The notes: generated from the sequence alone by a model not told the origin. Shown: positions 1 through 64,000, counted from the stretch's first letter. The stretch: DNA of 64,000 bases from Acidimicrobiales bacterium (GCA_036493595.1 DASXPN010000073.1:32029-96028); one strand, 5' to 3'. Numbers and translations: made by a program.

Positions 1-2519
1 TCGATGCACGTGACGATGAGCGGCGCGATCGCGCCGGCTGCCCGCCGCCGGTCGAGTTCCGCCCGCAAGAGCCGCATGAGCCGCGCGTGCCGTTCGTGAG
101 CGTCGACGCCGAAGTCGATCTCGTAGATGTGCGCGCCGGTGATCCGTTCGACGACGGCGCGCAGTGCCGTCGACGTGCCACTGCCGACCATGCCGTAGAG
201 CGCGAGGTTGCCCTTGCGCGGATGCCAGCCCGCCGCGACCTGGCGTTGTTGATCGGGCTCGTCGGCGAGCGCGAACGCGATGAGATCGTCGCCGGCGAGA
301 TCGTGCTCGGCGAGATCGTGGTCGGCGTCACGCTCGACATCGGTGAGGTCGATGCGCTCGGGCAACATCGGCAACCACGGACGCCGCGGTGCGGCTCCGT
401 TCCAGTCGCGGAGCTGCTCGACGGCGACGGCGAGCTCGGTCGGTCCGTCGATGATCTCGACCGGTTCGTCCGACGGGAAGGCGCGAACCCGGACCGGTCG
501 ACTGACCTTGGACACCGGCAGGCTGGAGATCGCGGTCTGGACGAGCACGACGTCGCTCGAGCCACGCCGAACGTAGGCGCGGCCCGGCGTGTCCCTGCTG
601 ATGGACGACGCTTCGGGCCCGTCGATGATGTCGATTGAGTCGGCGGCATCCTGCACCCGCAAGGCGATGCGAAGGTTGGCGTTGGCTTTGATGTTCGCGT
701 TGACGACGCCCGACGGGCGTTGGGTCGCGAGCACCAGGTGCATCCCGAGGCTGCGGCCGCGTTGCGCGATGCCGACGAGCGCGCCGAGGAAGTCGGGCAG
801 CTCTGCCGCGAGGGTGGCGAACTCGTCGATGACGACCACGAGCCGGGGTGGTGTCGGCCCGCCGTCGCGCTGCACTCGTTCGCGATGTCGCAACTCGGCC
901 TCGAGTGATTGCAACGCGCGTTGCCCGAGGTGCTCGTCGAGATCGGTGACGAGGCCGACGCAGTGCGGAAGCAGCGCGCACTCGTCGAACGCGCTGCCGC
1001 CCTTGTAGTCGACGAGCACGAAGACCATCTCGTCGGGCGTGTGCCGCATGGCGAGCCCGACGATCAGGGTGCGCAGCAACTCGCTCTTGCCCGAACCGGT
1101 GGTGCCGGCGATCACCGCGTGCGGTCCGTCGCGGACGAGGTCGATCTCGACGACGACGCCGTCCGTTCCGATGCCGATCGCGACACTGTTTGTCGGCTGT
1201 GCGGCGGTCGGCTGCACGGCGGTCGGCTGCACATCGGCGAGGCGAACCGTCGTCGGAAGGGTGGCACCCGGCTCGACCTCCGGGTCCTCGAAGCGCGCCA
1301 ACCATCGGGCGAACGAGCGTGCCGTCGGTTCGTCCATACCGCAGGCCAGGAACTCGTCGGTGTCGCCGAGATCGCTTGCCATGCGAACGACGGTGGTACA
1401 CGCCGCTGGAAGCTCGCTCTCGGGCGACGCCACTGCGATGGTGAAGGTCGCCGTCGCGGTAGCGCTCGCTCGGTGCGGTAGCCACTTCGTCCAGTCCCAG
1501 TCGCCGCCGCGACCGTCGTGGTCGACCGCGATGCGAACGTCCGCCGGACCATGGTGTGCCGCGACCTGGCACACGATCGCTCGGGCCAACGCCAGTGCGG
1601 CGGATCGATCGCCGGCGATCCCGATCTGCTCGGTGATCGCTTGCGCGACGACGGGCATGTCACCGCGAAGGCCGAGCCGTACGAGCCCGAAATCGTCGTG
1701 GTCCGGACGTCGAGCCCACAGGTGGCGCGCCATGACAGACGGGTCGGGTGCCACCAGTTCGAGCCGTTGTCGCTCCTTCTCACGGTGATCGACGAGCGCG
1801 CGCTGGTGGGCGCGCATCGCGCCGATGTGCCAACGCCGTTGCTTGCGCGCCGCTCGCTTCGTCCCGAGCCACGTCAGCATCCCGACGATCGGACCGATCA
1901 CTGCGATGAGCGCGAAACGGAGGTCGCCGTAGACGATGACGAGCGTCCCACCCATGAGCGCGGGTCCGACAATGGCCGCGACGCCGATCGAGCGCGCCCG
2001 ATCAGGTGTGCGCGGGGGCGTGGGCGGCGGCGCGGCAGCAGGGATCGGCACTCGTGGCGGACGATTGAACGGTCCCGGCCCTCGCGTCTCGACACGGTGT
2101 GGACGGATGCGAGCTTGCGTCGCGCCGAACCGGACGAGGTCCCCGATGATCTGCGTGCCGTTGACGGATCCGAGGTCGGTGATGCGATGGTGCGCGTCGA
2201 TGACGGCGTGGTGCGGCGACACCGTCGGATCCTCGAGCACGATGTCGCAGTCCGGCGCACGACCGATCACGAGGTCGCGTCGATGCAACGGGTACGAGCG
2301 CCCCGCCCGCAGACCACCGACGATCTCGAGAACGAACGCGGTGTCGGGTGTGGACGGGGGACGGGTGGTGGTGACGGCGGCGCCTTCGTAGACGGCGAGA
2401 GGGTCGTCGGGATGGTGGAACCGGCCGTCGAGCCACCACCCGTCCTGACCCAGATCCGCTGCCGTAGCGGACCCGTCAGCCGTGACATCGAGCTCGACCT
2501 GGTCGAGGATAATATGCAT
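1..2519 (-). CDS. FHA-domain FtsK/SpoIIIE-family ATPase (EssC/EccC-like layout), N-terminal ~839 codons; C-terminus lies beyond window start
   Basis: Own translation of minus strand from ATG 2519..2517 (MHIILDQVELD...). FHA-like segment RDLVIGRAPDCDIVLEDPTVSPHHAVIDAHHRITDLGSVNGT. Hydrophobic span IGVAAIVGPALMGGTLVIVYGDLRFALIAVIGPIVGMLTWL. Walker A GTTGSGKSELLRTL (rc of ~1080-1110), Walker B LVVVIDEF (rc of ~820-850). Second degenerate P-loop GMVGSGTST (rc of ~190-230). No stop in window, hence absent from the ORF track. Confidence 0.85.
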   Translation of the reverse strand, partial: MHIILDQVELDVTADGSATAADLGQDGWWLDGRFHHPDDPLAVYEGAAVTTTRPPSTPDTAFVLEIVGGLRAGRSYPLHRRDLVIGRAPDCDIVLEDPTVSPHHAVIDAHHRITDLGSVNGTQIIGDLVRFGATQARIRPHRVETRGPGPFNRPPRVPIPAAAPPPTPPRTPDRARSIGVAAIVGPALMGGTLVIVYGDLRFALIAVIGPIVGMLTWLGTKRAARKQRRWHIGAMRAHQRALVDHREKERQRLELVAPDPSVMARHLWARRPDHDDFGLVRLGLRGDMPVVAQAITEQIGIAGDRSAALALARAIVCQVAAHHGPADVRIAVDHDGRGGDWDWTKWLPHRASATATATFTIAVASPESELPAACTTVVRMASDLGDTDEFLACGMDEPTARSFARWLARFEDPEVEPGATLPTTVRLADVQPTAVQPTAAQPTNSVAIGIGTDGVVVEIDLVRDGPHAVIAGTTGSGKSELLRTLIVGLAMRHTPDEMVFVLVDYKGGSAFDECALLPHCVGLVTDLDEHLGQRALQSLEAELRHRERVQRDGGPTPPRLVVVIDEFATLAAELPDFLGALVGIAQRGRSLGMHLVLATQRPSGVVNANIKANANLRIALRVQDAADSIDIIDGPEASSISRDTPGRAYVRRGSSDVVLVQTAISSLPVSKVSRPVRVRAFPSDEPVEIIDGPTELAVAVEQLRDWNGAAPRRPWLPMLPERIDLTDVERDADHDLAEHDLAGDDLIAFALADEPDQQRQVAAGWHPRKGNLALYGMVGSGTSTALRAVVERITGAHIYEIDFGVDAHERHARLMRLLRAELDRRRAAGAIAPLIVTCI

Positions 2520-2597
2520 TAACATGAAATACTATGAAATGGCACGACCTCCCTCCTACTCGCGTCTTCGTGATGCCCGGGCTGCTTGACTGCGGCG

Positions 2598-3662
2598 ATG
2601 GTGGATCCGTGGGCCGGCATCGTCGGGCAGCCCCGAGCCGTCACCGCGCTCCAGGCCTCGTCGAGAAGGCCCGTGCACGCGTACCTGCTCCTGGGTCCGC
2701 GTGGCAGCGGCAAGCGCGCCCTCGCTCGTTCGTTCGCCGCATCGTTGCTCGCCGACGCCACGTCTGACTCCGACCGTGCCGCGCGACTGGCGCTCGCCGG
2801 TCGCCATCCCGACCTCCACGAGTTCGAGCGAGCTGGTCCGTACATCACGGTGCAGCAGGCCGACGCGATCATCCGGGAGGCGAGTCGGTCAGGCGTCGAG
2901 AGCAGCCGCAAGGTGTTGGTGCTCGTCGACTTCCATCTCGTGCAACCGGCGGTCGAGGCGAAGCTGTTGAAGACGATCGAGGAACCGCCGGACGGGACCG
3001 TGTTCGTCGTGCTCGCCGAGACGGTCTCGCCCTCGCTCGTACCGATCGCCTCGAGGTGCGTGCGCATCGAGGTCGATCCCCTGTCGTCCTCCGTCCTTCG
3101 CGACGCGTTGATCGCAGATGGCGTCGATGAACAGGTGGCTTCATCGGTGTCGCGCGCTGCAGCCGGCGATCTCGGTCGGGCTCGCTTGCTCGCCACCGAC
3201 CCGCGCTTCTCGTTACGGCAGCAGGCGTGGGCCGCCGTCCCGCACGCGCTCGACGACACCGGCGCGACGGTCGCGCGGCTCGTCGCCGAGCTGCGATCGA
3301 TGATCGACGACGCAGCGGCGCCGCTCGAAGCGCGCCACGCGGTCGAGCTCGTCGAGTTGGAGGAACGCGTCGAGCGCTACGGCGAGCGCGGTTCGGGCAA
3401 GACTCAGCTCGTCGAACGTCATCGGCGCGAACTGCGACGTCATCGGACCGACGAGCTCCGCTTCGGACTCGCCACTCTGGCGGGTGGCTACCGCGAGACG
3501 CTGTCGACGTCGCCACCGGCGCTCGATCCTCGGTCCGCGGTCGAAGCGATCGACCTCATCGACGACTCGCACCAAGCACTCGAGCGCAACCCGAACGAGA
3601 CCTTGCTGCTGCAGGCGTTGCTGCTGAGGCTGCCCGTGCTGCGAGTTACGGCGTCGGCGTAG
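2598..3662 (+). CDS. holB: DNA polymerase III subunit delta prime
   Basis: Track ORF 2586..3662. Motifs HAYLLLGPRGSGKRALA (P-loop) and KVLVLVDFH...LLKTIEEPP, typical of the clamp-loader delta prime subunit. ATG 2598 preferred over TTG 2586. Confidence 0.9.
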   Translation: MVDPWAGIVGQPRAVTALQASSRRPVHAYLLLGPRGSGKRALARSFAASLLADATSDSDRAARLALAGRHPDLHEFERAGPYITVQQADAIIREASRSGVESSRKVLVLVDFHLVQPAVEAKLLKTIEEPPDGTVFVVLAETVSPSLVPIASRCVRIEVDPLSSSVLRDALIADGVDEQVASSVSRAAAGDLGRARLLATDPRFSLRQQAWAAVPHALDDTGATVARLVAELRSMIDDAAAPLEARHAVELVELEERVERYGERGSGKTQLVERHRRELRRHRTDELRFGLATLAGGYRETLSTSPPALDPRSAVEAIDLIDDSHQALERNPNETLLLQALLLRLPVLRVTASA

Positions 3663-3692
3663 CGAGCCACCGAAGTACGCTGTCCCGTTCCC

Positions 3693-3765
3693 GCCCGGGT
3701 AGCTCAGACGGCAGAGCAGCTCACTCGTAATGAGCAGGTCAGGAGTTCGATTCTCCTCTCGGGCT
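3693..3765 (+). tRNA. tRNA-Thr (anticodon CGT)
   Basis: Hand-folded cloverleaf. Acceptor GCCCGGG/CTCGGGC (one G-U pair), D arm GCTC-AGACGGCA-GAGC, anticodon arm GCTCA-CTCGTAA-TGAGC, T arm AGGAG-TTCGATT-CTCCT, discriminator T. CCA is not encoded. Confidence 0.9.
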
Positions 3766-3768
3766 CCG

Positions 3769-3793
3769 CCCCTCCCGCCCCCTCCCCCTGCCC
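3769..3793. other. C-run tract (five runs of 3-5 C with 1-2 nt loops); G-quadruplex-grade on the minus strand, i-motif-grade on the plus strand
   Basis: Sequence cccctcccgccccctccccctgccc read directly, starting 4 nt after the tRNA 3' end. Confidence 0.6.
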
Positions 3794-3889
3794 TCGCCGC
3801 ACATTGTCGACTGAGCCACCGCCGCCCTCGCCGCACATTGTCGACTGAGCCACCGCCGCCCTCGCCGCACATTGTCGACTGAGCCACCG
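3791..3889. repeat. Tandem direct repeat, 34-bp unit x ~2.9 (ccctcgccgcacattgtcgactgagccaccgccg)
   Basis: Units 3791-3824 and 3825-3858 are identical. The third copy, 3859-3889, is identical until it diverges at its last bases. Copies are contiguous with no spacers. Confidence 0.95.
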
Positions 3890-3928
3890 AATCAGGGCGG
3901 TGGGTCGACACAGATTGCGGAGCCGTTG

Positions 3929-3977
3929 GTTCTGGGTCGAGTCAGCAACGCGGCGGGAGGTTCAGTCGACCCAGAAC
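3929..3977. repeat. Inverted repeat, 12-bp perfect arms (gttctgggtcga / tcgacccagaac) with a 25-nt loop; overlaps the stop of the 3962..4405 ORF
   Basis: Arms at 3929-3940 and 3966-3977 are exact reverse complements. The right arm encodes the last codons (FWVD*) of the minus-strand ORF. Confidence 0.8.
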
Positions 3978-4405
3978 GCGAGCAGCCGATCGGGAGTGCG
4001 CCCGGCGCGTGCGCCGGCATCCTGTGTCAGCCGGACGCGAAGACCTGGATCTCTGCGAGTCCGATGGCCGAGGTTTTGGTGCTCACCGACGTGACGGTGA
4101 GCAGCACGCTGGTCGTCGTCACTGCCGGATGTCCAGTACGCGGTGCCGAGGCCCGAGTCACCCGCGGTCAGGAACACGGAGCGGATGCATCGACCCGCCT
4201 GGATGTCATGCACGAGGTCGGGATCGAGGAACAGGATCGTGTCGTCCTGGTGGGCGGTGAACGTCATCGTCGTTCCCGCGGGGCATGTCGTTGCGTCCGC
4301 TGATGCGCGATGTGTTGACGACACGATGACGGAGTCCAGCACCGCTACCACTGCCGCCATCACCACTGCGATTCGCCCGCCGCGCTGCATGCGCATGGCC
4401 CCCAC
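3962..4405 (-). CDS. PIG-L/LmbE-family deacetylase, N-terminal fragment only (probably truncated or decaying)
   Basis: Track ORF of 147 aa. Signal-like N-terminus RIAVVMAAVVAVL, then FTAHQDDTILFLDPDLVHDIQAGRCIRSVFLTAGDSG, which matches the AHxDDD...TAGD pattern of the PIG-L family. Similarity fades after AYWTSG and the ORF ends about 115 residues into a domain family that I recall as normally >200 aa. Confidence 0.5.
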   Translation of the reverse strand: MGAMRMQRGGRIAVVMAAVVAVLDSVIVSSTHRASADATTCPAGTTMTFTAHQDDTILFLDPDLVHDIQAGRCIRSVFLTAGDSGLGTAYWTSGSDDDQRAAHRHVGEHQNLGHRTRRDPGLRVRLTQDAGARAGRTPDRLLAFWVD

Positions 4406-4477
4406 TCCCCGAGGTGAAGGTTTAAGTCGCTCTCCAGCGCGCGCGGCCCGCGCGGACGGTGATTCTTGAGCGTCCTG

Positions 4478-6127
4478 TCAGCCCGCGGCGATGGGGAGCT
4501 CGAGCAGGTGCGGTCGACCGCGCTCGAGCGCATGGCGTACCGCTTCGCCGACGTCCGCCGCCTTCTCGACCAGCGTGCCGTCGACACCCATGGATGCCGC
4601 GAGCGAGACGTAGTCGATCGGCGGATCGTCGATGTCCATGGCGACGTAGCGGTCGGTGCGCGCGCTGTCGCCCCCCATGCCCCGCAGGTTGTTCTTGAGG
4701 ATTCGGTACTGGCGGTTGTTGACCACCGCGAAGATCACCGGGAGCTCTTCGCGCGCTGCCGTCCACAAGGCTTGCGGTGAGTACATGGCGGACCCGTCAC
4801 CGACGACGCACAACACCGGTGCGCGGTCGTGGCCGAGTGACACGCCACACGCGGCCGGCATGCCCCAGCCGAGGCCACCCCCCGGACAGAAGAAATAGCG
4901 ACCAGGGACGGGTTGGTGATGGAAGCCGCGCACATACACGCCAGTCGTGATCGCTTCGTCGACGATGAACGACCCGGACGGTACGGCGCGCACCAACGCG
5001 TGCGCGGCTGCCATTGGATCGATCGGCACGCTGCCGTACCGCGCCGCCGCGGTGGTCTCGAGGTCGTCGATCTCCTTTGACCGCCGCGCGCCGGCAGCGG
5101 CGACGGCTGCTCCGGCCGCGGTCGCGTCCGCCTGCGATTGCACCAACGGCAGCAGCGCGGCGAGCGACGCCTTCGGGTCACCGGCCGCGCCCCACCTCGT
5201 CGGGTACGCGCGGCCGAGCTGGTACGGGTCCGGGGACAGATGCAACAGCTCGGTCGTGGGCGGGAGCGCCGGACCGGGCGTGTACGGGTACACCATGAAT
5301 GCCCGCCCGCCGACGAGCAGCACTCGTTCGTACGGCGCCAGCTCCGCATTGATGGCAAACGCCGCGGGCGTGAGCATGCCGCGCCACAAGGGGTGCGCCG
5401 GCGCGAACACTGCGTTGCCGTGGAGCGGCGACCCGTACACGGGTGCGCCCAACGCTTCGGCGACCGCCGCCACCTCGTCGACCGCACCCGATTGCGCGAC
5501 CTCGTCCCCGACGACGATGGCGAGCGTTCCGATCGGCGTGGAGGTGAGGAGTGACGCGAGGTCGTCAAGCCCGTCGGCAACGGCGCGCCGGTGCAAGCTC
5601 GACGGCGACACGATGGGCGCGTCGGTCTCCGCGTCGAGCAGGTCCATCGGGATCGACACGAACACCGGACCGGCAGGCGGACTCATCGCGTCGTGGAACG
5701 CGCGTCGCAGGACGACCGCGAGCTCGTCGGTCGTGCGGACTTCGTGCGTCCACTTCGACACTGCGCGCGCAATGCCGGTGAGGTCGCCGGCAAGAAGCGG
5801 ATCGTTGACGATGTGGCGGTAGTCCTGCTGGCCGGCGGTGACCACGAGCGGCGCCTGGCATGCGCGCGCATTGGTGAGGTTGCCGATGGCGTTGCCGAGG
5901 CCGGCCGAGGTGTGCAGGTTCAAGAACGCGGGACGGCCCGTCGCCTGCGCGTAGCCGTCTGCCATGCCGACCGCGGTCGCCTCTTGCAGCGCGAGGACGT
6001 AGTGGAGATCGTCCGCTGTCGCGAGCGCGTCGATCAGTGGAAGCTCGGTACTGCCCGGGTTGCCGAAGATGTGGCGCACGCCTTCGGTCCGCAAGACATC
6101 CAACATCACGTCGCGGCCGCGGGTCAT
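4478..6127 (-). CDS. Thiamine-pyrophosphate-dependent enzyme, benzoylformate decarboxylase-like
   Basis: Track ORF 4478..6214. Motifs FGNPGSTELPLIDAL, VVTAGQQ and the TPP-binding GDGSAMYSPQALWTAA...NN. Start ATG 6127 (MTRGRDVMLDVL) leaves 23 nt to the upstream gene. Confidence 0.85.
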   Translation of the reverse strand: MTRGRDVMLDVLRTEGVRHIFGNPGSTELPLIDALATADDLHYVLALQEATAVGMADGYAQATGRPAFLNLHTSAGLGNAIGNLTNARACQAPLVVTAGQQDYRHIVNDPLLAGDLTGIARAVSKWTHEVRTTDELAVVLRRAFHDAMSPPAGPVFVSIPMDLLDAETDAPIVSPSSLHRRAVADGLDDLASLLTSTPIGTLAIVVGDEVAQSGAVDEVAAVAEALGAPVYGSPLHGNAVFAPAHPLWRGMLTPAAFAINAELAPYERVLLVGGRAFMVYPYTPGPALPPTTELLHLSPDPYQLGRAYPTRWGAAGDPKASLAALLPLVQSQADATAAGAAVAAAGARRSKEIDDLETTAAARYGSVPIDPMAAAHALVRAVPSGSFIVDEAITTGVYVRGFHHQPVPGRYFFCPGGGLGWGMPAACGVSLGHDRAPVLCVVGDGSAMYSPQALWTAAREELPVIFAVVNNRQYRILKNNLRGMGGDSARTDRYVAMDIDDPPIDYVSLAASMGVDGTLVEKAADVGEAVRHALERGRPHLLELPIAAG

Positions 6128-6150
6128 CGCGGGACAACGTAGACCCGCGT

Positions 6151-7236
6151 CTACCGACCGATCTCGGGTCCTGCGGCGATGGCGAGCCACATCGGGTCCG
6201 TCGCATGCTGCCACGACCAGAACGACACGCCCTTTGCGCCGTGTGCGGCCGCCATGTTCATGAACGCGCTTATCTCGTCGGGCGTCGGCGTGCCCGGAGG
6301 ACCACCTTCGAGGCTGCCGTCGTAGGCCTGGCCGATCGGCATCACCGGCTTGCCGAACTGAGCGAGGAAGTCGAGCGCTTGCGCGACGTCGTCATCCGGT
6401 GGCGTGTCGATCCAGTAGACCATCGGCGCGATCGCATCGAAGGACGCGGTGACCTCGGCATACGGATAGTCGGCCTGCCGCGAGTCGCTCGGGCGAGGGA
6501 CAGTCGCGATCAGCGGATAGCTCGGCCCGACCGCGCCGCGAAGTCCCGCGCCGTACGACGTCGCGTTGTCCGGTGACAACCAGACGCCTTCGTTCGGTGT
6601 CTCGATGTCGGGACTGAACCCGTCGAGGCGATCGCCCGTCGGTGTTGTGTACGTGATCGCCGCGACCGCGCGGTAGATGTCGGCGCCGATGTCTTCGAAG
6701 TAGGGAAAGTCCCAACCGATGATCCGCAACCCCGCCGCGTGCGCGACGGGCAGGAGCGCGTCGAGGAACGGAGCGGCGTAGAACCCGTCGAACGACGAGC
6801 CGGTGCGCACGTACAGGTGTGTGAGCCCCGCGGCCTGTGCCTTCGCGACGATGACGTTGACGTCGCCACCCTCGACCTGATCCGGCTCCCAGATCCACAT
6901 GCCCTTGCCCGACCCCAGGCTCGGCGGCGGGGGTGGAGGGGGCGCCGGTGCGGTGGTCGGTGGTTCGGTGGGCGCAGGGGCGGCCGGAGCGGTTGCGCCG
7001 GGCGTGGTCGCGCCTGGCGCGGTCGGTGCGGTGGGGGGCGCCGTGGCTGTGCTCGACGATGCCGTCGTCGATGTCGATGTCGATGTCGACGTGGACGCCT
7101 GATGCGCCGCTGCCTTGATGGCGTCGAGCGTCACCGGTGGAGGAGGCGTGGGTTTCATCCGCCATGCCAGTGACAGCATGACGAGAAGACCGAGGACAGC
7201 GACGAGGGTGGTGCGTGTTGGTGTGTATCGGGGCAT
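6151..7236 (-). CDS. Membrane-anchored protein with Pro/Thr/Ser-rich linker and a glycoside-hydrolase-like (TIM-barrel-like) C-terminal domain; function unknown
   Basis: Track ORF 6151..7377; ATG 7236 (MPRYTPTRTTLVAVLGLLVMLSLAW) gives an N-terminal TM anchor. The linker is STSTSTSTST...PPPPPPP. The C-terminal domain GMWIWEPDQ...LYVRTGS...IGWDFPY...SFWSW resembles uncharacterised GH-like families. Confidence 0.6.
   Translation of the reverse strand: MPRYTPTRTTLVAVLGLLVMLSLAWRMKPTPPPPVTLDAIKAAAHQASTSTSTSTSTTASSSTATAPPTAPTAPGATTPGATAPAAPAPTEPPTTAPAPPPPPPPSLGSGKGMWIWEPDQVEGGDVNVIVAKAQAAGLTHLYVRTGSSFDGFYAAPFLDALLPVAHAAGLRIIGWDFPYFEDIGADIYRAVAAITYTTPTGDRLDGFSPDIETPNEGVWLSPDNATSYGAGLRGAVGPSYPLIATVPRPSDSRQADYPYAEVTASFDAIAPMVYWIDTPPDDDVAQALDFLAQFGKPVMPIGQAYDGSLEGGPPGTPTPDEISAFMNMAAAHGAKGVSFWSWQHATDPMWLAIAAGPEIGR
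7064..7096. repeat. Imperfect hexanucleotide microsatellite (gtcgat)n inside the linker of the 6151..7236 gene
   Basis: gtcgtcgatgtcgatgtcgatgtcgacgtggac read directly. It encodes the (Ser-Thr)n tract on the minus strand, and the 6-nt unit keeps the frame. Confidence 0.7.
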
Positions 7237-7422
7237 GCGTGGTGAGACGAGAGCTCCGACACTGAGCGCGGCGCGCGCAGAGAGAATCGCCCTGGATTGC
7301 GTTGCTCCGAAGCCGTCCGCAGGCTCCGGAGCGGGACAGTGTGACGGTTCTCGTCCCCGCACGCAAGAGCGCCCCATGACTACGGAGCGTGCGTAGTCGC
7401 CACCTCCGGGCGTCTGGCGAGG

Positions 7423-7644
7423 TCAGCGAGGATGCGGTCGGCCGGGACGTCGTCGATGACGCATCGCCCAACATGCGTGGTGCCAGTGCCGGCGCTCGTC
7501 GGGATCGTCATCGGGAACGACCACGAGGTGGCCGAGGCCGACCGCGATCTCCTGCTGGCAGCCCGGGCACAGGTACGGCTTTCGGGCCTGGTACGGCTGG
7601 ATCCGAGTCACGGTCACCTTCGGCTCGGTCACGTCGTCATCCAT
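7423..7644 (-). CDS. Small conserved Cys/His-rich protein (zinc-ribbon-like), function unknown
   Basis: Track ORF 7423..7671. ATG 7644 (MDDDVTEPKV) avoids overlap with the upstream regulator. Motif PYLCPGCQQEI...RRHWHHACW. Confidence 0.6.
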   Translation of the reverse strand: MDDDVTEPKVTVTRIQPYQARKPYLCPGCQQEIAVGLGHLVVVPDDDPDERRHWHHACWAMRHRRRPGRPHPR

Positions 7645-7671
7645 TGTTCGTGCCGGTGGTCGCGCCCGCAT

Positions 7672-8517
7672 TCACGAGTCGATCACGGCGCCGGTCGAGC
7701 GCCAGGCCGCTTCGATTTGGTCGATCCGCTCGGTCGCGGACTGACGCAGCTTGGCCGCGACGCCGGCGACCAGCGCGTTGCCGATGCCGAGGACACCGAG
7801 GTGACTGTCGAACGGACCACTGCCTTCCGCGGCGACAACCAACGTCGCGTCCGCGTAGCTCGCGAGCGGTGAGAGCACGCTGTCGGTGATCGCGATCACC
7901 GTCGCGTGCGCGTCGACCGCCAGCTCGACCGCGTCGAGCACCGAGCTGTCGTAACGGCGGAGGTCGATGGCGACGACGACGTCGTTGGAACGGATGTCGG
8001 CGATGCGCGCCGCGATGGCAAGCGGTGATCCGGTAACGAGCGCCACGCCCGGACGCAAGAGTGCGAGCTCGTCGGAGACTTGGCGCGCCACTCCAACGGA
8101 GGCGCCCCCTGGCAACACCACCACGCGCGCTCGCTTGCCTGCGAGCGCGGCAACGGCGCGACCGAGCGCGTCTCGGTCGACGTGTTCGAACGTGGCGGCA
8201 AGGTTCTCGAGCTCTGTCGTGAGTGTTCGCGCCGCGAGGTCGTCGTGCGCGGCGGGTTGGCGGATGCGTTCGCTGGCGAGACGAAGCCGTCCGGTGAGGT
8301 CGGCGCGCACGGCGGACTGCAGCCCGACGAATCCCTCGTAGCCGAGACGTTCGGACAGCCTCAGGACGGTGGCGCCGCCCGTCCCGGCTCGCTTGGCGAG
8401 TGCGGCGACCGTGCCGAAGGCGACTGCCTCGGGATCGTCGAGCACGACTCCAGCGACGCGACGCTCGGACGGCGTCAGGTGATCTCGGCGCGCTTCGAGC
8501 CGGTCGCGCACGGTCAT
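7672..8517 (-). CDS. MurR/RpiR-family transcriptional regulator (HTH + SIS domain)
   Basis: Track ORF 7672..8586; ATG 8517 (MTVRDRLEARRDHLTPSERRVAGVVL). N-terminal HTH_6-like segment and C-terminal SIS-like segment (VVVLPGGASVGVA...VVVAIDLRRYD). Confidence 0.85.
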   Translation of the reverse strand: MTVRDRLEARRDHLTPSERRVAGVVLDDPEAVAFGTVAALAKRAGTGGATVLRLSERLGYEGFVGLQSAVRADLTGRLRLASERIRQPAAHDDLAARTLTTELENLAATFEHVDRDALGRAVAALAGKRARVVVLPGGASVGVARQVSDELALLRPGVALVTGSPLAIAARIADIRSNDVVVAIDLRRYDSSVLDAVELAVDAHATVIAITDSVLSPLASYADATLVVAAEGSGPFDSHLGVLGIGNALVAGVAAKLRQSATERIDQIEAAWRSTGAVIDS

Positions 8518-8548
8518 GGCTGCACAACGTATCCTGGCCTCGTGGGGG

Positions 8549-8564
8549 TGGAACGGATGTTCCA
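8549..8564. promoter_or_regulatory. Perfect palindrome TGGAAC-GGAT-GTTCCA in the divergent RpiR/ALDH intergenic region; candidate operator
   Basis: Read directly. It lies between the RpiR start (8517) and the ALDH start (8605). Confidence 0.3.
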
Positions 8565-8604
8565 CATCTCCTTCTGATCGGTACAAAGAGTCCGGAGAGT
8601 GCTC

Positions 8605-10056
8605 ATGGCGTCCTTCTCGTCAGTCAATCCGGCGCGGCCCGCCGAATTGATCGGCCGCTACGAAGCGGCCACGGCCGCGGATGTGGATCGGGCCGTGGTC
8701 GCCGCCGCGGAGGCGCAACGGCGATGGGCTGGGGTCACGCCGCCCGGTCGTGCGGACGTCATCGCCCGGGCCGGTGCGGTGCTCGCGTCGCGCAAGGCGG
8801 AGTTGGCTCAGCTGGTGGCACGTGAGGCCGGCAAGGTGCTCGTCGAAGCGGCTGGTGACGTGCAGGAGGCCGTCGACATGGCCGCGTTCGTCGCGGGGCA
8901 AGGCCGCTCGGCCTGGGGCGAGACGGTGCCGTCGGAGTTGACCGACAAGCTTGCTTGGACGACGCGTCAGCCCGTCGGCGTCGTCGGGATGATCACGCCC
9001 TGGAACTTCCCGGTCGCGATCCCTTCGTGGAAGGTGTTCCCCGCGCTGCTCGCCGGCAACGGCATCGTCATCAAGCCGTCGGAACATGCGCCGGCTTGTT
9101 GCGAGGCGTTCGTCGCCGCGTGCATCGAGGCGGGCGTGCCCGAAGGGCTCGTGCAGGTCGTGCACGGTTACGTCGAGCCGGCTGCCGCGCTGGCTGTGCA
9201 TCCGGGCGTCGGTGCGGTGAGCTTCACCGGCTCGGTACCCGCGGGCCGATCGGTCGCCGCCCGCGCCATGGAAGCAGGCCCGAAGCTGGTGTCGCTCGAG
9301 CTCGGCGGCAAGAACGCGATGATCGTCCGGGCCGACGCGGATCTCGACCTCGTCGTCGAAGGGGCGATCTTCGGTGCGTTCGGCACGGCCGGGCAACGGT
9401 GCACGTCGACGTCACGGCTCATCGTCCATCCCGCGGTCGCGAACGAGCTGGTGGCGCGCATCATCGATCGGGCCAACGCGCTGCAACTCGGTGATCCGAC
9501 CGATACCGCGACGGATGTCGGTCCGGTGATCACGTCTGATGCGGCCGCCCGCATCGCCGGCATGATCGAAACAGCGACCGGTGAGGGTGCGGAAGTTGCC
9601 TGCGGTGGTCGCGTGCGTACCGACGTTGACCGGTGTGACGGGGGCACGTTCGTCCAACCGACGGTTGTGACCGGTGTGAAGCCCGACCATCGCATCGCGA
9701 GACAGGAGGTCTTCGGTCCTGTGCTCGCGGTGCTCGAGGTCGAACAGCTCGACGAGGCGATCGATGTCGTGAACAGCGTCGACTACGGACTCTCCGCTGC
9801 GGTCTACACGCGCGACATCAACGCGGCCTTCCACGCGGTCGGTCGGATCGACACCGGCATCGTCTACGTCAACGCACCGACAATCGGTGCGGAGATCCCA
9901 CTGCCGTTCGGGGGCACGAAGCGAACGGGCAACGGCTTCCGCGAAGCAGGGGCGCGAGGCATCGAACAGTTCAGCCAGATCAAGACCGTGTATCTCGACC
10001 ACTCCGGGCGCTTGCAGAAGGCGCAGATCGACACGCACCCATTGGAGGCCGAATGA
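8605..10056 (+). CDS. NAD(P)-dependent aldehyde dehydrogenase
   Basis: Track ORF 8599..10056. ATG 8605 sits 5-6 nt after GGAGAG. Motifs ITPWNFP, ELGGKNAMIV and FGTAGQRCTS (catalytic Cys). Confidence 0.9.
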   Translation: MASFSSVNPARPAELIGRYEAATAADVDRAVVAAAEAQRRWAGVTPPGRADVIARAGAVLASRKAELAQLVAREAGKVLVEAAGDVQEAVDMAAFVAGQGRSAWGETVPSELTDKLAWTTRQPVGVVGMITPWNFPVAIPSWKVFPALLAGNGIVIKPSEHAPACCEAFVAACIEAGVPEGLVQVVHGYVEPAAALAVHPGVGAVSFTGSVPAGRSVAARAMEAGPKLVSLELGGKNAMIVRADADLDLVVEGAIFGAFGTAGQRCTSTSRLIVHPAVANELVARIIDRANALQLGDPTDTATDVGPVITSDAAARIAGMIETATGEGAEVACGGRVRTDVDRCDGGTFVQPTVVTGVKPDHRIARQEVFGPVLAVLEVEQLDEAIDVVNSVDYGLSAAVYTRDINAAFHAVGRIDTGIVYVNAPTIGAEIPLPFGGTKRTGNGFREAGARGIEQFSQIKTVYLDHSGRLQKAQIDTHPLEAE

Positions 10057-11291
10057 CCGCGCTCGATCATCATGTACCCACTGCGACGCACGAATGGCTG
10101 TCGCGCTACGACGCCGCGGTTGCGCCCGTGTTACCGACCTACTTCGACATCGTCGCGGCGAGTGGCGAAGGCGTGTGGCTGACCGACGTCGACGGTCGCC
10201 GATTCCTCGACCTGGGCGCGGGTATTGCGGTGAACAGCACGGGTCACTGCCATCCCGACGTGGTCGCTGCCATCGAGACGCAAACGCGCACGTTGCTGCA
10301 CACGTCCGTGGTCACCCGTCATGAACGCCAGATCGAGTTGGCCGAGCGACTCGTTGCGCTGTGCCCGTATCTGGACGAGCCGCAGGTGTTCTTCTGCAAC
10401 TCGGGCGCGGAAGCGGTCGACGGCGCGCTGAAACTGGCGCGGCGCGCGACCGGACGCCCTGGTGTCGTCGCGTTCGACGGCGCCTTCCACGGCCGGACGC
10501 TCGCAGCGACGACGCTCACCAACACGAAGCCGAACTACCGCGAGGGCTATGAGCCGCTGCTACCCGGTGTGCGCCACGCGCCGTATTGCCGCGACGTGCG
10601 GGACATCGAAGCCGCGCTTGTTGCCCTCGATGCCCTCCTCGACCCGTCGGTCGGCGCGGTGATCGTCGAGCCTGTGCTCGGTGAAGGCGGCTACGTCGTG
10701 CCGCCCGTCGAGTGGCTGCGAGCGTTGCGGGCGCGGTGTGATCAGGTGGGCGCGCTCCTCGTCTTCGACGAAGTGCAATGCGGCGTCGGGCGGACCGGAC
10801 GCCCGTTCGCGGCGGAAACCTTTGGGGTGGTGCCGGACGTGTTGCTGTTCGCGAAGGGGATCGCCAGCGGGATGCCGCTCGGCGGGATCATCGCGTCCGG
10901 CAGGTTGATGTCGTCGTGGCCCCGCGGCGCGCACGGCTCGACGTTCGGTGGCAATCCAGTTTCGTGCGCGGCTGCACTCGCCACGCTCGACGTGCTCGAG
11001 CGCGAAGGCTGCTACGAGCGGGCGCGCGTGCTCGGCGTGCACGCGCTCGAACGGTTGGCGATCTCCGGAGCGACGCATGTCAGGGGCATCGGCCTCATGA
11101 TCGGCGTGCCGTTGGCCAGCAGTAACGAGGCTGCTGCCATCCAGCAACGCTGCTTCGACGATCGCGTGCTCGTCTTGACGTGCGGCGCGCACGACGACAC
11201 GTTGCGCTTGGCGCCCGCGTTGACGATCACGACCGCCGAGTGGGACCGAGGGCTCGACGTCGTGATCGCGGCGATGGCTGCTGTCGCGTGA
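10053..11291 (+). CDS. Class III (acetylornithine/GABA-type) PLP aminotransferase
   Basis: Track ORF. ATGA overlap with the ALDH stop. Motifs FCNSGAEAVDGALKLAR, FDEVQCGVGRTGR and FAKGIASGMPLG (PLP lysine). Confidence 0.9.
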   Translation: MTALDHHVPTATHEWLSRYDAAVAPVLPTYFDIVAASGEGVWLTDVDGRRFLDLGAGIAVNSTGHCHPDVVAAIETQTRTLLHTSVVTRHERQIELAERLVALCPYLDEPQVFFCNSGAEAVDGALKLARRATGRPGVVAFDGAFHGRTLAATTLTNTKPNYREGYEPLLPGVRHAPYCRDVRDIEAALVALDALLDPSVGAVIVEPVLGEGGYVVPPVEWLRALRARCDQVGALLVFDEVQCGVGRTGRPFAAETFGVVPDVLLFAKGIASGMPLGGIIASGRLMSSWPRGAHGSTFGGNPVSCAAALATLDVLEREGCYERARVLGVHALERLAISGATHVRGIGLMIGVPLASSNEAAAIQQRCFDDRVLVLTCGAHDDTLRLAPALTITTAEWDRGLDVVIAAMAAVA

Positions 11292-11328
11292 TCGTGGCTG
11301 CTGTCGCGTGATCGTCGCTGCGTGATCG
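11275..11328. repeat. Tandem repeat, 20-bp unit x2 perfect plus a third partial copy, spanning the aminotransferase stop codon
   Basis: tggctgctgtcgcgtgatcg at 11275-11294 and 11295-11314 is identical. 11315-11328 (tcgctgcgtgatcg) is a shortened copy. The stop TGA is at 11289-11291, inside copy 1. Confidence 0.9.
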
Positions 11329-11331
11329 GCG

Positions 11332-11853
11332 TCAGGCGGTCTTGAACAGCTCGAGGACGCGCTCGTAGTCGTACGGCTCTTCGAGCATCGTGTCCGGATC
11401 CCACTGGCTGCGCGGTTGCGCGACGAAGTCGCCGCCGTACACGTGGATCGCACCCGTGTGGGTGCGACGCGGGTTCGTGACCGAATGGATCGCGTCGTCG
11501 CCGAGCATCAACACGTCGGACTCATGCAACTCTTTGCCACCGGACGCGTTGATGCTCGATCGGTCCCGCCGGAAGAACGCGTTGTCCTCTTGACCCGCGT
11601 AGATCCCGATTGCCGCCCACATGCGATGGTCGTGCGCTTGCAGCGTCATGCCCGGCGGCCACACCACGTTCAAGACCGTCAAGGTGTCCGAGCGGTGGAG
11701 CAGGTTGAGCCCGCCGCGGCCATGCTCCAACTCGTCCGCCACCGCGGTCGGTCGCGCCACGGCGCGCTCGAGGACCTCACGAATGGCGCGCCTCGGTTCG
11801 TTCTCCGTGACAGCGTGCTCGCATTCTTTGATGAACTCGTCCAAGTCGAACAT
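11332..11853 (-). CDS. Cupin-fold metal-dependent protein (cysteine-dioxygenase-like / COG5553-type)
   Basis: Track ORF of 173 aa. Pattern TLQAHDHRMWAAIGIYAGQE...HSV.N, typical of a double-stranded beta-helix metal site. Confidence 0.6.
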   Translation of the reverse strand: MFDLDEFIKECEHAVTENEPRRAIREVLERAVARPTAVADELEHGRGGLNLLHRSDTLTVLNVVWPPGMTLQAHDHRMWAAIGIYAGQEDNAFFRRDRSSINASGGKELHESDVLMLGDDAIHSVTNPRRTHTGAIHVYGGDFVAQPRSQWDPDTMLEEPYDYERVLELFKTA

Positions 11854-11863
11854 GTGAACCCCC

Positions 11864-12463
11864 TTGGGAGGGGCGGTGCCTCATCGCAACCGTGTCACCC
11901 CGTATGGCGACATCATCGCCTCTCCGCGCCGAGGTCGCTTCATGGGCAACCGCGGCTGCATCCATCGGGGCTACGACATCGTGCGCCCGTGGGCGTCCAA
12001 GCGGTGGATCACCTGCGTGCTCGAGTTCCGCGGTTGGCGGGCGCCGCAGTGGGAGCCGGGCCGGTGGACGGCCTTGTTCTTCGACGACGAGGCGGTCGCG
12101 TTCGCGGCAGGACATCGGCCCTGCGCCCTGTGCCGCCGCCAGGACTACGAGCGTTACCGGGACGCGTGGCAGGCAGCCAGTGGTGCGCGTCTGGGCGCGG
12201 ACGCCATGGACGCGCAATTGCACGCCGACCGCACGGACGGTCGGGCCAAGCGGTTGCACGCGGTTCGATGGCCGGAGCTACCCGACGGCGTGTTCGTCGA
12301 GGTCGACGGCAGGGCGGCGCGGGTTGACGGCGACGAGTTACGCGTGTGGAGCGGTGTCAGCGGCTACGACGGGTCTGCCGTTCGTCCTCGCGACGGGACC
12401 GCCGTGGTCATCACGCCGGCGGCGAACGTCGCCGTCCTCCGCGCCGGTTACGTACTCACGTGA
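11864..12463 (+). CDS. Conserved hypothetical protein (Cys/His-containing)
   Basis: Track ORF of 199 aa. Ordinary, protein-like composition: GNRGCIHRGYDIVRPWASKRWITCVLEFRGW...HRPCALCRR. Start uncertain (TTG 11864 or GTG 11876). Confidence 0.55.
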   Translation: MGGAVPHRNRVTPYGDIIASPRRGRFMGNRGCIHRGYDIVRPWASKRWITCVLEFRGWRAPQWEPGRWTALFFDDEAVAFAAGHRPCALCRRQDYERYRDAWQAASGARLGADAMDAQLHADRTDGRAKRLHAVRWPELPDGVFVEVDGRAARVDGDELRVWSGVSGYDGSAVRPRDGTAVVITPAANVAVLRAGYVLT

Positions 12464-12487
12464 TCGTGCGGACGGACGTGCGGACGA

Positions 12488-12862
12488 TCAGGCCTGTGGC
12501 ATCTGCGACATGAACTGGTTGAGGTCGAAGTAGTCGCGCCACGCGGTGATCTTGTCGTTCTCGACGTCGAACGTTCCCATCACCGGCAGCTCGATGGTCG
12601 ACGCCGGGAAGCGGAAGACGTCAACCCGCTCTGTCATCACGATGGGCCCTGCTGCCGCGATGTGTTCGACGCGGAACTCGACGGAGTCCACCCCGCCGGT
12701 GAAGCCTTCGATCGTTGCTCGGATCGCATCGCGTCCGGTGACCGGGGCGATGGGGATGTTGTGATAAATGGCGTCGTCGGCGAAGAACGCCATGATGGTG
12801 TCGAGGTCGCCGTCACCCCACGCCGCGCAGAACTGTCGGACGATCTCGATCGGTTCGGCCAT
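12488..12862 (-). CDS. SnoaL-like / limonene-1,2-epoxide hydrolase family protein
   Basis: Track ORF 12488..12871; ATG 12862 (MAEPIEIVRQFCAAWGDGDLDTIMAFFADDAIYHNIP...WRDYFD), a typical NTF2-like LEH pattern. Confidence 0.75.
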   Translation of the reverse strand: MAEPIEIVRQFCAAWGDGDLDTIMAFFADDAIYHNIPIAPVTGRDAIRATIEGFTGGVDSVEFRVEHIAAAGPIVMTERVDVFRFPASTIELPVMGTFDVENDKITAWRDYFDLNQFMSQMPQA

Positions 12863-12930
12863 GACGCGCAAGCTAGTGCCGGCTCAGCGCGCGCCGTTCA
12901 ACGACGTTCGACGACGTTCGGCATACGCCG

Positions 12931-13398
12931 TCAGCGACTCGGGTTCAGCGACAACTGCCAGTTGCACGAGTCCGTGTCGGCGAGGCCGTGGACTGTCGTG
13001 ACGGTGACCGTCACGGCAAACGTGCCGGACGTCGTGTACCGGTGCGCGAACACACCGTCGACCGACGAGTTGGAGTACGTGTGTCCGTCGCCGTAGTCGA
13101 TGTCGAAGCGTGCAACCGGGTCGGGCGAGTCGAGCTGGTAGCCGAACGACACGTCGTACCAGGCCCACGCTCCGTGCGCCGAGGTCGGGCAGGCGAGCGC
13201 AAGGTTCGGCGGAGTGGGGGATGCCGTGACCGGAAGGAGGTTGAACTCGGTGGCCGCAGTCGCGGTTGTCGCGTTGGACGAGCGGGGCTCGTTCGCAAAC
13301 ACGAACGCCCCGACGGCGAGCAGGGCGAGCGCGAGGAACACCAAGGCGCGACGGCGCGGGAGCGGCTCGTCATACGGTAGAGCCCGCAGCCATCGCAT
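12931..13398 (-). CDS. Membrane-anchored PKD-domain protein
   Basis: Track ORF of 155 aa. N-terminal TM ALVFLALALLAVGAFVF. PKD-like core FDIDYGDGHTYSNSS...HRYTTSGTFAVTVTVT. Confidence 0.7.
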   Translation of the reverse strand: MRWLRALPYDEPLPRRRALVFLALALLAVGAFVFANEPRSSNATTATAATEFNLLPVTASPTPPNLALACPTSAHGAWAWYDVSFGYQLDSPDPVARFDIDYGDGHTYSNSSVDGVFAHRYTTSGTFAVTVTVTTVHGLADTDSCNWQLSLNPSR

Positions 13399-13508
13399 TG
13401 GGCTATTCAGCCGGAAAAGCGGATCCGCACCAATGGCCTAATCGGGTCATTTTGTGCGTTGCGTCGTGCTAGTCAGTGCGCGCGTTTTTTGGTCGACCAG
13501 GGGGACGG

Positions 13509-14279
13509 ATGAGCTACGAGGACATCATCGTCAGCCGGCACGGCGAGGTCGAGATGATCACGCTGAACCGGCCGGACGTCCGCAACGCGCTGCGATTCGC
13601 GACCTACGACGAGCTCGAGCGAGCAGTGCGGACCACGACGAGCCGATGTCTCGTCATCACGGGCGCCGACCCCGCGTTCTGCTCCGGTGACGACGTCCGC
13701 CAGATCATGGGTGGCGGGGACGCCGACCATTCGATCGAGGTGGAGCCACGCATCACACCCGCGGCGGAGGCGTTGCTGTCGAGCAACGTGCCGGTGATCG
13801 CCGCGGTCAACGGCGCGGCCGTCGGGTGGGGCATGGAGATGGCCCTGATGGCTGACATCCGTGTCGCGTCCGAGCGGGCGAAGTTCGGTGAGCTGTTCGT
13901 GCTGCGCGGCCTGTGCACCGACGTCGCCGGCATCGGGCGCCTGGCCGGATTGGTCGGCCGTGAGCGCGCCGCCGAGATGCTCTTCACCGGTGAGGTGATC
14001 GACGCGGACACGGCCCGCAGCATCGGTCTCGTGAGTCGCGTCGTCGCGCACGAGCAGCTCGTTCCTGCCGCGCTCGAGATCGCCGCTCGCATCGCGGTCA
14101 ATCCACCGCTCGCCGTGCAGAAGATCAAGGAGGGTCTGCGGCGGGCGCTCGATCCGGAGTGGGACGCGCTCGGCATGTGGGTGAGCACGTCACTCACCGA
14201 GCTGTTCAAGACCGATGATCATCGTGAAGGCGTCAAGGCCTTCCTCGAGAAGCGGGCGCCGAACTACACGGGCCGCTGA
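13509..14279 (+). CDS. Enoyl-CoA hydratase/isomerase (crotonase) family protein
   Basis: Track ORF 13476..14279; ATG 13509 (MSYEDIIVSRHGEVEMITLNRPDVRNAL). Motifs FCSGDDV and AAVNGAAVGWGMEMAL. Confidence 0.9.
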   Translation: MSYEDIIVSRHGEVEMITLNRPDVRNALRFATYDELERAVRTTTSRCLVITGADPAFCSGDDVRQIMGGGDADHSIEVEPRITPAAEALLSSNVPVIAAVNGAAVGWGMEMALMADIRVASERAKFGELFVLRGLCTDVAGIGRLAGLVGRERAAEMLFTGEVIDADTARSIGLVSRVVAHEQLVPAALEIAARIAVNPPLAVQKIKEGLRRALDPEWDALGMWVSTSLTELFKTDDHREGVKAFLEKRAPNYTGR

Positions 14280-14283
14280 CCCG

Positions 14284-14607
14284 CTACTCGGCTCGCGTGC
14301 CGTTGCCGTCTCGACGGACGGGCCGCACGACCACCACCGAGTCGGCGCCTCCGAACTCGTTGGCGGCGTAGGTCTCCGCGTCCCATGCGTTCTCCCACCG
14401 GCCGTCGCCGAGGTAGTAGCGGAACCGGTAGGTGCCGGGCACCAGCGTGACGACGAGCTCGAGCGAGCCATCGTCCTTGCGCTTCATCGGGTGGCTCGCC
14501 ATCGACCAGTTGTTGAACTCACCGACGACCCACGCCCGCTCCGCACCCGCCTCGGACGGGAGCTTGAAGCGGACGCTCACCGCGCCGTTGCTGCCCTGGT
14601 GATCCAT
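14284..14607 (-). CDS. Stand-alone glycogen-binding module protein (CBM48 / AMPK-beta-like early-set domain)
   Basis: Track ORF of 107 aa. VSVRFKLPSEAGAERAWVVGEFNNWS...PGTYRFRYYLGDGRWENAWD matches the CBM48 pattern. Confidence 0.75.
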   Translation of the reverse strand: MDHQGSNGAVSVRFKLPSEAGAERAWVVGEFNNWSMASHPMKRKDDGSLELVVTLVPGTYRFRYYLGDGRWENAWDAETYAANEFGGADSVVVVRPVRRDGNGTRAE

Positions 14608-14696
14608 TGCTTGTCATCCCTACCAGTCGCCGTGTGTGGAGGCCGACTGAAATAGGTTCCCTGCGAGCTGTCTGGCAAACGTGACCTTACGGACCT

Positions 14697-15986
14697 CTAG
14701 GGTGCTTGTCCCGACACCGGGCGGCGCCCGACGACGTGCCAGACGGGCATCGGACCCTTTCCCTTGATGTCCGTCACACCCTGTGGCTCGCACACGAAAT
14801 CGTGGTCGATGCGCTCGTAGGTCGCCGCCGTGACCTGCACGACACCGGCCGTGCCGTGCGACTCCATGCGGCTCGCGAGATTCACCGCGTCGCCCCAGAG
14901 GTCGTAGAGGAATCGCTTCTGACCCACGATGCCGGCGATGACAGGCCCCGAGTTGATGCCAACGCGGAACTGCAACCGCCGACCAGCGAACTCACGTTCA
15001 CCCATCAGCTCTTGGAGTCGCAGGCCGAACGCACACAATGCCGTCGCGTGATCAGGACGGGGATCGGGAACACCGGCCGCGACCATGTAGCAGTCGCCGA
15101 TCGTCTTGATCTTCTCGAGGCCCATCTCGTCGACGAGATCGTCGAACACGGAGAACACCTCGTTCAACAGGATGACGACTTCCGCCGGCGTCAACCGGCT
15201 TGCGAGCTCGGTGAATCCTTGGATGTCCGCGAACAGGATCGACGCGTCGTCGAACTCGTCGGCCACGGAGAGGTCCTGTTCGAGCGCGGCCGCCACCGAC
15301 TCGGGAAACACGCGCAACATCAGCTGTTCGATCTGCGCGTGTTGCGCGCGCTCCACTGCCAGCTTCTGACCGAGTCCGGCGACGCACTCTCCCAACACGA
15401 GCCCCGCGATCGCGATGCCGCCACCGACGACGAGACCGCGTGCAAGCGTGACGTCGCCGGCGATCAACGCGGACACCGCGAACAGCGCGACGTAGTAGGT
15501 GACGATCAGCCGTCCGCTGCGAGGCGACGCCGTGAGCACGCCGACGGTCACGGCACTCGTCACGCACATCAGCAGAAAGCCCGGCCACCAATGCCCGAAC
15601 GGCTCGGTGGTCGTGAGGTACGCGACGGGAGCGATGACACAGCCGAGCGCGGCACGCACGAGCTCGACCCGCAACGGACGCCGCCACCGGATCGGTTGCG
15701 CGCTGATCGCGACATTGCCGACGAGCAACACCGCGATCGCGATCACGCCGCCGCCATTCGCGTTGCCTTGTATGTAGGCGCGGATGATCACGGCGAGGGA
15801 CAGAAGGCAGTACGCGACGAGCACGCCGTCCGCCGCGGCGATGACGCGGCGCGAGGCGCTGTCGCCGAAGACGGCGCGGGCCACCTCGACGTCGGACTTG
15901 GGCTCCGCGCCATCACCGTCGATGCCGAGCCTGTCCAATGCGGACCCGACCGATCCGACGAGCCCGGACGCCGCGCGACTGGCCAT
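14697..15986 (-). CDS. Class III adenylate/guanylate cyclase with N-terminal multi-pass membrane domain
   Basis: Track ORF of 429 aa. About six hydrophobic segments, then the catalytic core ILFADIQGFTELA...KTIGDCYMVAAG...GINSGPVIAGIVG...DLWGDAVNLASRME. Confidence 0.9.
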   Translation of the reverse strand: MASRAASGLVGSVGSALDRLGIDGDGAEPKSDVEVARAVFGDSASRRVIAAADGVLVAYCLLSLAVIIRAYIQGNANGGGVIAIAVLLVGNVAISAQPIRWRRPLRVELVRAALGCVIAPVAYLTTTEPFGHWWPGFLLMCVTSAVTVGVLTASPRSGRLIVTYYVALFAVSALIAGDVTLARGLVVGGGIAIAGLVLGECVAGLGQKLAVERAQHAQIEQLMLRVFPESVAAALEQDLSVADEFDDASILFADIQGFTELASRLTPAEVVILLNEVFSVFDDLVDEMGLEKIKTIGDCYMVAAGVPDPRPDHATALCAFGLRLQELMGEREFAGRRLQFRVGINSGPVIAGIVGQKRFLYDLWGDAVNLASRMESHGTAGVVQVTAATYERIDHDFVCEPQGVTDIKGKGPMPVWHVVGRRPVSGQAP

Positions 15987-16024
15987 GAGGACGGCGAGTC
16001 TACGGGCGCCTAGGTTGCGCGCTC

Positions 16025-17131
16025 GTGCAGATCGACGCGCGCGCGATGGTCCTCGAGCGGCCGCGAGAGCTGGTGGCTCGATCCTTGCCGGTACCCGAGA
16101 TCGGCGAGGACGACGGCCTGTTAAGGGTCGAGGCGTGTGGTCTGTGCGGCACAGACCACGAGCAGTACACGGGACACATCCCGGCCGGGTTCGCGTTCGT
16201 CCCGGGCCACGAGGTCGTCGGCGTCATCGAGCAACTCGGCACCCGAGCGGCGCAAAGGTGGGCGGTGTCCGCCGGCGATCGTGTCGCCGTCGAGGTGTTC
16301 CAGTCGTGCCGGTCGTGCGACGAGTGCGCAGCCGGTCGCTACCGCCGATGCCGGCGCCACGGTATGGCGGACATGTACGGCTTCATCGACGTCGACAAAC
16401 CCCCGGGCTTGTGGGGTGGCTACGCGACCCACCTGTATCTCGGGCCCGACGCGATGGTGTTGCCGGTTCCGCCCGCGCTCGATCCGGCCCTCGCGACCCT
16501 GTTCAACCCGATTGGTGCGGGGATCCGCTGGGGGGTCACCGTGCCCGCGATGCAGCCGGGCGCGGTTGTCGCCGTGCTCGGCCCGGGCGTGCGTGGCCTA
16601 TCCGTCTGCGCGGCAGCCAAGGACGCGGGCGCATCGCTCGTACTTGTCACCGGTCGCGGCGAGCGCGATGTCGAACGCCTCGAGACGGCCCGTCGCTTCG
16701 GAGCCGACATCACCGTCGACGTCATGAAGCAGGACCCGGTCAAGGTGTTGCGAGCGGCGACCGGGGTGCTGGCGGATGTCGTCGTCGACGTCACCGCGAA
16801 GGCGCCGGCCGCACTCGGCCAAGCCGTCGCGTTGGCTCGCACCGGTGGCACGGTCGTTCTCGCGGGCACCCGCGGCTCGAACGACACTCCTGGCTTCGCA
16901 CCGGATCACATCGTGTACAAGGAGTTGCAGGTCGTCGGCGCGCTCGGCGTCGACTACGCCGCGTACGAGGCCGCGCTCCAGTTGCTGGCGTCGGGACGAT
17001 GGCCGTTCGTCGACGTGTCTCGACGATGTGTGGATCTGGACGGCGTCGAGGTCCTGCTGCGCACGATGGCGGGCGAGACCGATGACGCGCCGCCTGTGCA
17101 TGCGGTGGTCGCGCCGGCGTCCACATCGTGA
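16025..17131 (+). CDS. Zinc-dependent alcohol dehydrogenase (MDR family)
   Basis: Track ORF. Motifs EACGLCGTDHE, GHEVVGVI and CRSCDECAAG (structural Zn). Start is GTG 16025 or ATG 16046. Confidence 0.9.
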   Translation: MQIDARAMVLERPRELVARSLPVPEIGEDDGLLRVEACGLCGTDHEQYTGHIPAGFAFVPGHEVVGVIEQLGTRAAQRWAVSAGDRVAVEVFQSCRSCDECAAGRYRRCRRHGMADMYGFIDVDKPPGLWGGYATHLYLGPDAMVLPVPPALDPALATLFNPIGAGIRWGVTVPAMQPGAVVAVLGPGVRGLSVCAAAKDAGASLVLVTGRGERDVERLETARRFGADITVDVMKQDPVKVLRAATGVLADVVVDVTAKAPAALGQAVALARTGGTVVLAGTRGSNDTPGFAPDHIVYKELQVVGALGVDYAAYEAALQLLASGRWPFVDVSRRCVDLDGVEVLLRTMAGETDDAPPVHAVVAPASTS

Positions 17132-18546
17132 TCCCGCGTGCGACCTTCGCTCGTTCGACATGGATCGTCGCGACGATCGTCGCCGTGTTCCACCTCGCGA
17201 CGGCAGCCGTCTACAGCTACCACCGCGACGAGTTGTATTACCTCGCGTCCGGCCGGCGACTCGCGTGGGGTTACGTCGACCAGCCACCGCTCACCCCGTT
17301 CCTGTATCGAGTGAGTGACACGTTGTTCGGGTCGTCGCTACTCGGCCTGCGGGTCATCCCCGCTTGCCTGCACGCCGGGCTCGTCGTCATCATCGCGCTG
17401 CTCGCGCGAGAACTCGGTGGTGATCACCGCGCTCAGGTCGTGGCCGCGATCGGCGCGGCCGTTGCGCCGATGTTGGTGACGACCGGTCACTTCCTCACGA
17501 CCGTCACGCCCGAGTTGCTGGCGTGGAGCGCGATCACGCTGGTCGTCGTCCACATCATCAACGGTGGCGATCCGAAGTGGTGGCTCGCGGTGGGCGCCCT
17601 GGCGGGGCTCGGCATGCTCGACAAGTGGACGACCGGGTTCCTGCTCGTCGGTTTGACCGTCGGGCTGCTGATCGTGCCCGACCGCGACGTGCTGCGCACC
17701 CCGTGGCTGTGGGCCGGCATCGGCATCGCGTTCGTGATGTGGCTGCCCAACTTGCTGTGGCAGGCAGACCATGGCTGGCCGCAGTTCGAGGTGGCGAGCG
17801 GCCTGCGCAACCCGACCGAGGCACTCTTCACGGCGCCCGGCTCGCTCGTCCTCGCCGGCGCGGCGGTCATCCTCGCCATCCCAGGGTTGTGGTGGCTGAT
17901 CCGGTCCGAGGACGCGTCGCACTACCGCGCGCTGGCGATCGCCTTCGGTGTGATCGTCGTGCTGGTGACGGCGACGCAGGGCAAGCCGTACTACGCGGGC
18001 GTGTTCACCCCCGTGCTGTTCGCGGCGGGAGCCACCGCGGCCGTGACGACGTCGACGACGTGGGTCACCGCGATGGTCGCATGGGGCCTGGTCTCCCTTC
18101 CGCTGGCGCTCCCGATGTTGCCGCTCAGCACGGCTGACGGCGTCCGCCACGTCAACAAGGAGATCACCGAGATGGTGGGCTGGCACCAGCTCGTCGACAC
18201 CGCCGACACCGTCTACGCACAGCATCCGGGAGCAACGGTGCTGACCCGCAACTACGGCGAGGCGGGTGCCATCGAGTTGCTGGGGAAACCGATGGGCATG
18301 CCGCAGCCGATCAGCGGCCACATGACGTACTGGTACTGGGGTCATCCGAGCGGGCGTTCGGCCGACACGATCGTCGTCGGGTACGACGAAGCGACGCTGC
18401 GTCAGTGGTTCGGTGATGTGCAGCTCGCCGCCACCTTCCGTTCACCCGAGGGCATTCACAACGAGGAAGACGGCGTGTCGATCTGGGTCTGCCGCGATCA
18501 GCTCGCCGACTGGGACACGCTGTGGCCTGACATCCGTCACTTCTGA
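17128..18546 (+). CDS. Glycosyltransferase family 39 (ArnT/PMT-like) integral membrane protein
   Basis: Track ORF of 472 aa. GTGA overlap with the ADH stop. N-terminal YHRDELYYLASGRRLAWGYVDQPPLTPFL and many TM segments. Confidence 0.8.
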   Translation: MIPRATFARSTWIVATIVAVFHLATAAVYSYHRDELYYLASGRRLAWGYVDQPPLTPFLYRVSDTLFGSSLLGLRVIPACLHAGLVVIIALLARELGGDHRAQVVAAIGAAVAPMLVTTGHFLTTVTPELLAWSAITLVVVHIINGGDPKWWLAVGALAGLGMLDKWTTGFLLVGLTVGLLIVPDRDVLRTPWLWAGIGIAFVMWLPNLLWQADHGWPQFEVASGLRNPTEALFTAPGSLVLAGAAVILAIPGLWWLIRSEDASHYRALAIAFGVIVVLVTATQGKPYYAGVFTPVLFAAGATAAVTTSTTWVTAMVAWGLVSLPLALPMLPLSTADGVRHVNKEITEMVGWHQLVDTADTVYAQHPGATVLTRNYGEAGAIELLGKPMGMPQPISGHMTYWYWGHPSGRSADTIVVGYDEATLRQWFGDVQLAATFRSPEGIHNEEDGVSIWVCRDQLADWDTLWPDIRHF

Positions 18547-18595
18547 TCCGGGCGTATTGCGCGCTCGAGCCACGGTTGCTGGGTACAAAGGCCGC

Positions 18596-19864
18596 ATGGC
18601 CCTGACCGGAACCGTGCCGGGGCTGCGTTCCGCGCAGCTCAAGGAGCAGCAGCTGGCGATCATGAAGCGGCGCGCCACCGCATTGCTCGGCGCGGTGACG
18701 CTGGTGTTCCTCGCGCTGACTCTGTGGGGTGGCGAGACCACGCTCGCCGGCTACGCGCAGGCGATGGCAGAGGCGTCGATGGTCGGCGGGCTCGCCGACT
18801 GGTTCGCCGTGACCGCGCTGTTCCGCCATCCGCTCGGCATACCCATCCCGCACACCGCGATCGTGGTCGAGCGCAAGCGACAGTTCGGCGAGACGCTCGG
18901 CGAGTTCATCCAGGAGACCTTCCTCACGCGCGAAGTGGTTCTCGAACGCATGCGAGGCGCGGGGGTTGTCAAGCGCGCCGCCGACTGGTTGTGCCAGCCC
19001 GCGAGCGCGGATCGGCTGGCCCGCCATGTGCTCGACGGGGCCGTCGCGCTGGCAGATCTGGTGCGCGACGAGGACGTGCACGCGGCCATCGACGGCGTCG
19101 TGCGCACTCGCATCGAGGAGACGCCGTTGGCGCCGCTCGCGGGACGCGCGCTGCGATTCGTCACCGAGGACGGACGCCACGACGAGGTCGTCGACGCCGC
19201 GTTGCACGGCCTCGATCACTACCTCGACGAACACCGTGAAGAGTTCCGCGCTCGGCTCGCCGCGCAATCGCCGTGGTGGTTGCCGGGCGCGGTCGAGGAT
19301 CGCATCTTCGAGCGGATGCTGGACGGCGTGCGTTCGGTCGTCGACGACATGGTCAAAAATCCCGATCACGATCTGCGACGCCAACTCGACGCTCGACTCG
19401 CCCAGTTCGCGTCCGATCTCGAGACGTCGCCGGAGCTACGGGCGCGTGGCGAGCAGATCAAGCACGACGTGCTCGCGCAGCCCGAGTTGCGAGCTTGGAC
19501 CGCATCGGTCTGGACGGACCTGAAGGCAGCGCTGCGCCTCCAAGCGGCTGACCCCGACTCCCAGCTCCGGCGCAAGCTGGCCGACTCGTTCCGCACGGCG
19601 GGCGCGCGGATGCAGGACGATCCCGTGCTCGCGGGCAAGGCGCAGGATGCGATCGAAGAGGCCGTCGGCTACGTCGTCGACCACTTCAACGGCGAGATCG
19701 CGACCTTGGTCAGCGGGACGATCGATCGGTGGGACGCGGAGGAAACCTCACGCCGGCTCGAACTGCTCCTCGGACCCGACCTGCAATACATCCGTATCAA
19801 CGGCACCGTCGTCGGCGGCCTCGCCGGGCTCCTGCTCCATTTTGTGGCCATCACGATCCACTGA
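18596..19864 (+). CDS. DUF445-family membrane protein
   Basis: Track ORF 18413..19864; ATG 18596 (MALTGTVPGL) lies after the upstream stop. Hallmark GGLADWFAVTALFRHPLGIPIPHTAIV. C-terminal TM. Confidence 0.75.
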   Translation: MALTGTVPGLRSAQLKEQQLAIMKRRATALLGAVTLVFLALTLWGGETTLAGYAQAMAEASMVGGLADWFAVTALFRHPLGIPIPHTAIVVERKRQFGETLGEFIQETFLTREVVLERMRGAGVVKRAADWLCQPASADRLARHVLDGAVALADLVRDEDVHAAIDGVVRTRIEETPLAPLAGRALRFVTEDGRHDEVVDAALHGLDHYLDEHREEFRARLAAQSPWWLPGAVEDRIFERMLDGVRSVVDDMVKNPDHDLRRQLDARLAQFASDLETSPELRARGEQIKHDVLAQPELRAWTASVWTDLKAALRLQAADPDSQLRRKLADSFRTAGARMQDDPVLAGKAQDAIEEAVGYVVDHFNGEIATLVSGTIDRWDAEETSRRLELLLGPDLQYIRINGTVVGGLAGLLLHFVAITIH

Positions 19865-19951
19865 CGGACATCCGACGTCAGGCCCGTTTGACCTGGCCAC
19901 CATTTTGAGTGACGATGACGGAAAATCACTGAGATGACAGGAGTCTTACTG

Positions 19952-20230
19952 ATGTCCATGCGCGTGCTCGCCGATCCCGTCGCCAAAGAGCGCATCCTGC
20001 AGTTCCGATCGGTCCTCGACAGCGGGTTCATCGATGCCATCCAGCGTCTGCTGGTGAGCGGCGACGACCTCGCGCAGCCCTGCTTCTGGGACGGGCCGAA
20101 GGCGAAGGAGTTCGAGGGGATCTGGCCGGGCCTGCGCCAGTCGTTGCTCGATGCCCATCGTGATCTGTCCGAGCTCGCCGGCTCGATCGACCAGATCACG
20201 ACTCAGATCATGGTGGCGGGTGGCGCCTGA
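19952..20230 (+). CDS. WXG100-like small helical protein (possible type VII secretion substrate)
   Basis: Track ORF 19934..20230. ATG 19952 sits 9 nt after AGGAG, giving 92 aa. Central W46-D-G48 (PCFWDGPKAKEF) lies between two helix-prone halves, as in ESAT-6/EsxA-type proteins. Confidence 0.55.
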   Translation: MSMRVLADPVAKERILQFRSVLDSGFIDAIQRLLVSGDDLAQPCFWDGPKAKEFEGIWPGLRQSLLDAHRDLSELAGSIDQITTQIMVAGGA

Positions 20231-20242
20231 CCGCGCCTGACC
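20223..20242. repeat. Perfect 10-bp tandem duplication (gcgcctgacc x2) spanning the WXG100-like stop codon
   Basis: 20223-20232 and 20233-20242 are identical. The stop TGA is at 20228-20230. Confidence 0.9.
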
Positions 20243-20269
20243 GATGATTCCGTGACCGAAACGGTCAGG
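20236..20269. terminator. Hairpin shared by convergent genes (cctgaccg ... cggtcagg; inner tgaccg-aaa-cggtca); candidate bidirectional terminator
   Basis: Arms at 20236-20243 and 20262-20269 are exact reverse complements. There is a tighter alternative stem at 20253-20267. The ferritin-like stop (rc of 20265-20267) is inside the right arm. No U-tract. Confidence 0.3.
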
Positions 20270-20804
20270 TGTTCTCGCCGAGATCGTCGAGGAGGCTCAG
20301 CATGTCGTTCGCATGCTCCTCCTCGACGGCGAGGATCGTCTCCATCAGGCCGCGCGTCGTCGGATCCTTGTCGGCGAGCCATCGGATGATCTCGCTGTAC
20401 GACTCGATGGCGACGCGCTCCGCGACGAGGTCCTCTCGGATCATGTCGCTGAGCGAATCGCCTTCGACGTACTCGGCGTGACTTCGTGACGTGATGCCCT
20501 CCGGGCTGAAGTTGGGTTCACCTTGCAGTTGGGTGATGCGCAACGCGATCTGATCGGCGTGGCCCTGCTCCTCGGTGGCGTGCTGCAGGAACTCGGCGGC
20601 CGCGGCCTGGGCGATGATGCCTTGGGCCATGAAGTAGTGGCGCTTGTAACGGAGGTAGCAGACGATCTCCGTGGCGAGCGCTTCGTTGAGCACTTCGATC
20701 ACGCGGAGGCGATCGGCGCCGTACGCCTCGGTGATCGGACCTTCGTTGATCTTCGCTCGGGCGCGTTCGCGCAAGGTCTGGATGTCGGTCAAGAATTCAG
20801 CCAC
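20265..20804 (-). CDS. Ferritin-like / bacterioferritin-family protein
   Basis: Track ORF 20265..20897. Core is ...[23 protein letters not shown]...[15 protein letters not shown]...[13 protein letters not shown]...EEEHANDM (four-helix-bundle di-iron pattern). GTG 20804 (VAEFLTD) is a more plausible start than the longest ORF. Confidence 0.75.
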
Positions 20805-20905
20805 GAGCGTCAAGCTACCCGCCTGTTCCGTTGTCACACACCGGGGGTAGGGTCGACGTGACCAGGTGGGATCGACCCTCGGCACGGGATGGGACACGCG
20901 GCAAC

Positions 20906-21466
20906 ATGGCCGACCAAGCGACGTTCGTAGAACAGGCGATGCCCTTCATGAGCTCGCTCTACGCCGCCGCGCTGCGCATGACTCGTAACGCTGCGGATGC
21001 CGAGGACCTCGTGCAGGAGACGTACCTCAAGGCGTACCGCGGCTTCGGTGGCTTCGAGGAAGGCACCAACCTCAAGGCGTGGCTCTACCGCATCCTCACC
21101 AACACGTACATCAACACGTACCGGGCGAAGAAGCGCCGTCCCGAAGAGTCCGATCTCGACGATGTCGAAGATCTGTATCTGTACCGGCGACTCGGCGGCC
21201 TCGAGATCGCCGGCCTCGGGCGCAGCGCGGAAGACGATCTCCTCGAGAGCTACACCGACGACGAGGTGAAGTCGGCGCTCGAATCACTGCCCGAACAGTT
21301 CCGCATGGCGGTGTTGCTCGCCGACGTCGAGGGGTTCAGCTACAAGGAGATTGCCGAAATCCTCGATATACCTATCGGTACGGTGATGAGCCGGTTGCAT
21401 CGCGGAAGAAAAGGGCTCCAGAAGAAGTTGTGGGAGTTTGCAGTCGAACGAGGTCTGGTCGCATGA
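20906..21466 (+). CDS. sigH: ECF RNA polymerase sigma factor, SigH/SigR type
   Basis: Track ORF 20831..21466; ATG 20906 ([14 protein letters not shown]). Region 2 [14 protein letters not shown], region 4 [26 protein letters not shown]. Followed by a ZAS anti-sigma gene. Confidence 0.9.
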
Positions 21467-21495
21467 GCGTCCCGGGCCGTTAGAGGACATCTGGC

Positions 21496-21747
21496 ATGGC
21501 TGAAGGCAACTGCAACGATGCGCTCCATGAGCTGTATCACTTCCTCGACGGTGAGCTCACGGACGATCGGCGCACGAGGATTCAGCACCACCTCGACGAT
21601 TGCCCGCCGTGCTACGAGGCGTTCGACTTCGAGGTAGAGCTACGCACAGTGATCGCCAAGCGGTGTCAGGAGACGGTCCCGGAAGACTTGAAGCAACGGA
21701 TCGCCGACGCCATCGATCACGAGGTCTTGCACCCACCTGCCCTCTGA
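21496..21747 (+). CDS. rshA: Zinc-binding (ZAS) anti-sigma factor, RshA/RsrA type
   Basis: Track ORF of 83 aa. N-terminal Cys (NC at residues 5-6) plus the HHLDDCPPC (HxxxCxxC) motif. Confidence 0.9.
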   Translation: MAEGNCNDALHELYHFLDGELTDDRRTRIQHHLDDCPPCYEAFDFEVELRTVIAKRCQETVPEDLKQRIADAIDHEVLHPPAL

Positions 21748-21785
21748 GTTCCGCCGGCGCCCCACCGTCCCATACGATCGCCCTC

Positions 21786-21920
21786 ATGTCCCTGGCGGTC
21801 ATCTGGCATTACTGGATCGGTCTGGTCTTCTTCGTCCTGTCGATCCTCGTGGTTCTCGGTGTGATCGTGGGTTATCTGGTGAAGGTGGAGTCGCTCAAGT
21901 ACCCGAAGGCGCGCCGGTAG
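21786..21920 (+). CDS. Small hydrophobic protein (44 aa, one TM), function unknown
   Basis: Internal ATG of track ORF 21600..21920. MSLAVIWHYWIGLVFFVLSILVVLGVIVGYLVKVESLKYPKARR. It fits exactly between the rshA stop and the next gene. Confidence 0.4.
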   Translation: MSLAVIWHYWIGLVFFVLSILVVLGVIVGYLVKVESLKYPKARR

Positions 21921-21929
21921 TCTCGTCAC

Positions 21930-23003
21930 GTGACCGATCCCGTCGACTGGGCTCTCGCGGAACGTATTGCCGTCCGCGTGAGCGGACGTGAACCGTTCGC
22001 CCAGTCGTACCACTACGCCTCGCTCGAACCCGATTTCGAAGAGCTCACCGCCGAAGCAGAAGAGCTCGTCTTCGAGGCAACGGGTCTGCGGTCGTTGGCC
22101 GGTCCGGCCCGCGCCCGCGTCACCGATCGCGCCGGCTGGGTGCACGCCAACGTCGCGTCGTTCTCACGACTGCTGCGACCTCTCACCGATCGATTGGGCG
22201 AGCGCGTCGGCCAAGGCCGGCTCGCACCTGTCGCTCGTCGCGCGACCGGCGCCGAGCTCGGTCTGCTGCTCGGGTGGATGAGCGCCCGCGTGCTCGGCCA
22301 GTACGACCTGCTGGTGATCGAGGAAGAGAATCCCGACGATCAAGATGTCGTGTACTACGTCGGTCCGAACGTGATCTCGCTCGAGAAGCGCTACGCGTTC
22401 CCGCCCCGTGAGTTCCGCCTGTGGCTCGCGCTGCACGAGGTGACGCACCGGGCGCAGTTCACGGGTGTCCCATGGTTGCGCGAGCACTTTCTTTCACTCG
22501 TCGAGCGCAGTCTCGACGCGGTCGATCCGGATCCTCAGCGGTTCATCACCGCGTTGCGCCGGTGGATCGACAGCTCGCGCGAAGGACACAATCCCTTGGA
22601 GGACGGTGGGCTCGTGGCGTTGCTGGCCAGTCCCGAGCAGGGCGACGTGTTGCGATCGATCAGCGGGATGATGAGCCTGCTCGAAGGCCATGGTGACGTC
22701 ACGATGGACCGTGCCGGTGCCGGCCGTATCCCGAGCGCGGAGCGCTTCAGTCGCGTCCTGCACCAGCGGCGTCAGACCGCGGGCGCGAGCGCGAAGTTCC
22801 TCCAGCGCCTGCTCGGGCTCGAGGCGAAGTTCAACCAGTACGAACAGGGCGAGCGATTCATCCACGCGGTCGAGTCGGTCGGTGGCCCGACGCTGCTCAA
22901 TCGAGCATTCGAGTCGCCCGAGAACCTGCCCGATCTCGACGAGATCCGGAATCCCGACGCCTGGATGAAGCGCATCGGTGCCGGCTCCATCGTGCGGGTC
23001 TGA
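21930..23003 (+). CDS. Zinc-dependent metalloprotease, DUF2342 family (M. tuberculosis Rv3626c-like)
   Basis: Track ORF of 357 aa. HEVTH (HExxH) motif inside WLALHEVTHRAQF. Positioned upstream of tilS as in mycobacteria. Confidence 0.8.
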   Translation: MTDPVDWALAERIAVRVSGREPFAQSYHYASLEPDFEELTAEAEELVFEATGLRSLAGPARARVTDRAGWVHANVASFSRLLRPLTDRLGERVGQGRLAPVARRATGAELGLLLGWMSARVLGQYDLLVIEEENPDDQDVVYYVGPNVISLEKRYAFPPREFRLWLALHEVTHRAQFTGVPWLREHFLSLVERSLDAVDPDPQRFITALRRWIDSSREGHNPLEDGGLVALLASPEQGDVLRSISGMMSLLEGHGDVTMDRAGAGRIPSAERFSRVLHQRRQTAGASAKFLQRLLGLEAKFNQYEQGERFIHAVESVGGPTLLNRAFESPENLPDLDEIRNPDAWMKRIGAGSIVRV

Positions 23004-23008
23004 CCGGG

Positions 23009-23758
23009 GTGGCCACCATCCTCGTGGTTGACGACGAGCCGGACATCCGGATGTTGACGAAGTTGAACCTCGAACGCGACGGTCACACCGTCGTCACTGC
23101 CACTGACGGCGAAGAGGCGCTCGCCGCGGTGCGCGAGGCGCCGCCGGATCTGATCGTGCTCGACGTGATGATGCCGAAGGTCGACGGCTGGGGTGTGCTC
23201 GACGCGCTGAAGAGCGCGCTCGACAAGCCCATCACCGAGATCCCCGTGATCCTGCTGACCGCGCTCGGTGGACCAATGGACCGCGTGAAGGGTGGCATCG
23301 AAGGCGCGGTGCAGTACCTCACGAAGCCGATGGATCTCGAAGCGCTGCGCGCCGCCGTGAACCACGCGCTCAGCGAGCCCGAGATCGGCCAGCGCCGCAA
23401 GGCGCAGCACAGCGCGCTCGAGATGCTGGCGCGCATCGAGCGCAACGCCGCGCCGACCGACGTGAACGCGGCGCCGCGCCCGAGGCTCAGTGCGCTCGAG
23501 CGCGGTCCGGGGCAGAGCCGCCCAGCCCCCGAACCCGAGGTTCACATCGGTGAGGAGCGCATCGCGTCGCTCACCGAGAAGCAGCGCCAGCTCCTTCACG
23601 TCGTGTCGGTGTCGCCGACCATCATGGAGGCGGCGTGCGAGCTTGGCATGAGCCGGTCGAACGTGTACGCCAGCTTGCGACGGATCAATCGCAAGCTCGG
23701 CACCCGATCGGTGCGCGATCTGCTCGACGTCGTGCGCGCCGGCGACGTGTCCATCTGA
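23009..23758 (+). CDS. Response regulator: receiver domain + long linker + C-terminal LuxR/GerE-like HTH
   Basis: Track ORF (GTG start). ILVVDDEPDIR...DLIVLDVMMPKVDG...LTKP. C-terminal LTEKQRQLLHVV...AACELGMSRSNVYASLRRINRKLG. Confidence 0.8.
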   Translation: MATILVVDDEPDIRMLTKLNLERDGHTVVTATDGEEALAAVREAPPDLIVLDVMMPKVDGWGVLDALKSALDKPITEIPVILLTALGGPMDRVKGGIEGAVQYLTKPMDLEALRAAVNHALSEPEIGQRRKAQHSALEMLARIERNAAPTDVNAAPRPRLSALERGPGQSRPAPEPEVHIGEERIASLTEKQRQLLHVVSVSPTIMEAACELGMSRSNVYASLRRINRKLGTRSVRDLLDVVRAGDVSI

Positions 23759-23772
23759 CGGCGGCGGCACTG

Positions 23773-24645
23773 ATGCGTGACCTGCTCGCGCGATGCAGCT
23801 TCCCGCCTGCGGGCTCCCAGGTGATGTGTGCGGTATCAGGCGGGCCCGACTCGATGGCGCTGCTCGTGCTCGCCGTAGAGGCCGGCTGCGACGTGACCGC
23901 GGTGCATGTCGATCACGGTCTGCGACCGGGGTCGGACACCGAAGCCGATGTCGTCGCCGCGACCGCAATGCGGTTCGGTGCCGCGTTCATCTCGCGGACG
24001 GCGGCTATCGCGCCGGGTCCCGACCTCGAGGCGAGAGCGCGGGCGGCTCGGTACGCGATGTTGCCCAGCGGCGTTCTGACCGGTCACACCGCGGACGACC
24101 AAGCGGAGACCGTTCTGCTCAATCTCCTGCGTGGCGCCGGCCTCGACGGGCTGCAGGGCATGGCGCGAGCGAATCGACCGCTGCTGGCGCTGCGGCGGGC
24201 GGAGACGCGAGCGTTGTGCGTGACATTGTCCGTCGACTTCGTCGACGACCCGTCCAACTTGGACCCGAGCATCAGGCGCAACCGCGTTCGTCACGAGCTG
24301 GTGCCACTGCTCGAGGTGATCGCGCAGCGCGATGTCGTACCCGTGCTCGTCCGCCAAACCGAGTTGCTGCGCGACGAAGCCGCCGTGTTGGACGAGCTTG
24401 CAGGAGCGCTCGATCCGACGGACGCGCGCCTGCTCGCAGCGGCACCAGCCGCGCTCGCGCGCCGCGCCGTGCGGTCGTGGCTGCGGGGCGGGACCGATGC
24501 GGAATGCCATCCGCCGGATGCCGCGACCGTCGAACGCGTGCTGGCCGTAGCCCGCGGCGAGACCAAGGGCACGGACGTCGGTGGTGGCCGCCACGTCACG
24601 CGCGCCCGGGGCCGGCTCGTGCTCACGGGTACGGTGCGCTCCTGA
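23773..24645 (+). CDS. tilS: tRNA(Ile)-lysidine synthetase
   Basis: In-frame part of track ORF 23635..24645; first ATG after the upstream stop. PP-loop CAVSGGPDSMAL. HTADDQAETVLLNLLRGAG. Confidence 0.9.
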   Translation: MRDLLARCSFPPAGSQVMCAVSGGPDSMALLVLAVEAGCDVTAVHVDHGLRPGSDTEADVVAATAMRFGAAFISRTAAIAPGPDLEARARAARYAMLPSGVLTGHTADDQAETVLLNLLRGAGLDGLQGMARANRPLLALRRAETRALCVTLSVDFVDDPSNLDPSIRRNRVRHELVPLLEVIAQRDVVPVLVRQTELLRDEAAVLDELAGALDPTDARLLAAAPAALARRAVRSWLRGGTDAECHPPDAATVERVLAVARGETKGTDVGGGRHVTRARGRLVLTGTVRS

Positions 24646-25190
24646 TGGGCGAGCCCGGCGAGTTCATGGACGCACGCGTGGGCGAGGTAGTCGTCAACGA
24701 GGACGAGCTGCGTTCGCGGATCGGCGAGCTCGGCAAGCAGATCACCGACGACTACGCCGGCCGCGCCCCGCTGCTCGTCGGCGTGTTGAAGGGCGCGTTC
24801 GTCTTCATGAGCGACTTGGCTCGTCAGATCGATCTACCGGTCGAGGTCGACTTCATGGCGGTGGCGTCGTACGGCAGCTCGACCAAGACCAGCGGCATCG
24901 TTCGCATCGTCAAGGACCTCGACATCGACCTCACCGGTCGCGACGTGTTGCTGGTCGAGGACATCGTCGATTCGGGCCTCACGCTGCGGTGGCTGCGGCG
25001 CAACCTGCTCACCCGATCGCCCGCCAGCCTCGAGGTGTGCGCCCTGCTGGTGAAGACCGGGCTCCAGCGCGAGGACCCCGACCTCAAGTACATCGGCTTC
25101 CACATCCCGCCCGACTTCGTCGTCGGGTACGGGCTCGATGTCGGCGAGCGTCAGCGCAACCTGCCCGAAGTGAGGTTGTGGCGGCCCTGA
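24645..25190 (+). CDS. hpt: Hypoxanthine-guanine phosphoribosyltransferase
   Basis: C-terminal part of track ORF 23793..25190. ATG overlaps the tilS stop (TGATG). PRPP motif VLLVEDIVDSGLTL. Confidence 0.92.
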   Translation: MGEPGEFMDARVGEVVVNEDELRSRIGELGKQITDDYAGRAPLLVGVLKGAFVFMSDLARQIDLPVEVDFMAVASYGSSTKTSGIVRIVKDLDIDLTGRDVLLVEDIVDSGLTLRWLRRNLLTRSPASLEVCALLVKTGLQREDPDLKYIGFHIPPDFVVGYGLDVGERQRNLPEVRLWRP

Positions 25191-25232
25191 GCCTTTGGGC
25201 GTCGCTCGCGGCGCCGGTAGCCTCTGCCGGGC

Positions 25233-27211
<1,979 letters not shown>

Positions 27212-27215
<4 letters not shown>

Positions 27216-27820
27216 GTGGCACAGACGGCAGCAAGGCCGAAGCTTTCTCGTCCGCCGTCGACAAGGCGCGTATCGAGAAGGCAGTGCGGGAGATCCTCAT
27301 CGCCATCGGTGAGGACCCCGATCGCGACGGTCTCGTCGATACACCCGTGCGAGTGGCGCGCATGTACGAGGAGATCTTCGCCGGGCTGCACGACGACCCG
27401 TCGGTGTACCTGAAGACGACCTTCGAGGCCGATCACGACGAGATGGTGATGCTGCGCGACATCCCGATGTACTCCGCGTGCGAGCACCACCTTCTGCCGT
27501 GGATCGGCCAGGCGCACGTCGCGTACATCCCCAACGACGACGGCCGCGTCACCGGTCTGTCGAAGTTGGCCCGACTGGTCGATGCGTATGCGAAGCGGCC
27601 ACAGGTCCAGGAGCGGCTCACGTCGCAGATTGCCGACGAGCTCGATCGCAGCCTCGACCCGAAGGGCGTGATGGTCGTGATCGAAGCGGAGCACCTGTGC
27701 ATGACGATGCGCGGCATCCGCAAGCCGGGTGCCACCACGGTCACGTCCGCGGTGCGCGGCCTGTTCCGCCGCAACGTCGCCACCCGCGAGGAAGCGATGC
27801 GGTTCCTCCACACCCGCTGA
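27212..27820 (+). CDS. folE: GTP cyclohydrolase I
   Basis: In frame with track ORF 27158..27820. GTG 27212 overlaps the ftsH stop (GTGA). Motifs [10 protein letters not shown] and SACEHHLLP. Confidence 0.93.
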
Positions 27821-27835
27821 CCCTCCCTGGCCAGA

Positions 27836-28651
27836 ATGAGCGGTCCGATGGGAACGATGCCGCTGTCGCAGGTCATGGGGGTCGTGAACGTGACCCCCGA
27901 TTCGTTCTCCGACGGTGGCCTCTACCTCGATCACGACGCCGCCGTCGCGCACGGGATGGCCCTGATCGCCGAGGGGGCCGACGTGGTCGACGTCGGCGGC
28001 GAGTCGACTCGCCCGGGCGCCGAGCCGGTGCCGCCCGCGGAGGAATTGCGACGCGTGCTCCCGGTGGTGCAGGAGCTCTCGCCTCATGTCCGGGTCAGCA
28101 TCGACACCCGGAAGGCAGAGGTTGCCGAAGCGGCGATCGCGGCGGGCGCCACGCTTGTCAACGACGTGTCCGCGTCACTGTACGAAGTGGTCGCAGCGGC
28201 CGGCCCGTCGGTCGGTTGGGTGGCGATGCACATGCTCGGCGACCCTCGCACGATGCAGCAGAACCCGATCTACGACGACGTCGTCGCTGACGTCCGGGAC
28301 TTTCTCGTCGATCGCGCTGCTGCGGCCGTCGCCGCCGGCGTGCAGGAGGTTTGGATCGACCCTGGCATCGGGTTCGGGAAGACCGTTGCGCACAATTGGT
28401 CGCTGTTGCGCCACCTGGACGCACTGGTCGCGACCGGCTATCCGGTGCTGCTCGCCACCAGCCGGAAGCGTTTCCTCGGCGTGGTCACCGCCGAGTCCGA
28501 CGGGCTACCCGATCTCACTCTGACGGCGGCCGACGACCGGGTCGAGGCCTCCGTCGCCACTGCTGTCTGGGCGATGGTGCAAGGTGCGCGCATGGTCCGG
28601 GTGCATGATGTGCGGGCCACGGTGCAGGCCGCCATGGTCGTCGCCGGGTGA
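27836..28651 (+). CDS. folP: Dihydropteroate synthase
   Basis: Track ORF of 271 aa. Motifs GVVNVTPDSFSDGG and DVGGESTRPG. Confidence 0.95.
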   Translation: MSGPMGTMPLSQVMGVVNVTPDSFSDGGLYLDHDAAVAHGMALIAEGADVVDVGGESTRPGAEPVPPAEELRRVLPVVQELSPHVRVSIDTRKAEVAEAAIAAGATLVNDVSASLYEVVAAAGPSVGWVAMHMLGDPRTMQQNPIYDDVVADVRDFLVDRAAAAVAAGVQEVWIDPGIGFGKTVAHNWSLLRHLDALVATGYPVLLATSRKRFLGVVTAESDGLPDLTLTAADDRVEASVATAVWAMVQGARMVRVHDVRATVQAAMVVAG

Positions 28652-28670
28652 TCGAGACAGGAGTGCCAGC

Positions 28671-29186
28671 GTGCCGGGCATGAAAGGCAAGTGGGCTCAA
28701 GGCATCGAACCCCGAAATTTCGCGTGGGTCGTGAAGGACAAATTGGCGGTGTGCGAGCGCCCCGGTGGGTACGGCGCCAACCATCGGCGCGTCCGCAGGC
28801 AGGAAGAGATCATCTGGATCCGTGAGCAGGGATTCACGTGCGTGATCTCGCTGATCCCGTCGCCGCACAACCTGCACAACTACGACGAGCTCGGAGTGAC
28901 GTGGCGGCACCGCCCGTTCGCCGTGCACGACGACGAGCAGAAGTTCGTCGCCGGCTTCTTTCCAGAGCTGCGCGGGATGCTGTCCGAGGGCCAGAAGGTG
29001 CTGGTGCACCAGGACGAGCTGGGTGACCGCGTGTCGGGTCTGATCGCCGGGTTCTTGCTGTGGTCCGGCATGGTCGACCACGGGCCGGACGCCATCTCGA
29101 TCACCGAGCAACTCGTGCATCGCCAACTCGGTCCCCTCGGCCGTCAGCTCGTGACGATTGCCCAGGAACTGCCGAAACCCGCGTGA
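28671..29186 (+). CDS. Dual-specificity/PTP-fold phosphatase-like protein lacking the catalytic Cys (HQDELGDR in place of HCxxGxxR)
   Basis: In frame with track ORF 28584..29186. GTG 28671 sits 7 nt after AGGAG; stop overlaps the folB start (GTGA). Fold pattern ...GFTCVISL...YDELGVTWRHRPFAVHDDE...KVLVHQDELGDRVSGLIAGFLLW. Confidence 0.6.
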   Translation: MPGMKGKWAQGIEPRNFAWVVKDKLAVCERPGGYGANHRRVRRQEEIIWIREQGFTCVISLIPSPHNLHNYDELGVTWRHRPFAVHDDEQKFVAGFFPELRGMLSEGQKVLVHQDELGDRVSGLIAGFLLWSGMVDHGPDAISITEQLVHRQLGPLGRQLVTIAQELPKPA

Positions 29187-29542
29187 CGGATCACATCGAA
29201 CTGCGCGGGCTCGTCGCCTCCGGCTACTGCGGGGCCCTGCCAGAGGAGCAGCAACGGCCACAACCACTCGAGGTGGATCTCGATCTGCACCTCGATCTGG
29301 ACGATTCCGCCCGCAGTGACGCGCTCGACGACACGGTCGACTACGGCGCGCTGTGCGCGGCGGTCGAGCAGGTGATCACGAGCGAGCGGTTCACCCTGCT
29401 CGAGCGGCTCGCCGCCCGGATCGCCGAGGTGTCGCTCCGGGATGGACGCGCCTTCGCGGTCTCGGTCACCGTGCGCAAGCTCCGTCCGCCGGTCCCACAG
29501 CAACTCGCCACCGCGGGCGTTCATCTCGAGCGGTCGCGATGA
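29183..29542 (+). CDS. folB: Dihydroneopterin aldolase
   Basis: In frame with track ORF 29060..29542; GTG 29183. IELRGL...GALPEEQQRPQPLEVDLDL...DDTVDYG... is a typical FolB pattern. Confidence 0.88.
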   Translation: MTDHIELRGLVASGYCGALPEEQQRPQPLEVDLDLHLDLDDSARSDALDDTVDYGALCAAVEQVITSERFTLLERLAARIAEVSLRDGRAFAVSVTVRKLRPPVPQQLATAGVHLERSR

Positions 29543-30021
29543 CCGCGGGCATGGAGGCACCGGAAGCGCCGCGGCGGGTTCTGCTGTCGCTCGGGTCGAA
29601 TCTCGGCGATCGGCGGCGCACGTTGCGCGAGGCAGTCGACTCGCTGCCGGGTGTCACGGCAGTGTCGGGTCTGTACGAGACAGATCCTGTCGGTGGGCCG
29701 CCCGGTCAGGCCCCGTATCTCAACCTCGTCGTCGCCATCGAGTCAGCGGCGTCGGCGCGGCAGTTGCTCGGCATGTGCCATCGCATCGAGTCCGCGGCGG
29801 GTCGGGTGCGGGTCGAGCGATGGGGACCGCGCACGCTCGACCTCGACATCTTGTGGATCGACGGCGAAACGGTCAACGACCCCGACCTGTCGATCCCCCA
29901 TCCGCGGATGTTCGAGCGCCGGTTCGTGCTCGTCCCGCTGAATGACGTCGCGCCGGACCTGCTTCCTGCCGGTTGGCAGGATCATGTCGACGGTTGGGTC
30001 ACGCCCGCGGAGCCTCTCTGA
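29539..30021 (+). CDS. folK: 2-amino-4-hydroxy-6-hydroxymethyldihydropteridine pyrophosphokinase
   Basis: In frame with track ORF 29353..30021. ATG 29539 overlaps the folB stop (ATGA). Motifs LSLGSNLGDR, WGPRTLDLDIL and PHPRMFERRFVLVPL. Confidence 0.92.
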   Translation: MTAGMEAPEAPRRVLLSLGSNLGDRRRTLREAVDSLPGVTAVSGLYETDPVGGPPGQAPYLNLVVAIESAASARQLLGMCHRIESAAGRVRVERWGPRTLDLDILWIDGETVNDPDLSIPHPRMFERRFVLVPLNDVAPDLLPAGWQDHVDGWVTPAEPL

Positions 30022-30024
30022 CCT

Positions 30025-30735
30025 ATGCCGCCCGCCGTTCGCATCGTCGGGCATGGCCGCGCCGGAGGATCGCTGGCCGGCGCACTGAGATCGATCGGCT
30101 GGACGGTGGATGTCGTCGACCACGGCCGCGCCCCTCGCGCCGCGCGTGATGTCGACCTCCTGATTCTTGCCGTGCCGGACGATGCGGTCGCGTCGGTGGC
30201 CGCCTCGGTTCTGCCCGTCGACACCGCCGTCGTCGCGCACATGGCGGGCTCACTGGGCCTCGACGTACTGGAACCGCACCCGCGTCGCGCGTCATTGCAT
30301 CCGTTGGTTGCGCTGCCGAACGTCGAGCTCGGCGCGCGGCGTCTCTCGGGCGCGTGGTTCGCGGTCGCGGGTGAGCCCGTCGTGAACGACGTCATCGATG
30401 CCCTCGGCGGTCACGCCTTCGTGGTCGATGACGAGCACCGCGCCGTCTATCACGCCGCCGCGGTCATCGCCTCGAACCATCTCGTGGCGCTGCTGGCGCA
30501 GGTCGAGCGGGTCGCGGCGGCCGCGGACGTACCCCTCGAGGCGTACCTCGATCTCGTGCGCGCCACCGTGGACAACGTCGCCGCGCTCGGTCCTGCGGAT
30601 GCGCTCACCGGCCCTGCGGCGCGGGGCGACGAAGCCACCATCCAACGGCATCTCGCGGCGCTGCCTGTAGAGGAGCGCGAGTTGTACGAGGTGCTGGCCG
30701 ACGCGTGCCGGAGGCTCGCGGCATGCAAGTCCTGA
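30025..30735 (+). CDS. Rossmann-like / DUF2520 domain protein (M. tuberculosis Rv3603c-like); possible ketopantoate-reductase-type oxidoreductase
   Basis: Track ORF of 236 aa. N-terminal VRIVGHGRAGGSL, C-terminal HAAAVIASNHLVAL...TGPAARGD. 13-nt overlap with panC. Confidence 0.65.
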   Translation: MPPAVRIVGHGRAGGSLAGALRSIGWTVDVVDHGRAPRAARDVDLLILAVPDDAVASVAASVLPVDTAVVAHMAGSLGLDVLEPHPRRASLHPLVALPNVELGARRLSGAWFAVAGEPVVNDVIDALGGHAFVVDDEHRAVYHAAAVIASNHLVALLAQVERVAAAADVPLEAYLDLVRATVDNVAALGPADALTGPAARGDEATIQRHLAALPVEERELYEVLADACRRLAACKS

Positions 30736-31586
30736 CCACGATCGAGGAGAGCCGGGCGGTCCTCGAGGAAGGGCGGGCCCGTGGGCAGACGGTCGGTCTC
30801 GTGCCGACGATGGGCTATCTGCATGACGGCCATCGATCGTTGATCGAACGGTCGGCCGCGGAGCGCGACATCACCGTTGTGACGGTGTTCGTGAATCCAC
30901 TCCAGTTCGGAGCGGGCGAGGACCTGTCCGCGTACCCACGCGACTTCGATCGTGACGCCGCGATGTGCGAGGAGGCAGGCGCGGGCGTCGTGCTCCATCC
31001 AAGCGTCGAGGAGATGTATCCCGCGGGGTTACCGATGCTCACGACCGTGACCGTCGACGAAGTGTCGGCGCCCATGGAGGGTGCCTCGCGGCCGACTCAT
31101 TTCGCCGGCGTCGCCACTGTGGTCGCGAAGCTTTTCAACATCGCGGGTTCGTGCCGTGCGTACTTCGGTGAGAAGGACTGGCAACAGCTGGCGGTGATCC
31201 GTCGCATGGCGGCCGACTTGTCCTTCCCGGTCGAGGTCGTCGGTTGTCCGACCGTGCGCGAGCGGGACGGCCTCGCGATGTCGAGCCGCAACGCCTACCT
31301 CACGCCCGAGGAGCGAGCAGCCGCGCCTGTCGTGCATTGGGCGCTCGTTGCCGGCGCGGCCGCGATCGCTTCGGGCGAGCGTGATCCGGCGAAGGTGAGG
31401 GCGCTCGTACGTGACCTGATCGAAGCCGAACCCCTGGCCGCGGTCGACTACGCCGAGGTCGTCGATGCCGCCACCCTGCAAGGAGTCGACCCGCTCCGCG
31501 GCGAACTACGGGTACTTGCCGCAACGCGGTTCGGACGTGCCAGACTGATCGACAACGAGGGGGCGACCATCAAGGCGCCCACCTGA
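30723..31586 (+). CDS. panC: Pantoate--beta-alanine ligase
   Basis: Track ORF 30705..31586; ATG 30723 (MQVLTTIEE). Motifs PTMGYLHDGH and VSVFVNPLQF-like VTVFVNPLQFG. Confidence 0.95.
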   Translation: MQVLTTIEESRAVLEEGRARGQTVGLVPTMGYLHDGHRSLIERSAAERDITVVTVFVNPLQFGAGEDLSAYPRDFDRDAAMCEEAGAGVVLHPSVEEMYPAGLPMLTTVTVDEVSAPMEGASRPTHFAGVATVVAKLFNIAGSCRAYFGEKDWQQLAVIRRMAADLSFPVEVVGCPTVRERDGLAMSSRNAYLTPEERAAAPVVHWALVAGAAAIASGERDPAKVRALVRDLIEAEPLAAVDYAEVVDAATLQGVDPLRGELRVLAATRFGRARLIDNEGATIKAPT

Positions 31587-31601
31587 CCTCAGGAGGGAAT
31601 C

Positions 31602-32018
31602 ATGCGCCGCCGCATGATGAAGTCGAAGATCCATCGCGCCATCGTCACCGACGCGAACCTCGACTACGTCGGTTCGATCACCATCGATCGCGAGCTGATG
31701 GATCGAGCCGACCTGATGGAGTACGAGCAGGTGGCCGTCGTCGACATCGACAACGGCGCACGGCTCGAGACCTACGTGATCGAAGGTGAGCCGGCGTCGG
31801 GCGACATCTGCTTGAACGGCGCGGCCGCCCATCTGATCCATCCGGGCGACAGGGTCATCATCATCAGCTACAGCGAGTACGAGGACGCCGAGCTGCGAGC
31901 CGGTCACGAGCCGACGATCGTGCACGTCGACACCGCCAATCGCGCGATCTCCGAAGAGCTCGCCCGCCGCTTGGCCGAGGACCGTTTCTACACCGAGGTC
32001 GACGCGCTCGCTCGTTAG
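31602..32018 (+). CDS. panD: Aspartate 1-decarboxylase
   Basis: Track ORF of 138 aa. [33 protein letters not shown] (Gly-Ser self-processing site). Confidence 0.95.
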
Positions 32019-32043
32019 CTACTCCGGCCGAATACGGTCGACG

Positions 32044-33585
32044 GTGGTGGAGCTCGATCTGTTGGTGCTCGGGTCCGGCGTGGCCGGACTGTCCGCGGCC
32101 GTGCGTGCCGCGGAGACGCACGGGATGCGCGTGGGCGTGCTCACCAAAGGCGAGCTGCATCAAGCGACCACGCGGTGGGCGCAAGGGGGTGTCGCCGCGG
32201 TGTTGGGCGGGGGCGATCCTGATTCCACCGACCTTCACCTGGCCGACACGCTGGCAGCCGGCGCGGGCCTGTGTGACGCGGACGCGGTACGCGTCTTGGT
32301 GGACGAAGGGCCGAGCCGCGTGCACGAGCTCATCGCCCTCGGGGCCATCTTCGACGTCGACGAGCAGGGACGGTTGGAGCTCGCCCGTGAGGGTGGACAC
32401 TCGAAGGCGCGGGTCGTGCACGCCGGTGGCGCGGCGACGGGTGCCGAGATCGAGCGTGCCCTCGTCGAAGCGGTGCGCCGCACCGCGGCTGCGATCTACG
32501 AGTCCTGGTTCGCACTCGACCTGATCGTCGAGAACGGTCGCTGCCGCGGCGTGGTCGCGCTCGACGGCAGCGGCGCACGGGCAGAGGTGCGGGCGGCCAA
32601 CGTCCTCGTCGCCACCGGGGGCGCGGGCCAGTTGTACGCGGTGACGACCAATCCTGCGGAGGCGACCGGCGACGGCATCGCGATGGCGCTGCGGGCTGGG
32701 GTCGCGGTGGCCGATCTCGAGTTCGTGCAGTTCCATCCGACGGCGTTGCATCATCCCGCGATGCCACGGCCGCTGCTGTCCGAGGCCTTGCGCGGGCACG
32801 GTGCCCGTCTGCGCGACACCGATGGTGAACAGTTCGTCGACGAGTTGTTGCCGCGCGACAAGGTCTCGCGCGCCATGACGGCGCGGATGCTCGAGCAGCA
32901 GGTCGATCATCTGTGGCTCGACGCGACGAACCTCGAACGGTTCGACGAGCGGTTCCCCACGATTGCGAATGCCCTTCGCGAGGTGGGCCTCGACCCCTCG
33001 CGCGACTGGCTGCCGATCGCGCCTGCCGCGCATTACCTGTGTGGTGGGATCGTCGCCGATCTCGACGGTGCATCGTCGTTGCCGGGCCTGTGGGCTGCCG
33101 GTGAAACAGCATGCAACGGTGTCCACGGCGCGAACCGCCTGGCCTCGAACTCGCTGCTCGACGGCATGGTCTTCGCGCCGCGTGTCGTCGAAGCGATCGA
33201 GAAGGGCAAGGACTCGGCCGAACCAACCGGTGCGATGCGCGCGGTGCTCGGCGACATGGAGCGCGGTGATGGCATCGCGGGTCGGCGCCTCACGACGTCC
33301 ATCGCGTGGGACGACGGTCCGACGGTCACCCGTGAGGACCTGCAAGTCGAGCTGACGCGATCGGCTGGTGTGCTGCGGACCGCATCATCGCTCCGCGAGG
33401 CGGCTGCGATCGCTCGGCGGGCCTCGGGTGAGGACTCGGTCAGCGGTCACGAGTTGCGCAACCTCGGCACCGTCGCGCAGGCGCTCATCGCCGGCGCCCT
33501 CGCACGCGAGGAGAGCCGGGGCGCGCACACCCGCATCGATCTTCCCGACACGAGTGACGCCTTCCGGCTGCGGCTCGTCTCGTAG
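32044..33585 (+). CDS. nadB: L-aspartate oxidase
   Basis: Track ORF of 513 aa. FAD motif VLGSGVAGLSAA. Also RWAQGGVAAV and HGANRLASNSLL. Confidence 0.95.
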   Translation: MVELDLLVLGSGVAGLSAAVRAAETHGMRVGVLTKGELHQATTRWAQGGVAAVLGGGDPDSTDLHLADTLAAGAGLCDADAVRVLVDEGPSRVHELIALGAIFDVDEQGRLELAREGGHSKARVVHAGGAATGAEIERALVEAVRRTAAAIYESWFALDLIVENGRCRGVVALDGSGARAEVRAANVLVATGGAGQLYAVTTNPAEATGDGIAMALRAGVAVADLEFVQFHPTALHHPAMPRPLLSEALRGHGARLRDTDGEQFVDELLPRDKVSRAMTARMLEQQVDHLWLDATNLERFDERFPTIANALREVGLDPSRDWLPIAPAAHYLCGGIVADLDGASSLPGLWAAGETACNGVHGANRLASNSLLDGMVFAPRVVEAIEKGKDSAEPTGAMRAVLGDMERGDGIAGRRLTTSIAWDDGPTVTREDLQVELTRSAGVLRTASSLREAAAIARRASGEDSVSGHELRNLGTVAQALIAGALAREESRGAHTRIDLPDTSDAFRLRLVS

Positions 33586-33603
33586 GGCTGCGAGGATGCC
33601 CCG

Positions 33604-34437
33604 ATGACAGAAGTCAGCGGACATCCCGCGAACTGGTATCCCGATCCTTTCGGTCGGTTCGAGATGCGGTACTACGACGGCACCCAGTGGACCGAGCACG
33701 TGTCCAACGGCGGTGGTGCGCAACAGCTCGATCCGCCGGTGGGGTCGAGCGTCGTCCCCACCGTCAATCGCACGATCGCGAAGGTCCAAGACGATGTTGT
33801 GCGCGCCGGGCTCACGGGCGGCCAGATGGCCGGCGGCGGCACCGTGTACTCCGAGCCGATCCTGGTGGTGAGCCAGAAGGCGAAGTGGATCGAGGTCAAC
33901 AACGAGTACGCGATCTTCGATCAGCACGGCGCGCAGGTCGGTGCGGTGCGCGAGGTCGGCCAGAGCACGGCCAAGAAGATGGTCCGCGTGCTCACGTCGT
34001 ACGACCAGTTCCTCACGCACAAGTTGCAGATCGTCGACATGCAAGGAACCGTGCTGCTGGCGCTGACCCGTCCGGCGAAGTTCATGAAGTCCAAGATCAT
34101 CGTGTCGGACGGCACCGGACGCGAGATCGGCCAGATCGTGCAGCAGAACGTCGTGGGCAAGATCCACTTCGGCCTCGAGTCGAGCGGGCATGCGTACGGC
34201 TCGATCAACGCCGAGAACTGGCGGGCCTGGAACTTCAACATCCAAGACCACACCGGCGCCGAGGTCGCCCGCATCACCAAGACCTGGGAAGGCTTCGCGA
34301 AGACGATGTTCACGACGGCGGACAACTACGTCGTGCAACTCCACGGCGAGCTCCAGGAGCCCCTGTGCTCACTCGTGATCGCGTCCGCTCTGTCGATCGA
34401 CACCGCTCTCAAGCAGGACGACCGCGGCCTCAACTAG
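33604..34437 (+). CDS. DUF2510 N-terminal motif + scramblase/LURP-one-related (tubby-like) domain protein
   Basis: Track ORF of 277 aa. ANWYPDPFGRFEMRYYDGTQWTEHV (DUF2510 pattern). The remainder, ...ILVVSQKAKWIEVNNEYAIFDQHG...KLQIVDMQGTVLLAL...KIIVSDG..., resembles bacterial scramblase-family proteins. Confidence 0.6.
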   Translation: MTEVSGHPANWYPDPFGRFEMRYYDGTQWTEHVSNGGGAQQLDPPVGSSVVPTVNRTIAKVQDDVVRAGLTGGQMAGGGTVYSEPILVVSQKAKWIEVNNEYAIFDQHGAQVGAVREVGQSTAKKMVRVLTSYDQFLTHKLQIVDMQGTVLLALTRPAKFMKSKIIVSDGTGREIGQIVQQNVVGKIHFGLESSGHAYGSINAENWRAWNFNIQDHTGAEVARITKTWEGFAKTMFTTADNYVVQLHGELQEPLCSLVIASALSIDTALKQDDRGLN

Positions 34438-34450
34438 CGAAATCGGCGGG

Positions 34451-34861
34451 TCAGCGTTCGTCGTGTTGGGCGGCTTCGGCTTCCTCGACCGGGTCGAGGG
34501 GACGGGCGGCGAAGTCGACCGCCGCCCACGTCGACTTCGCGAACGGGTACAGCAGCAGCGGGCCGAGGATCGCGATGGCGGCACCGACGAGCAGCCACGG
34601 CACCAGTGACACGTCGCCGTCGTTGGCGGCGGCCCACAGCAGGAAGGCGAAGATCTCGATCACCAGCAGCACACCCGTGACGGCGTAGTTCACGAGGTAC
34701 ACGCCGGTGAAGAACCCCTCTTCGCGCTCGAACTTGTAGCCGCACCGCGGGCAGCGTTCCTTGAGCTGGAAGTAGGTGCGGAAGATCTTCCTGGCTCCGC
34801 ATCGACCGCACCGGCGCCGCACGCCCCGCAGCACAATCGTGCGCACCCGTGCGCGCTCCAC
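34451..34861 (-). CDS. DUF983-family membrane protein with N-terminal zinc ribbon
   Basis: Track ORF of 136 aa. CGRCGARKIF...CPRCGYKF followed by two TM segments. Confidence 0.7.
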   Translation of the reverse strand: MERARVRTIVLRGVRRRCGRCGARKIFRTYFQLKERCPRCGYKFEREEGFFTGVYLVNYAVTGVLLVIEIFAFLLWAAANDGDVSLVPWLLVGAAIAILGPLLLYPFAKSTWAAVDFAARPLDPVEEAEAAQHDER

Positions 34862-34911
34862 GACGATCAGGCTAGGAGGACGACACGTCGGTTTGGCAGG
34901 CTGGGGCAGTC

Positions 34912-35802
34912 ATGCACGATCCACTCGGTCCACCGATCGCGGCGGTGCGCGCCGCGGTGGCGCGCGCCCTCGATGAAGACCTCACGCCATTGGGCGACCT
35001 CACATCGGCGTTGCTGCCTCGCGACCTCACTGCGTCCGCCGATTTCGTCGCCCGCGCCGCGGGCGTCCTCGCCGGTGTCGACTGCGCGACGGAGGCGTTC
35101 GCGCAGCTCGATCACTCGATCGACGTCACCTGGTTTGCTGCTGACGGCGATGACGTCGACGCGAAGCAACGCTTGGGACGCGTCACCGGTCCGCTGGCGC
35201 CGATCCTGACCGCCGAGCGGACCGCGCTGAACTTTCTCTGCCATCTCTCCGGCATCGCGACGACGACGCGCGGGTTCGTCCGCGCCGCCAACGCGGCCAG
35301 TGCCACTGGTGGCGCAGCGCGGATCTGGGACACCCGCAAGACCACGCCCGGCCTGCGTTCGCTCGAGAAGGCGGCCGTGCGCGCGGGTGGTGGAGTGAAC
35401 CATCGCGGCAACTTGTCCGACTGGGTGTTGCTCAAGGACAACCACATCGCGCTGCTCGGCATCGAAGAGGCAGTCGATCGGGCGCGGCGCACGTGGCCCG
35501 CGCGCACCGTGCACGTCGAGTGTGACGACCTCTCGCAAGTCGAACGCGCACTCTCGACGGGAGCGGATGCAATCCTGCTCGACAACATGACTGTCGAAGA
35601 GGTGGTCGAGTGCGTGGCCGCCGCGGATCGCTACGGCTCGAGCACTGGGCGGCGCCGGCCGCTGCTGGAGGTGAGCGGCAACGTGACTCTCGAGTCCGTC
35701 GGTGCCTATGCCGCGACCGGCGTCGACTGCATCTCGTCGAGCTCGATCACGATGAGCGCGCCCGTTCTCGACATCGGACTCGACGTCGAGGTCTGCGCGT
35801 AG
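34912..35802 (+). CDS. nadC: Nicotinate-nucleotide pyrophosphorylase (carboxylating)
   Basis: Track ORF of 296 aa. Motifs ERTALNFL, WDTRKTTPGLR, KAAVRAGGGVNHR and LLDNM. Confidence 0.95.
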   Translation: MHDPLGPPIAAVRAAVARALDEDLTPLGDLTSALLPRDLTASADFVARAAGVLAGVDCATEAFAQLDHSIDVTWFAADGDDVDAKQRLGRVTGPLAPILTAERTALNFLCHLSGIATTTRGFVRAANAASATGGAARIWDTRKTTPGLRSLEKAAVRAGGGVNHRGNLSDWVLLKDNHIALLGIEEAVDRARRTWPARTVHVECDDLSQVERALSTGADAILLDNMTVEEVVECVAAADRYGSSTGRRRPLLEVSGNVTLESVGAYAATGVDCISSSSITMSAPVLDIGLDVEVCA

Positions 35803-36608
35803 TGCTGCTCGCCGTCGACGTCGGCAACACGCAGACCGTCATCGGCCTCTACGGGCTCGACGATGACGGCGGCGAGCCGCGCGGTACGGGTGCCGAGCGC
35901 GACCTGCTCGACCACTGGCGCATCGCCACGTCTGCCGAGCGCACCTCGGACGAGCTGGCGCTGCTCGTGCAGGAGTTCCTCGGCTTCCACGGTTTCAGCT
36001 TCGACGAGGACGTCGACGGCGTCGCGCTGTGCTCGTCAGTCCCGAGCATCACCGCCGCGGTACGCGAGATGAGTGAGCGCTACTTCGGGTTCGCGGCCAT
36101 CGTCGTCGAACCCGGTGTCAAGACGGGCATGCCGATTCTGTACGACAGCCCTCGCCAGGTGGGACCCGACCGGATCGCGGACGCGCTCGCCGCCTACGAC
36201 CTCTACGGGGGACCGACCATCGTCGTCGACTTCGGAACGGCGACGACCCTCGAAGCCATCTCGGGCAAGGGCGAGTACCTCGGCGGCGCCATCATCCCCG
36301 GCATCGAGATCAGCCTGGACGCGCTGTACGGACGAGCGGCCGCACTGTTCCGGGTCGAGCTCGTCGAACCTCGGAGTGTCATCGGGAAGAACACGACGGA
36401 GTCGATCCAGTCCGGCGCGCTGTACGGTTTCGCCGCGCAGGTTGACGGCATCTGCACGCGGATGGTCAAGGAGTTGGGGGAGGCGACGGTCGTTGCGACC
36501 GGTGGATTGGCCGGGCTCATCTCGCCGTTCTCGGACGCCATCCAGTACCACGAACCTTGGCTCACACTGCACGGGCTTCGCCTGATCTTCCAGAAGAACC
36601 AGCCGTGA
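35802..36608 (+). CDS. coaX: Type III pantothenate kinase
   Basis: In frame with track ORF 35610..36608. GTG 35802 overlaps the nadC stop (TAGTG). Motifs LLAVDVGNTQTV, VVDFGTATT and GGLAGLI. Confidence 0.92.
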   Translation: MLLAVDVGNTQTVIGLYGLDDDGGEPRGTGAERDLLDHWRIATSAERTSDELALLVQEFLGFHGFSFDEDVDGVALCSSVPSITAAVREMSERYFGFAAIVVEPGVKTGMPILYDSPRQVGPDRIADALAAYDLYGGPTIVVDFGTATTLEAISGKGEYLGGAIIPGIEISLDALYGRAAALFRVELVEPRSVIGKNTTESIQSGALYGFAAQVDGICTRMVKELGEATVVATGGLAGLISPFSDAIQYHEPWLTLHGLRLIFQKNQP

Positions 36609-38029
36609 GCGGCGCCATCCCGTACCGCTACGAGCCGGACGCGACCGCAGCAGGATTGCACGGTCGGTTCGGCTCGCTCGAGCCAGGCACGGAGACCGAC
36701 AGCACGGTGACGGTCGCGGGCCGCCTGATGCTGCGACGCGTCCAGGGCAAGCTCGCGTTCGGCACGTTGCAGGATTCGTCCGGTCGCATCCAGCTCTTCG
36801 CGACCGCGCAGGGCACACCCGATTTCGACGCGTTCTGCGCCCGTTCTCTCGGCGACTGGATCGGTGTGCGGGGCATCGTCATGACGACGAAGCGCGGCGA
36901 GCTGTCCGTGCGCGTCGACGAGTGGACCTTGCTCGCCGAGGCGAAGCGGCCGTTCCCCGACAAGTGGCACGGCATCACCGACACCGACACTCGCTACCGC
37001 CAGCGCTATGTCGATCTGTGGGTGAGCGACGACGTCCGCCGCACGTTCGAATTGCGCAGCCGGCTCGTGTCGTTCGCGCGCCGGTGGCTCGAGGACCGCG
37101 GCTTCATGGAGGTCGAGACTCCCGTGTTGCAACCCTTGCCGGGTGGTGCGCACGCCAAGCCGTTCACGACGCACCACAACGCGCTCGACATGGAGATGTA
37201 CCTGCGCGTCGCGCCCGAGCTGTATCTCAAGCGGCTGATCGCGGGCGGGTTCGAGAAGGTGTTCGAGATCGGCCGTGTGTTTCGCAACGAAGGACTTGGG
37301 TACCGGTGGAACCCTGAGTTCACGATGCTCGAGCTCTACCAGGCGTATGCCGACTACCACGACATCATGGCGCTCACGGAACAACTCATCGCCGACGCAG
37401 CCGCGGAGCTGTGCGGCACGACAAAGCTCCGCTACCTCGATCGCGATCTCGACCTCACGCCGCCGTGGCGGCGGGCGACGATGACAGAGCTCATCAAGGA
37501 GCACGCCGGCATCGACGTCGATCTCGACACACCGATCAGCCAGCTACGTGGCCTGTGCGACGAGCGCGAGATCCCGTGGAGAGACTCCGACGGCCCCGGC
37601 AAGCTCGTGCTCGAGTTGTACGAGAAGACGACAGAGGCCGAGCTCTGGGGACCGGTCTTCGTGTGCGACTACCCGAAGGAGGTCTCGCCCCTGGCCCGGG
37701 ACCATCGGAGCCGGCCCGGTTACGTGGAGCGCTTCGAACCGATCATCGCGGGACGCGAGATCGGCAACGCGTTCAGCGAGTTGATCGATCCGGTGGATCA
37801 GCGGGAGCGGCTCGAGGATCAAGCACGCGCCCGGGCCGGCGGCGACGAGGAGGCGATGAGCTTCGACGCCGACTACGTCCGCGCGCTCGAGTATGGGCTG
37901 CCACCGACGGGCGGGCTCGGGATCGGCATCGATCGCGTGGTGATGATCCTCGCCGATGTGCCCACGATCCGAGACGTGATCCTGTTCCCCACGTTGAGGC
38001 CCGAACAGGTCCAGGGTCAGGACAAGTAG
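36605..38029 (+). CDS. lysS: Lysine--tRNA ligase (class II)
   Basis: In frame with track ORF 36557..38029. GTG 36605 overlaps the coaX stop (GTGA). OB-fold GRLMLRRVQGKLAFGTLQD, motif 2 FEIGRVFRNEG, motif 3 GLGIGIDRVVM. Confidence 0.95.
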   Translation: MSGAIPYRYEPDATAAGLHGRFGSLEPGTETDSTVTVAGRLMLRRVQGKLAFGTLQDSSGRIQLFATAQGTPDFDAFCARSLGDWIGVRGIVMTTKRGELSVRVDEWTLLAEAKRPFPDKWHGITDTDTRYRQRYVDLWVSDDVRRTFELRSRLVSFARRWLEDRGFMEVETPVLQPLPGGAHAKPFTTHHNALDMEMYLRVAPELYLKRLIAGGFEKVFEIGRVFRNEGLGYRWNPEFTMLELYQAYADYHDIMALTEQLIADAAAELCGTTKLRYLDRDLDLTPPWRRATMTELIKEHAGIDVDLDTPISQLRGLCDEREIPWRDSDGPGKLVLELYEKTTEAELWGPVFVCDYPKEVSPLARDHRSRPGYVERFEPIIAGREIGNAFSELIDPVDQRERLEDQARARAGGDEEAMSFDADYVRALEYGLPPTGGLGIGIDRVVMILADVPTIRDVILFPTLRPEQVQGQDK

Positions 38030-38988
38030 TGCGCGTCCTCGTCACCGGCATGGGCGGTGAGATCGGCATCCGCGTCACGAACCTGCTCGAGCGCGATCAC
38101 AACATCAACGACGTGCTCGGCGTCGACATCGACCCGCCGCGGCGCCGGATGCATCGCGCCGAGTTCCGCCGAGTCGATCCTCGCGATCGCCGCAAGCTCG
38201 TCCGCATCGTGCGTGACTTCGAGCCGACTGCGGTCGTGCACCTCGGCGTGTACGAGCCCAATGCGCGCGCCGGACCCGATCTCGCGCGATCGCTGACCCA
38301 CGAGTTCACTCTGGCCGCGCTCGGCGCGGCGGCGGACAGCCGCAGCCTCGATCGAATCGTCGTGCGATCGGGCATCGAGGTCTACGGACGGGCTCGAGGA
38401 GCAGCCACGCGACCGGACGAGTCGGTTGCGCCTGCACCGACATCGGGGTTCGGGCGATCGTTGCTGGAAGTGGAGCTGGCGGCGCGTGAGGCGGCTGACA
38501 GCGCGGACGCGTCATTGACACTCGTGCGGTGCGCGCCAATCGTCGGTCCGCACATGTCGAGTCCGCTCGGACGCCTCCTGCGGCTCCCGGTCGTTCCCAC
38601 CGGCGCCCTGTCCGACCCTCCGTTCTCGCTGCTGCATCAGGACGATGCCGCGGAGGCGTTCGTACGGGCACTCGATCGGAAGTGCGACGAGCCGCTGAAC
38701 GTCGTCGGTCGCGGCGTCGTGACCGCAGCACAAGCAGCGCGGCTCGGCGGCCGGATCGTGTTCCCGGTCGTCGGTCCGCAATGGCTCGCAGCACGGGCGA
38801 TCGCGGAGCTACTGGGCGCGCCGCTGCCCGATCATGTGCAAGAGCTCTTGGTAAGGGGCCGGTCGGCCGACGGATCGCTCGCCGCGACGGTCCTCGGCCT
38901 CGACGACTGCACGAGCACGTTCGAGATCGTGCAGGACCTCTACGAGTGGGCCTCGGTCACCTACCTGAAGGCGTCGGAAGCAGCGTGA
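38029..38988 (+). CDS. NAD-dependent epimerase/dehydratase family protein
   Basis: In frame with track ORF 37411..38988. GTG 38029 overlaps the lysS stop (TAGTG). VLVTGMGGEIG Rossmann motif. Confidence 0.75.
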   Translation: MRVLVTGMGGEIGIRVTNLLERDHNINDVLGVDIDPPRRRMHRAEFRRVDPRDRRKLVRIVRDFEPTAVVHLGVYEPNARAGPDLARSLTHEFTLAALGAAADSRSLDRIVVRSGIEVYGRARGAATRPDESVAPAPTSGFGRSLLEVELAAREAADSADASLTLVRCAPIVGPHMSSPLGRLLRLPVVPTGALSDPPFSLLHQDDAAEAFVRALDRKCDEPLNVVGRGVVTAAQAARLGGRIVFPVVGPQWLAARAIAELLGAPLPDHVQELLVRGRSADGSLAATVLGLDDCTSTFEIVQDLYEWASVTYLKASEAA

Positions 38989-39102
38989 GCGAGCGCAGCG
39001 AGCTCAGGTGGTTCCAGTCGAGCGAGCGCCAGCTCGCCGGTTGGTTTGGGGTCTGGGGGCGTAGCCCCCAGGGAAGCGAAGCAGCGTGAGCGAGATCAGC
39101 GA
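38977..39102. repeat. Direct repeat with 101-bp period: gaagcagcgtgagcgag(cg/at)cagcga at 38977-39001 and 39078-39102
   Basis: 23 of 25 nt identical. Each copy carries a TGA stop overlapped by a GTG start. The interval contains a perfect hairpin ctgggggc-gta-gcccccag (about 39050-39068). Confidence 0.85.
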
Positions 39103-39742
39103 CGTTGCGGCGGGGTCGTTCGTGCGGCACCGGCTCGACGGTACGTACGCGATCGACGAGTGGGGACTCGACGCCGAGCTCGTCGATGCGGTTTCACCGT
39201 TGCTGGGATTGCGTTGGCAGGTCGACACCATCGGTGCCGACGTCTTGCCGCGCCACGGCGCGGTGCTGCTTGTCGCCAACTGCCGGCTGGGTTGGTCGGA
39301 GCCCTTCGTGATGAGCCGGGGCATCCGGCAGGCGACAGGACGCTTCGTGCGCGTCGCCGGCGTCCCCGATGTCGCGCCTGTCGGTCCGTTGTTGCGTCGG
39401 TTCGGGGGCGTGCTCGCCCGCCCGGACGAGATCACCGGGTTGCTGCGAGCCGGCGGGATGGTCGGGGTCACGCTCGGGCAGTCCGTCCGTCGGCGTCATC
39501 ACGCGGGCGCGGTGCGGCCGGATCTGCTCGCACCCGCACTGGTCGTCGGTGCTGATGTCGTGCCCGTTGCGTTGATCGGTCGTGAGCTCGGGCGCCGCTG
39601 GCAGGTTGTTGTCGGGCCGGCCATCGAGCGCCCGACGAGCCGCGGCCCACTGGCGGTCGCTGACCTCGCCGAGCGGGCTCGCAACGGTGTGCAGTCATTG
39701 CTCGACGAGGCGTTTCCCCCGAGCTTGCTGAGGATGTCATGA
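39086..39742 (+). CDS. PlsC-like (lysophospholipid) acyltransferase-family protein with a degenerate catalytic box
   Basis: Track ORF of 218 aa. LLVANCRLGWSEPF sits where the family has NHxSxxD. Downstream, VPVAL... resembles block III/IV. Confidence 0.5.
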   Translation: MSEISDVAAGSFVRHRLDGTYAIDEWGLDAELVDAVSPLLGLRWQVDTIGADVLPRHGAVLLVANCRLGWSEPFVMSRGIRQATGRFVRVAGVPDVAPVGPLLRRFGGVLARPDEITGLLRAGGMVGVTLGQSVRRRHHAGAVRPDLLAPALVVGADVVPVALIGRELGRRWQVVVGPAIERPTSRGPLAVADLAERARNGVQSLLDEAFPPSLLRMS

Positions 39743-40581
39743 GCTTCGCCACGACCGCTGACGGCATCCGGATCCACTACGACGTGTTCGGCCGTCGTGG
39801 CGCCGAGCCGGTGTTGATGATCCAGGGTCTCGGCGCCGACTCCCGTGGTTGGGGTCTCCAGCGACCCGCGATCGGTCGCTCCTATCGCGGCATCGTGTTC
39901 GACAATCGCGGCGTCGGTCGAAGTGGCAAGCCGGTTGGACAGTACGACCTCGAGCAGATGGCCGACGACGCGATCGCGGTGCTGGATGACGCGGGCTTCG
40001 ACTCCGCGCACGTGATGGGCGCGTCGATGGGTGGCGTGATCGCGCAGATCATCGCGGTGCGCTATCCGGAACGAGTGCGATCGCTGATCCTGGCGTGCAC
40101 GGCGTGCCGCCACCTCACCTGGCGACGCGAGCTGCTCGAGGACTGGGCCGCGCTCGCGCAAGCTCAGGGCATGCGCGCGTTCGCCGCCGCCAACCTGCGC
40201 TGGCTGGTCGGTCCGCGATCGCTGCGCCGCTTCTGGCCCGCGTTCGGGGTGCTCACGCCGATCGCGATCAGCGCGCCGACGCATTCATTCGTGTCGCAGG
40301 TGCACGCCATCCTCGACATGGACGACGACCTGCGGATGTTGTTGCCGACGGTGACAGCACCGACGCTTGTGCTCGTCGGTAGTCAGGACATCCTGACGCC
40401 ACAGGCCGACGCGGAGGAGATCGTCGAGCTGATCCCCGACGCGGAGCTCGCCGTCGTACAAGGCGCAGCGCACGGCCTGATGGTCGAACACTTCGCCACG
40501 TTCAACCGCCTGGTCCTCGACTTCCTCGCACGCGTGACCGCCGAACAACACAGCCTCGAACTCCGTCGGGACCGCTCCTGA
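39739..40581 (+). CDS. Alpha/beta-fold hydrolase
   Basis: Track ORF of 280 aa. ATGA overlap with the upstream gene. Nucleophile elbow GASMGG. VLMIQGLG... Confidence 0.88.
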   Translation: MSFATTADGIRIHYDVFGRRGAEPVLMIQGLGADSRGWGLQRPAIGRSYRGIVFDNRGVGRSGKPVGQYDLEQMADDAIAVLDDAGFDSAHVMGASMGGVIAQIIAVRYPERVRSLILACTACRHLTWRRELLEDWAALAQAQGMRAFAAANLRWLVGPRSLRRFWPAFGVLTPIAISAPTHSFVSQVHAILDMDDDLRMLLPTVTAPTLVLVGSQDILTPQADAEEIVELIPDAELAVVQGAAHGLMVEHFATFNRLVLDFLARVTAEQHSLELRRDRS

Positions 40582-40770
40582 GTCCGCGCCAGCATCAGCT
40601 TGTCCAGGCGTCGGCGCCGGCCTTGCCGGAGCCACAGCGTCGCGCTCGCCGCCCGGCCCACGAGTCAATGTGTCCTCGGTGCCTCCTCTGCGTAGAGCCG
40701 CGGACACCGTACGTCACCCTCCGTGATACGGGAGGCGAGCAGATCGAGGAACGAACGACGAAGGCTGGCG

Positions 40771-41769
40771 TCAGCCGGCGGCGCGTACGGCGTCGACGCG
40801 TGCGAACAGCGCATCGGTGGCCGATGCCAACCACGCCGTCGCCGCGTTCTCACCGAGCGGCGCGAGCGCGCGCACCGCGCTGTCCGCGTGTTCACGCGCC
40901 GTGTCGAGGGCGGCAGCGACCGCACCATCGGCTCGCACGAGCGACAGCGCTTCGCGGAGTCGGTCGTCGTCCAGGGGCCGGCCGAGGCGATCGCGAAGAC
41001 CGTCCGCACCGTCCAGCGCGCGCAGCACCGGCAGGGTGTAGACGCCTTCGACGAGATCGTGACCAGCGGGCTTGCCGAGCTCGTCGTCCGACGCCACGAC
41101 ATCGAGCACGTCGTCCACGATCTGGAACGCGATGCCGTAGCCCTCGCCGTATGCGGTCAAGGCGTCGATCGCGTCCCGGGGCAGGCCACCGACGATGGCG
41201 CCGATTCGGCACGCCGTTGCGAACAGCGCCGCCGTCTTGCCGCGGATCGAGTCGAGGTACGCCTCCTCGGTGCGGCCCACGTCGTAGGCAGACCGCAACT
41301 CGCCGACTTCGCCCTCACACAAGCGCCCGATGGTGGCGGCGAGGAGTCCCGCCACCTCGGTGCCGAGTGACGCCGCGATCTCCGATGCCCGAGCCAGCAG
41401 GAAGTCCCCCGCGAGGATGGCGGTGAGGTTGCCCCACCGGGCGTTGACGCTCTCGACCGTGCGCCGGGTGACGGCTTCGTCGATCACGTCGTCGTGATAC
41501 AGCGACCCGAGATGGACGAGCTCCACGGCGACGCCACCTAGCACGGCATCCTCGCTGACCTGCGGTTCTCCCCTTCTCGAGGCCGCAGAGGCGACCGCGA
41601 ACAGCGGTCGTACTCGCTTGCCGCCCGCGACGATCAGGTGGCTCGCAACCTCGCTGAGGAAGTCGTTGTCGCTGCGGACCGACGCGAGAAGCGCCGGCTC
41701 CACTCGCGCTCGTGCGTCGACGATGAACGAAGGCTCCGCACGCGCCGAGGACGACCCCACCGCCGACAC
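40771..41769 (-). CDS. Polyprenyl diphosphate synthase (trans-isoprenyl diphosphate synthase family)
   Basis: Track ORF of 332 aa. First Asp-rich motif [10 protein letters not shown], second FQIVDDVLD. Confidence 0.92.
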
Positions 41770-41897
41770 GCTACGGGGTCTTTTGGACGGGCGAAAACCC
41801 GTTGCAATCGGCCCCCACGCCTCAATCCTTCAGACGTGCGAACCGAAGGGTCATGGGTAGACTCCACGCCACTCAACCCCCGCCAGGGGAGGCGATC

Positions 41898-44420
41898 TTG
41901 TTCGAACGGTTCACGGACCGGGCACGTCGTGTCGTCGTTCTTGCACAAGAAGAAGCACGGCTGCTCAACCACAACTACATCGGTACCGAGCACATCCTGC
42001 TCGGCCTGATCCACGAGGGCGAAGGTGTCGCCGCGAAGGCGCTCGAATCGCTCGGCATCTCACTCGAAGCGGTTCGCAGTCAGGTCGAGGAGATCATCGG
42101 TCAAGGCGGCTCGTCACCGAGTGGGCACATCCCGTTCACGCCGCGCGCCAAGAAGGTCCTCGAGCTGTCGTTGCGCGAGGCCTTGCAACTCGGTCACAAC
42201 TACATCGGCACCGAGCACATCCTCCTCGGTCTCATCCGTGAAGGTGAAGGCGTCGCCGCGCAAGTGCTCGTGAAGCTCGGCGCGGACCTCTCGCGCGTGC
42301 GCCAGCAAGTCATCCAGCTGCTGTCGGGTTACAGCGGCCCCGGCGGTCAGCAAGAGAAGGCAGGCGCGACGGCTGGTGGCAGCGGCGAGCAGACGCCGTC
42401 CGGTTCGCTCGTGCTCGACCAGTTCGGTCGCAACCTCACGCAGCAAGCGCGCGAGAAGAAGCTCGATCCCGTCATCGGTCGTCACCGTGAGATCGAGCGC
42501 GTGATGCAAGTGCTCTCGCGGCGCACGAAGAACAATCCCGTGCTCGTCGGCGAGCCCGGCGTGGGCAAGACCGCGATCGTCGAAGGTCTCGCGCAGAAGA
42601 TCGTCGCCAACGATGTGCCCGAGACACTGCGGGGCAAGCAGCTCTACACGCTCGACCTCGGCGCGCTCGTCGCCGGCTCCCGCTACCGCGGCGACTTCGA
42701 AGAGCGCCTCAAGAAGGTGTTGAAGGAGATCCGCACGCGCGGCGACATCATCTTGTTCATCGACGAGCTGCACACGCTCGTCGGTGCAGGTGCAGCCGAA
42801 GGTGCGATCGACGCCGCGTCGATCCTCAAGCCGATGCTCGCTCGTGGCGAGCTGCAGACCATCGGCGCGACGACGCTCGACGAGTACCGCAAGCACCTCG
42901 AGAAGGACGCGGCGCTCGAGCGGCGCTTCCAGAAGATCACCGTCGACGAGCCGACCGTCGCGCACACCATCGAGATCCTGAAGGGTCTGCGCGATCGGTA
43001 CGAGGCCCATCACCGCGTCACGATCACCGACCAGGCGCTCGTGGCCGCGGCCAACCTCGCCGACCGGTACATCTCCGACCGTCACCTCCCCGACAAGGCC
43101 ATCGACCTCATCGACGAAGCCGGGTCGCGCTTGCGCATCAAGCGCATGGAGACGCCGCCCGACTACAAAGAGCTCGAGAACCAGATCGCGCAGGTGCAGC
43201 AGCAGAAGAAGGAGGCCGTCGAGGCACAGCGCTTCGAAGAGGCCGGCAAGCTGCGCGACCGCGAGAAGGAGCTGCTCGGCGAGAAGGAGACGAAGGAAGC
43301 CGAGATCAAGGCGTCCGGTGTCGACCTGTTCGACGAGGTGGACGAAGAGGCCATTGCCGAAGTGCTCTCGGTGTGGACCGGCATCCCCGTGTACAAGCTC
43401 ACCGAGGAAGAGACGCAGAAGCTGCTGCGCATGGAAGATGAGCTGCACAAGCGGGTCATCGGCCAGGAGCAGGCGATCAGGTCGGTGTCGCAGGCGATCC
43501 GGCGCACGCGCGCCGGTCTGAAAGATCCGAAGCGCCCGTCGGGCTCGTTCATCTTCCTCGGCCCGTCCGGCGTCGGGAAGACGGAGCTCGCGAAGACCTT
43601 GGCCGAATTCCTGTTCGGCGACGAGCAGTCACTGATCGCGCTCGACATGTCCGAGTACATGGAGAAGCACACTGTGTCTCGCCTCGTCGGCTCGCCTCCG
43701 GGCTACGTCGGCTACGAGGAAGGTGGCCAGCTCACCGAAGCGGTGCGGCGCAAGCCGTTCTCCGTGGTGCTGTTCGACGAGATCGAAAAGGCCCACCCGG
43801 ACGTCTTCAACACGCTGTTGCAGATCCTCGAAGAGGGTCGCCTGACCGACGCGCAGGGTCGCTCGGTCGACTTCCGCAACACCGTGCTGATCATGACGTC
43901 CAACCTGGGTACCGCGGACCTGCGCAAGGCCAACGTCGGCTTCGGCAAGTCGGACGAGGCGGTCACGTACGAGCGCATGAAGGAGAAGGTCACCGACGCG
44001 CTCAAGCAGCACTTCCGTCCCGAGTTCCTGAACCGCATCGACGAGGTGATCGTCTTCCACGAGCTGTCGAAGGAAGAGGTCATCCAGATCGTCGACCTCA
44101 TGATGCGGCGAGTGGCGGTGCAGCTCGAGAGCCAGGGCATCGGCATCGAGATCACCCAAGGCGCGAAGCAGTTGCTGGCCGAGCGCGGGTACGACCCGAC
44201 ACTCGGCGCCCGGCCGCTGCGTCGTGCCATCCAGCGCCTCGTCGAGGATCCGCTGTCCGAGCGGTTGCTCTACAAGGAATTCCGCGCCGGCGAGATCGTG
44301 ATCGTCGGTGCCGAGCCCGATCCCGAGTCGGACAAGGGCGAGGACATGATCGTGTTCCGGTCGGTGGAGGGCTTCGAGCCGCCGCCGATCGAGCTCGCCG
44401 AAGCCGGCCCGACGGAGTAG
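41898..44420 (+). CDS. clpC: ATP-dependent Clp protease ATP-binding subunit ClpC
   Basis: In frame with track ORF 41802..44420. TTG 41898 (read as [12 protein letters not shown]) sits 6 nt after AGGGGAGG. Two Clp-N repeats, Walker [11 protein letters not shown] and [12 protein letters not shown], and a UVR-like [11 protein letters not shown]. Confidence 0.96.
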
Positions 44421-44448
44421 CACTCCGGCCGCTCGCGGTTCGCCGCGT

Positions 44449-45258
44449 ATGACTCGGATCAAACGGCGACTCCGCCTCGCCGCGCTCGTGGTGCTGGTCG
44501 TGATCGGCGCGAGCGCGTGCCGCGTCAAGACCGAGATCGGCGTGACCGTGAAGGACGACGGCAGCGGCACGGTCACCGTGCGGGTCGGGCTCGACGACGA
44601 CGCGTTGCAGCGTGCGCCCAACTTCGTCCAGTCGCTGAAGACCGACGACCTCGCGGCCGCGGGATGGACGGTCGTCGGCCCGGTGAAGGAAGCCGACAAC
44701 TTCACCTATGTCGAGGCGAGCAAGAACTTCGCCAACCCGGACGAAGCCTCGAAGATCTTCGCGGACCTGTCGGGCACCGGCGGACCATTCCGTGACTTCG
44801 CCATCACTCGGTCGCGCGCGTTCGCCCGCACGAAGTTCACGTTCAACGGGACGGTGGACTTTGCCGCAGGCCTCGAGGCGTTCGGCGACAGCGATCTCGC
44901 CGCGGCGTTGGACGGCAAGCCGCTCGGCGACGATCTCGGGGCGATCCAGGCTCGGTTGGGCGAGCCTCTGGATCGGGTGTTCTCGTTCGAGGTCGCCGTG
45001 CGGCTGCCAGGAGACGTGACGTCGAACGCGCCCGGCCAGGCCGAGAACGGCGCCATCTGGCAGCCGTCGCTGGCACAGGCCGGCCCTGTGCAGCTCACCG
45101 CGAAGTCGACGAGTACCCGCTGGCAAACGCTGATCGGGTCTGTCGTCGCCGTGGTCGCCGCCATCGGTCTGCTCGTGCTGCTGATCCTCTGGTTGCACTT
45201 CCGCGTCCGCCAGCGCCGCCGCGCCCAACCCCGTCACGCCCAACCCCGCAAGGCCTGA
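44449..45258 (+). CDS. LppM/DUF3153-like lipoprotein with C-terminal TM anchor
   Basis: Track ORF of 269 aa. Signal peptide ending VVIGASAC (lipobox-like). C-terminal TM LIGSVVAVVAAIGLLVLLILW and a basic tail. Confidence 0.65.
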   Translation: MTRIKRRLRLAALVVLVVIGASACRVKTEIGVTVKDDGSGTVTVRVGLDDDALQRAPNFVQSLKTDDLAAAGWTVVGPVKEADNFTYVEASKNFANPDEASKIFADLSGTGGPFRDFAITRSRAFARTKFTFNGTVDFAAGLEAFGDSDLAAALDGKPLGDDLGAIQARLGEPLDRVFSFEVAVRLPGDVTSNAPGQAENGAIWQPSLAQAGPVQLTAKSTSTRWQTLIGSVVAVVAAIGLLVLLILWLHFRVRQRRRAQPRHAQPRKA

Positions 45259-45282
45259 TCCCGACACGCCTGATCCCGACAC
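45223..45282. repeat. Four tandem 15-bp units (two diverged coding copies + two perfect copies) crossing the stop codon of the lipoprotein gene
   Basis: Units are gcccaaccccgtcac, gcccaaccccgcaag, gcctgatcccgacac, gcctgatcccgacac. The stop TGA at 45256-45258 is in unit 3; unit 4 (45268-45282) is identical to unit 3. Confidence 0.85.
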
Positions 45283-45324
45283 GCGCCGACGGGATAACCG
45301 GCGCTGTCGTACCCCCTGGTCATC

Positions 45325-46701
45325 ATGGGGGACATGGCGAAGCAGCGGGTGGAGTTCCGGTGTGAAGAGTGTGGTGCGACCGCGCTGCGGTGGTCTGGGC
45401 GATGCGGCACGTGCGAGGCGTGGAACGCGATGGTCGAGGTGCCGGTCATCGCAGCCGCGAAACCCATCGCGCTCGCGTCCGGGTTCGAGCCGGCCATACC
45501 GATCGGCGACGTCGAGCTCGGCGCGGTTCGCGCGTGGCCGACGGGCTCGTCGGAGCTCGATCGCGTGCTCGGTGGTGGCTTGGTGCCCGGCTCGGTCACG
45601 CTGATCGGCGGCGAGCCGGGTGTCGGCAAGTCGACCTTGCTCACGCAGGTTGCTGCGTCCATCGCCGTCGGCGGTCTCGACGTGCTCTATGTGTCCGCGG
45701 AGGAGTCGCGGCAGCAGGTGCGGGTGCGGGCGGGACGGCTCGGCGCGCTCGCACCCACGCTGTGGCTGGCATCGGAGACCGAGCTCGGCAACGTGCTCGC
45801 GCACATCGATCGCGTGCGGCCCGCGGTCGTGGTCGTCGATTCGATCCAGACGATCCACGATCCGGCGCTCGGTTCGGCGCCGGGCTCGATCGTGCAAGTG
45901 CGCGAGTGCGCGCACCGGCTCGTGCGTGAGGCGAAGCAGCGCGACTTGGCGGTGGTGCTCGTCGGTCACGTCACGAAGGAAGGTGGCCTCGCCGGCCCTC
46001 GTGTGCTCGAGCACGTGGTCGACACCGTGCTGTGCTTCGAAGGCGAACGGCATCACGCGTTGCGCTTGTTGCGCGCCGCGAAGCATCGCTTCGGATCGAC
46101 GGCCGAGCTCGGGCTGTTCGAGATGACCGACGCGGGCCTCGAACCGGTGCCCGACGCGAGCGCGTTGTTCCTTGCCGATCGACGGCCGGGCGTGGCGGGC
46201 TCCGCGGTGGTGCCGACGCTCGAGGGCCAGCGTCCGCTCCTCGTCGAGCTCCAGTCGCTGGTCGCATCGAGCAACCTGCCGATGCCTCGGCGTTCCGCGC
46301 AGGGCGTCGACGGAGGACGGCTGGCGTTCCTACTCGCAGTGCTCGAGCGCCGCGCCGCGGTGTCGCTCACCGGCGCGGACGTCTTCGCGCTCGCAGTAGG
46401 TGGTGTGAAGGTCACCGAGCCCGGCGCGGACCTTGCGCTCGCGTTGGCGGTGACGTCGTCTCGGCGCGACACCCCCTTGCCGGCCGATCTCGTCGCGTGC
46501 GCGGAAGTCGGTCTCGGCGGTGAGTTGCGCCAGGCCGGCCAAACGTCACGACGCCTCGCCGAGGCGGCACGGCTCGGTTTCGGCTGTGCATTGTTGCCAC
46601 ACTCCGCGCCCGATCCGCCCCCCGGGTTGCGCGCGCTGCGCGCCGGCACCATCGCTGACGCGCTCCGGCTTGTCGGTCTGTACGACGAGGGGGACGAATG
46701 A
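45325..46701 (+). CDS. radA: DNA repair protein RadA
   Basis: Track ORF of 458 aa (alternative ATG 45334, MAKQR). Zinc finger CEECGATALRWSGRCGTCEAWN, Walker A GGEPGVGKSTL, and KHRFG in place of KNRFG. Confidence 0.95.
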   Translation: MGDMAKQRVEFRCEECGATALRWSGRCGTCEAWNAMVEVPVIAAAKPIALASGFEPAIPIGDVELGAVRAWPTGSSELDRVLGGGLVPGSVTLIGGEPGVGKSTLLTQVAASIAVGGLDVLYVSAEESRQQVRVRAGRLGALAPTLWLASETELGNVLAHIDRVRPAVVVVDSIQTIHDPALGSAPGSIVQVRECAHRLVREAKQRDLAVVLVGHVTKEGGLAGPRVLEHVVDTVLCFEGERHHALRLLRAAKHRFGSTAELGLFEMTDAGLEPVPDASALFLADRRPGVAGSAVVPTLEGQRPLLVELQSLVASSNLPMPRRSAQGVDGGRLAFLLAVLERRAAVSLTGADVFALAVGGVKVTEPGADLALALAVTSSRRDTPLPADLVACAEVGLGGELRQAGQTSRRLAEAARLGFGCALLPHSAPDPPPGLRALRAGTIADALRLVGLYDEGDE

Positions 46702-46716
46702 ACGAGCGCACGTACA

Positions 46717-47874
46717 ATGGCCTTGGTCATGACCAAGCCAGGGGGGAGCCGTCGCGCGGCCGTGCCCGACTCGCTGCTCGGGGTCGGGGGTTACCATCAC
46801 GGCGTGGCTCCGCGCCGCAGCATTCCGCTGCTCGACGCGCTCGCCGCGGTGTCGCCGGGCCGTCCCCTCCGTGAGGGGCTCGACCGCATACTTCAAGCGG
46901 GCATGGGCGCGCTCATCGTCGTCGGCGATGGTCCCGAGGTCCTCAACATCTGTTCCGGCGGGTTCTTGCTCGATGCCGCGTTCAGCCCGCAACGCCTGTC
47001 GGAGCTGGCGAAGATGGACGGCGCGATCATCCTCGCCGACGACGCGAGTCGCATCGCGCGTGCCAACGTGCATCTCGTCCCCAACCCGAACGTCCCCACA
47101 TCGGAGACCGGTACGCGCCACCGCACCGCGGAGCGAGTGGCGCGCTCGATCGACGTGCCGGTGATCTCGGTGTCGGAGGACATGCAGGTGATCGCCGTCT
47201 ATGTCGACGACGCGAAGTACCCGCTCGAACCGATCCCGCGGTTGTTGAACAAAGCCAACCAGGCGCTGTCGACGCTGGAGCGTTACAAGAGCCGGCTCGA
47301 TGGTGTGTCGGGCGCGCTGTCGGCGCTCGAGGTCGAAGACCTCGTCACCGTGCGCGATGTCGTCACGGTGCTCCAGCGGACCGAGATGGTACGCCGCATT
47401 GCCGAGGAGATCGAAGGTCACATCGTCGAGCTCGGCGTGGACGGTCGCTTGGTGCGGTTGCAGCTCGAAGAGCTCATGGGCGGCGTGGAGGACGATCGGC
47501 GCCTCGTGATCCAGGACTACTTCCGCGAGGAGGAGACCTGGCATGTCGGCGACGCGCTCGAGGCGCTGGCCGAGCTCGACACCGACGACCTGCTCGACCT
47601 CAAGATCGTGGCTGGCATGTTGCACTTGAGCGCGGGAGTCGACCTCGACCTGAGCTTGCAACCCCGTGGCCATCGATTGCTGTCGAAGATCCCGCGACTG
47701 CCCGACATCGTGATCGAAAAGATCGTCGATCGGTTCGGCAACCTGCAGAAGATCATGCGCGCCACGATCGACGATCTCGACGATGTCGAAGGCGTCGGCG
47801 AAGCACGGGCGCGCGCGATCAAGGAAGGGCTCGCTCGTCTCGCAGAGACCAGCATCCTCGATCGCTACAACTGA
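46717..47874 (+). CDS. disA: DNA integrity scanning protein DisA (diadenylate cyclase)
   Basis: Track ORF of 385 aa. DAC domain GALIVVGDG...DGAIILADD...GTRHRTAERVA. C-terminal helix-hairpin-helix LDDVEGVGEARARAI. Confidence 0.95.
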   Translation: MALVMTKPGGSRRAAVPDSLLGVGGYHHGVAPRRSIPLLDALAAVSPGRPLREGLDRILQAGMGALIVVGDGPEVLNICSGGFLLDAAFSPQRLSELAKMDGAIILADDASRIARANVHLVPNPNVPTSETGTRHRTAERVARSIDVPVISVSEDMQVIAVYVDDAKYPLEPIPRLLNKANQALSTLERYKSRLDGVSGALSALEVEDLVTVRDVVTVLQRTEMVRRIAEEIEGHIVELGVDGRLVRLQLEELMGGVEDDRRLVIQDYFREEETWHVGDALEALAELDTDDLLDLKIVAGMLHLSAGVDLDLSLQPRGHRLLSKIPRLPDIVIEKIVDRFGNLQKIMRATIDDLDDVEGVGEARARAIKEGLARLAETSILDRYN

Positions 47875-47880
47875 GCCTCG

Positions 47881-48705
47881 GTGACCGCGCCATTGCTCAC
47901 TGACGGGATGCGTCATCGGATCGCAGCCGTTCCGGACGCATTCCACATCAGGCGGCTCGAGCTGCTGCGTGACCTGCCCGGCAATCGATGCGGAGTCGAG
48001 ATCCGCCGGTTCAGTGACACGGTGTTCGCGACGGTGGCGGCCGCGTTGCCCGAGGTCGGCTGGATGCAACACGTTGGTGGGCTCGCCCCGGGCGATGAGG
48101 CTCTCGTCCCCAAGATCGCGGCCTGGTACCACGGGTTGGGCCTGCGCCCCCGTTTCGAGATCGCACCCGCGCCCGACTCCGAGCCGTTGGCGGCGGCACT
48201 GACCGATGCACGCGCGAGGCAGACGGGTTTCCTCGACACGTTGTGGGCGCGGACCGCGCCGCCGACCGGCGAGGCGCCGAACGGCGTCGACGTGCGAGTT
48301 GTCACGCCGCGGTCAGAGGAGGCCGCGCTCTTCGCGCGCGTCCATCTCGGTGGTCACGAGGTGTCTGATGACGGGTTCACCGAGCACTGGGCCGCGATCG
48401 GGCTGTGGCCCTCCGAGCCCGAGTGGTGGTGTTACCTGGCGTCGGTCGCCGGCGAGAGCGTGGGCTCTGCCGCGCTGGCGGTCGACGATGGCATCGGCTA
48501 CTTCGCCAACGCGTCGACGTTGCCATCCGGACGGCGGCGGGGATGCCAGCAGGCTCTGATCCATCGCCGTCTGCACGACGCAGCCGCGGCCGGGTGTGAG
48601 CTCACCGTCTCATTGGCGACGCCGGGCACTTCGAGCCATCGCAACCTCGAACGAGCAGGTCTCGTGGTGGCGTGCACGAACGTGTTCTGGACGGTGGTGG
48701 ATTGA
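47881..48705 (+). CDS. GNAT-family N-acetyltransferase
   Basis: Track ORF of 274 aa. C-terminal acetyl-CoA site pattern LPSGRRRGCQQALIHRRLHDAAAAGC. Confidence 0.7.
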   Translation: MTAPLLTDGMRHRIAAVPDAFHIRRLELLRDLPGNRCGVEIRRFSDTVFATVAAALPEVGWMQHVGGLAPGDEALVPKIAAWYHGLGLRPRFEIAPAPDSEPLAAALTDARARQTGFLDTLWARTAPPTGEAPNGVDVRVVTPRSEEAALFARVHLGGHEVSDDGFTEHWAAIGLWPSEPEWWCYLASVAGESVGSAALAVDDGIGYFANASTLPSGRRRGCQQALIHRRLHDAAAAGCELTVSLATPGTSSHRNLERAGLVVACTNVFWTVVD

Positions 48706-49274
48706 GGCCGAGACCTCCGCGGCCTCAACGCCTCGTGTTCGGTGAGATCGCCGTGGAGTACGAGCGGCTTCGTCCGTCGTACCCGCCCGAACTCATCGAC
48801 CGCCTCATGGCGATCACCGGCGTCGAGGCCGGCGACCACGCGCTCGAGATCGGTCCACCGAAGGCAGCCGACGCGCTGAAGCCGGGCGGTTGGATCGCGA
48901 TGATCTGGAACCGTCCCGATCTCGACGGCTGTGCGTGGCACGACGATCTGCAGCCGATCTACAAGCGCATCACCCCGGGGATGGAGCACGGGGTGCGGCG
49001 TTGGTTCTCCAACTCTGTCCCATGGTCGGTCGAGCAACTCGAGCGCGGCGGGCGGTTCGGTCCGCCGGTGCAGCACGTGGCGCCGTGGACGGCCACGTAC
49101 ACCACGGACGGGTACATGGCCGTGCTCAACACCCACTCGGACAAGCGCATGCTGCCCGACGACCAGAGAGCTGCCTTGTTCGACGGCATCCGTGCGTCGC
49201 TCGACGCGGGCGGCGGCGTCATCGAGCATCCGTACGTCGCGGAGTTGGTGGCCGCGCCGGTGCTCGACCGTTAG
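48702..49274 (+). CDS. SAM-dependent methyltransferase-family ORF with an in-frame internal deletion of the Rossmann core (likely non-functional)
   Basis: Track ORF 48672..49274; TTG 48702 overlaps the upstream stop. The N-terminal EYERLRPSYPPELIDRL...ALEIGP runs straight into PKAADALKPGGWIAMIWN, skipping the expected GxGxG-to-motif-III segment. The C-terminal half, ...RFGPPVQH..WTATYTTDGYMAVLNTHS, is intact. Confidence 0.55.
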   Translation: MRPRPPRPQRLVFGEIAVEYERLRPSYPPELIDRLMAITGVEAGDHALEIGPPKAADALKPGGWIAMIWNRPDLDGCAWHDDLQPIYKRITPGMEHGVRRWFSNSVPWSVEQLERGGRFGPPVQHVAPWTATYTTDGYMAVLNTHSDKRMLPDDQRAALFDGIRASLDAGGGVIEHPYVAELVAAPVLDR

Positions 49275-49283
49275 AACATCGAG

Positions 49284-49946
49284 ATGCGCACCACGCTCGA
49301 CAACGGAACACCGATCGAAGTCGCTCGGCCTGGCGGTAGCCGCGCTGCCAGCCGCGGCCTGGTCGTCATCCCCGACATCGGCGGTCTGCGCCCGCTCTTC
49401 GACGATCTCGTGGCCCGACTGGCGGACGAGAACGGTTGGGCCGTAGTGGCGGTGGAGCCGTTCCCCGGACGTGAGCAGATGACGCTCGAGGAACGCATGG
49501 CCGCGATGCCGACACTCGACGACAGCCTGCAGTTGGCTGACATCGTCGTCGCCGGAGACGTCCTCGGGATCGAACCGGTCGGCGTGATCGGGTTCTGTAT
49601 GGGCGGGATGTACACGATGAAGGCCGCATCCACCGGAAGGTTCGATCGCGCCGCCGCCTTCTACGGAATGATCCGCGTGCCCGAGGCATGGCACGGGTCA
49701 GGGCAGCACGACGCGCTCGACTTGTTGCAGTCGGCGCCCGAGACGACGCAACGGGTGCTGGCCGTCATCGGCACCGCCGACCCCTACACGCCGGCGAACG
49801 AAGTCGATGAGCTCGAGGCGGCCGGCGCGACCGTGGTGAGGTACCAGGATGCGGAGCACGGCTTCGTGCACGATGCGTCGCGTCCGGCGCACCGCGCCGA
49901 TGACGCGGCCGATGCGTGGCGGCGCGTGATCGACTGGTTGACGTGA
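49284..49946 (+). CDS. Dienelactone hydrolase family protein
   Basis: Track ORF of 220 aa. GLVVIPDIGG, nucleophile elbow GFCMGG, and C-terminal AEHGF. Confidence 0.85.
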   Translation: MRTTLDNGTPIEVARPGGSRAASRGLVVIPDIGGLRPLFDDLVARLADENGWAVVAVEPFPGREQMTLEERMAAMPTLDDSLQLADIVVAGDVLGIEPVGVIGFCMGGMYTMKAASTGRFDRAAAFYGMIRVPEAWHGSGQHDALDLLQSAPETTQRVLAVIGTADPYTPANEVDELEAAGATVVRYQDAEHGFVHDASRPAHRADDAADAWRRVIDWLT

Positions 49947-49965
49947 GGCGCGAGCGACCGGCGAG

Positions 49966-50625
49966 CTACCGCGCCCGCAACGAAAGCTGCGGGCGGTTGG
50001 TGATGCGGTAGCGGCGCTCCGACTGTTCGATCCAGCCCAGCCGCACGAACGCGGCAATGGCCTTGTTCACCCGCTCACGCGACGCGCCGACCATGGCGGC
50101 GAGCTCCTCCTGCGTCACCGGCAGCACGAATTCGTCCTCGTCGCCCGCCACTTCGAGCAGCCGCTTGGCGGTGCGTCCGGTGACGTCGAGGAAGACGGAG
50201 TCGGCCAGTGCCGCGTCCATGGCGCGGATCCGCCCGGAGAGCATGGCGACGACGCTCCATAGCAACGTCGGCCGTCCCTCGTACACCGCCTGTATCGGCG
50301 CGTACGGGATCGAGATCACTTCCGACGGCTCCAGCGCACGGGCCGCCGTCGAACGCCCGAGGCCGTCGAACAGCGGCATCTCGCCGAACACGTCGCCCGC
50401 CTCCATCAACGCGACGACCGACTCGCGGCCGTCGCTCGACTTGTTGGCCAGCGCGATGCGCCCGGACACCACGACGAACAACTGGTCGGGCTCGTCGCCT
50501 TCTGAGAACAGCACATCGCCCCGGCGCAGCTCCCGCTGCTCCGCGGCATTGGAAATGCTCGCCAGCTCGTCCGGCTCGAGCTCTGAGAAGAGATCGACGC
50601 GCGTCAGTCGATCGGCGTCGGTCAT
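49966..50625 (-). CDS. crp: Crp/Fnr-family cAMP-responsive transcriptional regulator
   Basis: Track ORF 49966..50721; ATG 50625 (MTDADRLTRVDLFSEL). cNMP-binding FGEMPLFDG...RSTAARA. HTH TQEELAAMVGASRERVNKAI. Confidence 0.92.
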   Translation of the reverse strand: MTDADRLTRVDLFSELEPDELASISNAAEQRELRRGDVLFSEGDEPDQLFVVVSGRIALANKSSDGRESVVALMEAGDVFGEMPLFDGLGRSTAARALEPSEVISIPYAPIQAVYEGRPTLLWSVVAMLSGRIRAMDAALADSVFLDVTGRTAKRLLEVAGDEDEFVLPVTQEELAAMVGASRERVNKAIAAFVRLGWIEQSERRYRITNRPQLSLRAR

Positions 50626-50738
50626 CCCCGCGAATGTAGATGCCGGTAGGTCCCGGTGCCGCGACATCGAGTTGTACGGTCCGCGGGCCGTACCTACCCT
50701 GTGGAGGAGCCCTCCGCCCATCGCCTCCCGGGAGCAAG

Positions 50739-51224
50739 ATGACGACGTTCGACGTCGGCGACAAGGTCGTGTACCCGCACCACGGTGCCGCAGTCATCGA
50801 GAAGCGAGAGAAGCGCGAGTCACCTTCGGGCGAGGAGCGTGAATACCTCGTCCTCCGGCTCGCATACGGCGACCTGACGTTGATGGTTCCGGCCGACAAC
50901 ACCGAGTCGGTCGGCCTTCGAGAGGTCATCAACAACGAAGAGGTCGAGGAGGTCTTCGCCGTCCTTCGCAAGAAGGAAGCGCGCATGCCGACGAACTGGT
51001 CGCGGCGGTTCAAGAACCACGTCGAGAAGCTGAAGTCAGGCGACGTCTATCAAGTCGCCGAGGTCGTCCGGAACCTCTCGCTGCGCGAGAACGAGAAAGG
51101 GCTGTCGGCCGGCGAGAAGCGCATGCTGGCGAAGGCGCGACAGATCCTCGTGTCCGAGCTGACGTTCGCCATCAACGTGAACGAGGCCGAAGCCGAGAAG
51201 CGACTCGACGAGTGCCTCACGTGA
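50739..51224 (+). CDS. carD: RNA-polymerase-binding transcription factor CarD
   Basis: Track ORF 50640..51224; ATG 50739. [19 protein letters not shown]...LVLRL; 161 aa, as in mycobacteria. Confidence 0.95.
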
Positions 51225-51246
51225 ACCGCACCGTCGCGAGGCCGCA

Positions 51247-51864
51247 CTGATCGTCTGGACCATCGTCGTCGCCGCGGGAGCCGGCGAGCGATTCGGTCAA
51301 CGCAAGCAGTACGAACGGCTCGGCGCGCAACGTGTGCTCGATTGGTCGCTCGTCACCGCGTCCGAGATGAGCGCGGGCGTTGTCGCGGTGGTTCCGTCCG
51401 ACGTGGCGCACGAACCCGAACCGCTGGCCAACGCGACTGTCCCTGGTGGCGTGACTCGCTCGGCGTCGGTGCGCGCCGGGCTCGCCGCGCTGCCGCCGGA
51501 TGTGACGCACACGCTCGTGCATGACGCGGCGCGGCCCGTGCCACTGTTGGACGTGTGGCAGCGCGTCCTCGAGGCGCTGGCCAGTGGCGCCGAGGTCGTC
51601 GTGCCCGTCGTCGCCGTCACCGACACCTTGCGCGAGCGGGAGGGACCAACCGTTGATCGCTCGCGGTTCGTCGCGGTTCAGACTCCGCAAGCGTTCCGGG
51701 TCGACGTGTTGCGACGCGCACACGCATCCGATTCCGACGCCACCGACGATGCCACACTGGCCGAGCGCGTAGGCGCGAAGGTGAGCACGGTGGACGGCGA
51801 CCCCCGCAACATCAAGATCACCGAGCCATGGCACTTGGCGCTGGCGGAATTGCTGCTCCCATGA
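51247..51864 (+). CDS. ispD: 2-C-methyl-D-erythritol 4-phosphate cytidylyltransferase; 5' end unresolved (no canonical start)
   Basis: The track lists only 51334..51864 (GTG). The conserved N-terminal motif WTIVVAAGAGERFGQRKQ is encoded in the same frame at 51256-51309, upstream of that GTG. The only start candidates are CTG 51247 and ATC 51250. ATGA overlap with ispF. Confidence 0.8.
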   Translation: MIVWTIVVAAGAGERFGQRKQYERLGAQRVLDWSLVTASEMSAGVVAVVPSDVAHEPEPLANATVPGGVTRSASVRAGLAALPPDVTHTLVHDAARPVPLLDVWQRVLEALASGAEVVVPVVAVTDTLREREGPTVDRSRFVAVQTPQAFRVDVLRRAHASDSDATDDATLAERVGAKVSTVDGDPRNIKITEPWHLALAELLLP

Positions 51865-52337
51865 CACGAGTCGGCCTCGGAATCGACGTGCATCCGTTCG
51901 CCTCCGACGGCGACGCCCGCGTGCTCGTGCTCGGCGGTGTGGTGTTCGAGGGTGTGCGAGGGCTGCGCGGGCACAGTGACGCCGACGTGGTTGCGCACGC
52001 ATGTGCAGATGCGTTGCTCGGTGCCGCGGCACTCGGCGACATCGGTGAGCACTTTCCCGACACCGATGAACGATGGCGCGGCGCGGACAGCATCTCGTTG
52101 CTCGGTGAGGTGGCGAACATGGTGCGGCGCGCCGGTTACGAGCCGGTCAACGTCGATTGCTCGGTTGTGTGCGAATCGCCGAAGTTGGCGCCACACCGCG
52201 ACGCGATGTGCGAGCGGCTGTCAGCGGCCGTCGGCGCGGATGTGACGGTGAAGGCGACGCGGCCCGAGACGTTGGGCGCACTCGGGCGAGAGGAGGGGAT
52301 CGCGTGCCTCGCGGTGGCGCTCGTCGACCGCCGGTAA
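51861..52337 (+). CDS. ispF: 2-C-methyl-D-erythritol 2,4-cyclodiphosphate synthase
   Basis: Track ORF 51828..52337; ATG 51861 (MTRVGLGIDVHPF). Motifs GHSDADVVAHA and DIGEHFPDTD. Confidence 0.95.
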   Translation: MTRVGLGIDVHPFASDGDARVLVLGGVVFEGVRGLRGHSDADVVAHACADALLGAAALGDIGEHFPDTDERWRGADSISLLGEVANMVRRAGYEPVNVDCSVVCESPKLAPHRDAMCERLSAAVGADVTVKATRPETLGALGREEGIACLAVALVDRR

Positions 52338-53167
52338 GGCGAGCGGCTCCCTCTGGGTCGAGGAAGCCGGGCGGCGCGACCTCGAAGAAGCCGGGCGGCG
52401 ACGAGCGACGCGGTCTCGGTGGCGATCAGGTCGAAGGACGCCAGGCCGTGCGCGAGTTGTTGCTCGCCGGTCGACGTCGCGTCCGAGAGGTGTGGATCGT
52501 GTCCGGCGATCGAGCCGAGCGCGGGCCGCTGCGCGATCTCGTCGACCTCGCAGAGGAGCTCCGGGTCACGGTCAAGTTCGTGTCGCAGGGCAAGCTCGAC
52601 GCCGCGGCTCGCAGCGAAGCACCACAAGGTGTCCTGGCGCGGTGCGCGCCGTTGCCGGAGACCGACCTCGACGACCTCACAAGGGTGGTCGAGGGCGAGC
52701 CGCCGTTCCTCATCGCCATCGACGGCGTGACCGACCCCGGCAATTTCGGCGCGCTGCTGCGCGTCGCGGAGTGCTGCGGGGCCACCGGCGTCGTCGTGCC
52801 GCGTCACCGGTCCGTGCACGTCACGCCGACGGTCGCCAAAGCAGCCGCCGGTGCCATCGAGCATCTTCCGATCGCGGTCGTCGGCGGCCTGCCCGCCGCG
52901 CTCGAGCGATTGTCAAAGCTCGGCGTGTGGACGGTCGGTCTCGACAGCGGCGGCCGCGAACGCATCGATCGTCTCGAGCTCGCCGATCAGCCGGTGGTGC
53001 TCGTGCTCGGTGCCGAAGGCAAGGGCCTGTCGCCGCTGGTCCGGCGTCGATGCGAGGTCGTCGCCGGCATCCCCCTGCGGGGGCGGCTCGGGTCGCTCAA
53101 CGTCGCTGCCGCCGGCGCCATCGCCTGCTTCGAGGTGGCCCGGCGCCGGCTCGACGCCCGGGGCTAG
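52304..53167 (+). CDS. rlmB: 23S rRNA (guanosine-2'-O-)-methyltransferase RlmB (SpoU/TrmH family)
   Basis: In frame with track ORF 52157..53167. GTG 52304 sits 5 nt after GAGGAGGGG. Arg/Gly-rich N-terminus, then GRQAVRELL, DGVTDPGNFGALLR, LVLGAEGKGLS and IPLRGRLGSLNVAAA. Confidence 0.88.
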   Translation: MPRGGARRPPVRRAAPSGSRKPGGATSKKPGGDERRGLGGDQVEGRQAVRELLLAGRRRVREVWIVSGDRAERGPLRDLVDLAEELRVTVKFVSQGKLDAAARSEAPQGVLARCAPLPETDLDDLTRVVEGEPPFLIAIDGVTDPGNFGALLRVAECCGATGVVVPRHRSVHVTPTVAKAAAGAIEHLPIAVVGGLPAALERLSKLGVWTVGLDSGGRERIDRLELADQPVVLVLGAEGKGLSPLVRRRCEVVAGIPLRGRLGSLNVAAAGAIACFEVARRRLDARG

Positions 53168-53436
53168 ATCGTTTCATCCAACTCCGGGTCGCCGTGGCCC
53201 TTCGAGGTGCCACCGCGAACCGACACTCCAGGTCGTAGGGTGGTTTGTCCTGATCCGGTTTTTCCGAGTCTGGTGGGTTCGGGAGGGTTAGAAACGTTTG
53301 TTCGGCAGATTTCTTGCGCGTTTTCGTAGAGTGACGGTTGACACCTAGGCTGTGTCATGGTTCAAAGTGACTAGTCCATCGTGGCTACTGCCCGTAGCAC
53401 CCGAACCAATCCGCAGCACGCAGGAGAACCCCCACC

Positions 53437-54093
53437 GTGGTCACAGAGCAGCTCACCGAACTCCCCGATGACGAACTTGCCGCTCGGTTCCAGCAAGGCG
53501 ACCGTCTGGCTCTCGAGACCCTCATCGCTCGCTACCGCCGCTTCGCTCGTGCCAAGAGCCGCGGCTACTTCCTCGTGGGCGGCGACGCCGACGACATCGA
53601 GCAGGAAGCGCTCATCGGCCTCTACAAGGCGTCCCGCGATTTCCGGCCCGAGCACCAAGCCAGCTTCCGGGCGTTCGCCGAGCTGTGCATCACCCGCCAG
53701 ATCATCACGGCGATCAAGACCGCGACCCGCCAGAAGCATCAGCCGCTCAACCAGTACGTCTCGATCTCCGGCGCCCGCGGCGGCGACGATCCGGGCGAGC
53801 GTTCTGTCGAGGAGCTGCTGCACGCGCACCACGACGGCGATCCCGCCGACACCGTGGTGTCAGGCGAGCGCATGGAGACGATCCGGTCGTCGATGGCGCA
53901 GATGCTGTCCGGGCTCGAGGTCGACGTGCTCAAGCTCTACGTCGAGGGCAAGTCGTACCAGGAGATCGGCGAGCAGCTCGGCCGTCACGTGAAGTCGATC
54001 GACAACGCTCTGCAGCGCATCAAGCGCAAGCTCGACCAGCACCTGCAGGACAGCGCGGCTGCCGAAGCCAGCCATCTGCTCGCCATCGGCTGA
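53437..54093 (+). CDS. Sigma-70 family factor of the Bacillus SigH (Spo0H) type
   Basis: Track ORF of 218 aa; GTG sits 9 nt after AGGAGA. SFRAFAELCITRQIITAIKTATRQKHQPLN and SYQEIGEQLGRHVKSIDNALQRIKRKL are near-identical to the B. subtilis SigH segments as I recall them. Confidence 0.8.
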   Translation: MVTEQLTELPDDELAARFQQGDRLALETLIARYRRFARAKSRGYFLVGGDADDIEQEALIGLYKASRDFRPEHQASFRAFAELCITRQIITAIKTATRQKHQPLNQYVSISGARGGDDPGERSVEELLHAHHDGDPADTVVSGERMETIRSSMAQMLSGLEVDVLKLYVEGKSYQEIGEQLGRHVKSIDNALQRIKRKLDQHLQDSAAAEASHLLAIG

Positions 54094-54122
54094 GCACCAG
54101 TCACCTACGCTCGACCGGCTAC

Positions 54123-54196
54123 GCCCGAGTAGCTCAGCCGGTCAGAGCAGGCGCCTTGTAAGCGTCAGGTCGTCGGTTCGACTCCGACCTCGGGCT
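54123..54196 (+). tRNA. tRNA-Thr (anticodon TGT)
   Basis: Hand-folded cloverleaf. Acceptor GCCCGAG/CTCGGGC, D arm GCTC-AGCCGGTCA-GAGC, anticodon arm GGCGC-CTTGTAA-GCGTC, T arm GTCGG-TTCGACT-CCGAC, discriminator T. Confidence 0.9.
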
Positions 54197-54239
54197 CGGG
54201 TGCTTGCTTCGCGTGGGCTCGCGGGGCAGCCTGACAGGA

Positions 54240-54500
54240 ATGGCCCTGACCGACAGAGATCGGGCGATCCTCGACTTCGAACGCAGCTGGTGGAGCGAAC
54301 CTGGTCCGAAGGAGCTCGCGATACGAGAGCGCTTCGACCTGTCGAGCACGCGCTACTACGAGATCTTGGCTGAGCTCCTCGACATGCCCGAAGCGCTCGA
54401 GTACGACCAGCTGGTCGTACGCCGGTTGCGCCGGCTGCGGGACCGTCGCCGCCGAGCGCGCTATGAAGGTCGTCCGGCTCGGCGTGGAGGAACCCCGTAG
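54240..54500 (+). CDS. DUF3263 domain protein
   Basis: Track ORF 54204..54500; ATG 54240. LTDRDRAILDFERSWW...STRYYEILAELLD...RRLRRLRD. Confidence 0.75.
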   Translation: MALTDRDRAILDFERSWWSEPGPKELAIRERFDLSSTRYYEILAELLDMPEALEYDQLVVRRLRRLRDRRRRARYEGRPARRGGTP

Positions 54501-55072
54501 TGGCGTCACGCGGCACCCGTTCGGCTGCCAACAACAACTCGAGTTCAGCCGCGTTGCGCGGCGCACTGTTGATCGGCGTCGCGGTCGTCCTCGGCGCCGC
54601 GCTGCTGGCGCAAGGATTCAACGACAACGGCGCGCCGGTCAGTACGAGCTCCAACACGTCGACGACGGTCAAGCGCAGCGGCGCCACCACGACCACGGCG
54701 GTACCGCAGCCGCACGATCCCGCGACGGTGAAGGTGCTGGTGCTGAACGGCTCGGGTAAGTCCGGCATCGCGAAGGCCGGCGCCGATCAGTTGAAGGCGG
54801 CCAACTACACGACACTCGATCCCGCCAACGCCACGACGGGCGCGCCGGTCGCCGCCTCGATCGTCTACTTCACCGCGGGCTATGACGCCGACGCGCAACA
54901 GATCGCGGCGAAGCTCGGGCTCAATCCTTCCGCCGCGCAACCGTTGCCGAATCCACCCCCTCCCGAGGTCGGCGATCCCAAGGACGCCAACATCGTCGTG
55001 CTCATCGGAACCGACGCGCCCGTCGCCGGTGGCGCGGGTGCAGGAACCACGACCACCGTCGCCGCGAACTGA
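54500..55072 (+). CDS. LytR C-terminal (LytR_C) domain protein, membrane anchored
   Basis: Track ORF of 190 aa. GTG overlaps the upstream stop (TAGTG). TM GALLIGVAVVLGAALLA. KVLVLNGSGKSGIAKAGADQL...NIVVLIG. Confidence 0.75.
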   Translation: MASRGTRSAANNNSSSAALRGALLIGVAVVLGAALLAQGFNDNGAPVSTSSNTSTTVKRSGATTTTAVPQPHDPATVKVLVLNGSGKSGIAKAGADQLKAANYTTLDPANATTGAPVAASIVYFTAGYDADAQQIAAKLGLNPSAAQPLPNPPPPEVGDPKDANIVVLIGTDAPVAGGAGAGTTTTVAAN

Positions 55073-55108
55073 GCCTGACCTTGGGCCTGATCGGCTCGCA
55101 CCGCTGAT

Positions 55109-55921
55109 TCAGGTGCGGCGGATCTCTGATCGCACTTCGACCGTCACCGTTCCCTGGATCGGAGCGCTCGTTTGACCTTGTGGCGCGGCGAGCACCGCGT
55201 CGAACGTTCCCCTGGTGATCGACGTCGAATGCCGCACCGAGCCGTCGGCGAGGTCGTAGACGACCGTGATCGTCGTCGTGTCGGTTCCCGTCAGTGTCTG
55301 CACGCCGTTGGCGGCGGACGCCGTCGAGGTGATCGGCAACGAGGTGGAGGACGTGACCGTTGCGGTCTTGTGGCCGTCGACGACACCGAGCTCGACCAGA
55401 CGACCCTCGCCGGTCAGCAGCGCCGGCGCGTTCATGCCGGCGAGCTGTACGTGATCGTCGACTGTCCATCGGTCACCGGGGCGAAGACCGCGATCGGGCG
55501 GGGCCCCTGCGGCCGCGGGGAAGATCTCTGAAAGTCCGAGGTCGCCGAGCGCACCGGTCGGAATGCCCTCGACGCTCTCGACCGCGGTGAGTTGCGCAGC
55601 GCGATCGAAACGCATCACGAACGTGCGCTCGCCGACCCCTTCGCGTCCGAGCATGACCTGCACGCGGGTGGTGCCGTCCTTCGCATCGAGCACGCGTTGC
55701 TGCACCGCGAGGTCCGCCTCGTCGTGCGGCGATGTGCTTCGGCCCGCGAAGGTCGACGTCGACGTCGACTCGACATGGACCGCGTACGTGTAGGACGCGC
55801 CGGTGGGCGGATGGAACGAGAGGAGCACGCGATCGTCGCGGCATGCGGTACACGCGAGCGCGAATGCGAGCGCGAGGGCGGCGACCCGGCCCGGTGCTCG
55901 CCATCGGTGTGCGCGCTGCAT
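55109..55921 (-). CDS. Putative lipoprotein, function unknown
   Basis: In frame with track ORF 55109..56473; ATG 55921 (MQRAHRWRAPGRVAALALAFALACTAC), a signal plus lipobox-like ALAC. The longer ORF overlaps otsB and has junk composition. Confidence 0.6.
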   Translation of the reverse strand: MQRAHRWRAPGRVAALALAFALACTACRDDRVLLSFHPPTGASYTYAVHVESTSTSTFAGRSTSPHDEADLAVQQRVLDAKDGTTRVQVMLGREGVGERTFVMRFDRAAQLTAVESVEGIPTGALGDLGLSEIFPAAAGAPPDRGLRPGDRWTVDDHVQLAGMNAPALLTGEGRLVELGVVDGHKTATVTSSTSLPITSTASAANGVQTLTGTDTTTITVVYDLADGSVRHSTSITRGTFDAVLAAPQGQTSAPIQGTVTVEVRSEIRRT

Positions 55922-55960
55922 CGGTGCGACGGTACCGGTGACCGGCGGTACGTTTCGTTC

Positions 55961-56722
55961 GTGGCCCGACCGCCGGCGCTCGACGCGCTCGATCCGCTGC
56001 GGGCGCAGCCCTCGCGGGCCGGCGTGCTGACCGACTTCGACGGCACCCTGGCGTCGATCGTCGACGACCCCGCCACCGCCCGGCCGCTCGACGGTGTACG
56101 GGAAGAGCTCGCGCGGCTCGCGGATCGCTTTGCAGTGGTCGCGGTGCTCTCGGGCCGACCGGTGTCGTTCCTGCAGCAGTTCCTTCCCCCCACCGTCGTG
56201 CTCTCGGGCCTCTACGGCCTCGAGGTCGTGCGCGACGGCGTGCGAGCGGACAATCCGCTCGGGCGCCCCTGGCGAGGAGTGATCGAGGACGTGGTCGACG
56301 CGGTCCGCGCCGACGGTCCGGACGGCATGCGCATCGAGTCGAAGGGGCTTTCGCTCACGCTGCACTACCGCGGCGAGCCCGACCTTGCCCCGCGAGTGCT
56401 CGCGATTGCGGAGCAGCAAGCAGTGCGGTCGGGACTCGAGGTGCGTGCGGCTCGCATGTCGGTCGAACTGCATCCGCCGATCGAGGTGGACAAGGGGACC
56501 GCGTTACGCGACCTCGCCGCGGGGCTCGAGGCCGCGTGCTTCATGGGCGACGACCTGGGCGACCTCGCTGCGTTCCGAGCACTCGACGGACTCGCCCGCG
56601 AGGGCGCTCACGTCGTGCGGATCGCGGTGCGCAGCGAGGAAACACCGCCCGCCTTGCTGGAGGCGGCTGACCTCGTGGTCGACGGCCCTGAAGGGGCGCG
56701 TGACGTGCTGGCGCAGCTCTAG
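55961..56722 (+). CDS. otsB: Trehalose-6-phosphate phosphatase
   Basis: In frame with track ORF 55592..56722; GTG 55961. HAD motif I LTDFDGTLA, then SGRP, and C-terminal GDDLGD. Confidence 0.88.
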   Translation: MARPPALDALDPLRAQPSRAGVLTDFDGTLASIVDDPATARPLDGVREELARLADRFAVVAVLSGRPVSFLQQFLPPTVVLSGLYGLEVVRDGVRADNPLGRPWRGVIEDVVDAVRADGPDGMRIESKGLSLTLHYRGEPDLAPRVLAIAEQQAVRSGLEVRAARMSVELHPPIEVDKGTALRDLAAGLEAACFMGDDLGDLAAFRALDGLAREGAHVVRIAVRSEETPPALLEAADLVVDGPEGARDVLAQL

Positions 56723-56738
56723 TTGCGCGGCCACAGCA

Positions 56739-58121
56739 CTAGCTCGCGTACTCGAGCTGTTCGCGTAGCCAATCCCGCGGCGTCCGTGCCGCGACGACGG
56801 CGCGCAGTTGCTCGTGGCGACGGCGGCGCTCGCCGTCGTCCATCGACAGGGCCTGGCGCAACGCATCGGCGGTGTCATCGATGTCGAACGGGTTGACGCC
56901 GATCGCCCCCGCGTCGCCGAGCTCTTCGTATGCACCGGCCTCGGTCGAGAGCACGAGCGCGGAGTGATCGCCGACGAGCATCGCTTCCTTGGCCACGAGG
57001 TTGAGCCCATCGCGGATCGGGTTCACGAGCACGACATCGGCCAGCTGGAGCGCGGCGATCGACCGTGGGAAGTCGTCGCGGGCGTCGTAGAGGATCGGTG
57101 TCCAGTCCGGAGTCGCCCACTTCGTGTTGAGGCGCTCGACGAGTCCTTCGACCTCCTGGCGATACGCGAGATATTCGGGCAGTCCTTCGCGCGACGGGTA
57201 CAGGAGCGCGCAGAACACCACGCGCTCGCGCCACTCGGGTGACGACGTCAACAACTCGTCGAACGCGTGGAAGCCGCGCAGGATGTTCTTCGACAGCTCG
57301 ATGCGATCGACGCGTACGAGCAGCTTTCGATCACCAATCGTCTCGCGCAGATGATCGCGTTGGCGCGCCGCCGCCGGTGACGTCGCAGTGGCTGCGAGAT
57401 CGTCGGGATCCGGTGCGAGCGGACTGACGCCGACGCGCGGAGGGATGCCTTCGCCGACGAATGCCCGATGCGACCTGACGAACGCATCGGCCCATCGGTG
57501 GGTGTGGAACGTCGTTGCCAGGTTCGACCCCATGCTCGTGACGAGCTCGCGGGTCGCGGCCTGTGGCAACGGACGCAGACCGTCGGGGTCGCACCAGGGA
57601 GTGTGCGCGAAGTGCACGGTGGCGAGATCGGGTCGGGCGGCGCGCAGCCGAGGGGCGACCAGTGCGAGGTGGTAGTCCTGCACCAGCACTGCGGCGCCCT
57701 CGGGCGCGGCTTCGGCCGTGGCATCGGCGAACGCGTGATTGACCGCGCGGTACGCCTCCCAGGCCTCGTGCCAATGCCGGTCGATGCGAGGCCGGCGGGC
57801 GAGGTCGTACAACCCGTGGAGGCAGAACCACAGCGTCGCGTTGCAGATCACGTCGTAGGCCATCCGGTACTCGGACGGATCCAGGTCGAGCAGGCGCACG
57901 CGCAGGCCCTCGGCTTCGGCCACCTGGCCACCACTGGCGGCCTCGCGGTCTTCGTCCGAGAGGGCGGCGGCGAGCCACAACGCATCGGTTCCCTCGACCA
58001 GCGGCGCCAGCCCGGACACGAGCCCGCCCCCGCCGCGCTTGGCCGTCAGCGATCCGTCGTCGCCCCGCCGGAACGACAGCGGCCCGCGGTTGGACACGAT
58101 CACGACGGGCCGTTCGGGCAC
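56739..58121 (-). CDS. otsA: Alpha,alpha-trehalose-phosphate synthase (GT20)
   Basis: Track ORF of 460 aa. VVIVSNRGPLSF, HDYHL-like QDYHLALV, and NPIRDGLNLVAKE. Confidence 0.93.
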   Translation of the reverse strand: MPERPVVIVSNRGPLSFRRGDDGSLTAKRGGGGLVSGLAPLVEGTDALWLAAALSDEDREAASGGQVAEAEGLRVRLLDLDPSEYRMAYDVICNATLWFCLHGLYDLARRPRIDRHWHEAWEAYRAVNHAFADATAEAAPEGAAVLVQDYHLALVAPRLRAARPDLATVHFAHTPWCDPDGLRPLPQAATRELVTSMGSNLATTFHTHRWADAFVRSHRAFVGEGIPPRVGVSPLAPDPDDLAATATSPAAARQRDHLRETIGDRKLLVRVDRIELSKNILRGFHAFDELLTSSPEWRERVVFCALLYPSREGLPEYLAYRQEVEGLVERLNTKWATPDWTPILYDARDDFPRSIAALQLADVVLVNPIRDGLNLVAKEAMLVGDHSALVLSTEAGAYEELGDAGAIGVNPFDIDDTADALRQALSMDDGERRRRHEQLRAVVAARTPRDWLREQLEYAS

Positions 58122-58141
58122 GAGTGTGCAAACTACTGGTC

Positions 58142-59149
58142 GTGCGTGTCGTGGCTGCCCCGGACAAGTTTCGTGGAACTGCCGGCGCGCCTGACATCGC
58201 GGGGGCTATCGCCGCGGCGGCGAAGGCGGCCGGATGGCAGTGCGACGAGGTGCCGATGGCCGACGGGGGCGAGGGCACGTTGGAGGCACTCGGTGGCGCC
58301 AACCGTTCGACGCTGGTGACGGGCCCGCTCGGCGACTCGGTGGAAGCGGCGTGGCAGTTGAACGGCACTCGAGCGGTGATCGAGATGGCGAGAGCCTCGG
58401 GGCTCGAGCTCGTCGGTGGCCCGGACGGGAACGATCCGATTGCGGCGACCACGTACGGCACTGGCGAGCTGATCGCGGCCGCACTCGACGCGGGCGTCCG
58501 TCGCATCATCGTCGGCGTGGGCGGCTCGGCCACGACCGACGGCGGGCTCGGCGCGCTGCGCGCCATCTACCCGCTACAGCGACTGCGCGGCGTCGACCTC
58601 CAGGTGGCGTGTGACGTGAGGACGAAGTTCATCGAAGCGGCGGAGGTGTACGCGCCGCAGAAGGGCGCGTCCGCCGCGCAGGTCGAACTCCTGCGGCGCC
58701 GGCTCGAACGGCTCGCGCAGGTGTACCTCGACGAGCACGGTTTCGATGTGCGTACCGTCGAGGGCGCGGGAGCTGCCGGGGGTCTTGCGGGTGCCCTGGC
58801 GGCGGTAGGGGCGGCGCTGGTGGACGGCTTCGATCTCGTCGCGGACGAGGTCGGCTTCGACGATGCGCTCGAAGGTGCTGACCTCGTCATCACGGGCGAA
58901 GGCTTCGTCGACGCGCAGTCCTTCGAGGGCAAGGTCGTCGGGGGCGTGGCGCAACGGGCCGCGGCGGCGGACGTCCCCATGTTCGTTGTCGCGGGTGAGG
59001 TCTACGACGACGCGGGCGCGCGGGTCGACGCTGTCTCGTTGGTGGAGCGGTTCGGTGAGGACCGCGCTCGCGGTGAGACGTGTGCGTGCGTCGAAGAGGT
59101 CGTATTCGAGCGGCTGCAAGCGCTGAGTCGCGCGGAGTCGGCGTCGTAG
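58142..59149 (+). CDS. Glycerate kinase
   Basis: Track ORF 58124..59149; GTG 58142 (VRVVAAPDKFRGT). PMADGGEGTLEAL, VGVGGSATTDGG, and ITGEG. Confidence 0.88.
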   Translation: MRVVAAPDKFRGTAGAPDIAGAIAAAAKAAGWQCDEVPMADGGEGTLEALGGANRSTLVTGPLGDSVEAAWQLNGTRAVIEMARASGLELVGGPDGNDPIAATTYGTGELIAAALDAGVRRIIVGVGGSATTDGGLGALRAIYPLQRLRGVDLQVACDVRTKFIEAAEVYAPQKGASAAQVELLRRRLERLAQVYLDEHGFDVRTVEGAGAAGGLAGALAAVGAALVDGFDLVADEVGFDDALEGADLVITGEGFVDAQSFEGKVVGGVAQRAAAADVPMFVVAGEVYDDAGARVDAVSLVERFGEDRARGETCACVEEVVFERLQALSRAESAS

Positions 59150-59168
59150 ACGATTGCAACCCGCGTGA

Positions 59169-59360
59169 CTAGCGAGCCGACTTCTTGCCGACGACCCAGC
59201 CGATGAAGGCGATGGCGAGGATCACGAGAACGGCGAGCTTGACGATCCCGAGCAGGAATCCGACAACGGCACCCACGACCCACATGGCGGCGAAGACAAG
59301 CGCCACCGCGACGATCGCGTACCACCACAGTGGTGTGGAGGGACGTTCCGGAGCGGCCAT
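59169..59360 (-). CDS. Small two-TM membrane protein
   Basis: Track ORF of 63 aa. WWYAIVAVALVFAAMWVVGAVVGFLLGIVKLAVLVILAIAFIGWVVG. 10 nt downstream of the 93-aa ORF. Confidence 0.55.
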   Translation of the reverse strand: MAAPERPSTPLWWYAIVAVALVFAAMWVVGAVVGFLLGIVKLAVLVILAIAFIGWVVGKKSAR

Positions 59361-59370
59361 GCCCCGAAGG

Positions 59371-59652
59371 CTATTGGCCGCGCGACTGCTCTGTTCGTTC
59401 GGAGGGCACGTCGCGCAGATCGAGCTTGTCGCGGAGGTCGACCCGCCGGACGCTGCACATGGCGCGGGCCACGACCGCGAGGGCGTCGTCCGAGCTGACG
59501 GGATCGACCGGATGCTGCGCCTCGACCGCCGCGATGGCCCGCTCGGGCGCGCAGTCGGTCAGGTGGACGACCAGTTCCGCCAGACGATTTGTGTACGCGA
59601 GACGAGATTCACGGCTCGAGGCCATGTGCTCGTTGGATTGGGCTGTACTCAT
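59371..59652 (-). CDS. Hypothetical protein (93 aa)
   Basis: Track ORF. Strong RBS (GCAGGAGTATCCATG on the minus strand). Ordinary composition; no motif I recognise. Confidence 0.55.
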   Translation of the reverse strand: MSTAQSNEHMASSRESRLAYTNRLAELVVHLTDCAPERAIAAVEAQHPVDPVSSDDALAVVARAMCSVRRVDLRDKLDLRDVPSERTEQSRGQ

Positions 59653-59841
59653 GGATACTCCTGCGATCCCGTTGGCCCTTTCGAAGTGAATGATCGGAAC
59701 GGGCGGTTACGTACTTGAGCACTCGTAAGAAAATACGCATTTGCGGTAACCCTGCAGAAACTCTCCCAAGCCGACGGGTTCATTCAGCAGGTCATACCCA
59801 CGACGGGGTGCGTTCAGGCACGTTCCCACGTTGAGTTTCGG

Positions 59842-60750
59842 TTACGCACCTCGCCGAGCGGCGCCCTCACCGAGTCGGGCGAGCGGGGGCCGTTCGACCA
59901 CCTCGATCTCCATCGGCTCGAGGCCCGGCCGGTAGAGGGTTGCCAGCCCAGGAACCGGATGCCCGGCGCGGCCCAACATCGTCTGGATCACGGCGGCCGC
60001 CTGGGGCGACAGCTCGTCCAGTGGGCGATTGCGGTGGATGCGGCTGCCGAGATCGACCTGCGCGATGGCGTCGACCCCGAACCGGTCGGCCACATCGATC
60101 AGCAACGCGATGTCGACCCCGTAGCCGTCCACGAACGGCAGCTGTTCGAGCAGTTCCCGCCGCCCCCCGTACTCGCCGGCGAGCGGCTGAACGATCGACG
60201 CGAGATGCGGGAACAGCAGCGCCAGCAAGGGGCGAGCCACGAGCTCGGTGACCCGTCCGCCGCGATCCTTCGGGTCGGGCGTCGGCCGTTCGTAGTGCCC
60301 CTTCACGAACCCGATCTCGGGATGGGTGAGCAGCGGACCGAGAAGACCGGTCACGAACAGCGGGTCGAAGTCGATGACATCGGCGTCGCACCACACGATG
60401 AGGTCGCCATCGGCAACGGCGAGGGACTTCCATAGGGCCGCGCCCTTGCCATGACCGGTTCCGTGCTCGGGCAGCACGCTGGCCGCCGCCACGACCCGCG
60501 CACCCGCGTCGGCTGCGACTTCGGCCGTGCCGTCGACCGAGTGGTCGTCCACGACGACGATCTCGTCGACGAGACCCCACTGGTCGACGAGGTGCGACCT
60601 GATCGAACGGACGATGGCGCCGACGGTCGCCGCTTCGTCGCGCGCCGGCAGGCACACCGACACGACGTGGTGGTCCTTTGCCGCGAGAAGAACCTCGAGG
60701 TCGAACTCGGAATGGTCGAACGCGGCGAGGACCGTATGGACCGATCGCAC
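59842..60750 (-). CDS. gpgS: Glucosyl-3-phosphoglycerate synthase (GT81)
   Basis: Track ORF of 302 aa. VSVCLPARDEAATV, VVDDHSVDGT, GKGAALW, GGRVTELVARPLL, PLAGEYGGRRELL and AQVDLGSRIHRNRPLDEL closely follow M. tuberculosis Rv1208 as I recall it. Confidence 0.9.
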   Translation of the reverse strand: MRSVHTVLAAFDHSEFDLEVLLAAKDHHVVSVCLPARDEAATVGAIVRSIRSHLVDQWGLVDEIVVVDDHSVDGTAEVAADAGARVVAAASVLPEHGTGHGKGAALWKSLAVADGDLIVWCDADVIDFDPLFVTGLLGPLLTHPEIGFVKGHYERPTPDPKDRGGRVTELVARPLLALLFPHLASIVQPLAGEYGGRRELLEQLPFVDGYGVDIALLIDVADRFGVDAIAQVDLGSRIHRNRPLDELSPQAAAVIQTMLGRAGHPVPGLATLYRPGLEPMEIEVVERPPLARLGEGAARRGA

Positions 60751-60810
60751 GTAGGCACGTTACCCATCGCCCGAAAGGAGACTCACTGTGTGCCGGTTAG
60801 GGTGCTCGCC

Positions 60811-61083
60811 ATGAGTGTGAAGGTTCGGATTCCGACGACCCTGCGCACCCTCACGGGTGGCAAGTCCGAGGTCGAGGTCGCGGGCGCCACGGTCGGCGAG
60901 GTCATCAGCGCGCTCGACGCCGCTCATCCGGGCTTCAACGACCGCCTCCTCGACGACAACGGCCTACGCCGCTTCGTCAACGTGTTCGTGGCCGACGACG
61001 ACGTCCGCTTCCTCGATGGCCTCGACACCAAGGTCCCCGACGGCGAGACGGTCTCCATCCTCCCGGCCGTGGCGGGCGGCTGA
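60811..61083 (+). CDS. MoaD/ThiS-family sulfur-carrier protein, CysO-like (C-terminal Gly-Gly)
   Basis: In frame with track ORF 60451..61083; ATG 60811. MSVKVRIPTTLRTLTGGKSEVEV...RFVNVFVADDDVRF...VSILPAVAGG parallels M. tuberculosis CysO. Confidence 0.85.
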   Translation: MSVKVRIPTTLRTLTGGKSEVEVAGATVGEVISALDAAHPGFNDRLLDDNGLRRFVNVFVADDDVRFLDGLDTKVPDGETVSILPAVAGG

Positions 61084-61127
61084 CCGGCCGGCGTCAAGGT
61101 TTGGGGCAGATCGGTCGATGATCGAGC

Positions 61128-61535
61128 GTGCCCGAAGTTCTCATCGTCGACGATGACCCTGACGTCCGCGGCATGCTGGCCTTCACTCTCGGCGATCACG
61201 GCTTTGCCGTGCGGGAGGCGAAGGACGGTGCCGATGCGCTCGACGAACTGGCGGCGAAAGCGCCGGACTGCATGGTCCTCGATCTGATGATGCCCCGCCT
61301 CGACGGCTTCAGCGTCCTCGAGGCGATGCGCGTGCAGAAGCTCGCGCCCGAGACGCGGGTGATCGTGTTCTCGTGCAAGTCGGAGGAGCGCACGTTCGTG
61401 CGAGTGTGGGAGCTCGGTGCCGACGAGTACCTCACGAAACCGGCCGACCCCGATGTCATCGCTCAGAAAGTGATCGCACTCTTGGAAGCGGGCACCCAGA
61501 GGGACGCCCGGGCCGACGACGCCCGGGCGTTCTGA
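61128..61535 (+). CDS. Single-domain response regulator (receiver only)
   Basis: Track ORF of 135 aa. VLIVDDDPDVR...DCMVLDLMMPRLDG...YLTKP. Confidence 0.88.
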   Translation: MPEVLIVDDDPDVRGMLAFTLGDHGFAVREAKDGADALDELAAKAPDCMVLDLMMPRLDGFSVLEAMRVQKLAPETRVIVFSCKSEERTFVRVWELGADEYLTKPADPDVIAQKVIALLEAGTQRDARADDARAF

Positions 61536-61538
61536 GGG

Positions 61539-64000
<2,462 letters not shown>

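What the first reader, a model, noticed from the sequence alone, without database searches (positions are those of the whole stretch)
28671..29186. Cys-less PTP/DSP-fold ORF translationally embedded between folP and folB
A 171-aa ORF sits inside folE-folP-X-folB-folK. It has AGGAG 7 nt upstream of GTG 28671, and its stop overlaps the folB start (GTGA).

Its sequence follows the dual-specificity phosphatase pattern:
- ...CVISL...
- An acid-loop-like RPFAVHDDE.
- Then KVLVHQDELGDRVSGLIAGFLLW, where the family has VHCxxGxxR(S/T)G.

The nucleophile codon is CAG (Gln), two substitutions away from Cys, while the P-loop Arg is retained.

Folate synthesis requires removal of the triphosphate of dihydroneopterin triphosphate between FolE and FolB. 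A Nudix pyrophosphatase does the first part in E. coli and Lactococcus. The final monophosphate phosphatase has no dedicated gene assigned in most bacteria. The position makes this ORF a candidate for that missing step through a non-canonical mechanism. Alternatively it could be a phosphopterin-binding pseudo-phosphatase that channels the intermediate.
Basis: partly seen in the sequence, partly recalled or inferred. Interest (0 to 1): 0.55.

Follow-up and report, generated by a model that had tools for sequence, protein, structure and literature searches.

The report
Catalytically dead phosphatase-fold gene in folate operon
A real, very strongly conserved small protein sits between two folate-synthesis genes in a whole class of Actinobacteria; it has the shape of a dual-specificity phosphatase but has lost the catalytic residues, so it is probably a binding protein, not the "missing" folate-pathway phosphatase.

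Summary
Window 28671-29186 (+) encodes a 171-aa protein between folP and folB. AGGAG lies 7 nt upstream and the stop overlaps the folB start (GTGA).

It is a real gene:
- More than 3,700 homologues, in at least 554 species, all named Acidimicrobiia/Acidimicrobiales where named.
- dN/dS of 0.02-0.11, lower than the flanking folP and folB in every comparison.

The fold is dual-specificity phosphatase (DSP). AlphaFold2 gives pLDDT 94. The best Foldseek match is DUSP23/VHZ, and a family profile hits PDB 25xa at E 2e-12. Pfam and NCBIfam have no model for it.

The phosphatase reading is not supported across the family:
- The Cys slot holds 12 different residues and is never Cys.
- The P-loop Arg is kept in only 20 of 41 representatives.
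- The acid loop is the least conserved segment.
- Constraint sits instead on an inserted loop and helix, ERPGG…HR-VRR-EE…W.

folB follows the gene in 75 of 80 species loci and in 8 of 11 divergent relatives. The gene also occurs with no fol genes nearby in three separate lineages, and once inside a phage head module.

Best reading: a new bacterial pseudophosphatase that works by binding. It is probably an accessory to the pterin branch. Its ligand or partner is unknown.

The parts
27158..27820 (+). folE (GTP cyclohydrolase I). It is the upstream member of the operon. The true start is probably internal to this ORF.
   Evidence: Pfam PF01227, E 3.6e-78.
27836..28651 (+). folP (dihydropteroate synthase), immediately upstream of X.
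   Evidence: Pfam PF00809, E 1.7e-77. It lies upstream of X in 71 of 80 species loci.
28659..28663 (+). AGGAG Shine-Dalgarno-like site, 7 nt before GTG 28671.
   Evidence: Read directly from the sequence.
28671..29186 (+). X: a 171-aa DSP-fold protein without the catalytic Cys (pseudophosphatase). An alternative start is ATG 28680 (168 aa).
   Evidence: - ORF.
- 3,714 homologues.
- AF2 pLDDT 94.3, pTM 0.88.
- Foldseek best match DUSP23, PDB 2IMG, TM 0.73/0.83.
- Family profile hits PDB 25xa at E 1.9e-12.
- dN/dS 0.024-0.11.
28755..28817 (+). The most constrained block of the family, residues 29-49 (β2-α1 loop and helix α1): E29-R30-P31-G32-G33 ... H38-R39-x-x-R42-R43-x-E45-E46 ... W49. It contains a 6-residue insertion relative to the nearest canonical DSP.
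   Evidence: - Each named residue is at least 90% conserved in the 41 representatives at 50% identity.
- Mean column conservation for residues 29-39 is 0.94 (243 sequences) and 0.76 (representatives).
- The insertion shows as a gap in the 25xa alignments.
28911..28937 (+). Acid-loop-like RPFAVHDDE (residues 81-89). This is the least conserved segment of the family.
   Evidence: Mean column conservation is 0.58 (243 sequences) and 0.28 (representatives). In the representatives, D87 is kept in 5 of 41 and D88 in 14 of 41.
29007..29039 (+). Degenerate P-loop H113-Q-D-E-L-G-D-R120-V-S-G123. It aligns with HCxxGxxR(S/T)G of canonical DSPs.
   Evidence: - It aligns to HCRAGYGRTG of 25xa.
- H113 and G123 are nearly invariant.
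- Slot 114 is never Cys.
- R120 is kept in 208 of 243 sequences overall but in only 20 of 41 representatives.
- Positions 115, 116 and 119 are mostly acidic.
29183..29186 (+). GTGA overlap of the X stop with the folB start.
   Evidence: Read directly from the sequence. The distance from the X stop to the folB start is mostly -7 to +60 nt in 74 loci.
29183..29542 (+). folB (dihydroneopterin aldolase).
   Evidence: Pfam PF02152, E 2.7e-30. It lies downstream of X in 75 of 80 loci.
29533..30021 (+). folK (HPPK).
   Evidence: Pfam PF01288, E 1.1e-37.

Best explanation
X is a real, strongly constrained protein that descends from a small bacterial dual-specificity phosphatase of the DUSP23 type. Where its homologues carry a taxon name, they are Acidimicrobiia. 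It has lost the Cys-X5-Arg chemistry, so it is a pseudophosphatase.

**Shown**
- The DSP fold.
- No Cys at the nucleophile slot anywhere in the family sample.
- A variable P-loop Arg and a variable acid loop.
- Very low dN/dS.
- Co-directional, tightly spaced or overlapping placement between folP and folB in most species.

**Inferred**
- X acts by binding rather than by hydrolysis.
- The binding surface is the old active-site face, rebuilt around an inserted, invariant basic/acidic loop and helix (ERPGG...HR-VRR-EE).
- β2 to β5 of this fold are parallel strands. The β2-α1 loop, the β3-α2 loop (N67, Y71) and the P-loop His therefore lie on the same edge of the sheet.
- X is made together with FolP, FolB and FolK. 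Its most likely role is as a non-catalytic accessory of the pterin branch. It could hold a phosphorylated pterin or guanine-type ligand, or dock onto one of the enzymes.
- X is not the missing dihydroneopterin-phosphate phosphatase.
- Adjacency to fol genes is not obligatory for it.
For: **Fold**
- AF2 model: pLDDT 94.3, pTM 0.88.
- Foldseek top hits are DUSP23/VHZ, baculovirus RNA 5'-phosphatase, KAP, Cdc14, Tk-PTP and SsoPTP, 255 hits at E<=1e-3.
- Family profile against PDB: 25xa 'Dual specificity protein phosphatase family protein' at E 1.9e-12, aligning HQDELGDR to HCRAGYGR.

**Dead catalytic site**
- In 243 full-length sequences the Cys slot reads Q167 G36 A9 R9 M6 H6 S4 E2, with no Cys.
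- In 41 representatives that slot holds 12 residue types.
- The Arg slot is R in 20 of 41 representatives.
- The D-loop has the lowest conservation of any segment.

**Constraint**
- dN/dS of X is 0.024-0.11.
- The neighbours are less constrained: folP 0.13-0.21, folB 0.13-0.24, folK 0.08-0.19.
- Mean identity to the window protein over 80 species is 69.8%, against 58-66% for FolB, FolK and FolP.
- The conservation hot spot is residues 29-49.

**Operon placement**
- folB lies downstream in 75 of 80 loci and folP upstream in 71 of 80.
- Gaps between X and folB are short or overlapping.
- 8 of 11 relatives at 35-43% identity still precede folB.
- No terminator-like signal above chance was found inside the operon.
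Against: - No ligand or partner has been identified.
- No coordinates were available, so the location of the invariant residues rests on fold topology, not on measured distances.
- X occurs without neighbouring fol genes in three separate lineages:
  - The clade L040, L049, L058, L068 and L070, arranged Zincin_2-tilS-X-fpg.
  - L085, arranged X-panC.
  - L090, L091 and L093, arranged ftsH-X-DUF2520-panC, with folE, folP, folB and folK all absent from the locus.
- One homologue lies between a phage portal gene and a major-head gene.
- The surrounding backbone (tilS-hpt-ftsH-fol-pan-nad-coaX-lysS-clpC) mixes unrelated housekeeping genes and is syntenic across the sampled loci. Adjacency could therefore be inherited position rather than functional coupling.
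- The invariant Glu, Arg and His residues could in principle form a new catalytic site.
Confidence: 0.5

Rival explanations
1. X is a pseudophosphatase whose job has nothing to do with folate, for example a regulator or adaptor that binds a protein, nucleotide or polyanion. It lies between folP and folB only because it was inserted there in an ancestor, inside a chromosomal backbone that rarely rearranges.
For: - X persists with no fol genes in the locus in three separate lineages.
- In L090 and L093, folE-folP and folB-folK are missing on either side of X. X stays tightly linked to ftsH, and its stop overlaps the start of the DUF2520 gene.
- The five species of the no-fol clade keep X at 83-94% identity to each other, and their N-terminal block is nearly identical to the window protein's.
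- A phage carries a copy between its portal and major-head genes, with no fol genes within 10 kb upstream or 3 kb downstream.
- The backbone holds unrelated housekeeping genes in fixed order.
- Other genes have been inserted between X and folB: a toxin-antitoxin pair in L095 and GtrA in L092.
Against: - X-folB adjacency with very short or overlapping spacing survives down to 35-43% identity in 8 of 11 divergent relatives.
- Within the backbone, X always sits at the fol position.
- Loci were found by searching for X, so lineages that lost X together with the fol genes cannot be seen.
- In the no-fol loci the fol genes may simply lie elsewhere in the genome. The L049-type loci also lack essential genes such as ftsH and lysS, which must have moved.
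Confidence: 0.3
2. X is an active hydrolase with a non-cysteine, possibly metal-dependent, mechanism. It removes phosphate or pyrophosphate from dihydroneopterin triphosphate or monophosphate.
For: - X sits in the operon between the enzymes that act before and after the dephosphorylation step.
- The literature held here still describes the last dephosphorylation as 'non-specific'. It reports the pyrophosphatase gene as missing in most genomes in 2007 (PMC1971073).
- No Nudix box occurs in the 64-kb window.
- The family has invariant Glu, Arg and His residues (E29, R30, H38, R39, R42, R43, E45, E46, H113). The P-loop is mostly acidic (D/E at 115, 116 and 119) and could bind a metal.
Against: - Every residue of the canonical mechanism is variable, including in members still located between folP and folB.
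- I know of no precedent for a hydrolytic PTP-fold enzyme without the Cys (from memory).
- X is restricted to one bacterial class, whereas the step is universal.
- X also occurs without fol genes nearby and in a phage.
Confidence: 0.1
3. The ORF is a decaying relic of a phosphatase gene, or a chance frame in GC-rich DNA.
For: The catalytic motif is lost, and Pfam and NCBIfam give no hit.
Against: - 3,714 homologues.
- At least 554 species.
- dN/dS of 0.02-0.11, below folP and folB in every comparison.
- GC3 of 0.84.
- A confident fold prediction.
Confidence: 0.01

Closest known systems
DUSP23/VHZ-type small dual-specificity phosphatases (PDB 2IMG, 4ERC), and the bacterial 'dual specificity protein phosphatase family protein' PDB 25xa
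   Same: - The same α/β fold and size: Foldseek TM 0.73/0.83 to 2IMG.
- Profile E 1.9e-12 to 25xa.
- Shared N-terminal NF-W-V β1 motif, the PGG after β2, the His that opens the P-loop, the Gly after it, and the same P-loop length.
   Different: - The nucleophile Cys is replaced by Gln here and by 12 residue types across the family.
- The P-loop Arg and the acid loop are not conserved.
- The P-loop is acidic.
- A 6-residue insertion in the β2-α1 loop carries invariant His and Arg.
- X does not reach any Pfam DSP model.
Eukaryotic pseudophosphatases of the DSP fold (STYX, MK-STYX). The comparison is from memory.
   Same: A DSP fold without the catalytic Cys, kept under selection. These proteins are presumed to act by binding rather than by catalysis.
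   Different: - STYX keeps the P-loop Arg and binds phosphoproteins. In the X family the Arg itself is dispensable.
- X is bacterial and embedded in an operon.
- There is no detectable specific sequence relationship.
NudB/FolQ Nudix dihydroneopterin-triphosphate pyrophosphatases, and the HD-type FolQ2 candidates (PMC1971073)
   Same: Like FolQ in Lactococcus folKEPQC, X is a small gene inside a fol cluster, at the place where a dephosphorylating enzyme would be expected.
   Different: - The fold is unrelated.
- X has no Nudix box.
- X has no conserved catalytic constellation of any known hydrolase.

Membership tests
Cys-based PTP/DSP superfamily (catalytic members) | PTP/DSP α/β fold | tested here: met
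   AF2 pLDDT 94.3. Foldseek best matches are DUSP23, KAP, Cdc14, Tk-PTP and SsoPTP, all at probability 1.00.
Cys-based PTP/DSP superfamily (catalytic members) | Nucleophilic Cys in the HCX5R signature | tested here: not met
   The slot is Gln114 in the window protein. No Cys occupies it in 243 full-length homologues. The alignment to HCRAGYGR of 25xa fixes the position.
Cys-based PTP/DSP superfamily (catalytic members) | Invariant P-loop Arg | tested here: not met
   R120 is present in the window protein. It is kept in 208 of 243 sequences but in only 20 of 41 representatives at 50% identity, with 12 other residues seen.
Cys-based PTP/DSP superfamily (catalytic members) | General-acid Asp on the loop before α3 | tested here: not met
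   D87 and D88 are present in the window protein. In the representatives they are kept in 5 of 41 and 14 of 41. This is the least conserved segment.
Cys-based PTP/DSP superfamily (catalytic members) | Match to a curated family model (Pfam DSPc or related) | tested here: not met
   The window protein has no Pfam or NCBIfam hit, even at E<=1 and E<=10 respectively. Only 3 of 21 family members touch DSPc, Tc-R-P or PTP-SAK, at E 0.006-0.024.
Cys-based PTP/DSP superfamily (catalytic members) | Phosphatase activity | not testable with these tools
   This needs purified protein.
Pseudophosphatase (DSP fold, non-catalytic) | Phosphatase fold, with catalytic residues lost across the family and the gene kept under purifying selection | tested here: met
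   Fold. Loss of catalytic residues. dN/dS 0.024-0.11.
Pseudophosphatase (DSP fold, non-catalytic) | Demonstrated binding function | not testable with these tools
Nudix DHNTP pyrophosphatase (NudB/FolQ) | Nudix box GX5EX7REUXEEXGU | tested here: not met
   A regular-expression search of all six frames of the window found none. The fold of X is DSP, not Nudix.
Folate-pathway gene (by genomic association) | Conserved adjacency to fol genes beyond close relatives | tested here: inconclusive
   - folB follows X in 75 of 80 species loci and in 8 of 11 divergent relatives.
- Three lineages and one phage have X with no fol genes nearby.
- The loci were ascertained through X.
- The surrounding backbone is broadly syntenic.

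The most novel reading that the evidence does not exclude
X uses its invariant Glu/Arg/His cluster and acidic P-loop as a new, cysteine-independent (possibly metal-assisted) site on a phosphatase scaffold. With it, X hydrolyses or hands over dihydroneopterin tri- or monophosphate. That would supply the long-unassigned dephosphorylation step of folate synthesis in Acidimicrobiia.
Probability: 0.1. Interest if true: 0.8.

Novelty: new variant of a known kind. Interest (0 to 1): 0.4.

Why it matters
- Bacterial pseudophosphatases are, to my knowledge, barely described.
- This one defines a large unannotated family with no Pfam or NCBIfam model.
- It evolves more slowly than the essential folP and folB that flank it.
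- It sits in the operon exactly where a dephosphorylating activity has never been assigned a dedicated gene.
- If it binds a pterin-branch intermediate or enzyme, it would be a new non-catalytic component of folate synthesis.
- If its role is unrelated, it shows that operon position can mislead when a gene lies inside a frozen housekeeping backbone.
- For annotation, it should not be labelled a phosphatase.

Tried and rejected
1. **Complex prediction.** I built a paired X+linker+FolB alignment of 33 species to test for a complex.
2. **Metagenome scans.** Scans with divergent alignments failed because no stretch was conserved enough. The single-protein scan with P0259 returned only one locus, L093, which has the same no-fol arrangement.
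3. **Searching with a divergent member.** Searching the 5.8-billion-protein index with P0217 returned only P0217 itself.
4. **Viral searches.** Three IMG/VR scans and one tblastn against GenBank phages looked for more phage-borne copies and found none.
5. **Apparent fusion proteins.** The long proteins in the representative search (FolP-X, X-FolB-FolK, TilS-X) look like frameshifted read-throughs of GC-rich DNA, or carry low-complexity tails. I did not count them as fusions.
6. **PHROGs and PADLOC.** Neither hits X or its phage homologue.
7. **Promoter and terminator scan.** It found nothing above chance.
9. **Residue distances.** No model coordinates are returned, so distances between residues could not be measured.

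Full report
**1. The observation**

The ORF runs from GTG 28671 to TGA 29186 and encodes 171 aa.
- AGGAG lies at 28659-28663, 7 nt upstream of the GTG.
- An in-frame ATG at 28680 (MKGKW...) is an alternative start. Many homologue gene calls use the equivalent start, giving 168 aa.
- The stop codon overlaps the folB GTG (29183-29186, GTGA).
- The quoted motifs are all present.
- Codon 114 is CAG. It differs from Cys (TGY) at all three positions, not two.

Pfam confirms the flanking genes as folE, folP, folB and folK. The wider window is a housekeeping backbone:
- Zincin_2, response regulator, tilS, hpt, ftsH
- folE, folP, X, folB, folK
- DUF2520, panC, panD, nadB
- a scramblase-like gene, DUF983 (minus strand), nadC, coaX, lysS
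- a polyprenyl synthase (minus strand), clpC, LppM, radA, disA

From memory, the same order without X is found in Mycobacterium tuberculosis (roughly Rv3626c to Rv3586).

**2. X is a real gene**

- X has GC3 of 0.84, like its neighbours.
- It has 3,714 homologues in the 5.8-billion-protein collection. Those that carry a name are called 'hypothetical protein', from Acidimicrobiales, Acidimicrobiaceae, Microthrixaceae and Iamiaceae genomes assembled from metagenomes.
- Relatives occur in at least 554 GTDB species.
- An all-against-library HMMER search found 481 clusters at 50% identity.
- Against the five closest species, dN/dS is 0.024-0.11 for X. The values for its neighbours are 0.10-0.12 for folE, 0.13-0.21 for folP, 0.13-0.24 for folB and 0.08-0.19 for folK.
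- Mean identity to the window protein over 80 species is 69.8% for X. It is 58.4% for FolB, 62.5% for FolK and 65.5% for FolP.

**3. The fold**

- Pfam and NCBIfam give no hit for X.
- AlphaFold2 with a 21-sequence alignment gives pLDDT 94.3 and pTM 0.88, with β-α-β topology.
- Foldseek against the PDB returns 255 hits at E<=1e-3. The top hits are DUSP23/VHZ (2IMG, TM 0.73/0.83), baculovirus RNA 5'-phosphatase, KAP, Cdc14, Tk-PTP, SsoPTP and Siw14.
- A family profile hits PDB 25xa, 'Dual specificity protein phosphatase family protein', at E 1.9e-12. Weaker hits are ShufPTP, Tk-PTP and VHR.
- The 25xa alignment places X H113-Q-D-E-L-G-D-R120 on HCRAGYGR.
- It also shows a 6-residue insertion (NHRRVR) in the X loop after β2.

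X is therefore a homologue of small DSPs.

**4. The catalytic machinery is gone across the family**

I aligned 243 full-length homologues, including 41 representatives of 50%-identity clusters.

| Position | 243 sequences | 41 representatives |
|---|---|---|
| Cys slot (114) | Q167 G36 A9 R9 M6 H6 S4 E2, never Cys | 12 residue types |
| P-loop Arg (120) | R in 208 | R in 20; otherwise T, G, V, P, Q, L, D, E, A, S, N or I |
| Acid loop (81-89) | mean conservation 0.58 | 0.28, the least conserved segment |

Members that still sit between folP and folB have lost the Arg: P0204 has V, P0234 has T and P0242 has V. The Arg is therefore not needed even in the fol context.

The residues that are at least 90% conserved in the representatives are G11, P14, W19, A26, E29, R30, P31, G32, G33, H38, R39, R42, R43, E45, E46, W49, Y71, H113, G123, L129, A141, E146 and G154.
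- The hot spot is residues 29-49, the β2-α1 loop with its insertion plus helix α1.
- Mean column conservation is 0.94 (243 sequences) and 0.76 (representatives) for residues 29-39. It is 0.91 and 0.67 for helix α1.
- In this fold β2 to β5 are parallel strands joined by crossover helices. The β2-α1 loop, the β3-α2 loop (N67, Y71) and the P-loop therefore lie on the same edge, which is the old active-site face. This is a topological inference; no coordinates were available.
- The P-loop itself is mostly acidic at 115, 116 and 119. That is unfavourable for binding a bare phosphate.

**5. Genomic association**

*Eighty species loci*
- folB follows X in 75 and folP precedes it in 71.
- The gap between the X stop and folB is mostly -7 to +60 nt.

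*Eleven divergent relatives (35-43% identity)*

| Protein | Locus | Arrangement |
|---|---|---|
| P0217 | L081 | hpt-X-folB-folK/panC |
| P0204 | L084 | hpt-folE-folP-X-folB-folK |
| P0234 | L086 | folP-X-folBK |
| P0242 | L088 | folP-X-folB |
| P0215 | L092 | X-(GtrA, minus strand)-folB |
| P0163 | L094 | X-folB |
| P0185 | L095 | folP-X-[PhdYeFM/PIN]-folB-folK |
| P0188 | L096 | hpt-folE-folP-X-folB |
| P0228 | L085 | Zincin_2-tilS-(unknown, minus strand)-X-panC; no fol genes |
| P0259 | L090, L091, L093 | tilS-hpt-ftsH-X-DUF2520-panC-coaX-lysS; folE, folP, folB and folK absent on both sides of X |
| P0244 | L082, L097 | phage: X lies between a portal gene (phrog_859, E 1e-72) and a major-head gene (phrog_777, E 7e-45); no fol genes within 10 kb upstream or 3 kb downstream |

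Eight of the eleven still precede folB.

*A third lineage without fol genes*
- Five of the 80 species (L040, L049, L058, L068, L070) have Zincin_2-tilS-X-fpg.
- Their X proteins are 83-94% identical to each other.
- Both the Cys slot and the Arg slot are Gly.
- The N-terminal block is almost identical to the window protein's.

*Caveats*
- All loci were found by searching for X, so joint loss of X and the fol genes is invisible.
- I could not check whether the fol genes lie elsewhere in these genomes.
- The L049-type loci also lack the essential ftsH and lysS, so rearrangement rather than loss explains at least that case.

**6. Interpretation**

- The canonical phosphatase mechanism is excluded for the family.
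- A new catalytic site built from the invariant Glu, Arg and His residues cannot be excluded. It has no precedent known to me, and I give it about 0.1.
- The best-supported reading is a pseudophosphatase that acts by binding at a rebuilt active-site face.
- Whether it serves the pterin branch (about 0.4-0.5) or has a fol-independent role (about 0.3) is not settled.
- Operon position, tight coupling to folB and persistence of that coupling to 35% identity favour a pterin-branch role.
- The no-fol loci, the phage copy and the generally frozen backbone favour a fol-independent role.

**7. Literature**

- The folate comparative-genomics paper PMC1971073 describes the last dephosphorylation as attributed to a non-specific phosphatase.
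- It also states that the pyrophosphatase gene was missing in most genomes at that time.
- Later reviews in the searched library still name no dedicated monophosphatase.
- I found no paper linking Acidimicrobiia, folate biosynthesis and auxotrophy.
- I ran no literature search aimed at this family itself. A search on pseudophosphatases and bacteria listed nothing in its top hits that described it.

**8. Novelty and score**

- X represents a large, unannotated, Cys-less branch of the DSP superfamily in bacteria. It is a new variant of a known kind.
- Interest is moderate at 0.4. The attractive 'missing enzyme' idea is weakened.
- What remains is an unusually constrained pseudoenzyme inside a vitamin operon with an unknown ligand or partner. 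That question can be tested directly.

Noticed in passing
L082 6001-6489 (the same contig as L097 10001-10489; Logan ERR10798457_4971, 19.9 kb, GC 0.70): A 162-aa homologue of X (P0244, 38% identity) lies in a phage head module. It keeps the E-x-PGG...HRRVRR-EE block. It sits between a portal protein (phrog_859, E 1e-72) and a major head protein (phrog_777, E 7e-45). It is followed by an overlapping 174-aa unknown ORF and a DUF3039 gene. No other phage-borne copy was found in IMG/VR or among GenBank phages.
   Followed up: partly
L090/L091 5001-5492 and L093 6001-6489: In this lineage (named Acidimicrobiia/Actinomycetes bacterium; GCA_021296455.1, MKWU01000051.1) the backbone reads tilS-hpt-ftsH-X-DUF2520-panC-coaX-lysS. 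folE, folP, folB, folK, panD and nadB are all absent from the locus, while X is kept. Whether these genes lie elsewhere in the genome could not be checked.
   Followed up: partly
L095 1008-1717: A PhdYeFM antitoxin/PIN toxin pair is inserted between X and folB inside the fol operon of one divergent relative.
   Followed up: no
L081 9015-10325; L086 5519-6373: Two gene fusions occur in related loci: folK-panC (436 aa, HPPK + pantoate ligase) and folB-folK (284 aa).
   Followed up: no
Proteins P0121, P0129, P0152 (basic tails) and P0128, P0183 (acidic tails): Several X homologues carry long disordered C-terminal tails. Some are Ala/Lys/Pro-rich and histone-H1-like (one member hits Pfam HC2 at E 1e-4). 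Others are acidic. The window protein has no tail.
   Followed up: no
window 33604-34437 (+): A 277-aa protein with DUF2510 and Scramblase domains (E 4e-20) sits between nadB and nadC. It is followed by a DUF983 gene on the opposite strand (34451-34861).
   Followed up: no
window 39086-39742 (+) and 11332-11853 (-): Two ORFs with coding-like GC3 (0.82 and 0.87) have no Pfam match at E<=1e-4.
   Followed up: no
Proteins P0122, P0161, P0166, P0201, P0252: The long 'fusion' proteins joining TilS, FolP, X, FolB and FolK in public protein sets look like frameshifted read-throughs of GC-rich contigs, with runs of Arg/Pro/Ala-rich out-of-frame sequence. They should not be used as fusion evidence.
   Followed up: partly
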